From positions 20,033,590 to 20,097,589 of the forward strand of contig CM119264.1 in assembly GCA_051294375.1 (NCBI GenBank): a stretch of 64,000 nucleotides of DNA, read 5' to 3'. Both the position numbers and the translations under genes were made by a program. Below, in pieces: positions 1-64,000 of this stretch (position 1 is its first letter; every line of letters begins with the position of its first letter). The stretch is from Paraspadella gotoi. Taxonomy: Eukaryota; Animalia; Chaetognatha. The notes under the pieces were generated by a model that did not search any database, had not been told where the DNA came from, and was given only the letters and a program-made list of their open reading frames with translations.

Positions 1-250
1 GTTGAAGGTGAGGGCAGATTGAGTGAGTTGTAAAATGAAGTGAAACTTGTTAAAGAGAGAGAGTTAGAGAGAGAGTGAGAGAGAGAGAGAGAGAGAAACA
101 AAACAACAGGGATAAATAAATAATAAAGATTCATTTTTGCAATGTACAACAAAGATAAAGAAGTTTGAAAAACTAACATTTGTGAAATTTAACATTTAAC
201 TAGTGAATAAATAAGTAATTAGCTAAGGGATAGATAAGTAAAATTGAAAT
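1..250 (-). mobile_element. Penelope-like 3' tail fragment
   Basis: Similar to 8240-8470 ((GA)n, tttttgcaatgtacaacaaagataaag). Confidence 0.5.
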
Positions 251-860
251 AAATTATGCAAAAAAAATGATGTCCGTCCGTCCCACCTTAGCAAAAACAC
301 CAATTACTCGTGATTGGATGGATGGATTGGATTGAAATTTTGTGTGTGGGTAGGGAAGTGTGTGATTGAGCTGGATATGAAGTTTCGATGGAATCGTCCG
401 AGTGGAAATGAGTTTAAATGGACAAAACAAAAAAATATATTTTACAATCTGAAGACCAATTGATCATGAGTGGAAGGGGCGATTGACCTGGAATTTTGTA
501 TGTGGGTAGGAAAGTGTGTGGTTAAGCTGGAAATTAAGTTTCGATGGAATGGTTTGAGTGGAAATGAGTTTAAATGGAAAAAACAAGAAAGTCTGTTTCA
601 CTAATTGATTATGCTTCTTTTTTCCTTTTATATTAAATGTAAATGCATTATGTATTAATTAATCAATAATTAATTAATCAGTCAATCAATCAAGTCAATC
701 ATTATCGGCATTATTCTCATCGTCGTCATTGCTTTTGTCGTAGTTAGTAACAAAAAGTCCTAAAAACAAACATTTGGGATCAAATTAATTATTTAATTAT
801 TAATTAATTAATTATCGATGATGATCGTGGGAAGATCCGACATTGTTTGCTCAAACTTGT
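250..860 (+). mobile_element. Helentron/DINE-1-like non-autonomous element (family A), truncated
   Basis: (GTCC)n, internal ~130-190-bp repeats, terminus agatccgacattgtttgctcaaacttgtt. Confidence 0.6.
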
Positions 861-899
861 TATTGTTGAACATGGCTGTTTATGTTTTTTTTTTTTTAG

Positions 900-1098
900 G
901 TACAGAAACAATATACCGATTTCAAGATTTGATGACAGAGTTGAAGTTAAGCAAGATGACTGTCAATTATATTGCACAATCAAAAAAATAACTCTTGATG
1001 AAAATGGCGCTATCTACTCTGTTACTGCCGATAACTCCACGACTACCGCATCTCTTCAAGTTGCAGAAGAACCTTTGTACTTCATAGAAAAATTAACA
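900..1098 (+). CDS. titin-like exon 1 (Ig)
   Basis: tttag acceptor, YRNNIPISRFDDRVEVK...EEPLYFIEKLT, gtaagc donor. Confidence 0.85.
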
Positions 1099-4000
1099 GT
1101 AAGCGAAGTTTATTTATTCTATGGCCTTAACTTTTGCTTAAAGATACGGAAAGTTGCGTAATTTTATTTCGTAAGTCAATAGATCAAATGCCATAACATA
1201 ATCTGCCTATTTGTAATTTTAAGTTACCCTGTAGTGCAAAGCTTATTACTAATAATTGTGCTGAATTGAATAACATGTTTTGGTTTTCATCATCGTATGT
1301 CCTCAGCTATTTAACATAGTTTTAAAAATCTTAACGTAAAATTATGTAAAATTAAAATTACTAGCTATTACCGATACTATATGTCTTCATTCTTATTATT
1401 AATATTCACATTGTGAAGTAAATAAAATTGATGAATTCCCGGGTTCATATACCTTGATAAAATTATACCACCCCCTCTAAACTTAAACCTAGAAATCATA
1501 AACCACATTCAAACCTCTCTCCTTTTCCTTAAAGCAATTCCACCCGTTAATTGATTTTGAGATCTTGATTTTCAGAACTGATTTAAAAATCTAGGGAAAG
1601 TTGAAAGAATTGCCAAGCATAGCTTTTGAGCCGCATAATTAGCTGAGCACATATCTTATCATTATTAAAAACCAACTGTGCACCACCTCTCAACTCATTT
1701 TATTTTATTTTTTTGTTATTACTATGTTATTTACAAATGCTTTGTTTCGTTTCTTTTATTTCTTTTCGTCATATCTTTTTTGCAATTCTCTCAATTCTAC
1801 AGTCCTGTGCAAAAAAAAAGAGGACACCCAAAAACATTATGAAAATAAATCAAGTGAGATTCCTTTAAAATGAAAGATATTGTAAGTAAATAATATTCAT
1901 GATAAAAGGAACTGGTGTAAATTTAATTAATCCATGGCTAAGCAATGATTTTTTTAAAAGTAACTACTATTAAGTACTCAAAAAGAATGTCAGAACAGAA
2001 GAAAATTAAGATATTTTTAATCTTTTGTGTTTAGGGTGCTGTAGTCCTTATTTCCCATTTACAAATTTTTATAAGGCGAATCCCTTCAAGAGCTATAATC
2101 GACGGTTCCATTGGGATTCCTCCCACACGGGATTCCTCCCAACAGGATTCCTCCCACCCGGGATTCCTCCCACACGGGTTTCCTCCCACACGGGATTCCT
2201 CCACAAGGGATTCCTCCCAATGGAATTGCTCCCACACGGGATTCCTCCCAAAGGAATTCCTTCCACACGGCATTCCTCTCAAAGGAATTCCTCCCACGCG
2301 GGATTCCTCCCATGCGAGGTTCCTCCCCACAGGATTCCTCCCCATGTAATGTAATGTAGGAATCACATGTGGGAGGAATTCCATGTGGGAGGAATCCTGC
2401 GTGGGAGGAATCCCGTGTGGGAGGAATCCAGTGAGGGAGGAATCCCGCCTGTAAGGAATCCCGCGTGGGAGGAATCCCGTGGGGGAGGAATCCCTTGTGG
2501 GAGGAATCCCAAGTGGAAGAATCACGCGTTGGAGTAATCCCGCGTGGGAGGAATCCTGCGTGGGAGGAGTTCCATGGGGAGGAATCCCGTGTGGGAGGAA
2601 TTCTATGGGGAGGAATTCCGTGTGGGAGGAATTCCTTGGGGAGGAATCCCGTGTGGGAGGAATCTCGTGTGGGATAAATGTAATAATAATGAGGTGGGTC
2701 AAAAGTTTGATTTGGGAACCTTCTCAAATGAAACTTCATACATTTCTGAAAAAACTTTCTTTGGACCAACATTTTCTAAAATGGCTAGAAGCACTAGTAA
2801 TTATTTTTTTAATATTTATTTATAGATAGGAAACGTTAAAAATTTCTTTTTGAATTTTTTATTTTTAAAAGCAGATTCAGATAGCTTATGAAAAACTTTC
2901 TGTACAAAGTTTAATTCTTTTTTTAATATTTTGATGATAAGTGGGTCAAAATTGAAAAATACTTTTAAAAATCATTATCATCCAATGATTTTAGCAGTTT
3001 TTGCTAATTTTCAGTAATAAAACATCAAAATTTTAAAAATCAATTAAAAAAGCTTAAAATATCTAAAAAATATATATAGCAATATAATAATTTGAAACAT
3101 GTTTGCAAAAAAATATTTTAACACAAAAACAATAATAAATTTGTTTAATGTTGTTCCCATTAAAATTTGTATTTGGTCGACTACCGCTACCAATAAATAA
3201 TAATTTTTTTTGTTATCAAATTTTTTCATTGTCCTTTTTCGTTATACTTTGTCTTTGTCCGTTCTTTTTTTTCTATATTTCTTTTTCACTATATTTTTCT
3301 TCACTCGCACAAATACATCAAAACTTTATTTTATGTTTAATCACCCACTTCTCTACCCTGACACAAAATTTTAACTCAATTGATCCAACTAATCTTGAGT
3401 AGTTGAAGTTAAAATGTAGGGGGATGGTTGGATAGATGGACCTCTTTTTTTGAATAATATTTCATAATTTGTTATTATAAGCTGTTGGTCACTCTCTATC
3501 ACTAAATCACTTATAACAAATTAAAGTAAAAGAAAATATTCTTTACCCGTTTTAAAGTTTTTCTTAAATTCTAAAAATTGCTTTAATTTTTCTAATTTAA
3601 CTTTTAGGATTTACCTATAAAGAAAATACCCTCAAATATTCAGCTTAGTTGTACCTTAAACAAATCTGGTGTACAAGTTCAATGGTTAAAAGACGGATTC
3701 CCGGTTAAGGTTAGTTTATACAAAATACATGTTAGATATAATATTCCATATTATTAATGCTATCTTAATATTATTTTCTCTTCAATTAGCTTGATACGGA
3801 TAAATATGAAGCAAAAGAAGAAGATGGAAAGCATTGGTTGTATATTTCCGATTGTAGTGGAGATGATGAAGGCAACTATACCTGTAAAGCTAAAGATATA
3901 TCAACTGATGCAAAACTAATCATAAGAGGTAAATTACAGGAGAATACTTAATTAATCATTTCTTTGCCAAAAAACCGATTAATTTTTATACTTTTTTAGC

Positions 4001-7000
4001 ATACCCAATCTTGGCCATTCCTGATGAACTGCGAACAATTAAAGCAGGCACTGGAACAATATTTGAAATTCCATATTATGGTCATCCTATTCCTACAGTA
4101 AAATGTATACATAAAGAAAAAGATCTGGATCAAAAAAGGCGTCGAATCGATCATATCCATGGAAAAATGATTAAATTAATCCTCAAGTAAGTAAGGAAGT
4201 ATTATTGTTTCAGAAACTCATCCTATATTTGAGATACTAATAGTTATAACTATGTGTTTATTTTATATTTGTCACTTTCATCTTACTCATCTTTGGAAAT
4301 TTACTTAACACCAATAAAAATTTGTAAATAAACCAAGTTGTTTCAAAAAATCTCAGGGACTGTGTACGCTCCGATTCTGGTGAATACTCCCTCACAGTTA
4401 AAAATGAAAACGGGAAAGCTGAGGGAATTGTTAAACTAAATGTTCTTGATAAACCTGGCCCGCCTCGCAATCTTGGATTTAGAGAAGTTTTTAGTGACCG
4501 AATAGTGTCTGAGTGGGACTTGCCTTCAGATGATGGTGGCTCGCCAATCACTGGATATTTGATAGAAAAAAAGGAGAAAACACGATCAAAGGTAAGTAAT
4601 ATCTGTTGAAGGTAGTTCGCTATTCCCTCTATACTTTTATCTTCCTTATCTTTGCACACACAGCTCAAGTTTACAGAGAGGAGAAGAGTTTTTGTTTTAG
4701 CCGTTTTTACATAGAAGAAAAATATTTTTGATTTTATCATTTTGTTTGTCAGCCTCATCACAGTGGTTGGTGAATGAGAAGAAGTTCAGTACAAGAATAT
4801 AGCGATTTCAAGTCTCAATATTAGAAGAAACGAAATTTTCGTGGAACAACAAAAAAATTTTATTAACATAAAATTTGGACATGTTTCGGCTTTGTTCTTC
4901 AAGCCTTCATCAGCATTTGAAAAAGACAAAATTTTTTTTTACAAACATTGAGTTGGTGTCATCTGTTTAGAGAGGAAGACTGTCTTGTGCTGTCCCATGA
5001 CCAAAATTGGTTCTCAAGAGGTATTAGAGAGGCAATCTACATCAAAGCCCTCGAGCCCTCTTTGAACCGTGATGGAGGACGATTCGATCTCCCTCCAAGC
5101 TATGATTCGTTAATCAAAACTGTGGTGGAGCACCCAACGCCACCTCAGCCGCACGGTGATTCCCCTGTCGGCCCGCAATTCCATTTTTAATGGAATGACG
5201 AAAGAGTTGGGAAGAATTCTCAACTCTCTCGTCGGAAACCAACACCACCTCAGAAATTCTCTCGATCTGACGGAAAAGTTGCAACAAATCAAAGTGCCCG
5301 ATACTCATCTCTTGGCCTCATGCGACTTACAGAGCATGTTCACTAATATCCCTCAGGGACNNNNNNNNNNNNNNNNNNNNNNNNNCACAACACGGCAGTA
5401 AGTAGATCTTGTAAAACTGGCAGTCTTCCCATCAAGGTTAAAGGAATATGCGCCATTCTATTTCACAACGTTCCGTGCTTCATAATATATTAAAAACTGT
5501 TGCTCCGCCATCAATTTTGGTGGTTTCCATGTTAATCTTACTAGCTTCTTTTGTAATCAAGCATATTCACCTTAATTGGTGGAGCCAGGACGCGCCTAAA
5601 AATAAAAATTAATAAGTAAATATATGAGAAGAATATCTGGAAGATTAGACAATTTACGTAATTTATCTGCAATCAACTTACTGTAAAGGATCTTTGCTGG
5701 TAAATCTGTTGGAATGGTTTGCTTGGATCTGACAATCCTGCCTTATTTTCTGAATAAACGCGTATTCATATTCATACCTTCAATTAATTCAGAATCAATG
5801 TATTTGAGATGTGGTGTGGCTGATTTAGTAATCGTTGCCACCTAAAAAACAGTACAGATATTGTTCGAATTTCTAGAAATTAATTTCAAGTAATCAAAAA
5901 TATATATATTTTTATCAAGTACCGGGGAGATTCAGTATGAACGTCTTTCAACAATATATAGCCATTATAGGTGAACTCCATCTGATAAGGAATAGTCCAA
6001 GCTAGCGTGGCAGAAGAAGCATCAACATCTGATACACTTGGGTTTTGTGGAGGTTCTGGTCTTTTAAATGGATTTTGAACTTTAACTGGTTTGCTTTCAG
6101 TAAAGTCTCCTACTCCGAATTTATTAATGGCAGCAACCCTAATAATATATTCTTGCCGTTCCTTGATGCCAGAATCAATTGAAAAACACATAGCTCCATC
6201 AGTTTCTCCAACTTCGTTAAACTATAAATAAAAAAAAATTATTTAATTTTACAGTTACTAAACCTCTTCCAACTTGCTCGGATTTTCAGAGTTAAAATTT
6301 TCATAAGTAGTTAATTGTTTAATTCAACAGGTCGTCAATTGTTAAGCTTACATTGTAGTGACGTAGTATCACTACCGCGTTTGATAAGGTTGTTACGTCT
6401 ATCAGCGATGTAAAAGATGAAAAATTCCAAGACCTAATTGGCACTGGCACACTAGTGTGTGGACTTGGGGGTAGGGGTTGAAAAATAACGAAATATAACA
6501 AATCAAGTGAGGTACATAGCTATTTTAGTGTAATTAAAGTCTGTAGAATTAAAATCTCATCTTCTTTGTCGGAATGGCGATTTTTGCAGCATATAAGGTA
6601 TATCAAAATGGAGCAAACATTGTAGAGTATAAGAAACTCAAATTATTAAGATTTTTAAAAAGCCATATTTAACTTACATAATATAAAAATAAAGACCCAT
6701 ATAAATATTTTGGTAAGTTTTCGTTACAAATTTTATATTTTTTGTTTGTTTCGCTATATTTATTAATAAATAATAATAAAAAAATAAGCTAAAGTAAAAA
6801 AAATTAAAAAAATTAAAATTTTAAAAAACCAGATTTGAATTCCTTAAAAAGTTGTATAAAGAAAGTAAATCCATTTTAAAAAAATTATTTTATTAAGTAG
6901 GTTAAAATTATTAAAAACTATTATTTTTATTTAATTTTTTTCAATTTTTGGCTTAAAATTATAGTTTTTCTAAATTTTGACCACTTAATGACATATTTTG

Positions 7001-10000
7001 ATATAAAAATTATATTTTCTTATATCAACTTTTTGCAAAGAATGCAAATCCATGAAAAAATTTTTGAAATTATTTATTTATTATTAAACCTAATTTTTAC
7101 TTATAATTATTAATAAATTTAGTTAATAACTTTTAATAAAACATAAAATATAGAAATAAACTTACCAAAAATATTTTTATAAGTCTTTATTTTTATATTT
7201 CAAAAGCTCATATAAAATTTTAATAAAATTTTAATAATTTGATTTTTCATTACTTATAATGGTTTTGTTATTTTATAACAATTTTATATACATTAAAAAC
7301 CGTCATTTCCGCACAGAAAGATAAAATTATACAAAAGAATGGTCATCACCATCGGAATTCTACAGACTAACATTACACTAAAATAGCTATGTACCTCACT
7401 TGATTTGTTATATTTTGTTATTTTTCAACGCTCCACACTGTGGAGTCTATCTCACCATTCGGAAGGGAATATGGGAGATCCCCCTTTCCTCACGGTCACT
7501 TTAACACTCCGATGTCTATCGTGGCTACAAAAACCACCGACGAAATAAGAAAAACGCAAACCAGCCCAAAACTACATCTCCTCACTCTCTCTCTCGTGAC
7601 ATAATTCTTTGTTTTAATATGAGACTTTGTGTTAATCCTTTCTTTTTATCGAGCCAGGATTGCTTCTTTGTGACGTCGTCGTCGTCGTCGTCGTCACGCT
7701 GTTTTTTATATAAAAGCTACTACGCTTTTTTATAGGTTTGGCTGTGACTTACCGTTTTTTTTAAATAAAAATTATTATGAATTATGATAAAGTTTTACAA
7801 AAGTGTACGACCATAGTAAGTTAAAGTTAGTTAATTTAGATATGGCTTCTCATCTTGAAATAGCTTTGATATTTTCTTATTACATTTGGATTTAAGTATT
7901 TTTTGTTTGAATTCCACTTCATTATGATTTACTGCAATATGCAAATGAGAATATAGTACTCATTATAATATCCAAATTAGCATATAGAAATGCTTTAATC
8001 TAATTTAATATTGCAGTATATAATATTGAAGATTAGAGAAAGACAAAGTTTATTTGTTTATGTACAACATTTATTTTTACATAGGACATGTTTCGGCTTA
8101 AGTATAAGCCTTCATCAGCGTTTGATTAATCAGACAATTTTTTCTCTTAACATTGAGTCAGAGAGAGAGAGAGAGATTGAGAGAGAGAAAGAGGAGAGAG
8201 AGAGAGATAAAGCTTCCACAAAGGTTGAGATAAGGAACGTGGTCAGATTGAGGACAGGTGAAGGTAAGGAGAGAGAAGAAGAGGAAAGTGGTTGAAATGT
8301 GAATAGTGAAAATTTGAAGAGACAGAGAGAGAGAAAATATTTACATTTTTGTAATGTACAACAAAGATAAAGGAATAAATAATTCAATAACAATAAATAA
8401 ATAGACTTAATGCTTAACTAGTAGATTTAACGTAGAATATTTTAACTAGTTTGTTAATTAAGATTGAAATAAAGAGAAAGAGAAAAGAAGAATGTGTGGT
8501 TAGGGATAGCTAAGTTGTAGAATTAGAGAAAATAAAGATAAAGAAAAGAGCTCAAAATGAGCTGGCCCTCCCCCCGGCCTGGCAAAAGCAGGACGTTGAT
8601 GATATGATCGGGTCATTGACTTGTCATGGGCTGAGAGGGTATCGTCATGGATCGAGATTGTCCAGGATCTGGTAACGAGCCGCCTGGAAAAAAAATGCCC
8701 AATGCCACTCTGATATCCTCTGGCCTGATAAGCCTGCCGAAGTCCCTCCTCTCGCCTGATGCGAGGCGGGGCAAAATGCTGTTCTGGCCTGCTTTGCTGC
8801 AGGTGATACAGACTCTTTCCCTCCTCCTGCAGCGCGTCGTTTTGGGCGACGTCTAGTGTGAGAAGAGTCACACCAAGGTGCTGTAGGTTTGGGAGAGGTA
8901 TCGTGCATCCATGCCTGCTGGGGAGGCCTCCGTCTGACCCGTTGAGTGGGGACAGGGGAAATCACCGTGCGGTTGGGTGGTGCTGGGCGTTCCACCTCGA
9001 TTTTAAATTAGCCGAATCATAGCTTGGAGGGAGGTCCATCGTCCTCCATCACGATTCAGAGAGGGCTCGAGGGCTTTGATGTAAATCGCCTCTCTAATAC
9101 CTCTAGTGAAACCAGTTTTGGTCATGGACAGCACAAGACAGTCAGTTTCTCTAAACAGATGGCCGGAGGTTGCTGTGTGCTCAGCAATAGCCGATAAGTA
9201 ATGACCACGTGGGTCCGATATGGCTTTGTGTGCTGTTTGAACCGATCTGACAGAGACTTTCCTGTCTCGCCACAGTATGCTGCCTGTGCAGGGTTGGTTG
9301 CCCTTCCCTGCACAAGGCGCCCAATAGACGGCTCTCTGAAGTGTTTGGTCTGGGAATTTATCTTTCGGTTTCACCATTGCTCACGTAAAGAGCCGCGGGC
9401 CATCACTGAGGTGGAGATTCCCTGCTTTGCTAAACACCCGCACCAAATGGCTCAGTGATCCCCGGTGGTAGGGGAGGGAGATATGGCCCACGTTCTTGAG
9501 GCGCTTCTGCTTATCTCCCACTTGCGCTGTGGTGGGCGCGGTCAGCCTTCAGCAGCAAGGCCTCCGCTCTTCCTCCTGGGGGGCAGAGGTTGAGCTTCCG
9601 TCAGCGGTTACTTGGGCAGCCCAGGGTGGCCACTGCCCTCAGCCTGGTTCAGCCGGAAGCCTTGCCTTTTCGTAAACCCACAGAGGGTAACCATTGAGCG
9701 CCAAGGCTCTTTGAGACATGCTCAAGCTCGGCGGCCTGGAGCTCGGGGAGGTCGACGGAATCAGAAGAGCTCTTCTGGTAAGGGACTGACCGTGGCGAGC
9801 TTGTGCGACAAGGGAGCATGCGAATCAAAGGGAATGTATTGATCGGTATGGGTCGGGGTTTTCGGTAGACTGAGAATCCAATGAGCCGCCCTCTTTGCGT
9901 TGTATAAGCACATCAAGCATTTGGAATTTTTCCATTCACATCTTTTTCACATGTCACTTGATGCTCGCTTCAAAATGTTCAAATGGGAAATAGGGTATCG

Positions 10001-13000
10001 ACGAGATCCCTTCTCACGGCCAGGATGGTATCGTCTGCTTTGCGATACAGAAGAGAACTGACTCTGCCCATGCAGAGATCGAAAAGAAGCCAGAGCTTCC
10101 ACCTCATAGTCTCCATGTAAAAATCTGCAGAGGACTTGAAGTTGATTTGCCCATCCCTAAGCCACCAGGTGGGCATAATACTGTCCATCGACTGAAGTAC
10201 GCCAGTTCCAGGTCGAGCCCGCAACAGTGCCATGATATCATCCAATTGGATTGGCGTACGCTCGTGCAACAGCCGGTCTCCCTTCAGCGGCGTTCTGCGG
10301 AGGCTAACGCCAGTCCCCCTACCACCAGGGGATCACTGAGCCATTGGTGCGGGTGTTAGCAAAGCAGGGAATCTCCACCTCAGTGATGGCCCGCGGCTCT
10401 TTACGTGAGCAATTGGTGAAACCGAAANNNNNNNNNNNNNNNNNNNNNNNNNNNNNNNNNNNNNNNNNNNNNNNNNNNNNNNNNNNNNNNNNNNNNNNNN
10501 NNNNNNNNNNNNNNNNNNNNNNNNNNNNNNNNNNNNNNNNNNNNNNNNNNNNNNNNNNNNNNNNNNNNNNNNNNNNNNNNNNNNNNNNNNNNNNNNNNNN
10601 NNNNNNNNNNNNNNNNNNNNNNNNNNNNNNNNNNNNNNNNNNNNNNNNNNNNNNNNNNNNNNNNNNNNNNNNNNNNNNNNNNNNNNNNNNNNNNNNNNNN
10701 NNNNNNNNNNNNNNNNNNNNNNNNNNNNNNNNNNNNNNNNNNNNNNNNNNNNNNNNNNNNNNNNNNNNNNNNNNNNNNNNNNNNNNNNNNNNNNNNNNNN
10801 NNNNNNNNNNNNNNNNNNNNNNNNNNNNNNNNNNNNAAGCCCTCGAGCCCTCTCTGAATCGTGATGGAGGACGATTGGACCTCCCTCCAAGCTATGATTC
10901 GCTAATTAAAATCGAGGTGGAACGCCCAGCACCACCCCAACCGCACGGTGATTCCCCTGTCCCCACTCAACGGGTCAGACGGAGGCCTCCCAGCAGGCAA
11001 TGGATGCACGATACCTCTCCCAAACCTACAGCACCTTGGTGTGACTCTTCTCACACTGAGCGTCGCCCCAAAACGACGGCTGCAGGGAGGAGGGAAAGGA
11101 GTCTGTATCACCTGCAGCAAAGCAGGCCAGAACAGGCATTTGCCCGCTCGCCATCAGGCGAGAGGAGGGACTTCGGCAGGCTTATCAGGCCAGAGGGATA
11201 TCAGAGTGGCATTGGCATTTTTTTCCAGGCGGCTCGTTACCAGATCCTGGACAATCTCGATCCATGACGATACCCTCTCAGCCCATGACAAGTCAATGAC
11301 CCGATCATATCATCAACGTCCTGCTTTTGCCAGGCCGGGGGAGGGCCAGCTCATTTTGAGCTCTTTCTTTATCTTTATTTTCTCTAATTCTACAACTTAG
11401 CTATCCCTAACCACACATTCTTCTTTTCTCTTTCTCTTTATTTCAATCTTAATTAACAACTAGTTAAAATATTCTCAGTTAAATCACTAGTTTAAGCATT
11501 AATGCTATTTATTTATTGTTATTGAATTATTTATTCCTTTATCTTTGTTGTACATTACAAAAATGTAAATATTTTCTCTCTCTCTGTCTCTTCAAATTTT
11601 CACTATTCACATTTCAACCACTTTCCTCTTCTTCTCTCTCCTTACCTCACCTGTCCTCAATCTGACCACTGTCCTTATCTCAACCTTTGTTGGAAGCTTT
11701 ATCTCTCTCTCTCTCTTTTTCTCTCTCTCAATCTTCTCTCTCTCTCTCTGACTCAATGTTAAGAGAAAAATTTGTCTGATTAATCAAACGCTGATGAAGG
11801 CTTATACTTAAAGCCGAAACATGTCCTATGTAAAAATAAATCGTTGTACATAAACAAATAAACTTTGTCTTTCTCTAATCTTCAATATTATATACTGCAA
11901 TATGTAAATTAGATTAAAGCATTTCTATATGCTAATTTGATATTATAATGAGTACTATATTCTCATTTGCATATTGCAGTAAATCATAATGAAGTGGAAA
12001 TTCAAACAAAAAATACTTAAATCCAAATGTAATAAGAAACTACTCAAAAAAGCTATTTCAAGATGAGAAGCCATATCTAAATTAACTAACTTTAACTTAC
12101 TATGGTCGTACACTTTTGTAAAACTTTATCATAATTCATAATAATTTTTATTTAAAAAAAACGGTAAGTCACAGCCAAACCTATAAAAGCGTAGTAGCTT
12201 TTATATAAAAACAGCGTGACGACGACGACGACGACGACGTCACAAAGAAGCAATCCTGGCTCGATAAAAAGAAAGGATTAACACAAAGTCTCAATATAAA
12301 ACAAAGAATTATGTCACGAGAGAGAGAGTGAGAGAGATGTAGTTTGGGCTGGTTTGCGTGTTCTTATTTCGTCGGTGGTTTTTGTAGCCACGATAGACAT
12401 CGGAGTGTTAAAGTGACCGTGAGGAAAGGGGATCTCCATATCCCTCGAATGGTGAGATAGACTCCACAGTGTGGAGCGTTGAAAAATAACAAAATATAAC
12501 AAATCAAGTGAGGTACATAGCTATTTTAGTGTAATGTAGTCTGTAGAATTCGATGGTGATGACCATTCTTTTGTATAATTTTATCTTTCTTGTCGGAAAT
12601 GACGGTTTTTAATGTATATAAAATTGTTATAAAATAACAAAACCATTATAAGTAATGAAAAATCAAATTATTAAAATTTTATAAAATTTATATGAGCTTT
12701 TGAAATATAAAAATAAAGACTTATAAAAATATTTTGGTAAGTTTATTTCTATATTTTATGTTTTATTAAAAGTTAGTTAACTAAATTTATTAATAATTAT
12801 AAGTAAAAATTAGGTTAAAATTAAGAAATAATAATTTCAAAAATTTTTTCATGGATTTGCATTCTTTGCAAAAAGTTGATATAAGAAAATATAATTTTTA
12901 TATCAAAATTATGTCATTAAGTTGGTCAAAATTTAGAAAAACTATAATTTTAAGCCAAAAATTGAAAAAATTAAATAAAAATAATAGTTTTTAATATTTT

Positions 13001-16000
13001 TAACCTACTTAATAAAATAATTTTTTAAAATGGATTATACTTTCTTATATCAACTTTTTTAAGGAATTCAAATCTGGTTTTAAAATTTTAATTTTTTAAT
13101 TTTTTTACTTTAGCTTATTTTTTATTATTATTTATTAATAAATATAGCGAACAAACAAAAAATATAAAATTTGTAACGAAACTTACCAAAATATTTATAT
13201 GGGTCTTTATTTTTATATTATGTAAGTTAAATATGGCTTTTATAAAATCTTAATAATTTGAGTTTCTTATACTCTACAATGTTTGCTCCATTTTGATAGT
13301 ACCTTATATGCTGCAAAAATCGCCATTTCCGACAAAGAAGATGAGATTTTAATTCTACAGACTTTATTACACTAAAATAGCTATGTACCTCACTTGATTT
13401 GTTATATTTCGTTATTTTTCAACGCCCTACCCCACAGTCCACACACTAGTGTGCTCAGTGCCAATTAGGTCTTGGAGATTTTTCATCTTTTACATCGCTG
13501 ATAGACGTAACAACCTTATCAAACGGGTAGTGATACTACGTCACTACAATGTAAGCTTACAATTGACGACCTTTGAATTAAACAATTAACTACTTATGAA
13601 ATTTTAACTCTGAAAATCCGAGCAAGTTTGGAAGAGGTTTAGTAACTGTAAAATTAAATAATTTTTTTTTATTTATAGTTTAACGAAGTTGGAGAAACTG
13701 ATGGAGCTATGTGTTTTTCAATTGATTCTGGCATCAAGGAAGGCCAAGAATATATTATTAGGGTTGCTGCCATTAATAAATTCGGAGTAGGAGACTTTAC
13801 TGAAAGCAAACCAGTTAAAGTTCAAAATCCATTTAAAAGACCAGAACCTCCACAAAACCCAAGTGTATCAGATGTTGATGCTTCTTCTGCCACGCTAGCT
13901 TGGACTATTCCCTTATCAGATGGAGGTTCACCTATAATTGGCTATATTGTTGAAAGACGTCATACTGAATCTCCCCGGTACTTGATTAAAATATATATAT
14001 TTTTTGATTACTTGAAATTAATTTCTAGAAATTCGAACAATATCTGTACTGTTTTTTAGGTGGCAACGAATTACTAAATCAGCCACACCACATCTCAAAT
14101 ACATTGATTCTGAATTAATTGAAGGTTATGAATATGAATACCGCGTTTATTCAGAAAATAAGGCAGGATTGTCAGATCCAAGCAAACCATCCAACAGATT
14201 TACCAGCAAAGATCCTTACAGTAAGTTGATTGCAGATAAAATACGTAATTGTCTAATCTTCCAGATATCTTTCTCAATATATTTACTTATTTAATTTTAT
14301 TTTTAAGCGCGTCCTGGTCCACCAATTAAGGTGGAATATGCTGAAGTTACAAAGAAGCTAGTAAGATTAACATGGAAACCACCAAAATTTGATGGTGGAG
14401 CAACAGTTTTTAATTATATTATTGAAGCACGGGAAGTTGGTGAAATAGAATGGCAAATTCTTAACCTTGATGAAGACTGCAGTTTAACAAGCTTCACCTG
14501 CCGTGGCCTTAAAGAAGGTAAACTAGATAAAAAAAAAGATATTTAAAATAATTCTTACAATGAATGAATAGTTTCGGTTTTCAAATTCATTTGTTAGTTT
14601 TAAAAAATATGTACAAGATCAATATACGTATCTAAATGATAATTTTTATGGAATATAATCATAAATATTTTAAAATCTAAAAAACTTTAGGTGGTGAAAC
14701 AAGTAATTTTGCAATTGTCATAACATAATATACATAACAATTTATAAACTTTTTGTAAACCTAGTATTTTTGAGGGCTTTCATAATTGGATTTGATAATA
14801 AAAATGGTCATATTTTCCGAAAGCACCCCATTACAGTTTAATTTAATTGTTTTTTCCTATTTCTTACATATTTTTCTCTCTCTTTCTTTTCTTCTCTTTT
14901 TCTTTCTGCTTATCTCTCCATCTTACTAATTTTAATTATAGCTGGGCTATTTGTAAATTCAATTCTGGATGTTAAATGCCAAAAGGAAGGACATATTACC
15001 GCTTGAAATTTGCTAGCTTCTGAACTTCGGATCTGACTATAGTCCCCCATCACCGGTGGGTTAGACGTCCCGTTTTGCTTACTGGCATTGACACCAAGGT
15101 CGCTCGGTGGGAAGAAAGAATGCTCGCTTTTACAAAACCGGGGTTGCAATATTATTGTTAGGCAGATAGCAAAAGTGAATGTGTTGCAACTGTTGAATAA
15201 AAATTATAATTTGAATAAAATTTAAATAAAAATTGGAACATGCGGTAGAAATCCAATTTTAAAACAATTTTTAGCCAGATCTGCTCATAGCAGATTCCGG
15301 CTCTACAATTCACTTTGCCGGTCCTTCGCCCCACCCCCCCTAATCATATTGGTAAACCACTTAATTCATCTCAAAACTTCGAATTATGATAAATTATGTA
15401 AAAAATCGATATCTGTGCGTCTGTCAATCCATACGTCCATACCCTGTAAGCTTTAAACTTATGAGTGGATAGGGTGATTGACTTGAAATTTAGTGTGTGG
15501 GTAAAGAAGTTTGTGATTAAGCTGAAAATCAAGTTTTGATAGAATCGCATGAGTGAAAATAAGCTCATATGAAAACAAGTTTGAGCAAACAATGTCGGAT
15601 CTGCCTACGATAATTTAGTACTAAGCAGTAGGGTGAAGTAAAAGTTTTGAATCAAAAATTAGCAGTTGTATCTTGAAAACTCATATTAATAAATACTAAT
15701 CTATAGTTATTATTATTATTCTTTTTTACAAATATAGTAGCCCAGTCAGCTTTTATATGGTTAAAAATTTAAAATGGTTTTTTTTTTAATTCTGAGAATA
15801 GATTCAGATTCTTCGTTAAAAGTTGATAAAAGGCAATATAATTTTTTTTTAAATTATGTCATTAAGTCGGTTAAAATTATAAAAATTATATTTTTAAGCT
15901 GGAAATTAAAAGTCAGCATTTTCAATTAAGTTTTTTATATTTTTAACCAACTTCATAAAACAATTTTTAAAAAAGAATTATACTTTTTATATTAACTTTT

Positions 16001-19000
16001 TGTAAGCAATCTAAATCCGATCTTAAAATTTAAAAATTTGTATTTAAAAATTTTAGCTATTATATACTTATTATTATATAAAAATATAACTCACTGGTGC
16101 CCACTATTGTATAATATTAAAAATAAAATTATTAAAGAATATTTATTGGTTTTTGTTTTTGTTCTATATGCTAAAGTTTAATTTTATAAAATTTTAATAT
16201 TTTCACATCACTCTACTAAGCAGCTAACTATATGATTATTGATTAGTCATGAGGAGTCTTTTAATTTGTAATCATCAAATATGGCAACAAAATATAACAT
16301 AAAACAAACAAATTTTTAGTATAGTGATCTTATGAGCAAAATTATTTTTAAGATAAATTCATGAAAAAATGTCAATTAAATATTGTTTTTTTCCCGATCA
16401 TCTCTTCCCTATGGTCACTTCCCAATCATCACTTCCAAATTTTCACTTAGTGATTATATTTACAATTATTAAAGCGATGATAACAATTTATTGATGCGAT
16501 AATAGTAGATACGATAATAATTGATCATTGATGTGATGATAATCGATCATTAATCAATAATACAATGTCAATGGGGCAATCCAGTTATCCAGCTATCCCT
16601 CCGGATGTCCAGTGTAATTTTTTTTCATTTTTAATCTACTTTAAAAAATGTAAAATATAAGAAGAAAAAGGATTAATCTTTTATCTATCAGATTTTTTAA
16701 CATTCAGCTTTGTGCTCAAGTAGTTCATTATAAACGGATGTTCTAATTTTAATCAACTTTATGTCAAACTTATTATCTTTCAAAAAACTTTAATTTACTT
16801 TAATTTTTTTTTAAATTCAAGTATTTAGAGTGATTTTTTAAAGTCTGAAATAAAGTGGCACGATTTTTTTGCATATGACTGTAATCATAACTAGAAGATC
16901 ATAACATTTTAAATAATAACAGATTTCTCAATAAATCAATTAAAAAATTATTAATCAGTCATTTAAACAAATTAACAATAAATCAATCAATTATTCAATC
17001 ATTCAATTAACCAGAGAGAGAGAAAAACTTTTAAAAATTCAAATAAACGTGTCTTTTGGTTTTCTAAATTCTAAATTTAAACTCTTTTCTACTTCTACCA
17101 TTCTATCAAAAATTTATATGCAGCTTAATCGCATCCTTTCCTACCCACACAAAATTCCATTTCAATTTATATATCCAATTTTTAAAAAATATAATATTTA
17201 TGAGTAAATATAAGTAAAAAACTTCAAGTAAATGTGATTTTTGTTTTTTTCAATTTAAACTCATTTTCACTTCTACGGTTCCATTAAAACTTCATATCCA
17301 GCTCAATCACACACTTTCCTACTCACATACAAAATTTCAGTCCTATCCATCCATAAAATCATGAGTAATTGGAGTTTAATGCAAAGGGTGATTAACCAAC
17401 AGACGGACATCAATTTTTTCTAATATTTTATTGTAATTTGATGTTCGGACATGATTTAAGTAACTTACCGACAAGATTGTGGGGGTTGACCGATGGACTG
17501 ACAAAGTGAATTATAATAGTCATAGCCGATGAATGCTAATATATACAGTGTTAAAATAATCTATCATGAGCATAGATTATGGTATTAAAATTTTTTTGTC
17601 AAGAATACAAAATATTTCTAATATGGCTCTATACTCTAGTAATTAATTTTTTAATATTTATTTATAAATAAGAAAGGCCAAAATTTTTTTTAGTATTTGC
17701 ACTTAGAAAACGTAAGAATTTTTAAAAGCAGTAATTATATTTCTTGTTTAACTTTTATGCTCGATCAGAATATATCAAAAAAATTTAATATTTAAAAAAA
17801 TTTTGCTTTATATAGTAATATAATATTTTTAATTAGGCTAGTACCCTCAAAAGAAAGCATTTTTGTCAAAAAATATTTTAATACCATAATCTATGGTCAT
17901 GATAGATTATTTTAACGCTGTATACAATAGCATTTAAATTTTATTGGCTATGGCTACTATTACTAAATTGATTTTCAATGAAACTTTTTGAATTAGTTCA
18001 TTGGATTGTTGCACTGAAGCTTTTAAATATTTATTAAATATTTGTTATAACAAATTATAAGAATCTTTTTAAATAATTTTTTTTATTAAGAACGGATTCC
18101 TTTAGAGCTTAAAAAGTTAAATAAAAGTTAGTACTACAATTTTTTTATAATTTTGACAATAATTTGGTTAAAAATAAAAAACCTTAAAAAATCATTATCG
18201 TCATCATCATTGGCTGAAATTTATATATATATTTTTATTAGATATTATAATTCTTTCATTTTGTTGTGGTTGAGATTTAGAGAAGAGTTTGATATAAGTT
18301 GATATAAGAAAATATAATTCTTTTTTAAAAATGTTTTCATTAAGTTGGTTGAAAATATAAAAGATACCGATTTTTAATTTCGAAATTAAAAATATAGTTT
18401 TTTAAAATTTTAACTTACTTAATGACATAATTTTTGAAAAGGATTTATATTTTCTTTATCAACTTTTGAAAAAATTTTTGAAAAGGATTTATATTTTCTT
18501 TATCAACTTTTGACATAATTTTTGAAAAGGATTTATATTTTCTTTATCAACTTTTGAATTTTATTTTTTGTTGCCATTAGTGCAATTTTTCTTGCTCAAT
18601 ACTCATCGTTTAATCGTTTAATCTTCTTATTGTCTTAATTGTCAAATTGTCTTTTTTATTTCAGAAAAAAAAAAAAATTTATCAACTTTTAACAAGGAAT
18701 CTGAATCTGTTCTCAGAATTAAAAAAAAACATTTTGAAATTTTGACATTACATAAAGGTAATATACTATGTACAAAATAAGCTGACTGGGCTACTATATT
18801 TATAAAAAAAGAAGAAATAATTATAGATTAGTATTCACTAATATGATAGTTTTTTAGATATAACTGCTAAATTTTGATTCCAAATTTTCACTTCACCCTA
18901 CTGTCCACTAAGGCGTAGTGAAAGTTAAACTCTTTTTAACGCTGATGAAGGCTTGTAACTGAGCCGAAACATGTCCGTTATTAATAAAAATAAATCGTTG

Positions 19001-22000
19001 TTGAAAACTAATTTCAAACTCTTCTAATCATTACACAACGAAACAAAAGGATTACACCACAAGTACTATCCTTATAAAATCGAAAAATTTCAAAATAGGC
19101 TTTTCTTAATTTTGATTGCAGATTTTAATTCCTCGTCAAAAGTTACTAAAAGAAAATATAAATCATTTTTAAAAATTATTTCATTAAGTGAGTTAAAAAT
19201 TAAAAAAACTATATTTAATATATAAAAAGTTAATTTTCAGCTTAAAATATAGCTTTTTTTAATTTTTGATCCACTTAATGAAGGAATTTTTCAAAAAGAG
19301 TTAGATTTCTTTTTATCAACTTTTTATGACGAATCCAAATCTGCAAAAAAATCTTAGAAAAAACTGTTTTGAAATTTTAACATTTATTGGTTTAGTGCTA
19401 GTATAAATATGGCCTACTGCGTAAATTGTAAAATTTATTATAAATTTTTTTATTACATAAATGTTTATTAGTATAATGTTGTTCGTTTCTCATTTTTAGA
19501 ATTTTAATTAAAGTTAAATTTAAAAATTTTACTACGCCTTACTGTCCACCAGTCCATCCATTTTTTTGTCTGTAAATGTTCATTACTCGTGATTTGATGG
19601 ATCAAGTTTAAATTTTGTTTGTGGGTAGGAAAATGTGTGATTGACGTGGAAATAAAGTTTTCATGGAATCGACTTAGTGGAAATAAGTTTAAATATAAAG
19701 AACAAAAGGCACTTATATTTTGGCTAATAAAAGTATTGTATTTTATTAACAAGGATTCTTTACTAATTAAAGGAAATGTTATTGAATTCGTAGACATGGA
19801 AATATCCCGGTTTTAATCTTTTTAATGAAAAAGGGCTTGTCTTTGACCCATTTTCTGAGTCATCCTCCCTCTACCGGTCTAGATATGACCAAAGTAAATG
19901 TAGCAATAAGTGATGGCATTAAAATTTTTTTTTGTTGGAATAGATTGGAGAGTGTACGATCATTAAGGTCTTCATTTGGATATAATAATATCCCTAAATA
20001 ATATCTTTAAATTTTTGCTTTGAGATCTAAAAACTTTGAATCCATGCTGTTTTCCTCTGGAAACAATATTATAAAAATCTTGTCAGCTTATTGTTAATTT
20101 CTTTTCGTTCTGTTAATTTAGATATTTTTATTTTGTTAAATTGTAAACTATACAATTTAGGTGTTTATCTGTAATGCTGTATTCCTTTTTGAATGTACTG
20201 CTTCAACTAATTGTTCTAAACAAATGAAACGTATATTATTTGATATTCATATTTTTTTGATTTTCATTGAAATGTATAAGCATTCTTAATTATCAACATC
20301 GACAATAATAATAATAATAATAACAATAATAACTACAACAATAACAATGACTATTACAATCTTAACAATAAAAACAATAACAATAACCAAGACCAAAATT
20401 GTAATAAAAAATCACGACAGCAACCACAACCAGCACAATAACCATAACCAAATTTTTAACCACAATCTATTAATCATTCAATCAACCGATCAATCAGTCA
20501 AAAAATTATTTTATCACCGCCTAATGATTGTACGCAGATCCGGCATTGTGTGCTCAAACTTGTTTTTCTTTCATATGAAATGTAAATGGAAGCAACAACA
20601 AGATTAATCATTAATTATTATCTTATGAACTGCTTACCGCTAAGTGATCGTTTACAGATCCGGCATTGTTTGCTTAAACTTGTTTTTTCTTTGTCGATGA
20701 TTTTACTTACTCAAACTTATAGGAGCCACATACGAATTTCGGGTCAGTGCGGAAAATAAAGCAGGAATCGGTGGTCCGGCTTCACCAGCAGGACCTGCTC
20801 GGCTAAAAGATCAGTTAAGAGGAAAACCACCCAAAATAATTGAGCCAATTATTGATACAACAACTGTAGTTGGGACTCAGGTAAAACAAAAGAGTTGGCA
20901 ATCGTAATTATAGTTATTATTATTATATTTTTTTTAAATCTAGGGAATATTACAAGCCAGGGTAATTGGAGAACCAAAACCTGACGTTCTTTGGTACAAA
21001 AATACCGATATGATTTCCGAAGGAAATCAAAGATATAAAATATCTTATACTGGTGATCGGGCAACCCTAATAGTTAAAGAAGCAACTTTTAAAGATGAGG
21101 ATCATTATACTTGCGAAGCGGTAAATGCTCTTGGAAGAGACGAATGTTCTTGCAACATGAATATAACAGAAAAGCCAAAAATACAATATGATTCAAAGTA
21201 TGAAGATGTAATCGAGGGCAGAGCAAAATATAATACAAAGATTTGTACTTTCGTCACTGGAAAACCTAAACCTGAAATTGTTTGGCAAAAGGACGGAAAA
21301 GTATTAAAGCATGGAGAAAATGACCGGTTTTACTACGAATCAGTAGATAGCCAACAGAACCTGACCTTAAATAAAGCAACTAGAAAAGATAGCGGAAAAT
21401 ATCAAATTCATGCTGAAAATTGTGTTGGCAAAGCAAGTGCCGAATTTGAAGTGAATATTATGAGTGTTCCTTCAGTTTGTACGGGCCCTATTGAAATTCT
21501 TGGGGTGACAAATCGTAGTTTAGACATTCGTTGGGAAAAACCTTCTGATGAAGGAGGTACTCCACTTACGGCTTACATAATTGAAAAACGTGACTCTCGA
21601 AAGTCTACTTGGACTGAGGTTACTCGACTTGAACCACAGCATACACTAGCAACGGTTGGTGCTTTAGAAAACAGACATGAGTACTTGTTAAGGGTTAGAG
21701 CTGAAAATAAGTTAGGAGAAGGACCTGATCTAGAAACAAAAGATCCAGTTATGGTCAAAGATCCATTTGACCCCCCTGGTCCTCCAGGAAAGCCACTAGC
21801 AAAAGATGCTTCTACTGAATTTATTGATTTAACCTGGAGTCAACCAACAGAAGATGGAGGTAGTCCTATCAAAGGTTATATTGTGCAAAAGCGATTGTCG
21901 GATGCTGTGGATTGGTCAATTGTAAATGAAGTACCTTGCACAAAACCATTTTTACATGTTATTAATGTAATAGCGAATGCATCATATGAGTTTAGAGTCT

Positions 22001-25000
22001 GTGCTATCAACTTAGCAGGACCTGGCACACATGGACCTCCAAGTGATCCAATAAAAGCAAAAGAGCCATATGATCCCCCAGGCCCACCGCAAATCCCAGA
22101 TATTTTGAAAGTTACAAAAACGACCATGTCATTGGCGTGGGATCGCCCTAAAACTGATGGAGGCACACCTATTACTAAGTACATAATAGAATCTCGAATG
22201 CATGACATGGCATATGGACATAGTTTTCAATGGAACTATGCAGTTGATCCTGACATTTCAATATGTGAAACTAATTATCTGGTTGTTAATCTTATTGCAG
22301 GAATGACATATGAATTTAGAATAATTGCTGAAAATAAGGTAGGTAGGGGACCACCAAGTCCACCATCAAAACCAAAAAAGGCAGAAGATATAGTTGTTGG
22401 TAACCCTCCAGAAATAAGTTATCTTGAAGAAATTCGAATTATTGCTGGACGACCAGTCGCAATAGAAGCCAATATTAAAGGAGAACCAGATCCCGAAGTT
22501 GAATGGAGCAGAAATGGCATCATTCTTACATCTGGATTTAAGTATAAAACCAGTTTTTTAAATGGAAGAGCATTATTGAATCTAACTGAAATCAATGAAA
22601 TGGATGCTGGTCAATACACTATAAGAGCCCTAAATCCTTTGGGAAAAGCTGAAAGACTTGTTGATGTTGTTGTATATACGCCACCTAGTGTAGAATATGA
22701 CTTTAAATGGAAAAGGCCCGTCAGAATTATTGAGGGTACAAAACTTGATCTAAGAACTTTTATTGGGGGATTTCCTGCTCCGGCTATAAGTTGGTCAATT
22801 AATGGATTAAAATTAAAATCTGGTAAAGACATAAGGATTACTAAGAGTGATGATTCATCTTTTATATACATTGAAAAAGTCCAGCGAAGTCATTCTGGAC
22901 TTTTTATGATATCACTATCTAACGTTGCAGGCAGTTGCTCAGCTTCTTTCGATATTACTATAGTTGGACGACCAGGAAAACCTAAATTTGTAGGCCCGGA
23001 CAATGTCACCCGAGATTCTGTAACCATAAGCTGGTCACCTCCAGTTGATGATGGCGGTGATTCAGTCACAGGATATATCATTGAAAAAAGGGAGGAAAAG
23101 GCCACAAATTGGAGTGAAGTTGCGAAGGTTGCTTCCTATTTTAGAATGTATTCTATTCCCGGACTTTGTGAGGGATTAAGATATTTTTTTAGAGTGTCAG
23201 CTGAAAATGGTGTTGGGCAAGGTCCCCCGGCTCTTACAAAAGACCCCGTGCTTGTCAAAAGTCCTTACGAATTACCCGGAAAACCTCTAGGTCCTCTAGA
23301 TGTATTTAATATTTTTCATGACAGAGCATCAATCTCTTGGAGGCCTCCTAAATATACCGGAGGAATAGCATTAACAGGTTATATCATTGAAGTATGTGAA
23401 ATAACGACTGGCAAATGGTATAAAATTGGCAGTGTTGAGGCAAATATCTTCAGCTATACTTGCTGTAGCTTGATTGCTGGTACTGAATATCGTTTCAGAG
23501 TAATGGCTGTCAATACAGAAGGGTTTAGCACATCACTTGAGAGTGATATTATTATACCTAAAAGACCTGCTGAGGTACCATCCCCAGTGAGTGGTTGTAA
23601 AATTACTAAAATTGGGGCCGATTCTTGTGAACTTACCTGGATTCCCCCACATTATAACGGTGGCAGTCCTATCATAGGATATGTAATAGAGATATTTAAC
23701 AGAAGGACATTTACATGGAATGAACTTAGTTTAGTGGATGCATCTTTTAACAATTATACGATTAGGAAACTTAGAGAGGTAAGGACATAATCTATTAAGT
23801 AATTCAATTGTATGCTTCATTAAATAATATTTAATAATTTATGTTTATATTGTGGCGGTATTACTTATTAGGGAGTTGAATATCTGTTCCGCATCAAAGT
23901 ACGGAATGCGATTGGTGATTCTATTTGTTTCACATTGGATACACCTGTAACACCAAAAAGGGACATAACTGTGCCAGGTTTTTTTTAGCCGTTTTTATTA
24001 AATTTTTTAAAATTAAGTGTTTAAAGTATTTCATAAACATTAAAATTATTTAGGGATTCCTACTGGTCCAATGGGCATTGATGAAATTCTAAGTGAAGAA
24101 ATTACAATTTCATGGGCCCCTAGTGTTTGGGATGGTGGAGCACCAATTGAACACTATATTATTGAAGTTAAAGACAAAGTGACCAATTGGACGAGGGCTG
24201 GAAAAACACGTTTTAATAACAATACTTTTACAGTCACTAATCTTCTTGAAGGCAATGATTATTGGTAAGTTCCAAATGATTCATGATATTCAGATATATA
24301 ATATGTACAAATATTTTTTAAAATTTATTTTGTTCAAAGTTTGCAGCGTTAAAAATATCTATGTATAATATAAATAATTGATCAATAAATAACTTCCTAA
24401 CAAGAACGATGTCTAATATCTTATTAGAAAACTAGGGTTGAAAGTCATTTTTAACCATGTATTGCATTAGAAATCTACTATGAAATTAAATTCAATAGGG
24501 GCGGGGGTTCAAAGCTTTAGTCTTGAAGTCTACTTTTAGGTAAAAAAAAATTTTCTTAAAAAAAGTTCGATTTTAATGCTTTTATTATTGCTATTAAAAT
24601 TACAATATTACTATGAAATTGGTACAACCAATATAAATATATATATATAATGATAAAAAAATTTTTTAATCAATCTTAACTTTTTTTGATGGATTCTGAT
24701 AGAGCATAAAAATGATTATAAATAGTTTTTCATATTTTTCACACACTTATGATCAAAATATCGAAAAAAGAATTATACTTTGTGCAGACAACTTTTTGCA
24801 AGCTACCTGAATCTGATCTTAAAAATAAAAAAAAATCCTAAAAAATTTTTAGCCTTTCCTATTTATGAATAAATATTAAAAAATTAGTATTAAAATAATA
24901 TTAAATAATATTAAAATTTTTTGTCTATTCAAATTTTTTTAAAAATGTCTAAATTTTTGTTTGAGCAGGTGCTTTATTCTAATTTCTTAACCACCTTACT

Positions 25001-28000
25001 GAGTTAGGTTCCCCCTAATTGTATTTCCAGAAGATAACGCTACTTCCCTCTCCCCATTACATCATTAAATATAAAAGAAATAATAATTAAATCTAATATT
25101 TAATATATATTCGTTTTAAAATTTAGTTTAATTTAGTCTAATATAGTAAAAAAGTAATGTTGCAATTTTTCATAAATGCACTAGCCACTAATAGGGCAAA
25201 CCATATTTTGAAATCAAGACTAATTAAAGATAATGAAACAAGTTTGAGCAAACAATGTCGGATCTGCCTACGATAATTAAGTGGTAATAAGCTAACTTGG
25301 TCAACTTGTATAATTTAATCAACTTGCATTATTTGATCAACCGGCATAATTTGATCAACTGACATAATTTTGTCAGCTGGCATAATTTGGTCTGCTGGCA
25401 TAATTTTGTCAACTGACAGAATTTGGTCAACTGACATAACTTGGTTAACTGACATAATTTGGTCAACTGACATATTCGGTCAACTGACATAATTTGGTCA
25501 AATGACTTAATTTGTTTAACTGACATAATTTGGTTAACTGACATAATTTGTTCAACTGACATAATTTGTTCAACTGACATAATTTAGTCAACTGACATAA
25601 TTTGGTCAATTAACATAATTTGGTCAACCGGCATAATTTGGTCAACTGGCATAATTTTATCAACTGGCATAATTTGGTCAACTGGCATAATTTGGTCAAC
25701 TTGCAGAATTTGTCAACCGGCATATTTTGGTCAATTAGCATAATTTGGTCAATCAATTAATCAATCAATCGATCAATCAATCAATCAAAGAGAGTGAGAG
25801 AGAGAGAAACTTTAAAAATTTCAAATAAATTTGTCTTTTGGTTTTCTAATTTGAACTCTTTTCCACTTCTACGATTCCATCAAAAAATTTATATTCAGCT
25901 TTATCGCATACTTTCCTACCTACACACAAAATTCCATTTTAATTTATCTATCCAATTTTTAATAAACATAATAATTATGAGTAAATTTAAGTAAAAATGA
26001 CTTTTGTTTTTTCCATTTTAACTCATTTCCACTCGCACGATTCCATCGAATCTTTATATCCAGCTCAATCACACACTTAATAATTATTTTTGCATAATTT
26101 ATCATTGTGGTGTAATCCTTTCGTTTCGTTGTGTAATGATTAGAAGAGTTTGAAATTAATTTTCAACAACGATTTATTTTTATTAATAACGGACATGTTT
26201 TGGCTCAGTTACAAGCCTTCATCAGCGTTAAAAAGAGTTTTATTAATTTAAAATTAATTTCAAACTCTTGCATAATTTATCATAATTCGATGTTCTGACA
26301 TTAAAGTTAGTGCCCGACAATATTGAGGGGACGGACCGACGGACCGACAAAGTAAATATAGAGTCGGGATCTGCTGATAAACAGATCCGACTAAAAACAA
26401 AAGTCATATTTACTTGAATTTATTTACTTATATTTACTCATAACTATTCCAATCTAATTGGATAGATGGATTGAGATGAAATTTGGGTATGAAAGAGTAG
26501 GATTGAGCTGGATATAAAGTTTAGATGGAATCGTGCAAGTTGAAAAGAGTTTAAATAGAAAAAACAATGTTCACAATTATTTAAATTCTTTTTCACTATT
26601 AAAGTTTCTTTCTCTCCCTCTCTTAGTTAAAATGATTGATCAGTTGATTGAAGGATTGATTGACATATTCTTTTATTGATTTATTAAGAAATCTGCTATG
26701 ATTTGCTATCTCTCTCTCTCTCTAGATGAAAATTTTAGCGAGCTTTAAATTTTTAAAAATATAAGATTCGTTATGATTAATCATCTGATTAGATGCTTAG
26801 TTGCTTACCGCTAAATAATCGTGGGTAGATCCGACATTGTTTGCTCAAACTTGTTAAAATAATTTTCGCTCCTGACTCCTTTCTTTAAAACAGGTTCCGT
26901 GTAAAAGCTGAAAATTGTGTTGGATTTGGTGATGCTCTAGAACGACGAGATCCCGTAATTCCAAAGGCACCTGCTAACAGACCTTCTGCTCCAGAAGGCC
27001 CTCTGAAATATACAGGAATAATGGCCAACAGTGTTACAATCTCATGGAACAAACCAGGTTATTGCTTCTATTGCAGAATTTTAAAACAGTTTACTTGTAT
27101 GTTGTCCAACTTCAATTTTTTTAACTTAGTAATATTTAGTTACTATATTTTATCTTTTTTCAGTAAAAAACCCCATGCTAGGGATTAGCAGTATTCGACG
27201 AAATTTTTATTTTCTCTCGGCCGAAAAAATAATAGGAATTTGATAAAAAAAAAGGTTTTTTTAAATATTTACTGTATGGAAGATACTTAAAAGAAAAATT
27301 TTATTTTTGAATCTAGGTACTGTAGGGTAAGGCGTAGTAAAATTTCTCAATTTAACTTTAATTAAAATTCTAAAAGTGAGGAACGAACAACATTAACTAA
27401 TGAACATTTATGTAATAAAAACATTTATAATAAATTTTACAATTTACGCAGTAGGCCATATTTATACTAGTACTAAACCAATAAATGTTAAAATTTCAAA
27501 ACAGTTTTTTCTAAGATTTTTTTGCAGATTTGGATTCGTCATAAAAAGTTGATAAAGAGAATATATACTCTTTTTGAAAAATTCCTTCATTAAGTGGGTC
27601 AAAAATTAGAAAAGCTATATTTTAAGCTGAAAATTAACTTTTTATATATCAAATATATTTTTTTAAATTTTTAACCCACTTAATGAAAACATTTTTAAAA
27701 ATGATTTATATTTTCTTTTATCAACTTTTGACGAGGAATTCAAATCGCAATCAAAATTAAGAAAAGCCTATTTTGAATTTTTTCGATTTATTAAGGATAC
27801 TGGAAAATTAAAAAAACATAAAATTATTTTTTTTTACAAATTAATGTTCACTGGTGGTATGTTGTTCATAATGACTTTTAGAATTTTTGTATGTAGCTTT
27901 CACAACGCCTTACTGTAGGGGTAAGTCTAACTAAAAACCGAAAAATAGTTTTTCAAATAAGAAAAATATTGGAATAGTACAGAAAGCATTATTTCTTTTT

Positions 28001-31000
28001 ATTGTTGCTCAAAAAACTAGGCTTTCCTCGCAAAACCTCTGGTTTCAAGAGATGCAAATGGATTTTTTCTCAACAAATTGATCATTCTTGATCCCAAAAA
28101 TGATGCGCAAAAATGTGCCAGCAGCAATTCTGGCGATAGTCATTTTATACATCTTTCCTACTGTATATTAAGGCCTTATAATCATCCATATATGTGAAAC
28201 TGATATAATATATATATTATGATCTTAAGATTTATTTTGCCTTTTTTCTGCTTACAACAATTCCTCCTTTGCTAAATATACTTGATACCTATAATTATTA
28301 TAATGGGTAATATCTTTATTATAGTCTTTATTTTTAACAAATTTAAAACATAAACCTAAAGAACCATTGTTGATCCACAATATCTGATACTTTAAATAAA
28401 ATTTTCGGTATCCGTTTTTTCTTTGATTATAAAGAATTAAAACCGAAAAATAATCGACTTAGAATTAGTGTTTCCTTAACCGTTAATTTTTCTACAACGT
28501 CAGTTAACCGTTAAAAATCGACTTTTTTAACTGTTAACGGTTAAAATCGGTTAATTTAGATACTTAGCTTATTTGAAAATATAAATGCAAAAAAGAAAAA
28601 AAATTAAAACTTAGTATTCTAATCTTATTTCAATACATAGGATGCACTAATAAAGTAATGAAAGACACTGAATTAATTATAATAAAAATATCAATGATAG
28701 CTGTTAAATTTTAAAAAAGATAGAAGCTCATAATCATTATCTTTAAAAAGCATCAAAAGTTAAAGTTTTGCGTTAAGAGATAAAATTTTCTTTCGCACTT
28801 CTCTGCTTACACTGAGTAGTGCAGAATATATTTTTTCAAAACCTCATTTTTTAAAAACTTTCATAGAGCTTTGTGCTGACTTGTTTTTACTCATCTCAGC
28901 CCACAAAAATTTAAGGATACGGTCTGTTTTAAAGATATATTTTCATTGAAAATCAGTGTGCAACTAGCAATCTTGACAGTTTCCAAAGTAAATAGTCATT
29001 CATAGCAGGCCAATACAAAAAAATTTTAAAATAACTTGGTTTATGTGGATTTGATCTCCGGACCCACGGCCCACGTTACGAGACACGGCCAATATCGCCA
29101 CTTTATCAGTTAAAGATATTTTTGCTTTAGGTTACTTATCAACTTACTAATGTTAACATTTCATCTTTTGTTTTATTTAAACTAAACAACTACTCCGTCT
29201 AGTAGAAAACAGCTGATCAAAATGTAACTTGATTCATTGGAAATATTTCATTATCAAAATCAAATGAACCAAATAACCAAGGAATCCAATTCGTTATTAA
29301 TTAGTCATTAAGTTATTCTGTAATTAATCTGTTATTAATTAATTAATTAATTTCTCGAATTGAATTGTTTATTATATAGATATTTCTATTGCTTGTTGGC
29401 AAAAGCAGAGGAATATCTATATGCTTTGATTATTTTATTAAGGTTCCCTTTTACATGAAAACCAAGCAAGTTGGTTAAATTAACTTTTAAACAAGCTCAA
29501 CGAACATTTGGTTGATGCCACGAGCGTCAGAGTCGACGCCACTTCCGGTAAAGCTGACGCCATCCACATATATATCACGCTCGTGTATTCAGGTGTTCAA
29601 GTATATGATGAATGAAAAGTAGAGATGAAGATTTAGAAACTTTTATTTATATCAAAATGTCCACATTAAATCCAGTAAAACTCAAGTTCAGGACGGGCGA
29701 TGCTACGTTTAGTAAGTCATTTGGCCGAATGACAGAAATAAACTGAGGCAAACATAATATAAATAATAAATATTGTCTTTCTTTTTGTTGTATAGTAAAT
29801 ATTTTTTTAAAAAAGTTGAACTTTTATTTCAAAAAGAAACGTACATGTTTCAACTCTTGTTACGAGTGTTCTTCAGCGTTAACAAGTTTTTTAAATGGTA
29901 TACAAAATTTGTGCAAAAGAAGGAAGAGAGAGAGAGAGAAGAGGAGAGAGAGAAAAAAAATAGAAACTTTGCCCTCTCTTTATTTTTCTCTCTCAAATCA
30001 AATGTGAATCCAATACTACTATGTATTATGAATTATAAAAAAGCGTTTTCCAAAATTTTGGTTGAATATCCTTGACTGCAGTAAGGAGGCAGTAACGTTA
30101 CTCCAAATTGACGTAAATCAGTGGCGTAAATCAAATATTTAAAAGTCAAACTTGGAATTAACAATTAAAGTACACTTCATTAGGCCTAATATAAGGTTTA
30201 AAACCATCGAATGAAAAAAATCAGTATTTTTAAAATTTTTGTGCAATACCCTCCCATGCTCATTTTTTAGTTGCGCCGTGAGTACTCCGGAGCAAGGCGA
30301 AAGTTACTTTTAGTTATTATTATCCTTGGATGTGTGGGTCAATCATGCGACAGTGTGGCTATCAAGTTCAAATTAGTTTTTACGTCATTTTTTTGAATTT
30401 TGCCGTTCGGACGATCATTGGCAGTATAGATCGTGTTTGTTGGCGTAAATCAAATATTTAAAAGTCAAACTTGGAATTAACAATTAAAGTACACTTCATT
30501 AGGCCTAATATAAGGTTTAAAACCATCGAATGAAAAAAAATCAGTATTTTTAAAATTTTTGTGCAATACCCTACCCATGCTCATTTTTTAGTTGCGCCGT
30601 GAGTACTCACGGAGCAAGGCGAAAGTTACTTTTAGTTATTATTATCCTTGGATGTGTGGGTCAATCATGCGACAGTGTGGCTATCAAGTTCAAATTAGTT
30701 TTTACGTCATTTTTTTGAATTTCGCCGTTCGGACGATCATTGGCAGTAGAGATCGTGTTTGTTCAAACTTGTTATTATTGCATATATAGCATAAATTAAC
30801 CAAATTATTTTTTATAACAGGATATGACGGCGGAAGCTCAGTTCAAGGATATGTGATTGAAAAAAGAGCTGCTGATGATTCCACATGGATTAAGGTAATC
30901 AATGATTTCGAGAAATTAATCTTTCATCTTCTGTTTACATTTTTTTTTCGCAGGTGCGGTTTGTTATTTCAGATGTTACCATATGTGTGTGTGAAGGGCT

Positions 31001-33803
31001 GCAGGAAGGCATTGAATACTACTTCCGTGTTCGGGCCGTAAATTCCATCGGTCATGGTGATGCACTCACGTCGCCGCTCCCGGTCATCCCCAAAAATCCC
31101 CCAAAAGTTCCGCTTCCTCCAAACAATTTAGAAGCAATTAAAATTACTCCTAACAGCGCAACACTACTCTTCGAACCACCATTTAATGATGGCGGATCAA
31201 TGATTACTCATTATGTCATGGAGATGAAGGCTGTGAATAAAGTAAATTCATATGATTTTGTTAATTATTTATTCGGAATATTAAGAGCTTTAATATACTT
31301 ACATAGGAATGGGAAGAATGCGGTACTACTGACAATGTTGACTTGAAAATTTCAATTGGAAGATTGAAAGAAGGTCGACCTTATTTGTTTCGAGTCAAAG
31401 CAGTGAATGCGGTGGGCCAGTCATTCCATTGTGATATATCTAGGCCAGTTATTCCACGTAGGCCCTTGGAACCCCCAGCGCCTCCTAGAGGTAAGCATAT
31501 CGTAATTCGTTGTTCCCCCTCTCTTCCAAATTGTCAAAATCTTGATAATAAAGCGCTTATTCAATAATTATCAGTTATTAAACATCAATGATGTCATTAT
31601 GTGTTTTGCGACAATTTTTTACCCGATGAGTTCATTTTTTATTAAGTGATTCAAGACATGATTTAAACTGTTGTTCAGATTCATGACGTTATTATAATTT
31701 ATGACCTTAAAGGCTTAAACCATTCTAATCCATGAAGTAATTTTTACTCTTGACCTAATTTCAACCTTCAATAATTCCGACTAGTGAAGCATTTTTAAAT
31801 ATTTTGTATTTATTTTGTATGTAAATATGATTTAAGTAAGTAGATTTCACCCGAGTCGCGGATCCGATTCTGTTTTTCGTTCTGATTCCATCTGCGATGA
31901 TATTTTCAATTCACGACTACAGACTAGACTCGGCCAATTTTTTTAAATAACAAATATCTTTAGAATTTTTCATCAGTGAGCAATCAATCAATAAATCGAT
32001 CATTCAAAAAATTATTCAATTATGTTGAGGCGACTTATGATCGGTCTCTCTCTCTCTAAACCCTTCCTCTCTCCTTTTCCTTCGCGCCGGTTAATCCCCA
32101 ATCCCTCGTCTCACTTCTTTTCTACTTCTCTTACATCGTCACAAGCCCTCATCTTTTTTCCTACCTTTATTATAATGTTATAATTTTAATGTTCATGATC
32201 GGAATTTATGAGACTATCGATCGAAAATCAGGGTTTACGAAAGTCAGTGAGAGAGAAAAAGAGAAAAGAGAGAAAAAGAGAAAAGAGAGAAAAAGAGAAG
32301 GAAAAAAAGAAATAACGAAAGAAAAGAAAGAAAGAAAGAAAAAAAAAAGAGAAACATCATCGCAGGAGTATCTAGTAACCAAAAGCAAATCGTATCGGAG
32401 ACTTGGGCTATCTCCGCGGAAATGGACTCAGAATAATAATAATAATAATCAGAATAATAATAATAATAATAAGTCAGTAGGAATTACAACATGCTCTCTC
32501 GATTTGACATGAGTTGAAAACCAGAAAATATAAGAGCTCTCTCTCTCTTCTTTATTTAATTCTTTCTTTCTTTCTTTCTTTCTTTGTTTCTTTCTTTCTT
32601 TTTCTCTCTTCCCTCTTACAAGATAATGACATAGTCCTTGCAAGCTTTCAAACAAAACTCCATCACAGTCTTGTTTATTCACTCCCAGAGTTTCTGGCTT
32701 CCCTATCAATGAAGTGGTATAATGTTTCAAAGAATGTATGAAAAGACCGGGGAAGATCAGGGAATACTTTATTGTACTCCGCCCAGCATCAAAATACAAG
32801 GACTTATATATGAATTTCAAACTGTCTATAAAAATATTGCGTGCAGACGCGATTTTGTGATTTAGAAAAAAAAAATGTTTTTGATTGAATGAATTTTTAT
32901 TTAAAATTAGGACATGTTTCGACTCTTGTTCGAGCCTTCATCAGCTCATTTGTGAAACATCATTTGTGAAACATTAAAAATTTTTGACAATAATGAAAGA
33001 GAGTAAGAGACTAAAGAGAGAGAGTCCGAATTTTAAAAACATAAAAATTCATTTGCCGAATCAAAAACAACTTTTTTCTACAAACTTGTGTTTCATTGAA
33101 TAGGAATGAACTTCATTAAGATGTTAGATCGCTAATATCTATTAATTCATTACTAGCGTTACTACGTCATTATTTTTTTAACTAATCAGGTCCCCTAAGA
33201 ATAAAAAAATTTGACAAAACATTCATGAGCATTGAATGGAGTCGACCATTGTTTGACGGCGGAGAAACTGTCACTGGTTATTCTCTTGAAATTAGAGATG
33301 CATCACGAATTGACTGGGTAACCTTTTAATAATAATTTGTATGTTTGACAAATGATGAATTAAAAATTTTAGCTCATTTTTCTTTCATCGTTTTTTTAGG
33401 TTCATGTCGCTGACTTTGATGCAAATGTATTTTCTCATACGATAACCGGACTTATAGCTGGGCAGAGCTATTACGTAAATGTTCGGGCAAGAAATTCAGT
33501 TGGTCTTGGATCTCCTTTAGAAATGGATCGACCACATTTGGCGAGAAGTCCATTTAGTAAACCAGGTAGAGTATTATTAAAACAGATGTTTTGCGGTTAA
33601 ATATTTCAATCGGCCATTCTACCTCTGAGTAGTATTTCGAGAACAAAGACTAATTTTAATGGTAAATTATTTTTAAGCCACCACTAAATTTTAGATTGGT
33701 TGTTTGTTTTTTAAATTTTTATCATGATTAGATGTTGTAAATGCGTATTAAGCATTTTGTAGTGGGATTCATGTAAAAGCGCATATTTCTACTCCAACAA
33801 ACA

Positions 33804-33845
<42 letters not shown>

Positions 33846-36800
33846 TAATATTAATTTATAATCAGGATTGTTTGATGGTGGTTTGTATCTGTTGAATTTA
33901 TCGATGTTTTTGTTTCTGATTAGGAAAACCGAAGGGACCTATCCGGGTTTTAGATTGTAACAAATCGACTGTTACTATTGCCTGGGACCACCCTGATGAC
34001 GATGGCGGAAGTGCAATTATGAATTATCATATAGAAAGACGTGAAGCTAATTTGGTTACCTGGGTACCAGTTATGTCTGTTCGTGGATCTATTACGAATG
34101 CTATTGTGGATCTCTGTCCAATTGATCCAGTACCTTGCCACTTAACAGAACATAAGCAGGTAAAAAGGTTCCCATTAAGTTTAAAATAAACTGTCATAAT
34201 TAAGTTTAAATCAGTTTAAATTTAATTATTATTATTATTATTCTGAAAATGGATTACTTTTCATTAAGTTATCTCTATATAATTCTTGTATTTTTTTAAC
34301 AGTATGTTCTTGCGGTATACTCAGAAAATCTAGAAGGCAGAGGGGAGCCTTTGCTTAGTCATGCAATTACTCCACGAAGAAAGCCAGGTGAATGTCAACC
34401 CGAGGATCACGCGCATCACATATATCATGACCATTCTCCAACACATTTTCTCTAAATCTGATTATTTTTCAATGGTTGTAAAACTCGAACCAAAGCAATA
34501 AAAATTTCGTATTATAAAAGTTCCAAGTGTCAGCCAAAATTTTTTATATTTAAGAAATTTTGAATATTGGCTACACATGTAAAATTTTACATAGTAGAAT
34601 TCCGACAAATTACCTTTATGTTTATTAGATTTAAAAAATACATATTTCAGATTTTATGAAACTTCTAATAGTATGTGTTGTCTTTGGTTGAGTGAAAAAT
34701 GTAATTTGTTATTTGCACACGTTTTTATTAAAAATAATGACTTATTGAAACAAAGTGTTTTAAATTCTTATTACTGATTCTTTATCTTATTTAAAACGTA
34801 TTTGAGATTATTAGCTATCAATACTGAGGCGACTTTAAACACAAACAACAGTCTTTTTTTTTTGCACAGTTTGGTTAATCATAATAAGGGTAATTAGGCA
34901 AACTTTGAAAAACATTTCTAAAGATTCTCTTAAATATTTTACCCCTGCACTTTTAATTTTAAGCATATTTTTTCTCTTTTTTGCCAGATTGTTTGTGAGA
35001 GGCAACAATTTAAAACCGGCCGATGAAAAAAAATCGCTATTAAAAAACCTGTGATAGTTTTTTTTTTTTTTTTTTTGAAACAACAATTTTGCAGTACGGA
35101 CTGAGGTATTTTGTTTGTACAATTTTAAATGGCTAAGTTAGATTTACGTTTGTTACTAACAAAATATCAATAATTTGTTTCTAACAAAATATCAATAATT
35201 ACTAAGTTCTATTCGAAAAATATTAAATATATATACGTAGGTTTTTGAACGATCGAATTTTTAGATCGGCGGCTTTCAAATTGTTCAATAGATGAAGAGT
35301 TAAAAAAATCGATAAAAAATAGGGTCACTACAATGAAATGATTTTTTGATTCGATATGACTATTACGATTATCTTAATACAGAAAAAGAAAATATAGAAA
35401 ACATCCTACCGTTATAAGAATTATTAAACACTAAAATAATATGAATTTAAGCTAGATTTTGAATAATTTTTAACTAATAACAATTCATTAATTTACGTTT
35501 TATCTGTGAATGGCAGAGCCTCCTGGGGAACCATTAAGTGTTGGCATATGGAAAAGAACAAAAGATTCTGTTACTTTAGACTGGCTCTTTCCAGTAGATA
35601 ATGGAGGTTCCCCTATTATAGAGTATGAAATTGAAATGAAGGATGCGGCTACCGATATTTGGAAATTTCATGGGAGTATTCCTGCAGCTGATCAAGGCCC
35701 CCATTGCGCGTGTCCTCATACATTAGCGTCCACTACGTATACTGTAACCCAATTAAAACAAGATCACCAGTATTTGTTTCGAGTCTTTGCAAAAAATGTG
35801 ATAGGCCGCAGCAAACCTGCGGAAACATCTTCATTGGCAGCTCCTAAAAAACCCGAAGGTCAGTTACGTTAACTGCACAAAATAACGCAGAATAAATATT
35901 TGCATGAAACCTGTCATTTACCAAGTTGTGATGTGGTTAAGCATTTATCGTAACTACAAGTCGGGGCAAAAATGTAATCTGTTTTTGATATATTTTGATT
36001 TCATTCATGCCTTGTTTTTAAATTTGCGCTAATACATTTACAAAATATTATAATTTGTAATAATATGGTTAGTTAAAGAATATACTTATTAATACAAAGC
36101 TCCTCGTCAACTTCGTAGCTCTTTTTTTGCATTTGATTCTGAGATTTTCCTCGTATGATATGGCGAGTTATTTTTGATTGTGTTGGGGGATCACCAATTT
36201 GTAACTTTGCCATTGATGTATTTTTATAACATTTTTTGGTAATATAATTCATTTGTTAATTTTTTATGGCTTATTTAATAGATAATAGCTAGTCAATTGA
36301 ACTGCATGCAAGGCGTGGTCTATTTATTTGCTTTTCTCGCTTTACTAGAAACATATTGCATGAACATTGAACAAGAAAGTGCACGAAATGTTTAAAACCA
36401 ATTAGGTTTTAAAAAAAACCGAACTTTCGTAATGTTTGTGGAATTCCAAAATATTTTCAGTTGCGCAGAGAATACAAAAAAGTAATTCTATAAGTCACTT
36501 TTCGGTTGGTCTGTCTGTCAGTCGAACCGACCTAATTATGTTTCAGTTTCAAATATTAATAACTCAGGAAATACTACATGTACTATGAGATGAATATTTA
36601 GTCGGGCATTGCGACAAGTTCACACGTGTGGCAAATAAACGAGGTGAGGTTCAGATCGAAAATGATTTATTCTCCAACAAATAATACTAAGTCTAAAAAA
36701 GTCTAAAACCATAAACAATAAACTTCACAGAGAGACCGGCTGAGGACAGCCGGTAGAGAGTGGTGGTAACCGGTGATCGGCCAGTGGTTGAGAGGGAGAG

Positions 36801-39800
36801 AGATGAACAGATGAGGTCGCGTGTTGCTGCTGCCACACCCCGCCTATAAGCCCTCAATCGTGACCCGGTAGCTCATTGAGGAATACAATCAGTTCATGTG
36901 ACCGAGATACATTCACAATGGTACTTACGTTGCGGGAATCGTGAGGACGCCCGTAAACCGCCTTGGGCATAGAAAACCCTCAACTTTGGCTCAAGTTTGG
37001 TTTTATGCTTAGGTCCCGTTCGATGGCTGCTAGAGCGGGTAAAAGAGTTGTGGAATGCGGATAGCCCTTTAGCCCTTTATCAACAATGGTAATTAATTAA
37101 TGAAGCGATTTTTATGCATAATTTTTCATACTTAATAGCTTATACTTTTTACTACTTGTCCTATAGTGACTTTCGATTTCCTTGTGTTTAAAATTGTATA
37201 ACAAACAATTTTTTTTGTTTTCAAACAATGAGTTATTATTAAATACCAGGATGGAAAAAAAATTGTCGCGGTTTGAATTTTTTCCATAGCACGTTTTTGA
37301 GAAAATTTAATTTAAAAAAATTCATAAATTAAAAAAAAAAATTTAAACAAAATTTATGTATTTAAGACAAGTAAGTAAAATTAGATATTCATCCTGATGT
37401 ATTTTTCAAGACCTTTCAGATAAACCTATTTTCATCATTGTAAGATGATTCATTCACGAGATAATAGACTTACAAGTAATATTTTCATATTTTTAGTCGG
37501 ATCTGCTTTCAGCAGATCCCGACTCTATAATTCACTTTGTCGGTCCGTCGGTCCACCCCCTCAATCTTGTCGGGCATTCACTTATATCATGTCAGAACAT
37601 CGTGTCGGTAACGTGACCTGTGACCCTCAATGGATGACGGATAGAGAGCTGAACTATGCATAGTCTGTCTAATTAGTTTTTGAAGTTACATGAAATAATT
37701 GTAGATTGCCAAAGTTGTATTAGTTAATAAAACAGTTGACAAAATATTGCATCTTACTCCCTTGAGATCTAAAAATGGAATGTACTAAAATCTCGGCCTC
37801 CCTCTCGTCTCTCTTCCTTTGTTTATTCTACTTAGACAAAATGTTTACAAAATAAAATAAGCGCCGAGTTCCTGGGAATCTATGAAATATTAAACTTTGG
37901 AACTGAAAAAATTTAGAGAGATAAAATTTGAACGAAAGTTAATTACAAAATTGGAGGCTAATTAAAATATAACTAACAATCGAATTATGATAAATTATGC
38001 AAAAAAAACGATGTCCGTCCCACCTTAGCAAAAAACACCAATTACTCGTGATTGGATGGATGGATTTGAATGAAATTTTGTGTGTGGGTAGGGAAGTGTG
38101 TGATTGAGCTGGATATGAAGTTTCGATGGAATCGTCCGAGTGGAAATGAGTTTAAATGGAAAAAACAAAAAAATATATTTCACTATTTGAACATTTATTC
38201 ATGAGTGGATGGGGTGATTGACTTGAAATTTTGTATTTGGGTAGAAAAGTGTGTGATTAAACTGGAAATCAAGTTTCGATGGAATCGTTTGAGTGGAAAT
38301 GAGTTTAAATGGAAAAAACAAAGAACCTGTTTCACTAATTGATTATGCTTCTTTTTCTTTTTTTTTTTAAATGTAAATGCAAGATGTATTAATTACTCAA
38401 ATAATTAATTAGTTAATTAATCAATTAGTAAATTAATCAATCAAAACAAACATTTTGGATCAAATTAATTGCATAATTGCATAATTAATTAAATAATTAA
38501 CTTGAATAAATTAATTATTAATTAATTAAATAATTAATTATTAATTAATTTATTAAAAAATTGGATTAATTAATTAATTAATTACCGATAATGATCGTGG
38601 GCAGATCCGACATTGTTTGCTCAAACATGTTTTATTATATATTTCTTTTCTAATCATTTATTTTTATTAGCATTAAGTCATCTCTACTCCTGCTTGTAAA
38701 AAATACAATGAAATGGTTTAAAGCATTTTTGTAATTAAAATAAATAAGGAAAAATGAAAAAAAAAAAATATTTAAACACTTTTACTAATATTAGTTATTC
38801 CATCTATATTTAGACCAAGTAAGTAAAATTAGGTATTTATCATGATCGTAATTTATATTTCAAGAGCTTTCAGAGGAACCCATTTTCATCACTGAAAGAT
38901 GATTCATTCATGACTCATGAGATAATAAACTTAAAAGTTATATTATTTTTTTAGTTTCAACCAATCTTATCTTCGTCCCTGTCCTTACCTTCACCTGTCC
39001 TCACATCTGACCACTGTCCTTTCTAAATTCTTTGTTGGAATCTCCCTCCTCTCTTTCTCTCTCTCTCTCTCTCACTCTCAAAGCTAATTTTAAAGAGAGA
39101 AAATTGTTGATTATTAAAAATCGCTGAAGAAGACTCTTAATAAAGAGTTGAAACTTGTCCGACTTATATCCAATAATAAATCGTTGTTGACCTTAAAAAC
39201 TGTTTTTCCTAATTTATTATTTTTTTATATTAAATTAAATTCTTTTTCTATCTCTTTCATTTTCTTTTCCCCTAGCCTTTTTTTCTTTCTCTCCCACACT
39301 CTTTTTTTTCCAACACAGAGTTGAGACAGAATAGTGGTCAGTTGGTGAGGACAGGCTTAAGAGAGAACAGAATGAGATTTTAGTTTTGAATAAGAAATGA
39401 AATAGTCAAGGAAAGAGAGAGAGAGAGACTGCCCGCCGTTCTCTGCGTGAGCAATTGGTGAAACCGAAAGATAAAATCCCCAGACCGAAAACATCATGAG
39501 TCTACTGGACGGCCTGTGTGGGGCCGGGCAACCAACCCTTCACAGCAGCATACGTGGGCGAGACCTCCCTCCAAGCTATGATTCGCTTATCAAAGGCCCC
39601 GCCACCACCACGTCCACACAATGATTCCCCCGTCTCCACTCAACGAGACAAGCGGAAACCCTTGCGCAGGCAATGGGCAGGCGATACCTCTCCCTCGAAT
39701 GTAGCAACCTCTGGTTAAAACTCGGCTGAATAAAATATATGCTAGATGGCGTCTGAAATTATGCCAGAAATGGCTAAAATTTTTAATCAATGTGCTAAAA

Positions 39801-42800
39801 ATTATGCTATATTTTTTTTATAATTTGCGTACACAATGTGTATGAAAGAAAAAAATAATTAATGTAATAATAAATGTCGTTTTGACTTTATTATTATTTC
39901 AAAGAAAGCCGAAATATTTAATACATTGTATTGAAACTAAAAAAAACAAACAAAAAACAAACAAAATCGCACTCGAATAATTTTTTTCTTATAATAGATA
40001 CCTCATAGGAGAGCTAATTTTAATTATTTTTTTTATATATTTTTATGCCAGTCCCTGGAGGATGATGTCAATAATCACTTGCAAAAAAACATTTTAAAAT
40101 TCCTACAATAGTTTCCAAGATATGGTCATAAACATAAGCCTTAAAAGACAAAATTTATCAGAATAAAATTTTCAAGTTTTTCTTTAGAAAGATTTCTGAC
40201 GCGCTAGTACTAACTATTTAAAAAAATAGAAAACGTTTTGCTGATTTCTTCAAGCATTTACCATAAATAAGTTATACGATGGGTACAACTGAAAGTGATA
40301 TGTCTCTAGATGACGAAAAATTTTTCTTCAAGTTTTATATTAAAATTTAAGTATTATAACAATAGGATTAAGTGAGATACAAAGATTTGTACTGCTTAGT
40401 TCAAAACTTCAAATCCTTAGTTCTTTAATGGTAAAACAAGTTTGAGCCAACAATGTCGGATCTCCCACGATTATTATCGGTAATTAATTCATTAATAATT
40501 AAATAATTCAAGTTAATTAATTAATGAGGCAATTAATTAATTAATTTGATCCCAAATGTTTGTTTTTAGGTCTTTTCACCACGACAAAAGCAATGACGAC
40601 GATGAGAATAATGTCGATAACAATTGACTTGATTGATTGACTGATTAATTAATTATTGATTAATTAATTGACTAATTGATTAACTAATTGATTAATTATC
40701 TGATTTATTAATACATCCTGCTTTTAAATTTAATATAAAAGGAAAAAGAAGCATAATCAATTAGTGAAACAGGTTTTTTGTTTTTTCCATTTAAACTCAT
40801 TTCCACTCAAACGATTCCATCAAAACTTGATTTCCACTTTAATCACACACCTTTCTACCCAAATACAAAATTTCAAGTCAATCGCCCGATCCACTCATGA
40901 GTAATTGGTGTTCAAATAGTGAAATATATTTTTTTGTTTTTTCCATTTAAACTCATTTCCACTCAGACGATTCCATCGAAACTTCATATCCAGCTCAATC
41001 ACACACTTCCCTACCCAAACACAAAATTTCATTCCAATTCATCCATCCAATCACGAGTAATTGGTGTTTTTTGCTAAGGTGGGACGGATGGACATGGGAC
41101 ATCTTTCTAAAATATTTTTATTATATTTTATCCATAATTATTTACACAGCTTTTGTTTAAATTAGAGTTAAAAGTATAACAGTTTTTTGCAATAAAAATT
41201 TCAATGAAGGCATATGAAATTTTTTATTTTTCTTTTGTAATTTGAAAAGGAAAGACTGAATTACATTTTGATTACCATTAAATTTTCTCTACTGCATAAA
41301 TTTGCTTGTATTTTTCAGTTAAAGTAAAAAACAAGCACAAATTGTTGTAATAGCTTGATAAAATGTTAGAGGGTGATTGTTGTGGGCGATGCCGGCGGAC
41401 GCCGGCCGGGCTTGAGAAGCACGAGACCCTCTAACGTATGAACTACAATGTCAGTTAACCACACGGCGGCACGGTCGACCACAATGTTGCCCACAGTATA
41501 GGATCTGCGAATATGAATACACAAGAGACGGGGACGCCAACTAGATTAGGACACACACTCGAACACGTACTTTCTATGATAATTAATACACGATGCTCAC
41601 AGGGCTGAAAGGGAAAACAATAATATAAATAGACATGAATCAAATAGACAATGTTTAATAATAACATGCATCGGCAAGTTCAGAGTCTTTGAGATTGTCC
41701 ATGATATTGTCTCCAACAAAAATGTCTTTTTAAATATTAAAAATGATAAATATAAAAATGTTTTCAGCTTGATATAAACAGTCTGGATGTCTACCTTCTT
41801 CTCTGTGAAAAAAAATCGTCCTTTTTCATTATCTTTAACTGCAAACAAAACGCTTGACACTCTGCTTGTTTATCATAATAAAATTTTAAAAAATTATATA
41901 GCTGGCGACATATTTGACAAAGCAAGACATTATTGTGTTTATTTGTATGGATAATTTTCTTTTAAATATAACAACCTTTATACTAGGATTTTAATTCGAT
42001 TATCTATCATCCATTTTAATTAAGAAAAAGAATTTCGCGGAATAGCCCATTGGAAAGGGTTCATTGAATGACTTAATGATCGAATTTTTTAGGTTTCTTT
42101 ACTGCCCCCATTTTACAAGACATAATAGGTAATGATTGCCTATACAAGTAATTTATTTTTACCTGAGATAAAAAATATTATTGAATTTTGAATGGATTGG
42201 AAAAAGAAAGGACAAAGCTTGCCCAATACTTATTGCCCATTGCTTTAAAACCAAAGATAATTAATAATTTGTTAGATTATCAAAATAATAAAATATAATC
42301 AAAATATAACTCAGAGAAATAGATAGGTTACTTTTTGTTGCATTTAAAATTAATTTTATAAAAATTAGAACAATAAAAACATTTATATGTTGAAAACCTT
42401 ACTTCCGGTTAAGGCCACGCCCCAATATAACGATATTTTTTCGAATTAATAAAACAAAACTAGCTACTGGTGTTTTTTAACTAATAATGGTGAAAAATTC
42501 TTAAGTTTTAGCATATTAAAACTCTTTCTTTAAAAATTATTATCATTTTTCGTCAAATTATTTTTGCTTCAGTACTAGTTCACTTTGACGCTCTATTGGG
42601 TTTATTAGCAAAAACATTTTTTGGTCAAACAGGCTTTTAAAATGAATTTAAGACAAGAAATAATGGGAAACCGGACCGAGTGAGAACTATGTATGGGGTT
42701 TTTTCAGGCTGGGGAACTCTATTGTACATGAATTTTTTAAAAATTATTTTTCTTTAAATCTTTTTTTCAATTAAATTTTCTCAAAAACGTTCTTTGGAAA

Positions 42801-45800
42801 AAATTTAAAAACCACTCTAGGGCATGTACGAAGGTCTCCCCTAATGATTCGAAGTAGTTTCCCGAAGGATAGGAATGGCTGAAGAAGACTCGTATGTGAG
42901 TCGAAACATGTCCGTTTCACTTAAAATAAAAGCGTTGTTTTCCCTCTTATCAAAACTTTGTTCATTAATTAATAATAATTAATTAAATAATAATCATAAT
43001 AATAATTAATTAAATAATAATGATTTTAATTTTATAATAGGACTGAATAAAACAATTATTTCTCAACAGCATAAAATTATTTAATGCATTCAAATACTTC
43101 CAAAAAAATTTGTCTCCAACTGTTTTCACCTCTTTTTGATCAAGAGGATTATTGATATTATTATTAATATTATATCATAATATTTTTTATCAGATCTAGG
43201 GCAAAAAATGATCCTTAGCAAGCAGTAAAAAAGATTTATCCCCTATAAAATAAACCAGGCTTGAATTGTTGCTGCATAATGTGATGATGCAATCTTGATT
43301 TTTTTTTGTCTTGTTTGATATTTGGTTCTGATAATACATCCAGAAGTAAATAAAAATGATAATTTTGCTCCTAGAAAGCTTACCCGGAGCCCTATAACTT
43401 TTATTGATACTTTATAATATAAAAAAACGCTAAGTGATTGCGACGATAAAAATATTCTGGAGCATCTACAGCATTAATGTATTTCTAATACTGCTCTTAA
43501 CATATGACATATGAATTAAGATTCATCTCTGAATCTATCCTAATGAAGATGATGCAATAACCAATTGACATGAGACTGAGAAAAGGCAGGAATTTTTAAT
43601 AGTAACAGTTTAACTCAAAAAGGGAATCGGAAATTAGTATAAATAAAAAGTAGATATAAAAAAGATTTAAAAAAAGGAAGCATTTTTGGACAACTCATTT
43701 TTTTTACATAGAACTCATGTATATTTTGTTGTATATAAATAAAACATATTTCATATTAATCACAAAAGCCCAGTTTCTCGATATCTAAATTTTATTTTTT
43801 GATTCTTACATTAAAATGCCAAAAAATAGCTGAAAAGTAACCGCGACAATTTTTTTTTTCCATCATGGTAACGGACATGATTCAACTATTTTTACCAGTC
43901 TAAAATGAATTTAAAATTTCTCTCTCTCTCTCTCACTTTTATGAAATGTTTGGCAAAAAATTCTTAAATTCACCTTGCTCGAAAAAAGAATCGAAACATG
44001 TCCGTTTATTAAGAGGAAGGGTCATAAAGCTTAACAATGAGTAGAGTACACTTCAATATAATACAACTAAAAAATGAAGAAACTTTTTCGAAATTATTCT
44101 CATGATATGGTTGTTAAAAAATTCTAGATAAAATGTTCAAATATGGTAAATTTAAATTTTGACGAGGAGAGCACAGAAATTAATCTTGTTACTTCGTTGG
44201 TTTCCACTAGTTAAAAAGAATGATAATCAAAAAGAGTCGCAGCCTGCATGTCTTTCTATTAATTTTTTCGAATTACCCCGTGAGCAAAATCTAGTTACAC
44301 GAAAGAAAAATCATTGCCATGGTTTACTGCATCGAGATAAACGTAAGCTTTTTTTAAATAAATATGAAATGTTTGAGGTTTTTTCTGTTACAATTTTTTT
44401 AAATTGATCTTTATTAATAACTGGAAACTGAAATTTTTTTTGCAAATATGTCAAAGTCGTCAAATTGATGGCTCATCGCATCTCTTAATAATAAAACGAT
44501 TTTGAATAATTTTTAATAAATAAATAAATTTTTAATTTTTAATTCAGTTCTCCAGCTCCAGCTCAAACTCCATTTCCGGCAAAAAAGTTTTATTACTTTT
44601 ATTTTACTCTATTTTTCATTTGTATTTTAGAGCCTCCTGGTATTCCACGTGGTCCTATTAATATTAGAGATGTAACCAGCCAATCTTGCGTGATTTCATG
44701 GTCAACGCCACTTGACTTAGGAAATTCTCCTCTTTTGGGTAAGCATAAAAAGGTATATGTATTATTATATTATTTTACAATCCAGCATTAAATTATTAAA
44801 CTGCTAAATAATATTTTGTTAATTATTTTTAATTTGACCTAATAAAAATTACTATAATAATGTATTTATTTAATAATAACGATATTTAATTTTTTTTAAA
44901 GTTTTATCCCAATTATCTTCAAATTTTACAAAATATTTTAACACTTTTTCAAGTGTTTAGAAATCTGTTTAAAAATAAAAAGTTTTGAATGTTTACTATA
45001 CTTTATATCATTTAATAATACAATGCCTCGGTATATCAACAATACTATGAATAAATATAAAAAGTTTTATTCAAAAAGAATTAATAATAATATTGTGGAA
45101 GACGATGCACACAAGGTCCCGAACTTCGGATCGGGCTGTAGTCTGACACTACAGGTGGGTTAGACGCCCAGACCCGCTTTTGCTTGTGTGAATCAGCAGG
45201 GCGCGAACCCGAGTCCTTTGGGTCGGGAGGAACTCGTGCTACCTCCGGCGCCATAGGTGCTGCTGATTCTCGGATGAGTAGTGGGGTATGAAATACTACC
45301 ACTACAATATGTAGTGTTTGGTAAAGTGAAAAGTGATAAATTTTGTTATGACCTTATAAATTACGTTGTTTTTATCCAAGGAGAGCGGTTATTTTTCAGT
45401 TACTTTTTAAGTTACTTTTAAAGATTCTTGGAACGCCTGTTTTTCAGGTTATAATGTTGAAGTAAGAAATACAAAAAATAAAGAATGGTATCACCGCGGA
45501 TTTTCAAGGGGCTACTTTAACTCGCTAATGGTCGATAGTCTTGCTGATGGTCAATCATATGAATTCAGAATATCTGCTGAAAATAAAATTGGGATCTCAG
45601 CCCCATTATATTCCGAAACATGTGTAACTACAAGGAGGTAATTAAATTAAGCAACAGATTAAAAGAGTCTATTTATGTTTTTGAGTGATATTTTATTTTC
45701 AATATTTATTTTGTTGTTGTATATCATTTCAGCAATTTACAACTTCCTCTTCCACCACCTGGAACGTTGCAAGTTTCGAATATAACTCATGATTCTGTTA

Positions 45801-46889
45801 CTTTACAGGTATAATAATAGCTTCAAAATGGTGTATAAATAGGCATAATATCAATTGTCCTTTTTAGTGGCTGTCTCCAATAGATTTAGATGGTCCTCCT
45901 ATCTCTGCATACGTTGTAGAAAAAAGAGAGGTAAGTTGATTAAAAGTGTTTACCAAATATTCAATATTGGGATTTTAGTCACCTTTTTATTCTAATTCAT
46001 TTCAGCATGTTTCCAATTATTCAAAGTTTGAGTTAATAATACATAGCAGTTTAATCTTCTCATCCAATAATTCTGATATATTCACATAGGTACACCAATC
46101 CACATGGGTGACTATTGCAAGATTACCCCCAAATGAAACAAAATTTATAGCTGGAAATCTTCAGGTTTAACTTTATAATTTAAAATTCCAAATAATAGTT
46201 TTTTACTTTTGGTTTTGCTTTTCAGGAGGGAATGGAATATTATTTTTCCGTCATTGTCGAGAATTCGGATGGACAAAGTGAACCTTTATTAACAGAAAAA
46301 AGGATTAAGCCTATTAAACCTTTAGGTAATGTTATAAGAATTCTCAAAAAATTTAAAGAATTGTACAAGGTGACACACCGTAACCCGCCGTTAAAAAAAA
46401 TCGTCGTTTGCAAACCTGTTTTTTTTCTGTAGTAAAAACCAAAGTCATTTATATATCCTAATTTCATATTGATTGGTTATGATTTTACTTGGCAATGAGC
46501 GGAGAAAAGTTGCCTTAAAAATCGTCTTTCATTTTAAAACTCAAATCTTTTTTTTTTCAATATTTTTATCTAACTTTCGGACTATTTTTTAAGGAACTTT
46601 TAAATATAAAGGAACTTTTAAATATAAACTTATTAATATCTTCTGAAAGCTCTTGAAAATTTAAAGAGATTGATATCTTCAAAAATTTTGTTACATAGAA
46701 ATAAGCATAACTAGCTTTAATTTAATCAAGGTAATCAAAATTAGAATAATAAACATGTAAAATATATTTTTAGTCGGATCTGCTTATCAGCAGATCCCGA
46801 CGGGTCCGCCCCTCAAATATTGTCGGGCACACACTTATATCATGTCAGAACATCGAATTATGATTAATTATGCAAAAAAAAACGATGTC

Positions 46890-46932
<43 letters not shown>

Positions 46933-49900
46933 GTCTGTCTGTCTGTCGTCTGTCTGTCGTCGTCCGTCCGTCCCTCCGTCCGTCCACCTTAGCAAAAAAC
47001 TCCAATTACTCGTGATTGGATGGATGGATTGGTATGAATTTTTGTGTGTGGGGTAGGAAACTGTGTGATTTAGATGGATATGAAGTTTCGAGGAATCGTG
47101 CGAGTGGAAATTGGTTTAAATGGAAAAAACAAAAAAATATATTTCACTATTTGAACGCCAATTGCTCATGAGTGGATAGGGCAATTGACTTGAAATTTTG
47201 TATGATGGTAGGAAAGTGTGTGATTGAGCTGGATATAAAGTTTCGATGGAATCGTGAGAGTGGAAATGAGTTAAAATGGAAAAAACAAAAGTCATATTTA
47301 CTTGAAGTATTTTTACTTAAATTTACTCATAATTATTATGTTTATTAAAAATTGGATAGATAAATCGAAATTGAATTTTGTGTGTGGGTAGGAAAGTATG
47401 TGATAAAGCTGGATATAATTTTTTTGATGGAATCGTAGGAGTGGAAAAGAGTTCAAATTAGAAAACCAAAAGACACATTTATTTGAATTTTTTAAAGTTT
47501 CTCTCTCTCTATCTCTCTCTGATTGATTGATTGATTGATTGATTGAACCAAATTATGCCAATTGACAAAAATATGCCAGTTGACCAAATTCTTAAAGTTG
47601 ACCAAATTCTGCAAGTTGATCAAGTTCTTGCAAGTTGACCAAATTATGCCTGTTGACCAAATTATGCCAGTTGATAAAATTATGCCAGTTGACCAAATTA
47701 TGCCGGTTGACAAAATTATGTTAATTGATCAAATTATGTCAGTTGACCAAATTATGTCAGTAGACCAAATTATGTCAGTTAACCAAATTATGTCAGTTGA
47801 CCAAATTATGCAAGTTGATTAAATTATGCAAGTTGACCAAGTTAGCTTATTACCACTTAATTATCGATTGACCTGGAATTTGTGTATGTAGAAAAAGTGT
47901 GTGATTGAACAGGAAACCAAGTTTCGATGAAATCTTTTGAGTGGAAATGAGTTTAAATGGAAAAAAAAACAAAAAACCTGTTTCACTTATTGATTATGAT
48001 TCTTTTTCCTTTTATATTAAATGTATATGCAGGATGTATTAATAAATCAAATAATTAATCAGTTAATTAATCAATTAGTAAATAAATTAATCAATAATTA
48101 ATTAATTAGTCAATCAATCCGTCCATCCGTCCACCTTAGCAAAAAGCTCCAATAACTCGTGATTGGCTGGTTGGATTGGAATGGAATTTTGTGTGTGGGT
48201 AGGAAAGTGTGTGATAAAGCTGGATATAAAGTTTCGACGGAATCGTGTGAGTGGAAAAGAGTTTAAGTGGAAAAAACATAAGTCGCATTTACTAAAATAT
48301 TTTTACTTATTTCAACTAATAAGTACTCTAATTAATCATAATTGGATGGATAGATTGAGTTCAAATTTTTTGTGTGGGTAGAAAAATGTGTAACGACGCT
48401 TGATATAAAGTTTCGGTGGAAACGTACGAGTGGAAATGAGTTTAAAATGAAAAAAAATGAGTCACATTTACTTTAATATTTTTTACTTATTTTAACCCAT
48501 ATAGATTGAGATGAAATTTTGTGAGCGGGTAGAAAAGTGTGTGAAGAAGCTAGATATAAAGTTTTGGACGGAATGCAAGTTGAAAAAATTATGCAAGTTG
48601 AAAAAATGATGCAAGTTAAAAAAATCTAAAAGTATAAGGATCGTCGCAATTGCATAAAAAGAGAGAGAGAGAGAAAGAGAGAGAGTGAAGAGGAGAGAGT
48701 GAGAGAGAGAGAGTGAGAGAGAGAGAAGGAGACATAAAATAAAATAGAGGATATTGTTTGTTTTGACAAAATGTAAACAAAACATTTAATAACTGTCCTG
48801 ACTCAATTTAAGGACATCGATGATGACAAGCTGAATATAAATTATAATTAATTATTAAAACTAATTAATTAATTAATCGATTAATTAATTAATTATCGTA
48901 GGCAGATCCGACATTGTTTGCTTAAACTTGTTTAAAAATGTTCAGAGAGTTAGAAAAAACAAGTTTGAGCAAACAATGTCGGATCTGCAATTGCGACGAT
49001 CTTTATGCTTTTAAGATTTTTTAACTTGCATAATTTTTCACATTAATTAATTAATTAATTAACTAATTAATTAATTTAAACATTTATTAGTAATCATTAA
49101 TATTAAAGATTCAAGTAAATGTGACTTATGTTTTTTCCATCTAAACTCATTTCCACTGGCACAATTCCGTCAAAACTTTATATAGTTATTATATATTAAT
49201 AAATATTTAAAAGCTTCAGTGCAACAATCCAATGAACTAAATCAAAAAGTTACATTGAAAATCGATTTAGTAGTAAAAGGAAAAAAAAATTTAAAGAGAA
49301 CTAGGAGTTATAAAAAGTGTTCAATTTGTGGCCCGCCTTACTAGATATTAGGCCGGAACAGGTTGAAAACTAGAAGTTCTCTCAAATGGTTAATGGTTAA
49401 TGGTTAAGCGACTATTAAATAATATGAAAATGAAAATAATTTTTAAAATTTGCTTATCAATTTTTTATAGATTCTGATAGAGCTTTAAAAGTTAGATAAA
49501 GGTTATTAGTACAACTTTTTTTTGTTTATTAATGAAAAATTTAAAAAAATAAAATTCAGCCAATAATGATGATGATGATAATTTTTTAAGGTTTTTTCTA
49601 TTTTTAACCAATTTATTGTCAAAATTTGAAAAATTATAGTACTAACTTTCATTTAACTTTTAAAGCTCTACAAGAATCCGTTCTTAAAAAATCAATTTTT
49701 AAAATTTTTTTTATCATTTGTTATATATTAATAAATATTTAAAAGCTTCAGTGCAACAACCCAATGAACTAATTCAAAAAGTTACATTGAAAATCGATTT
49801 AGTAGTAGAAGGAAAAGAAATTTTTTTGAGAGAACTAGAAGTTATAAAAAGTGTTCAATTTTGGCCCACCTTACTAGATATATTGCATGTGATTAAACAA

Positions 49901-50005
49901 TGTTATCGGAATAATAATTTTATCAATTTTATGTATTTTGTAAGTATTTTAATTATTTTTATTCAGTGAGTAAAATAACTTTTTTATTCGCTAATTTTTA
50001 TTTCG

Positions 50006-50045
<40 letters not shown>

Positions 50046-50598
50046 CAATTGCAACGATCCTTATGCTCATTTTTTCTGCTCTCTCTCGAAGAGAAAAGGC
50101 CGAGACCGACGGAGACGCGCAGATCTGACCCATTCGACCGATTGACCGATCGACGGACGGACTGACCTGACTCTTTCTCCACTCTTTTCTCTCCTCTCTC
50201 TATTTCTCTCTCTCTCTCTCTCTCCAAACTTTACTAGGACGAGCTCAAACAAAACAGATTTAGATTCACTGGATCACATTTTAGAGAGACCGTCAACTAC
50301 TTTCTTACAAAGTTTCTATTACTTTTTACTGGAGATTCTTCTACGATTTATTTGATTCTTCTACGCGATTATTGATCCTTCTCGATTTGATCTCGATTTT
50401 CTCCACGGATTTTATTTACATTTATTACATTTATTTACGTTTTATTCACGCATTATTCTTTTCCGACTTTTCGAGCTTCAGTTATAAAACCTTTTGGATA
50501 CTTTTCGTCAGATAAGTTACAACCAAGTGGACCATCCTCCTCAAGAGGCTCTCTCTCTCTTTCTTTGCAATTGCGACGATCCTATGCTCATTTTTCTG

Positions 50599-50640
<42 letters not shown>

Positions 50641-53600
50641 TAATAAAGATTCAAGTAAATGTAACTTATGTTTTTTTCCATTTAAACTCATTTCCACTGG
50701 CACAATTCGTCAAAACTTTATATCTAGCTTCTTCACACACTTTCCTACCCGCTCACAAAATTTCATTTCAATCTATTATTGGTTAAAATAAGTAAAAAGA
50801 TTCAAGTAAATGTGACTCATATTTTTTTCATTTAAACTTATTTCCACTCGTACGTTTCCACCGAAACTTTATATCAAGCATCGATACACATTTTTCTACC
50901 CACACAAAATTTTGAACTCAATCTATCCATCCAATTATAATTAATTACTAATTAGAGTACTTATTGGTTAAAATAATTAAAAATATTTAGTAAATGCGAC
51001 TTATGTTTTTTCCTCTTAAACTCACAGATTCCGTCGAAACTTTATATCCAGCTTTATCACACACTTTCCTACCCACACACAAAATTTCTTTCCAATCCAA
51101 CACACATCACGAGTTATTGGAGCTTTTTGCTAAGGTGGGACGGATTAATTATTATTGATTAATTAATTGACTAATTGATTAATTAACTGATTAATTATTT
51201 GATTTATTAATACATCCTGGATATACATTTAATATAAAAGGAAAAAGAATTATAATCAATTAGTGAAACAGGTTTTTTTGTGTTTTTTCCATTTAAACTC
51301 ATTTCCACTCAAAAGATTCCATCAAAAACTTGGTTTCCTGTTCAATCACACACTTTTCTACTCACATACAAAATTCCAGGTCAATCGATAATTAAGTGGT
51401 AATAAGCTAACTTGGTCAACTTGCATAATTTAATCAATTGGCATAATTTTATCAACTGGCAAATTTTATCAACTGGCCTAATTTTATCAACTGGCCTAAT
51501 TTGGTCAACTGGCCTAATTTGAACAACTTGCAGAACTTGATCAACTTGCAGAATTGGTCAACTGGCATAATTTGGTCAACTTTAAGAATTTGGTCAACTG
51601 GCATATTTTTGTCAATTGGCATAATTTGGTCAATCAATCAATCAATCAATCAATCAGAGAAGAGATAGAGAGAAACTTTAAAAAATTCAAATAAATGTGT
51701 CTTTTGGTTTTCTAATTTGAACTCTTTTCCACTCCTACGATTCCATCAAAAAATTTATATCCAGCTTTATCACATACTTTCCTACCCACACACAAATTCC
51801 ATTTCGATTTATCTATCCAATTTTTAATAAACATAATAATTATGAGTAAATTTAAGTAAAAATACTTCAAGTAAATATGACTTTTGTTTTTTCCATTTTA
51901 ACTCATTTCCACTCGCACGATTCCATCGAAACTTTATATCCAGCTCAATCACACACTTCCACCCATCATACAAAATTTCAAGTCAATTGCCCTATCCACT
52001 CATGAGCAATTGGCGTTCAAATAGTGAAATATATTTTTTGTTTTTTCCATTTAAACCAATTTCCACTCGCACGATTCCCTCGAAACTTCATATCCATCTC
52101 AATCACACAGTTTCCTACCCACACACAAAATTTCATACCAATCCATCCATACAATCACGAGTAATTGGAGTTTTTTGCTAAGGTGGGACGGACGGACGGA
52201 CGGACGGACGGACGGACGGACAGACGGACGGACATCGTTTTTTTTTGCATAATTTATCATAATTCGATGTTCTGACATGATATAAGTGTGTGCCCGACAA
52301 TATTGAGGGGCGGACCGACGGACCGACAAAGTGAGTTATAGAGTCGGGATCCTGCTGATAAGCAGATCCGACTAAAAAAAGAGAGACAGGAAAGAGAGAG
52401 ACAGAAAAAACAAGTTTGAGCAAACAATATCGGATCTGCCTACGATAATTTAGCGGTAAGCAGCTAACCAGATAACTAGATCAAAATATTATAAATCATA
52501 ACAGATTTTTAAATTAATCAATATTGAGAAAGGTTTATTATTTTGCCAATACAGCGATTTTTAAAATTTCTTCAAAAAAATGTTGGCCTTTCCTATCTAT
52601 AAATACAAATTAAAAAATTATTTACTAGGGTATAGACTCAGAACCAGCTTAAGTTAAAGGGTCAAACGTTATGCTTTCAGCTTTTTACCCACCCCCCTGG
52701 TCACTTGGTCCCCTTAAAGATTCATATTATGCGAGGAAGACTTTTGCCAGCATTGCCTACATCCTAGAAATCGCTCACCAGCTGGTCAATGGAACCACTC
52801 TGGTCTGACTCATAAGGAATTCTGTAATAAAAGAATTGACTGGGTACAGTAATTTCAAATTACTCCAAAAAACAACAACACTTGAAAATCCGCGAGTCCC
52901 ACCAAATCCGTCGCCAGGACAGCGGACAAGGACACGGCCTCACGACGACTGGGGAGCCTACATACGCACCTCTGCTTGCAATCCCGTTATTCATTCAATG
53001 CTATAACTTTGTGAATATGTTACTATGGGGAGCACCCTTTATTGGGTCTTTTAAATCTCTCTGATTTGACCATATTCTCTCACCTTTTCTCTGTATCCCT
53101 CTCACTCTCTTTCTATGTCTCTCTCTCTCTCCCTTTTCTAATTAAATCTATCAATTTTCCCTCATTCCACTGATAAAGTTATGTGAAATACATGACGAAA
53201 TATTTAGAAAACAGTAACCTTAAACCTTATAATGAGATTACTTAAATTTATAAAAAAATTTAAATAACAATTTTAGGTGTACCAGGAAAACCACAAGGTC
53301 CTCTCAAAATATTGACAAAAACCGCAAATTCCATCGCTATCTGTTGGGGTCCACCTTTAGATGATGGAGGAAAAAGTTTAACTGAATATTTCATACAATA
53401 TTCTCTCTTCAGGGTAACAGGTATGGAAGTTACCATTTAAGTGTGTAATCAAAATTAAGCAATTAATTCTTAAAAACTATTCTATCAGTGAATATTAATT
53501 TGTACTGTATTCATTTTTCTTTTTAAAAAAATTTTGTAACATTGACCAAATTTTGTATGCACGACTACCATTGTATATTGCTAAAATTTAAAAAACGTGA

Positions 53601-56600
53601 AGAGACAGTAATTTCTAATTATTGTTGCGTTAGTGACAGAACCGTTCAATATAAGCAGTCCCTGAGCTTCGGAACAGGCTGTAACACCATGTTACAGGCG
53701 GGTTAAGCGCCCCGACCCTCTTAACTGTTAGGCGACCACCGGGCTGGAACCCCGAAGCTTTGGGTTGGGAGGCGAATGACACCAAAGGCCACTGATGAAC
53801 AGTTGGTGGATTTTAGCCCACCATAAACGGCATATTCGTATTTCTTGTAACATTAACAAACCATTAACGAGTTTCTTTGTGTGCGGAGAGAGAGAGAGAA
53901 AGAGAGAGAGCGAGCGAGAGTAACCAGCTTCTTTAACAATGTAAAAATTAATTTCATAATACTTTTAAATTGGCATATATTTTCAGAGCATACGTGTCAC
54001 ACTCACATACTTGAGCCTCATGACACTCGGATCTCTGACTGGATACTAGCCGGTTCTGTTGGACCAGACACTTTTAAATATACCTTAAGCAATATGCATG
54101 AAGGTTCTGGATATTACATTCGGGTGGTGCCAGTCAACGAACTCGGTAAGAGCACTTATTTACTTTCTATTAAAATATTTTATAATTTTTATTTAAATTT
54201 TAAATCACACGGGGGGGAAACACGGGCGAGAGGAATGGGAAACCCACACAATGAAAGATCAATTTAAAAGATGTGTCAGTCGATCCCGACGTGATTAGAA
54301 AGGAAAAACTTTCACTCTCACCGGTAACTGTTTTACCACTAACGCGAATTAAAAAGCGTCGAAATGACCGTGTCAATTTAAATCAAACCCGAAACCTTTT
54401 TCCCCGTTTTATGATTTCAATTATACCCCCTAAAATTGTACAATTTTTTTTCCCCGTCTATTTAACTTTTCCTTCTTTCTACGTACGAGGATTTGCTCTT
54501 ACTTTTTCTACTATGATCATTTTCCCTTGACTTTCTATAGAAATCTGTCTGTACCCATTACGCATTAGCTCTTCACGTTAGAGCGTTGAAAAATAACAAA
54601 ATATAACAAATCAAGTGAGGTACATAGCTATTTTAGTGTAATGTAGTCTGTAGAATTCGATGGTGGTGACCATTTTTAGTATAATTTTATCTTTCTTGTC
54701 GAAAATAAGGGTTATTTTAATGTATATAAAATTATTAAAACCATTATAAGTTATGATAAATCAAATTATTAAAATTTTATAAAATTTATATGAGCTTTTA
54801 AAATATAAAAATAAAGATTTATAAAAATATTTTGGTAAGTTTATTTCTAAATTTTATGTTTTATAAAAAGTTAGTTAACTATATTTATTAATAATTATGA
54901 GTAAAAATTGGGCTAAAGTTAAAAAATAATAATTTCAAAATTTTTTCATGGATTTGCATTCTTTGCAAAAAGTTGATATAAGAAAATATAATTTTTATAT
55001 CAAAATTATGTCATTAAGTTGGTCAAAATTCAGAAAACTATAATTTTAAGCCAAAAATTGAAAAATTAAACAAAAATAATAGTTGTTAATATGTTTAACC
55101 TACTTAATGAAAGAATTTTTTAAAATGGATTATATTTTCTTATATCAACTTTTTGTAAGGAATTCAAATCCGGTTTTAAAATTTTAAAATTTTATTTTTT
55201 TACTTTAGCTTATTTTTTATTATTATTTATTAATAAATATAGCTAACAAACTATTAATAAAATATAAAATTTGTAAATAAACTTACCAAAATATTTATAT
55301 GGGTCTTTATTTTCATATTATGTAAGTTAAATATGGCTTTTAAAAAATCTTAATATTTGAGTTTTTTATACTCTACAATGTTTGCTCCATTTTAATAGCA
55401 CCTTATATGCTGCAAAAATCGCCATTTCCGACAAAGAAGATGAGACTATACAAAAAAATGGTTATCGTCATCGAATTCTACAGACTTTATTACACTAAAA
55501 TAGCTTATGTACCTCACTTGATTTGTTATATTTCGTTATTTTTCAATGCCCTACTTCACGTGCATTGCTTTACACAAAATTGCAATTTTTTATGTTTTAG
55601 TCTTAATAAACCAGATGGCTATAAAAAATAAAATCATTTTTTAAAAACAAAATAGAAACAAAATTTAGTTTTTACGGTTTTAATATTTTTTTAAATGGAA
55701 ATTCAAAAAAAAATATTTGAATCGAAATTGTATTAATCCTTTCTTTTGTTGTTTGTTGAGATTAATTAAAAACGAAAATTTTCGTGGAACAACAATAAAG
55801 TTTTTATTAACTTTGGACATGTTGTGTTGTGAGCCGAAACATGTCCAAAGTTAATAAAAACTTTATTGTTGTTCCACGAAAATTTTCGTTTTTAATTGAA
55901 TCGAAATGAAACAAAAAAAATAGATACACATTTCAACTTCCCCACTGCCTCATTAATGCAATTTGATAACTAGATAGTTGAAAGTTAAAAAAATGCTGCA
56001 AGTTAAAAAAATTATCTAAGTTGAAAAAATTATGCAACTTGAAAAAATTATGCAAGTTAAAAAAGTATGCAAATTGAAAAAAATATGCAAGTTAAAAAAA
56101 TTATGCATGTTGAAAAAATTATGCAAGTTAAAAAAATTATGCAAGTTGAAAAAATTATACAAGTTTAAAAAATTATGCAAGTTAAAAAAATTATGCAAGT
56201 TAAAAAAATGATGCAAGTTAAAAAAATTATGCAAGATAAAAAAATTATACAAGTTAAAAAAATTAGGCAAGTTGAAAAAATTATGCAAGTTGAAAAAAGT
56301 ATGCAAATTAAAAAAATGATGCAAGCTGAAAAATGATACAAGCTGAAAAAATGATGCAAGTTCAAAAAATGATGCAAGTTCAAAAAATGATACAAGTTAA
56401 AAAAATGATAAACACTAAAAAAATGATAAAAGCTAAAAAAATAATGCAAGCTAAAAAAATGATACAAGCTAAAAAATAATACAAGTTAAAAAAATAAAAA
56501 AGTTAAAAAATAAGGCAAATTTAAAAAAATATTATTATTGCCGCAGTAACAGTTCAGTTTAAGCCTTTGAAAGTGATTTACATGTATTGGTGCAGCCACT

Positions 56601-59600
56601 GGTTATAATTATATTTATATCCTATTCTACTAAAAGACAAAGGAATATTCAAAATAAACCCACTTGATCTTCACTTGCACCTGCTCTTTAACAAAATAGC
56701 AATTGTTTAATTTTAATTAAAATTAAAATTAAAACTTTTAAAAATTTTTAATTTTTTTTTGTATTCCATTTTATTTTATTCTATTGTGGACGACACAAGT
56801 TTCAGAGTAAGAATGATTTATTCTTTAACAAAGTAAAATAACAATAACATTCACTAGGCTCAGATGCTAAGTCTATAACAATGGATATATACAAGGTCAA
56901 TGTTTGACCATAAAGAGAAAGAGCAAATGACCGAAGGTAAGGTTGAGAGTAAGGTTAATGGTTTAACCAAGGTTGCGTGTAATAGTTGTTCGTCCACACT
57001 ATTATTTATTCTATGTCTTGATCAAAGCAGTTTAATCATATATATATTAAAACAAAAATAATATTTTTTTGATTTATAAAATATTTTTTCAAGTACCAAA
57101 ATTTTATTAGCCCTTGAAAACGATTGTATTGGCGTAGCCACTGGTTTCTTTGCTGCTATCTTTCTGCTTATTTTCTATTGCCGTTTTTCGTTGTTTGTTT
57201 ACTACATTGTGAATGTACAAGAAGATTAACGGGCACCGACCTCAAAATAAATTTAATAGTTCACTAACTAATTTAAATAAAGCTTCTGAAGAAACAGAAA
57301 ATGTTTTGTTGCGTCCACAAGATATGATTTTAGGCGACATTCAAGAGTGTTCAAATAGTAACGCAAGTATCAGCAGTAGGGCGTTAAAAAATAACGAAAT
57401 ATTACAAATCAAGTGAGGAACATAGCTATTTTAGTGTAATAAAGTCTGTAGAATTCGATGATGATAACCATTTTTTTGTATAGTCTCATCTTCTTTGTCG
57501 GGAATGGCGATTTTTGTAGCATATAAGGTGCTATTAAAATGGAGCAAACATTGTAGAGTATAAAAAACTCAAATCATTAGGATTTTATAAAAGCCATATT
57601 TAACATACATAATATAAAAATAAAAACCCATATAAATATTTTGATAAGGTTATTTACAAATTTTATATTTTATTAATAGTTTGTTAGCTATATTTATTAA
57701 TAAATAATAATAAAAAATAAGCTAAAGTGAAAATTTAAAAAATTTAAAATTTTAAAACCGGATTTGAATTCCTTACAAAAAGTTGATATAAGAAAGTATA
57801 ATCCATTTTAAAAAATTCTTTCATTAAGTAGTTTAAAAATATTAAAAACTATTATTTTTGTTTATTTTTCAATTTTTGGCTTAAAATTATAGTTTTTCTG
57901 AATTTTGACCAACTTAACGACATAATTTTGATATAAAAATTATATTTTCTTATATCAACTTTTTGCAAAGAATGCAAATTCATGAAAAAAATTTTTAAAT
58001 TATTATTTTTTAACTTTAACCTAATTTTTACTCATAATTATTAATAAATATAGTTACCTAACTTTTTATAAACATAAAATTTTGAAATAAACTTACCAAA
58101 ATAATTATATATATATATATTTTTATATTTCAAAAGCTCATATAAATTTTATAAAATTTTAATAATTTGATTTATCATAACTTATAATGGTTTTGCTATT
58201 TTATAACAATTTTATATACATTAAGAACCGTCATTTCCGACAAGAAAGATAAAATTATACAAAAAAATGGTCATCACCATCGAATTCTACAGACTACATT
58301 ACACTAAAATAGCTATGTACCTTACTTGATTTGTTATATTTTGTTATTTTTCAACGCTCTAATTTCAGCAGATCCCGATTCTATAATTCACTTTGTCGGT
58401 CCGTCGGTCCGCCCCCTCAATCTTATCGGGCATTCACTTATATCATGTCAGAACATCGAATTATGATAAATTATGCAAAAAAATGATGTCCGTCCGTCAG
58501 TCTGTCTGTTGGATCTACTCCTACATGTCTGTCTGTGCGTCCGTCCATCCCACCTTAGCAATTATTCGTGATTGGATGGATGGATTGGAATGAAATTTTG
58601 TATGTGGGTAGGGAAGTGTGTGATTGAGCTAGATATGAAGTTTTGATGGAATCGTGCGAGTGGAAATGAGTTTAAATGTAAAAAACAAAAAAATATATTT
58701 CACTATTTAAACGCCAATTAGTAATTACTCATGGATTACTCATGAATTACTCATGGATTTTGCCTTAAAAAGCGAGAGGATTTTTGATATATTCTTTTAC
58801 TGGCCGATCAAAATGACGGGAATATTCGTATTATTAAGTTTCATATAATTCGGACTAAGAATAGAGAAAATATTTAAGAAAACTGAAGAGTGAGGAGGAC
58901 GGTCGAAGACGACTATGGCCGACGATTCGACCGACCTTTTCGTCCCCGTTAGGTCACTTGATACGACCGACATTTCTCTCTCTTTTTCTCCTCTTTATAA
59001 GTCGACACCGTTGGACGAAACTCTCACTCGAATAAACCTATATTTTTATAAACATTGTCTCCTTTTGCCAACGTCGCCATAAGAGAATCTATCCCTTTGA
59101 GGGAATAATTTCTGCATTCAACTCTATTGAAGATTTTTGCCGATTATGTGATCGTATAATATCAAAATAAATAGATAAAAGAAAAATAAAATTTGGCGAG
59201 CCCTTCAGACATTTTGACAAAGAATTCCTGAATTTGATGTTTTTTGTTGAACCCGAACTTAACCTAATCGCGTTCATAATGTTTGTAAGGGAAAAAATCC
59301 CTTTCATTTCTATATAAAATCAGAGAATACAAATTTTTTTTCAAAGGAGTAATCTATATGCCCTGGACGTGGTGGGGCGGTATATTCAAACCTCACATCC
59401 ACCGTCGTTCAGCTAATCCCATTGGCTCAGAGGGGGAACGCACCATCCCAATCGTTGCGTTGGATCCACAGTCCTAATGACTTCCCTCTGCGTTGGCAAA
59501 GCGAGACCGTCCTAGGGTAACCGCGTCACTGAGGGTCGGAAGCCCCCAAAGCGAACAGTGAGATGCCAATGGGCATCACAGGCAACCCGGCTTTTGCCAT

Positions 59601-60651
59601 ACTGGCTCGTTTTCTGTCAAAATGTTGGTTATTTGCCAAGAGACATGTTTTTCATTATTGTTAACAGGACCCGGAGTTGCCCTCGAATTAGACGGTCATA
59701 TCATTCCGCGTAAACCTATAGGGCCACCACCTCAGCTTCCGGGAAAATTGGAAGTAAATGAAGTTACGAATCGTGAGGTAAAAATACATTTTTTACTGGA
59801 ATTTGATAATATATGAGTCGAAGTAATAATAATGAATAAAATGAGTAAAATTGAGCAAGAAAACTAGAAACTTAAAATCAATTAACGTTGCACCGTAGGT
59901 AAAACTCAGCTGGCGTTCGCCTTTGGACGAGGGAGGCGCGCCAATTTCCGGCTACGTCGTACAACGTCGAGACACAAAGCGAAACATCTGGTTAGACGTT
60001 GCAGAGTTGGACGACGCCAAGGCGACCTCCCTCACCGTCTCCCAAGTGATCGAGGGCGAGAGCTATCACTTCCGGGTTATGGCTGTCAACAGGGAAGGCA
60101 GGGGGGTGCCGAACGAAAGTCGAATGGTTACTGTCGAGAATCCCTACAGGTTGGTGGTTACGTAATAAATTTACATTTTGGTCGGCCATTCGTCAGCGAT
60201 GAAATTACGGACAGAAGCTGGCCCTATTACTATCTCTCTATTTTCATCGTTTCAGTGCTCCAACGTCACCTCGAAATCTAAAGGTGAGCGATGCGTCATC
60301 GTCTGCGGTTTTCTTAGAATGGGACGAGCCCACTGATGATACTCCTTTTGACGCGTTTTACATCGAAAAACGAGAGGCCAACAAAGACATATGGATTAAG
60401 GTACTGTATTTAGAATAGTGATTAATCATCTGTTTCCCTACTTACCAAAGATCAGGAATTGTTTGCTTAAATTTGTTTTTATGAAATTCGCCCTACTTAG
60501 GTCGCTCGCGTTCCTTCGAACGTTCATACGTACGCGGCCTATCACGTCATTTCAGGACAGGAATACTTCTTCCGGGTTTCTGCCGAAAACAACTTTGGAA
60601 AGAGCGAACCATGCACCACTAGCAGCGCTATTCGAGCTGTTAGTCCGAATG
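900..60651 (+). CDS. Titin/twitchin/projectin-superfamily giant Ig/Fn3 protein, internal part (33 exons, about 2690 aa; both ends outside window)
   Basis: Manually joined GT-AG exons keep one open frame throughout. Repeated titin-type Fn3 motifs (PGPP..W..P.DDGGSPI.GY.IE..W..Y.FRV.A.N..G) and I-set Ig motifs (G.P.P...W.K.G, D.G.Y...A.N). Exact orthologue not assignable without a search. Confidence 0.93.
2110..2675. repeat. Fold-back minisatellite: about 16-bp unit GGGATTCCTCCCACAC in two inverted arrays
   Basis: Array 2113-2345 forward, 2358-2673 reverse, pivot taatgtaatgta. Confidence 0.9.
3608..3709 (+). CDS. titin-like exon 2 (Ig)
   Basis: DLPIKK..LSCTLNKSGVQVQWLKDG; ag/gt flanks, in phase. 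Confidence 0.85.
3790..3928 (+). CDS. titin-like exon 3 (Ig)
   Basis: DGKHWLYISDCSGDDEGNYTCKA; ag/gt flanks. Confidence 0.88.
4000..4186 (+). CDS. titin-like exon 4 (Ig)
   Basis: IKAGTGTIFEIPYYGHPIPTV; ag/gtaagt. Confidence 0.85.
4357..4591 (+). CDS. titin-like exon 5 (Ig end, Fn3 start)
   Basis: RSDSGEYSLTVKNENG..VLDKPGPPRNL..DDGGSPITGYLIEK; cag/gtaagt. Confidence 0.92.
4877..4915 (-). ncRNA. Minimal type-I hammerhead ribozyme motif (Penelope-associated)
   Basis: CUGAUGA-AGGCUU..AAGCC-GAAACAUGUC on minus strand. Confidence 0.75.
5386..6222 (-). pseudogene. Inverted, frameshifted duplicate of titin-like exons 6-8 (probable assembly artefact)
   Basis: Reverse complement of 13679-14506 with dense 1-bp indels; adjacent to an N gap. 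Confidence 0.75.
8030..10326 (-). mobile_element. Reverse-oriented, indel-rich copy of the Penelope element (RT, YRKPTHT motif, GIY-YIG)
   Basis: Minus strand gives ADFYME, YRKADDT (YVDD-like), VYRK-PTHTDQYIPFDSH (about 9820-9870), YWAPC..YCGETG..RFKQH; many frameshifts. Confidence 0.8.
11787..11826 (+). ncRNA. Minimal hammerhead ribozyme in Penelope 3' tail (mirror copy at 8084-8122)
   Basis: CUGAUGA-AGGCUU-AUACUU-AAGCC-GAAAC-AU-GUC. Confidence 0.8.
12472..13429. mobile_element. hAT-type MITE family C (~960 bp, long TIRs)
   Basis: TIR T(A/G)G(A/G)GCGTTGAAAAATAAC..; imperfect ccacagt duplication; mirrored at 6471-7433. Confidence 0.7.
13679..13977 (+). CDS. titin-like exon 6 (Fn3)
   Basis: EGQEYIIRVAAINKFGVG..RPEPP..DGGSPIIGYIVE. 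Confidence 0.92.
14060..14220 (+). CDS. titin-like exon 7 (Fn3)
   Basis: WQRITK..EGYEYEYRVYSENKAGLSDPS. Confidence 0.92.
14308..14517 (+). CDS. titin-like exon 8 (Fn3)
   Basis: RPGPP..LTWKPPKFDGGATVFNYIIE. Confidence 0.9.
14970..15148 (-). mobile_element. Degenerate third member of the same tRNA-like/core family
   Basis: Shares gaacttcggatc and ggtgggttagacg with the 45094 copy; boundaries approximate. Confidence 0.5.
15629..16215. mobile_element. hAT-type MITE
   Basis: TIR tagggtgaag/catcactcta, 8-bp TSD ctaagcag. Confidence 0.75.
17515..17960. mobile_element. Palindromic MITE-like element
   Basis: ~75-bp imperfect TIRs (gttaaaataatctatcatga.catagattatggtattaaaa and its reverse complement). 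Confidence 0.6.
18909..19541. mobile_element. hAT-type MITE family D carrying a hammerhead insert
   Basis: TIR taaggcgtag/ctacgcctta, 8-bp TSD ctgtccac. Confidence 0.8.
18938..18979 (+). ncRNA. Minimal hammerhead ribozyme
   Basis: AACG-CUGAUGA-AGGCUU..GAGCC-GAAACAUGUC-CGUU; 4-bp stem I intact. Confidence 0.82.
20723..20880 (+). CDS. titin-like exon 9 (Fn3 end, Ig start)
   Basis: ATYEFRVSAENKAGIG..GKPPKIIEP. Confidence 0.9.
20944..23778 (+). CDS. titin-like exon 10, 2835 bp (Ig-Ig-Fn3x3-Ig-Ig-Fn3x3)
   Basis: 926-aa ORF in the track, extended upstream to the tag acceptor at 20943; gtaagg donor. Confidence 0.96.
23872..23977 (+). CDS. titin-like exon 11 (Fn3)
   Basis: GVEYLFRIKVRNAIG. Confidence 0.88.
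24054..24264 (+). CDS. titin-like exon 12 (Fn3)
   Basis: ISWAPSVWDGGAPIEHYIIE. Confidence 0.9.
25237..26395 (-). mobile_element. Helentron/DINE-1-like element family A, both ends present
   Basis: Asymmetric subterminal inverted repeat gtcggatctg/cagatccgac, short hairpin, 18-bp minisatellite at 25300-25750. Confidence 0.7.
26188..26229 (-). ncRNA. Hammerhead copy with GAAA>AAAA core mutation
   Basis: Near-identical to the 18938 copy except for the core G. Confidence 0.65.
26894..27057 (+). CDS. titin-like exon 13 (Fn3)
   Basis: FRVKAENCVGFG..RPSAPEGPL..VTISWNKP. Confidence 0.9.
27328..27912. mobile_element. hAT-type MITE family D
   Basis: TIR taaggcgtag/caacgcctta, 8-bp TSD ctgtaggg; reverse copy of 18909-19541. 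Confidence 0.8.
29838..29880 (-). ncRNA. Minimal hammerhead (CUGAAGA core, GUA triplet)
   Basis: AACG-CUGAAGA..ACUC..GAGUU-GAAACAUGUA-CGUU. Confidence 0.68.
30121..30772 (+). repeat. ~321-bp direct tandem duplication containing a second Helentron-like family (tttttagttgcgccgtgag...; also at 62607)
   Basis: 30121-30441 repeated at about 30442-30762 with few indels. Confidence 0.8.
30821..30894 (+). CDS. titin-like exon 14 (Fn3)
   Basis: YDGGSSVQGYVIEKR..TWIK. Confidence 0.88.
30954..31241 (+). CDS. titin-like exon 15 (Fn3)
   Basis: EGIEYYFRVRAVNSIG..NDGGSMITHYVME. Confidence 0.9.
31307..31490 (+). CDS. titin-like exon 16 (Fn3)
   Basis: EWEECG..EGRPYLFRVKAVNAVG. Confidence 0.9.
32909..32946 (-). 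ncRNA. Minimal hammerhead ribozyme
   Basis: AG-CUGAUGA-AGGCUC..GAGUC-GAAACAUGUC-CU. Confidence 0.75.
33190..33317 (+). CDS. titin-like exon 17 (Fn3)
   Basis: IEWSRPLFDGGETVTGYSLE. Confidence 0.88.
33400..33565 (+). CDS. titin-like exon 18 (Fn3)
   Basis: GLIAGQSYYVNVRARNSVGLG. Confidence 0.88.
33924..34159 (+). CDS. titin-like exon 19 (Fn3 with Cys/His insert)
   Basis: IAWDHPDDDGGSAIMNYHIE..DLCPIDPVPCHLTEHKQ. Confidence 0.88.
34303..34387 (+). CDS. titin-like exon 20 (Fn3)
   Basis: YVLAVYSENLEGRGEPL. Confidence 0.85.
35517..35858 (+). CDS. titin-like exon 21 (Fn3 with Cys/His insert)
   Basis: PPGEP..DNGGSPIIEYEIE..PHCACPH..YLFRVFAKNVIG. Confidence 0.9.
36627..37085 (-). mobile_element. 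Probable solo LTR
   Basis: tgtgg..caaca ends, GC-rich body, TATA-like and AATAAA on minus strand; no clean TSD. Confidence 0.45.
37491..38632 (+). mobile_element. Helentron/DINE-1-like element family A with nested solo LTR
   Basis: tttttagtcggatctgc..gcagatcccgactctata left end; gcagatccgacattgtttgctcaaac right end. Confidence 0.7.
37603..37978. mobile_element. Solo LTR
   Basis: TGT..ACA termini, 4-bp TSD atcg, splits the family-A motif cagaacatcgaatt. Confidence 0.75.
38955..39720 (+). mobile_element. Degenerate Penelope-like fragments (tail with hammerhead, inverted tail piece, deleted GIY-YIG region)
   Basis: 38975-39200 resembles 11630-11880; 39440-39715 matches 10400-10427 and 10880-11040 (cgtgagcaattggtgaaaccgaaa, cctccctccaagctatgattcgc). 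Confidence 0.7.
39121..39162 (+). ncRNA. Minimal hammerhead in a Penelope tail
   Basis: UCG-CUGAAGA-AGACUC..GAGUU-GAAACUUGUC-CGA. Confidence 0.72.
40435..41095 (-). mobile_element. Helentron/DINE-1-like element family A, truncated
   Basis: Reverse complement of the 250-860 copy. Confidence 0.65.
42877..42916 (+). ncRNA. Minimal hammerhead ribozyme
   Basis: CUGAAGA-AGACUC-GUAUGU-GAGUC-GAAACAUGUC; stem I weak. Confidence 0.72.
44631..44738 (+). CDS. titin-like exon 22 (Fn3)
   Basis: PPGIPRGPI..ISWSTPLDLGNSPL. Confidence 0.88.
45094..45306 (-). mobile_element. TG..CA solo-LTR-like element with tRNA-like head and structured core
   Basis: 4-bp TSD atat; minus strand A-box-like tggcgccggagg, T-arm gggttcgcgccc; core shared with 53623 and 14970 copies. 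Confidence 0.62.
45448..45637 (+). CDS. titin-like exon 23 (Fn3)
   Basis: YNVEVR..DGQSYEFRISAENKIG. Confidence 0.88.
45733..45808 (+). CDS. titin-like exon 24 (Fn3)
   Basis: LPLPPPGTLQVSNITHDSVTLQ. Confidence 0.85.
45868..45930 (+). CDS. titin-like exon 25 (Fn3)
   Basis: WLSPIDLDGPPISAYVVEKRE. Confidence 0.85.
46090..46164 (+). CDS. titin-like exon 26 (Fn3)
   Basis: STWVTIARL..FIAGNLQ. Confidence 0.82.
46226..46325 (+). CDS. titin-like exon 27 (Fn3)
   Basis: EGMEYYFSVIVENSDGQSEPL. Confidence 0.87.
46768..48932 (+). mobile_element. Long Helentron/DINE-1-like element family A
   Basis: Both termini, (GTCT/GTCC)n at 46886-46985, internal tandem units, 18-bp minisatellite 47545-47840. Confidence 0.72.
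48958..52378 (-). mobile_element. Inverted family-A element (with insertions at about 49180-50550)
   Basis: 50560-52378 is the reverse complement of about 46768-48660. Confidence 0.68.
53277..53420 (+). CDS. titin-like exon 28 (Fn3)
   Basis: VPGKPQGPL..ICWGPPLDDGGKSLTEYFIQ. Confidence 0.88.
53623..53852 (-). mobile_element. Related TG..CA element with tRNA-Gly-like head and structured core
   Basis: tgttgc/gtaaca ends; minus strand ttcgcctccca..cggggttccagcccgg; shared core. Confidence 0.58.
53987..54145 (+). CDS. titin-like exon 29 (Fn3 with His/Cys insert)
   Basis: EHTCHTHILEPHD..W..EGSGYYIRVVPVNELG. Confidence 0.87.
54579..55553. mobile_element. hAT-type MITE family C
   Basis: TAG..CTA termini, long TIRs, 8-bp TSD cttcacgt. 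Confidence 0.8.
55764..55897. repeat. Perfect inverted repeat, 60-bp arms, 14-nt spacer, built from a hammerhead/Penelope tail
   Basis: Arms 55764-55823 and 55838-55897 are exact reverse complements. Confidence 0.9.
55975..56525. repeat. 18-bp minisatellite (AAAAAATTATGCAAGTT[G/A])
   Basis: Roughly 30 tandem units; related to the 18-bp unit inside family A. Confidence 0.9.
56785..56998 (-). mobile_element. Solo LTR
   Basis: TIR tgtggacga/tcgtccaca, 4-bp TSD ctat, AATAAA on minus strand. Confidence 0.78.
57377..58361. mobile_element. hAT-type MITE family C, inverted relative to the 54579 copy
   Basis: Same TIRs; approximate TSD atcagcag. Confidence 0.75.
58365..58720 (+). mobile_element. 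Family-A element fragment disrupted by a hAT-type MITE
   Basis: cagcagatcccga..ctataattcactttgtcggtccgtcggtcc and an internal unit. Confidence 0.6.
59668..59777 (+). CDS. titin-like exon 30 (Fn3)
   Basis: GPGVALE..GPPPQLPGKLEVNEVT. Confidence 0.87.
59899..60149 (+). CDS. titin-like exon 31 (Fn3)
   Basis: LSWRSPLDEGGAPISGYVVQ..YHFRVMAVNREG. Confidence 0.9.
60256..60400 (+). CDS. titin-like exon 32 (Fn3)
   Basis: APTSPRNL..LEWDEP..FYIEKRE..WIK. Confidence 0.9.
60501..60651 (+). CDS. titin-like exon 33 (Fn3); gene continues beyond window
   Basis: GQEYFFRVSAENNFGKSEP; gtgagg donor, no further exon seen before 64000. Confidence 0.9.
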
Positions 60652-60936
60652 GTGAGGAAAAAGTTGTCGTTTCCTTTGGTCATAGAATAATTTTCAATGA
60701 TATTTTAGGATTTAAATATTGTTAAGGCGAAAAAAGTTTGTAAGTTCAATAACTTGTAAAAGAAATAAAATTAAAAAAAAAGAATGGTGATTGTGGACTA
60801 AAATGAAATGAATTATGAAAATCAAATTTTGATGAAAAGAAAATCTTTGTAATGTTAAATGTGATGTATTGATAACATGGTTCCTTCAGGGGATCCGGTA
60901 GTACATTGATCAGCAAAATTATATTTGTTTTCCCAC

Positions 60937-61398
60937 AAAAACATTTGGGCTTGCAAAAATGATATATTTCTTTGCTACATGACATTTTACTTACAAAACA
61001 TATTTCTAAAGTCAAAATGTCATTATAACTTACAAAATGACGTTTCAGCTAATTATGTGACATTTTAACTCATGAATTAACGTTTTAACTTATGAAATGA
61101 TATTTTGACAAGCAAAATGATTGTTTAAACTTTTGACTCACAAAATGACATTTTTAAATTATATTGATTGTACCAATTTTATAACCTACAAGAAATATTT
61201 TGACTCCCGTCAAAAACATTTGGGCTTGCATTATAACTTGCAAAATGACGTTTCAGCTAATTATGTGACATTTTAACTCATGAATTAATGTTTTAACTTA
61301 TGAAATGATATTTTGACAAGCAAAATGATTGTTTAAACTTTTGACTCACAAAATGACATTTTTAAATTATATTGATTGTACCAATTTTATAACCTACA
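60937..61398. repeat. Local ~190-bp tandem duplication inside a degenerate AAAATGACATTTTGAC-type array
   Basis: 61021-61209 repeated at about 61229-61398. Confidence 0.75.
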
Positions 61399-61949
61399 AG
61401 AAATATTTTGACTCCCGTTGACAGATTCACAAAATGATGATTCAAAATAGGAAATATCGTTTTGTTATTAAATAAAAGAAAATGGAAAAAACTTGAGAAA
61501 GAACATTTGACTCCTGAAATATGATTTCAACTTTCAAAATGATAATTTGTGAATTGACATGTCATTTTGTCTAGCAAAAAAAGGATATTTTGACTCTTAA
61601 ATGGCATTTTGACTTGCAAAAAGTGATTTTCGCTAAGAAAAAAATTTTTAAAAAATTCGCAAAGATCTTAAATGTCTATATTTTTTTTTAAGGGCATCAT
61701 CGCTAACAATCCCATGACAACAAATTCTATGACATACTCACATTACTCCATCGAACACTTATAAAAAGAGAAAACAACATTTGCTTTTTTATATCTATTT
61801 GTTATCTAAAAGAATATTTTTTTTTCTATTAAACTTAACTATGAATATGCAAAATTTATTTAAGTCATGATTAGCACTTTATCGTAGTGTGAGGTTTTGA
61901 TAAATATTTTGTTTTGTATAATTTTTTTGAGCAACAATTACTTTCTTTA

Positions 61950-62340
61950 ATACAACTTCAATTTTACTATGGTTGAGCTCTGTAAAGTATTCCCATCATT
62001 TTTAATTTTTATAAATTCATTCAATTTTAAAGGAGTTCCTTTATAATCCACGACCGCAAACTACAGTTGTTAAAGCATATTTCCATCAAATTTGTTTTCA
62101 TTTCTCGTAAATATTTTATTTAGTTAAGCTTTGACCTTCTGTAGATTCCTTTCCATCCTTCAGATTTTACTAGTTATTGAGAGAAGTTGAACTTCAAAAA
62201 GTTTTAGCAAATGGCAAAAACTTTATTTCACTTTTCCACTATACATTTAATTTTAAACCTGAACATGAATTGAAACGATTTAAACGGAAAAAATGTTCCG
62301 ATCCCCCTCAATTATTTGATATGCATGCTTTGAGGTTACA
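61950..62340 (-). mobile_element. Possible decayed L1/Tx1-type LINE RT fragment
   Basis: Minus-strand RLNRFNSCSGLKLNV*WKSEI resembles the F..SGLK.N..KS RT motif; stops and frameshifts present. Confidence 0.35.
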
Positions 62341-64000
62341 TTGAGATTTTTGTCAAGAACATGTAAATTTTCAGTAATTTTATGATGAAGATGGTCAAGT
62401 GAAATTGATATAGTAGCTATTTATATCAATCTTGGGGTTTCATGATCATTTTCGGATGGGCATGTTTTGGTTTCTTTTGACTAATTTTAATGACTTGAAA
62501 TAATTAAATTAAGTTCGAGTTATTTTTATATCTTTTTTTATCACTACACTTGTTAGTTAGAAAATGGAGACCTTTACTGATACACTTAGTTTAAACGTAT
62601 ATCTCGTTTTTAGTTGCGCCGTGAGTAATAGCGGAGCAAATCTATTAGTCACTTGTCGGTTGGTCGGTCTGTCCGTCCCACTTACATTAATTAGAATTAC
62701 GATAGAAAAATCCTCAACTCTAACAAATTGCTAGCACCGCCTTCAGGAAATCCTAAAACATTAAAGAATAAAAGACTGCATTCTGATCTAGTGCATGTCA
62801 TAAATATATTGGTAGTGATATTAAGTCACTACAAGTTTAAGGTTTAAAGATTCGGTTAAGGGTTAGAGTTAAGGTTTCAGTTCCAGAGTTGACAAGATCG
62901 CTTGGAGGTTAGGATTAGGGAATAAAGTTAGGAATTAGGGCAAGGCAATAATTTAAGGATAGTGTTAAGAGTTAGTTTAGGAATTTAGAGATTATTTCAT
63001 TTAATCTAATCTAATTGATATGTTTTGAAGTTGAAAAGTATACCTATATAATTAAAGCAAGTCATAAAAGCATTTTTAGATATATTCAATGAAGAAATTT
63101 ATCATACTTTCACAACATCTATCAAATATTAATTACATAAAATAATGAACACAAAAGTAACCAGGTACATAATAAAATGAAGGAAACTCCCAAACTATAA
63201 TTATTGCAACGCATTATGGTTTCAACTGTATTTTTCTTAGCAATTATAGCAAACCAACAACAAATTTCATGGTTGGGTTTTACCAAAATCATTACAATAC
63301 ACAACGGCTAAATCGACTTTTGGGTTGGCTATAAAGAGAAATAAATTATAATGCTTACACTTCATCAGGTTCCTATTTTTTCATGCAGAAAAATTACAGA
63401 CAAGAACATGTTTCTGATAATCTTCAAAAAGCTATATATATGACAGTGACGAGATAAAAATGACACTACCATGAAAGATGAAAATGTTTTAAATGCTTGC
63501 GCCTAAATTCCATCAAAAGGAAGGTACTAAGTTAGCACATGCATGTGATTGTAATATTGTTGACAGCATAAAAATCAATGTTGTATTAGAAATAGTGTTC
63601 TAAAAAAATCGCTGAGGCAAAAACAATGAATTATTAATGCAATTAGGAAATAGGTAATTCGCCAAGAAGATAAATCTGACAAATACAGCAATTCAATCTT
63701 AATGTTGCTCTCACCTTAATGGATATAAAAAAAGTTCAACTAAATTCATCCCGAATAATATTGTTTAACATTAGATTAAATTCGGTCATAAATTCAATTT
63801 TTCCTTGATACATTTTTGGTTCCTGATTGTGTTTTCAATGTCATGTCGCCAAAAAGTCGTAAAGAGAAAGAGAGAGAGAGAGAGATACTCACAAAAATTC
63901 GTCTTCTGGTCGGCGAATTCCGTTTTCTTCGGGCATACAGTTATTATCACTTTGCTGGGGGTGTTCATATACGAAATCTGTTACCCCTCCGTCAACAACA

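Follow-up and report, generated by a model that had tools for sequence, protein, structure and literature searches.

On the minus strand of a 64,000-nucleotide stretch of Paraspadella gotoi DNA (the window), we found three copies of a roughly 220-base mobile element that contain, very probably, a twister ribozyme fold in the circularly permuted type-P5 order (Table 1). On balance, we read these repeats as solo LTRs from a Pol III TRIM of the Helenus type, likely retrozyme-like, with the twister as its ribozyme; within that reading an LTR/TRIM origin is probable, and intact copies elsewhere in the genome are predicted, with somewhat less assurance, to cleave themselves. The copies represent at least three families in one genome, two of them high-copy. 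The window is AT-rich and carries a twitchin/titin-like gene on the plus strand; all three copies sit in its introns, and their minus-strand reading makes them antisense to it.

Table 1. Positions in the window of the three copies and their predicted parts
Feature	Position	Strand	Remark
Copy A, solo-LTR-like element (family A)	45094..45306	-	TG..CA; contig depth steps at both ends
TSD ATAT of copy A	45090..45093, partner 45307-45310	.	flank sequence
Copy A, degenerate tRNA-like segment	45190..45269	-	10-bp acceptor-like stem
Copy A, A-box-like	T8 45253 to G19 45242	-	
Copy A, B-box-like	G53 45208 to C61 45200	-	
Copy A, CCC at tRNA positions 34-36	45227-45225	-	
Copy A, predicted twister fold, type-P5 order	45108..45190	-	P5 45183-45190 with 45108-45115
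Copy A, P2'	45177-45174	-	type-P5 alignment
Copy A, general-base G	45173	-	GA-T1' 45173-45169
Copy A, predicted cut	between 45162 and 45161	-	U^AA of type-P5 fold
Copy A, L4	45130-45123	-	fold also has P3, P4
Copy B, solo-LTR-like element (family B)	53598..53825	-	TG..TA on plus strand; loose contig ends
TSD AACG of copy B	53594..53597, partner 53826-53829	.	flank sequence
Copy B, tRNA-like segment	53735..53800	-	limits approximate; B-box-like 53750-53741
Copy B, predicted twister fold, type-P5 order	53654..53729	-	general-base G 53716
Copy B, predicted cut	between 53705 and 53704	-	
Copy B, L4	53673-53666	-	
Copy C (third family)	14970..15148	-	twister core inside; delimited as in the earlier note
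Copy C, predicted cut	between 15063 and 15062	-	about 5 bases missing from T1'/P1 strand
Copy C, L4	15031-15024	-	

The elements are high-copy and have sharp ends, as seen when contigs of public sequencing runs (X1, X2, X5, X8, and X9) were aligned to copies A and B at 80% likeness. In run X1, 870 contigs aligned to copy A, with a depth of 0 at 44922-45089, rising above 1.5e5 across 45114-45305 and dropping to 225 in the flank past 45330. Together with the flanking sequence, these steps bear out the TG..CA ends and 4-bp TSD (ATAT) that an earlier note on this DNA had given for the copy. The ends proposed there for copy B (53623-53852, TG..CA) had to be moved; no TSD lies at those positions, and the family's loose contig ends, with mixed flanks before 53598 and behind 53825, together with the flanking AACG duplication, place it at 53598-53825 with TG..TA termini. 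Copy B attracted 7,213 contigs in X1, with a depth of 0.6-4.4 million in the core versus about 170-270 in the flanks. Summed contig depth is not copy number; our rough reading is on the order of 1e3 copies for the A family and 1e4 for the B family. Copy C had been described as a degenerate relative at 14970-15148, and the conserved core is indeed present there, but there is no TSD at those ends (TGGA versus ATAT in the flanks). A covariance model built from the three copies brought up no further one in the window. Among the loose ends listed for families A and B, CTAT or ATAT recurs in the flank consensus adjoining the element ends, which suggests a target-site preference.

The fixed TG..CA or TG..TA ends, the exact 4-bp TSDs, and the absence of a poly-A or tandem tail weigh against a different origin, which we consider unlikely: an active twister in a single-unit, SINE-like or tandem-repeat element whose cut does no more than trim Pol III transcripts or reduce them to monomers, with no two-LTR TRIM behind it. 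Such an element would resemble the Pol III hammerhead repeats of Schistosoma or the animal non-LTR retrozymes, and repeats that combine Pol III with a ribozyme are reported from schistosomes (PMC6765202). In keeping with a single-unit element, we saw only single units and no two-LTR copy within the 64-kb window, and the listed loose ends mostly run into mixed AT-rich flanks. However, an internal promoter would cost a single-unit transcript the sequence upstream of it, and the copies retain about 40 bases upstream of the tRNA-like promoter part. A purine tract resembling a PPT also directly precedes the minus-strand TG in one loose-end consensus (9 X5 contigs, with an agreement of only 0.51), and it is the sole hint of a two-LTR form among the loose ends listed. 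The window contains no two-LTR copy with PBS and PPT of the kind that the earlier note proposed to look for, and no PBS occurs among the loose ends listed for copies A and B.

The tRNA-like segment reported earlier kept its box spacing, although ARAGORN (0 genes) detected no tRNA and Rfam gave none for the window or for copies A and B. In copy A, T8 and G53 are 45 positions apart, compared with 43-46 in five real tRNAs of one locus (L008), and T8, G18, G19, U33, and G53-T54-T55-C56-G57 all stand at their tRNA positions. A hand count from the loose ends gave the same T8-G53 spacing for family B; copy B itself lacks 10 bases of the A-box region at 53780 that the loose ends show in other copies. 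Since A14 and A58 have been lost (A58 is C) and the anticodon stem is unpaired, the segment reads as a promoter-like relic and not as a tRNA. By its sequence, this tRNA-derived segment is likely a Pol III promoter.

A conserved minus-strand core, UAA-CCC-RC-C(hairpin)G-(stem)-UCCGAAGY-(stem), had been noticed before in all three copies, and we recovered it at 45162, 53705, and 15063. The P2'-GA-T1' strand needed to complete a twister had been declared missing, with the suggestion that the fold might be completed only in a two-LTR or circular transcript. We found this strand 6 bases upstream of UAA, so that the element runs P2'-GA-T1'-P1-UAA-P2-RC-P3-P4-U.NNN.AA.GY, the order of the Rfam Twister-P5 consensus. 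(The reference consensus lines, for twister-P1 and Twister-P5, were those printed by an Rfam scan of fetched phage twister loci; P3 of the elements is similar to that of twister-P1.) The strand had looked absent because every window copy bears a private lesion in it. In most other copies, it reads GA-CGG and the fold is complete within one LTR, and a type-P5 permutation that closes in a single LTR needs no dimer or circular transcript.

The contigs document this strand position by position. UAA and the general-base G are present in all three window copies, and the A of GA is kept in copy C and missing from copies A and B. At 45172, other copies have T on the plus strand in 197,659/198,298 of the depth in X1, 13,650/13,680 in X5, and 845/848 in X9; X8, in which a single gapped contig makes up most of the depth, gives only 52/264 (20%). 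At 45170, they have C on the plus strand in 196,431/198,298 (X1) and 264/264 (X8), or 99-100% in four runs. The corresponding position of copy B, 53715, is T on the plus strand in 98.1-100% across four runs (2,011,128/2,049,942 in X1, 312,665/313,645 in X2, 370,322/370,448 in X5, and 52,737/52,782 in X9). The majority of A- and B-family copies therefore read GA-CGG, and all three bases of CGG are complementary to the loop CCG (T1).

Both pseudoknots can be followed across the families. T1 (CCG/CGG) is present in copy B as well as in the majority of A-family copies apart from A itself and, being invariant, offers no covariation, while T2 is AC/GU in copies A and C and GC/GC in copy B, a compensatory change. 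L4 (U-NNN-AA-GY) sits on P4 in all three copies, and P4 has 5/5 pairs in copy A and in the B-family majority, whose letters at 53674 (P4) and 53728 (P5) are the pairing ones. P5, read by eye, consists of three different stems, one per family, that enclose the core. The stem changes listed in the earlier note (UGUAGU/ACUACA versus UGUAAC/GUUACA, CCCG/CGGG versus CCUG/CAGG, and AC/GU versus GC/GC) are all present. Of the 21 pairs in the three-copy alignment, 5 show changes in both partners, a number that 1 of 500 shuffles reached and slid controls (0-2) did not, in a test of only three related sequences in which the 5' strand of copy C is misaligned by its deletion. A twister-half descriptor finds two of the three copies (copy C fails through one P3 mismatch), compared with a mean of 0.05 and a maximum of 2 in 100 shuffled windows.

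The G-U pairs of the stems lie on the minus strand and favor it as the RNA; on the plus strand they would be A-C mismatches. This bears on a reading that we regard as very improbable, namely that the plus strand is the functional RNA, with a T run behind a C(UUCG)G tetraloop, and that its likeness to twister is incidental. Every copy does contain the cUUCGg motif, and in A and C the core is followed by a T4 run; but it is the minus strand that carries the tRNA-like boxes, the PPT hint, and the complete twister order, and UAA and GA-CGG would be left unexplained. Several other ribozyme readings were set aside. A plus-strand hammerhead suggested by CUGAUGA near 53792 has no matching GAAA/stem II and no Rfam match, and Rfam gave no hammerhead in copies A and B or the window, where we find the twister fold instead. 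HDV-like, pistol, hatchet, twister-sister, and 5S readings likewise received no Rfam support.

The fold shares with the type-P5 twister (Rfam RF02684) the 5'-to-3' order, GA, UAA, U-NNN-AA-GY, T1, and T2, and differs from it in several details. P1 is one pair (G-C or G-U) closing 4 nt, where RF02684 has a long hairpin. The 5' strand of P2 is CCC, 3 nt and not 4, so that P2 reaches 3 pairs at most, one base being bulged, and a 4-bp P2 is absent. P4 is one pair longer, a closed P5 encloses the fold, T2 is AC/GU in two families, and T1 is CCG/CGG. The type-P5 examples that we retrieved are phage loci, whereas the element is animal mobile DNA. The Rfam searches proposed in the earlier note, with twister and tRNA models, returned only chance-level matches to the window and copies A and B, and no twister model matched those two copies, both lesioned, at E<=10. 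Nor did the three-sequence covariance model help, since real P5 twisters score no better than E~1 with it and it gave no significant match in 52 of 80 fetched loci. Because P1, the length of P2, and the Rfam score miss strict twister membership, we file the fold, on its sequence, as a variant. It would be a very compact natural twister, with a one-pair P1 and a bulged P2, that Rfam scans passed over in the window copies.

These departures could mean that the fold derives from a twister and is no longer catalytic, and that it persists because it signals packaging, dimerisation, or RT recognition to a helper element, a view that we hold to be fairly unlikely. The short P2, the one-pair P1, and the lack of an Rfam match would suit it, as would a subfamily that has lost the P2 pair adjacent to the general base (45174; 5,009/170,590, or 3%, in X1 and 108/506, or 21%, in X9). 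Against it, the bases kept across families that cannot otherwise be aligned are GA, UAA, U..AA, T1, and T2, while the P3 loop and P5 vary freely, and the catalytic and pseudoknot bases are those reported to be essential for cleavage (PMC11662667). Natural twisters tolerate imperfections in P1, P2, and P4 and are sensitive in their pseudoknots and catalytic bases (McKinley et al. 2024, PMC11662667), as assayed on type-P1 twisters and not on the P5 permutation. P1 has been reported to be dispensable (PMC5408937).

The window copies themselves are probably all dead or weakened. Copy A departs from the other copies at 45172 and 45170, copy B at 53715 (GA), 53674 (P4), and 53728 (P5), and copy C lacks about 5 bases around 15064-15070. 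Other, C-like contigs align ungapped over 45121-45179, with loose ends at 45121, and we infer that they belong to family C. The GA-CGG strand is hit in all three copies, and A and B share an A-to-U change despite belonging to different families. By chance, such damage would be expected at about 0.16-0.18 per copy for A and B and at roughly 1% for all three. As the copies are antisense to the host gene, selection against cutting of its pre-mRNA does not explain the shared damage. In family B, T1 is broken at CpG 53670 in 12% of X1 depth and in 3-5% in other runs. Minor variants of this family cluster at CpG sites (53670, 53699, 53709, and 53713-53714), which suggests methylation-driven decay after insertion.

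Among known elements, the closest counterparts are the Helenus TRIMs (TRIMp3; Kojima 2024, PMC10886601), which share with the element a short TG..CA LTR, degenerate tRNA-derived A and B boxes, a 4-bp TSD in animals, and many solo LTRs. Copy A has both TG..CA and the 4-bp TSD, copy B has the 4-bp TSD but TG..TA, and copy C has no TSD as delimited; by sequence, Helenus membership is likely. The non-autonomous Pol III-type LTR family with a twister-like fold proposed in the earlier note would fit the ends, the TSDs, the tRNA spacing, and the catalytic strand. In the Helenus LTRs consulted in the supplement of that paper, a T run usually comes after the tRNA-like part; in the element the twister takes this place. 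The whole text of PMC10886601 has 0 matches to "twister" and has "ribozyme" only inside a reference title. A term search of its supplement found the core motif in no Helenus LTR, in a file whose wrapped FASTA lines may hide a motif. In the same supplement (DataS1), two gall-wasp LTRs, Helenus-2_SyJa-LTR and Helenus-2_SyUm-LTR, carry 3' of the tRNA-like part what appears by eye to be a type-III hammerhead, with GUC, stem I, CUGAUGA, stem II, GAAA, and complementary loops; the paper makes no mention of it.

Plant LTR retrozymes (Cervera et al. 2016, PMC4918200) are likewise noncoding LTR elements with 4-bp TSDs, solo LTRs, and a self-cleaving motif in the LTR, and the circular-RNA cycle proposed below is borrowed from them. 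As described there, their motif is a type-III hammerhead and they have no tRNA-like promoter, whereas the element combines a twister with a tRNA-like part. Animal retrozymes are said to be without LTRs, PBS, PPT, and promoters (PMC7761336). A twister of reduced P1 in an animal retroelement is known from the T-variants of Schistosoma Perere-3/RTE (Liu et al. 2021, PMC8501958). Those have the type-P1 order and lie 5'-terminally in an autonomous non-LTR element whose TSD supplies P1; in the element described here, the twister has the P5 order and is internal to an LTR-like, noncoding unit. In the literature searched, mostly titles and abstracts and including PMC10085705, PMC13725137, PMC9695139, and PMC12542633, we found no twister in an LTR or TRIM or with a tRNA-promoter element; supplements of surveys may hold such cases. 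Within that literature, twisters are tied only to non-LTR retrotransposons and Helenus is described without ribozymes, and the element would join both with the retrozymes.

A circular-RNA cycle, argued by analogy and to our minds as probable as not, would use these parts as follows. Pol III would start at the tRNA-like box of the 5' LTR and read through to the 3' LTR, a read-through compatible with the lack of a T4 terminator on the minus strand in either LTR checked, A or B. Cleavage at U^AA in both LTRs would release a unit-length RNA without terminal redundancy. The P5 permutation would leave complementary ribozyme halves (P5, P2, and T1) on the two RNA ends, which would hold the ends together and favor ligation to a circle. 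An autonomous Gypsy-type helper, of the kind that animal Helenus are argued to use (PMC10886601), would reverse-transcribe the circle and integrate it with a 4-bp TSD. Solo LTRs would arise by recombination or from short cDNAs, as has been proposed for retrozymes (PMC4918200).

More tentatively, the sequences may define a class of animal LTR retrozymes that bring a Pol III promoter with them and rely on a minimal yet active type-P5 twister to excise and circularize their RNA. Expression cassettes that combine Pol III with twisters to make circular RNA exist, and the element would be their natural counterpart. For a Pol III-driven LTR element, it provides a testable account of how the RNA ends might be set without termination in the first LTR. 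If true, and taken with the gall-wasp hammerhead, it would mean that TRIMp3 elements have repeatedly acquired ribozymes of different kinds as a means of setting their RNA ends.

No relative outside the source organism was found among viral and metagenome contigs. The family pattern had 0 matches in the viral contigs, as did a version with a 4-nt P2. Its 18 matches in metagenome contigs were discarded as chance (none with 5/5 P4 pairs, GC of 0.49-0.70, and no twister match). The string CTTAACCCGCC, common to the element and the Ajax LTR, was also judged a chance match, with no other twister part beside it in Ajax. Two phage viral contigs (L067 and L079) showed two type-P1 twister matches back to back in one locus.

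The window holds other repeats as well. A 3.7-kb inverted duplication (95.6%; 5391-9076 and 10837-14505) flanks an N gap at 10428-10836 and may be real or an assembly artefact. Within it are host exons in inverted orientation (5682-6221, minus strand) and fragments that, judged by eye, resemble Penelope; four ORFs tested from the latter had no Pfam match. A palindromic, MITE-like repeat of about 1 kb is present in four copies (54578-55555, 57375-58362, 12474-13430, and 6471-7433).
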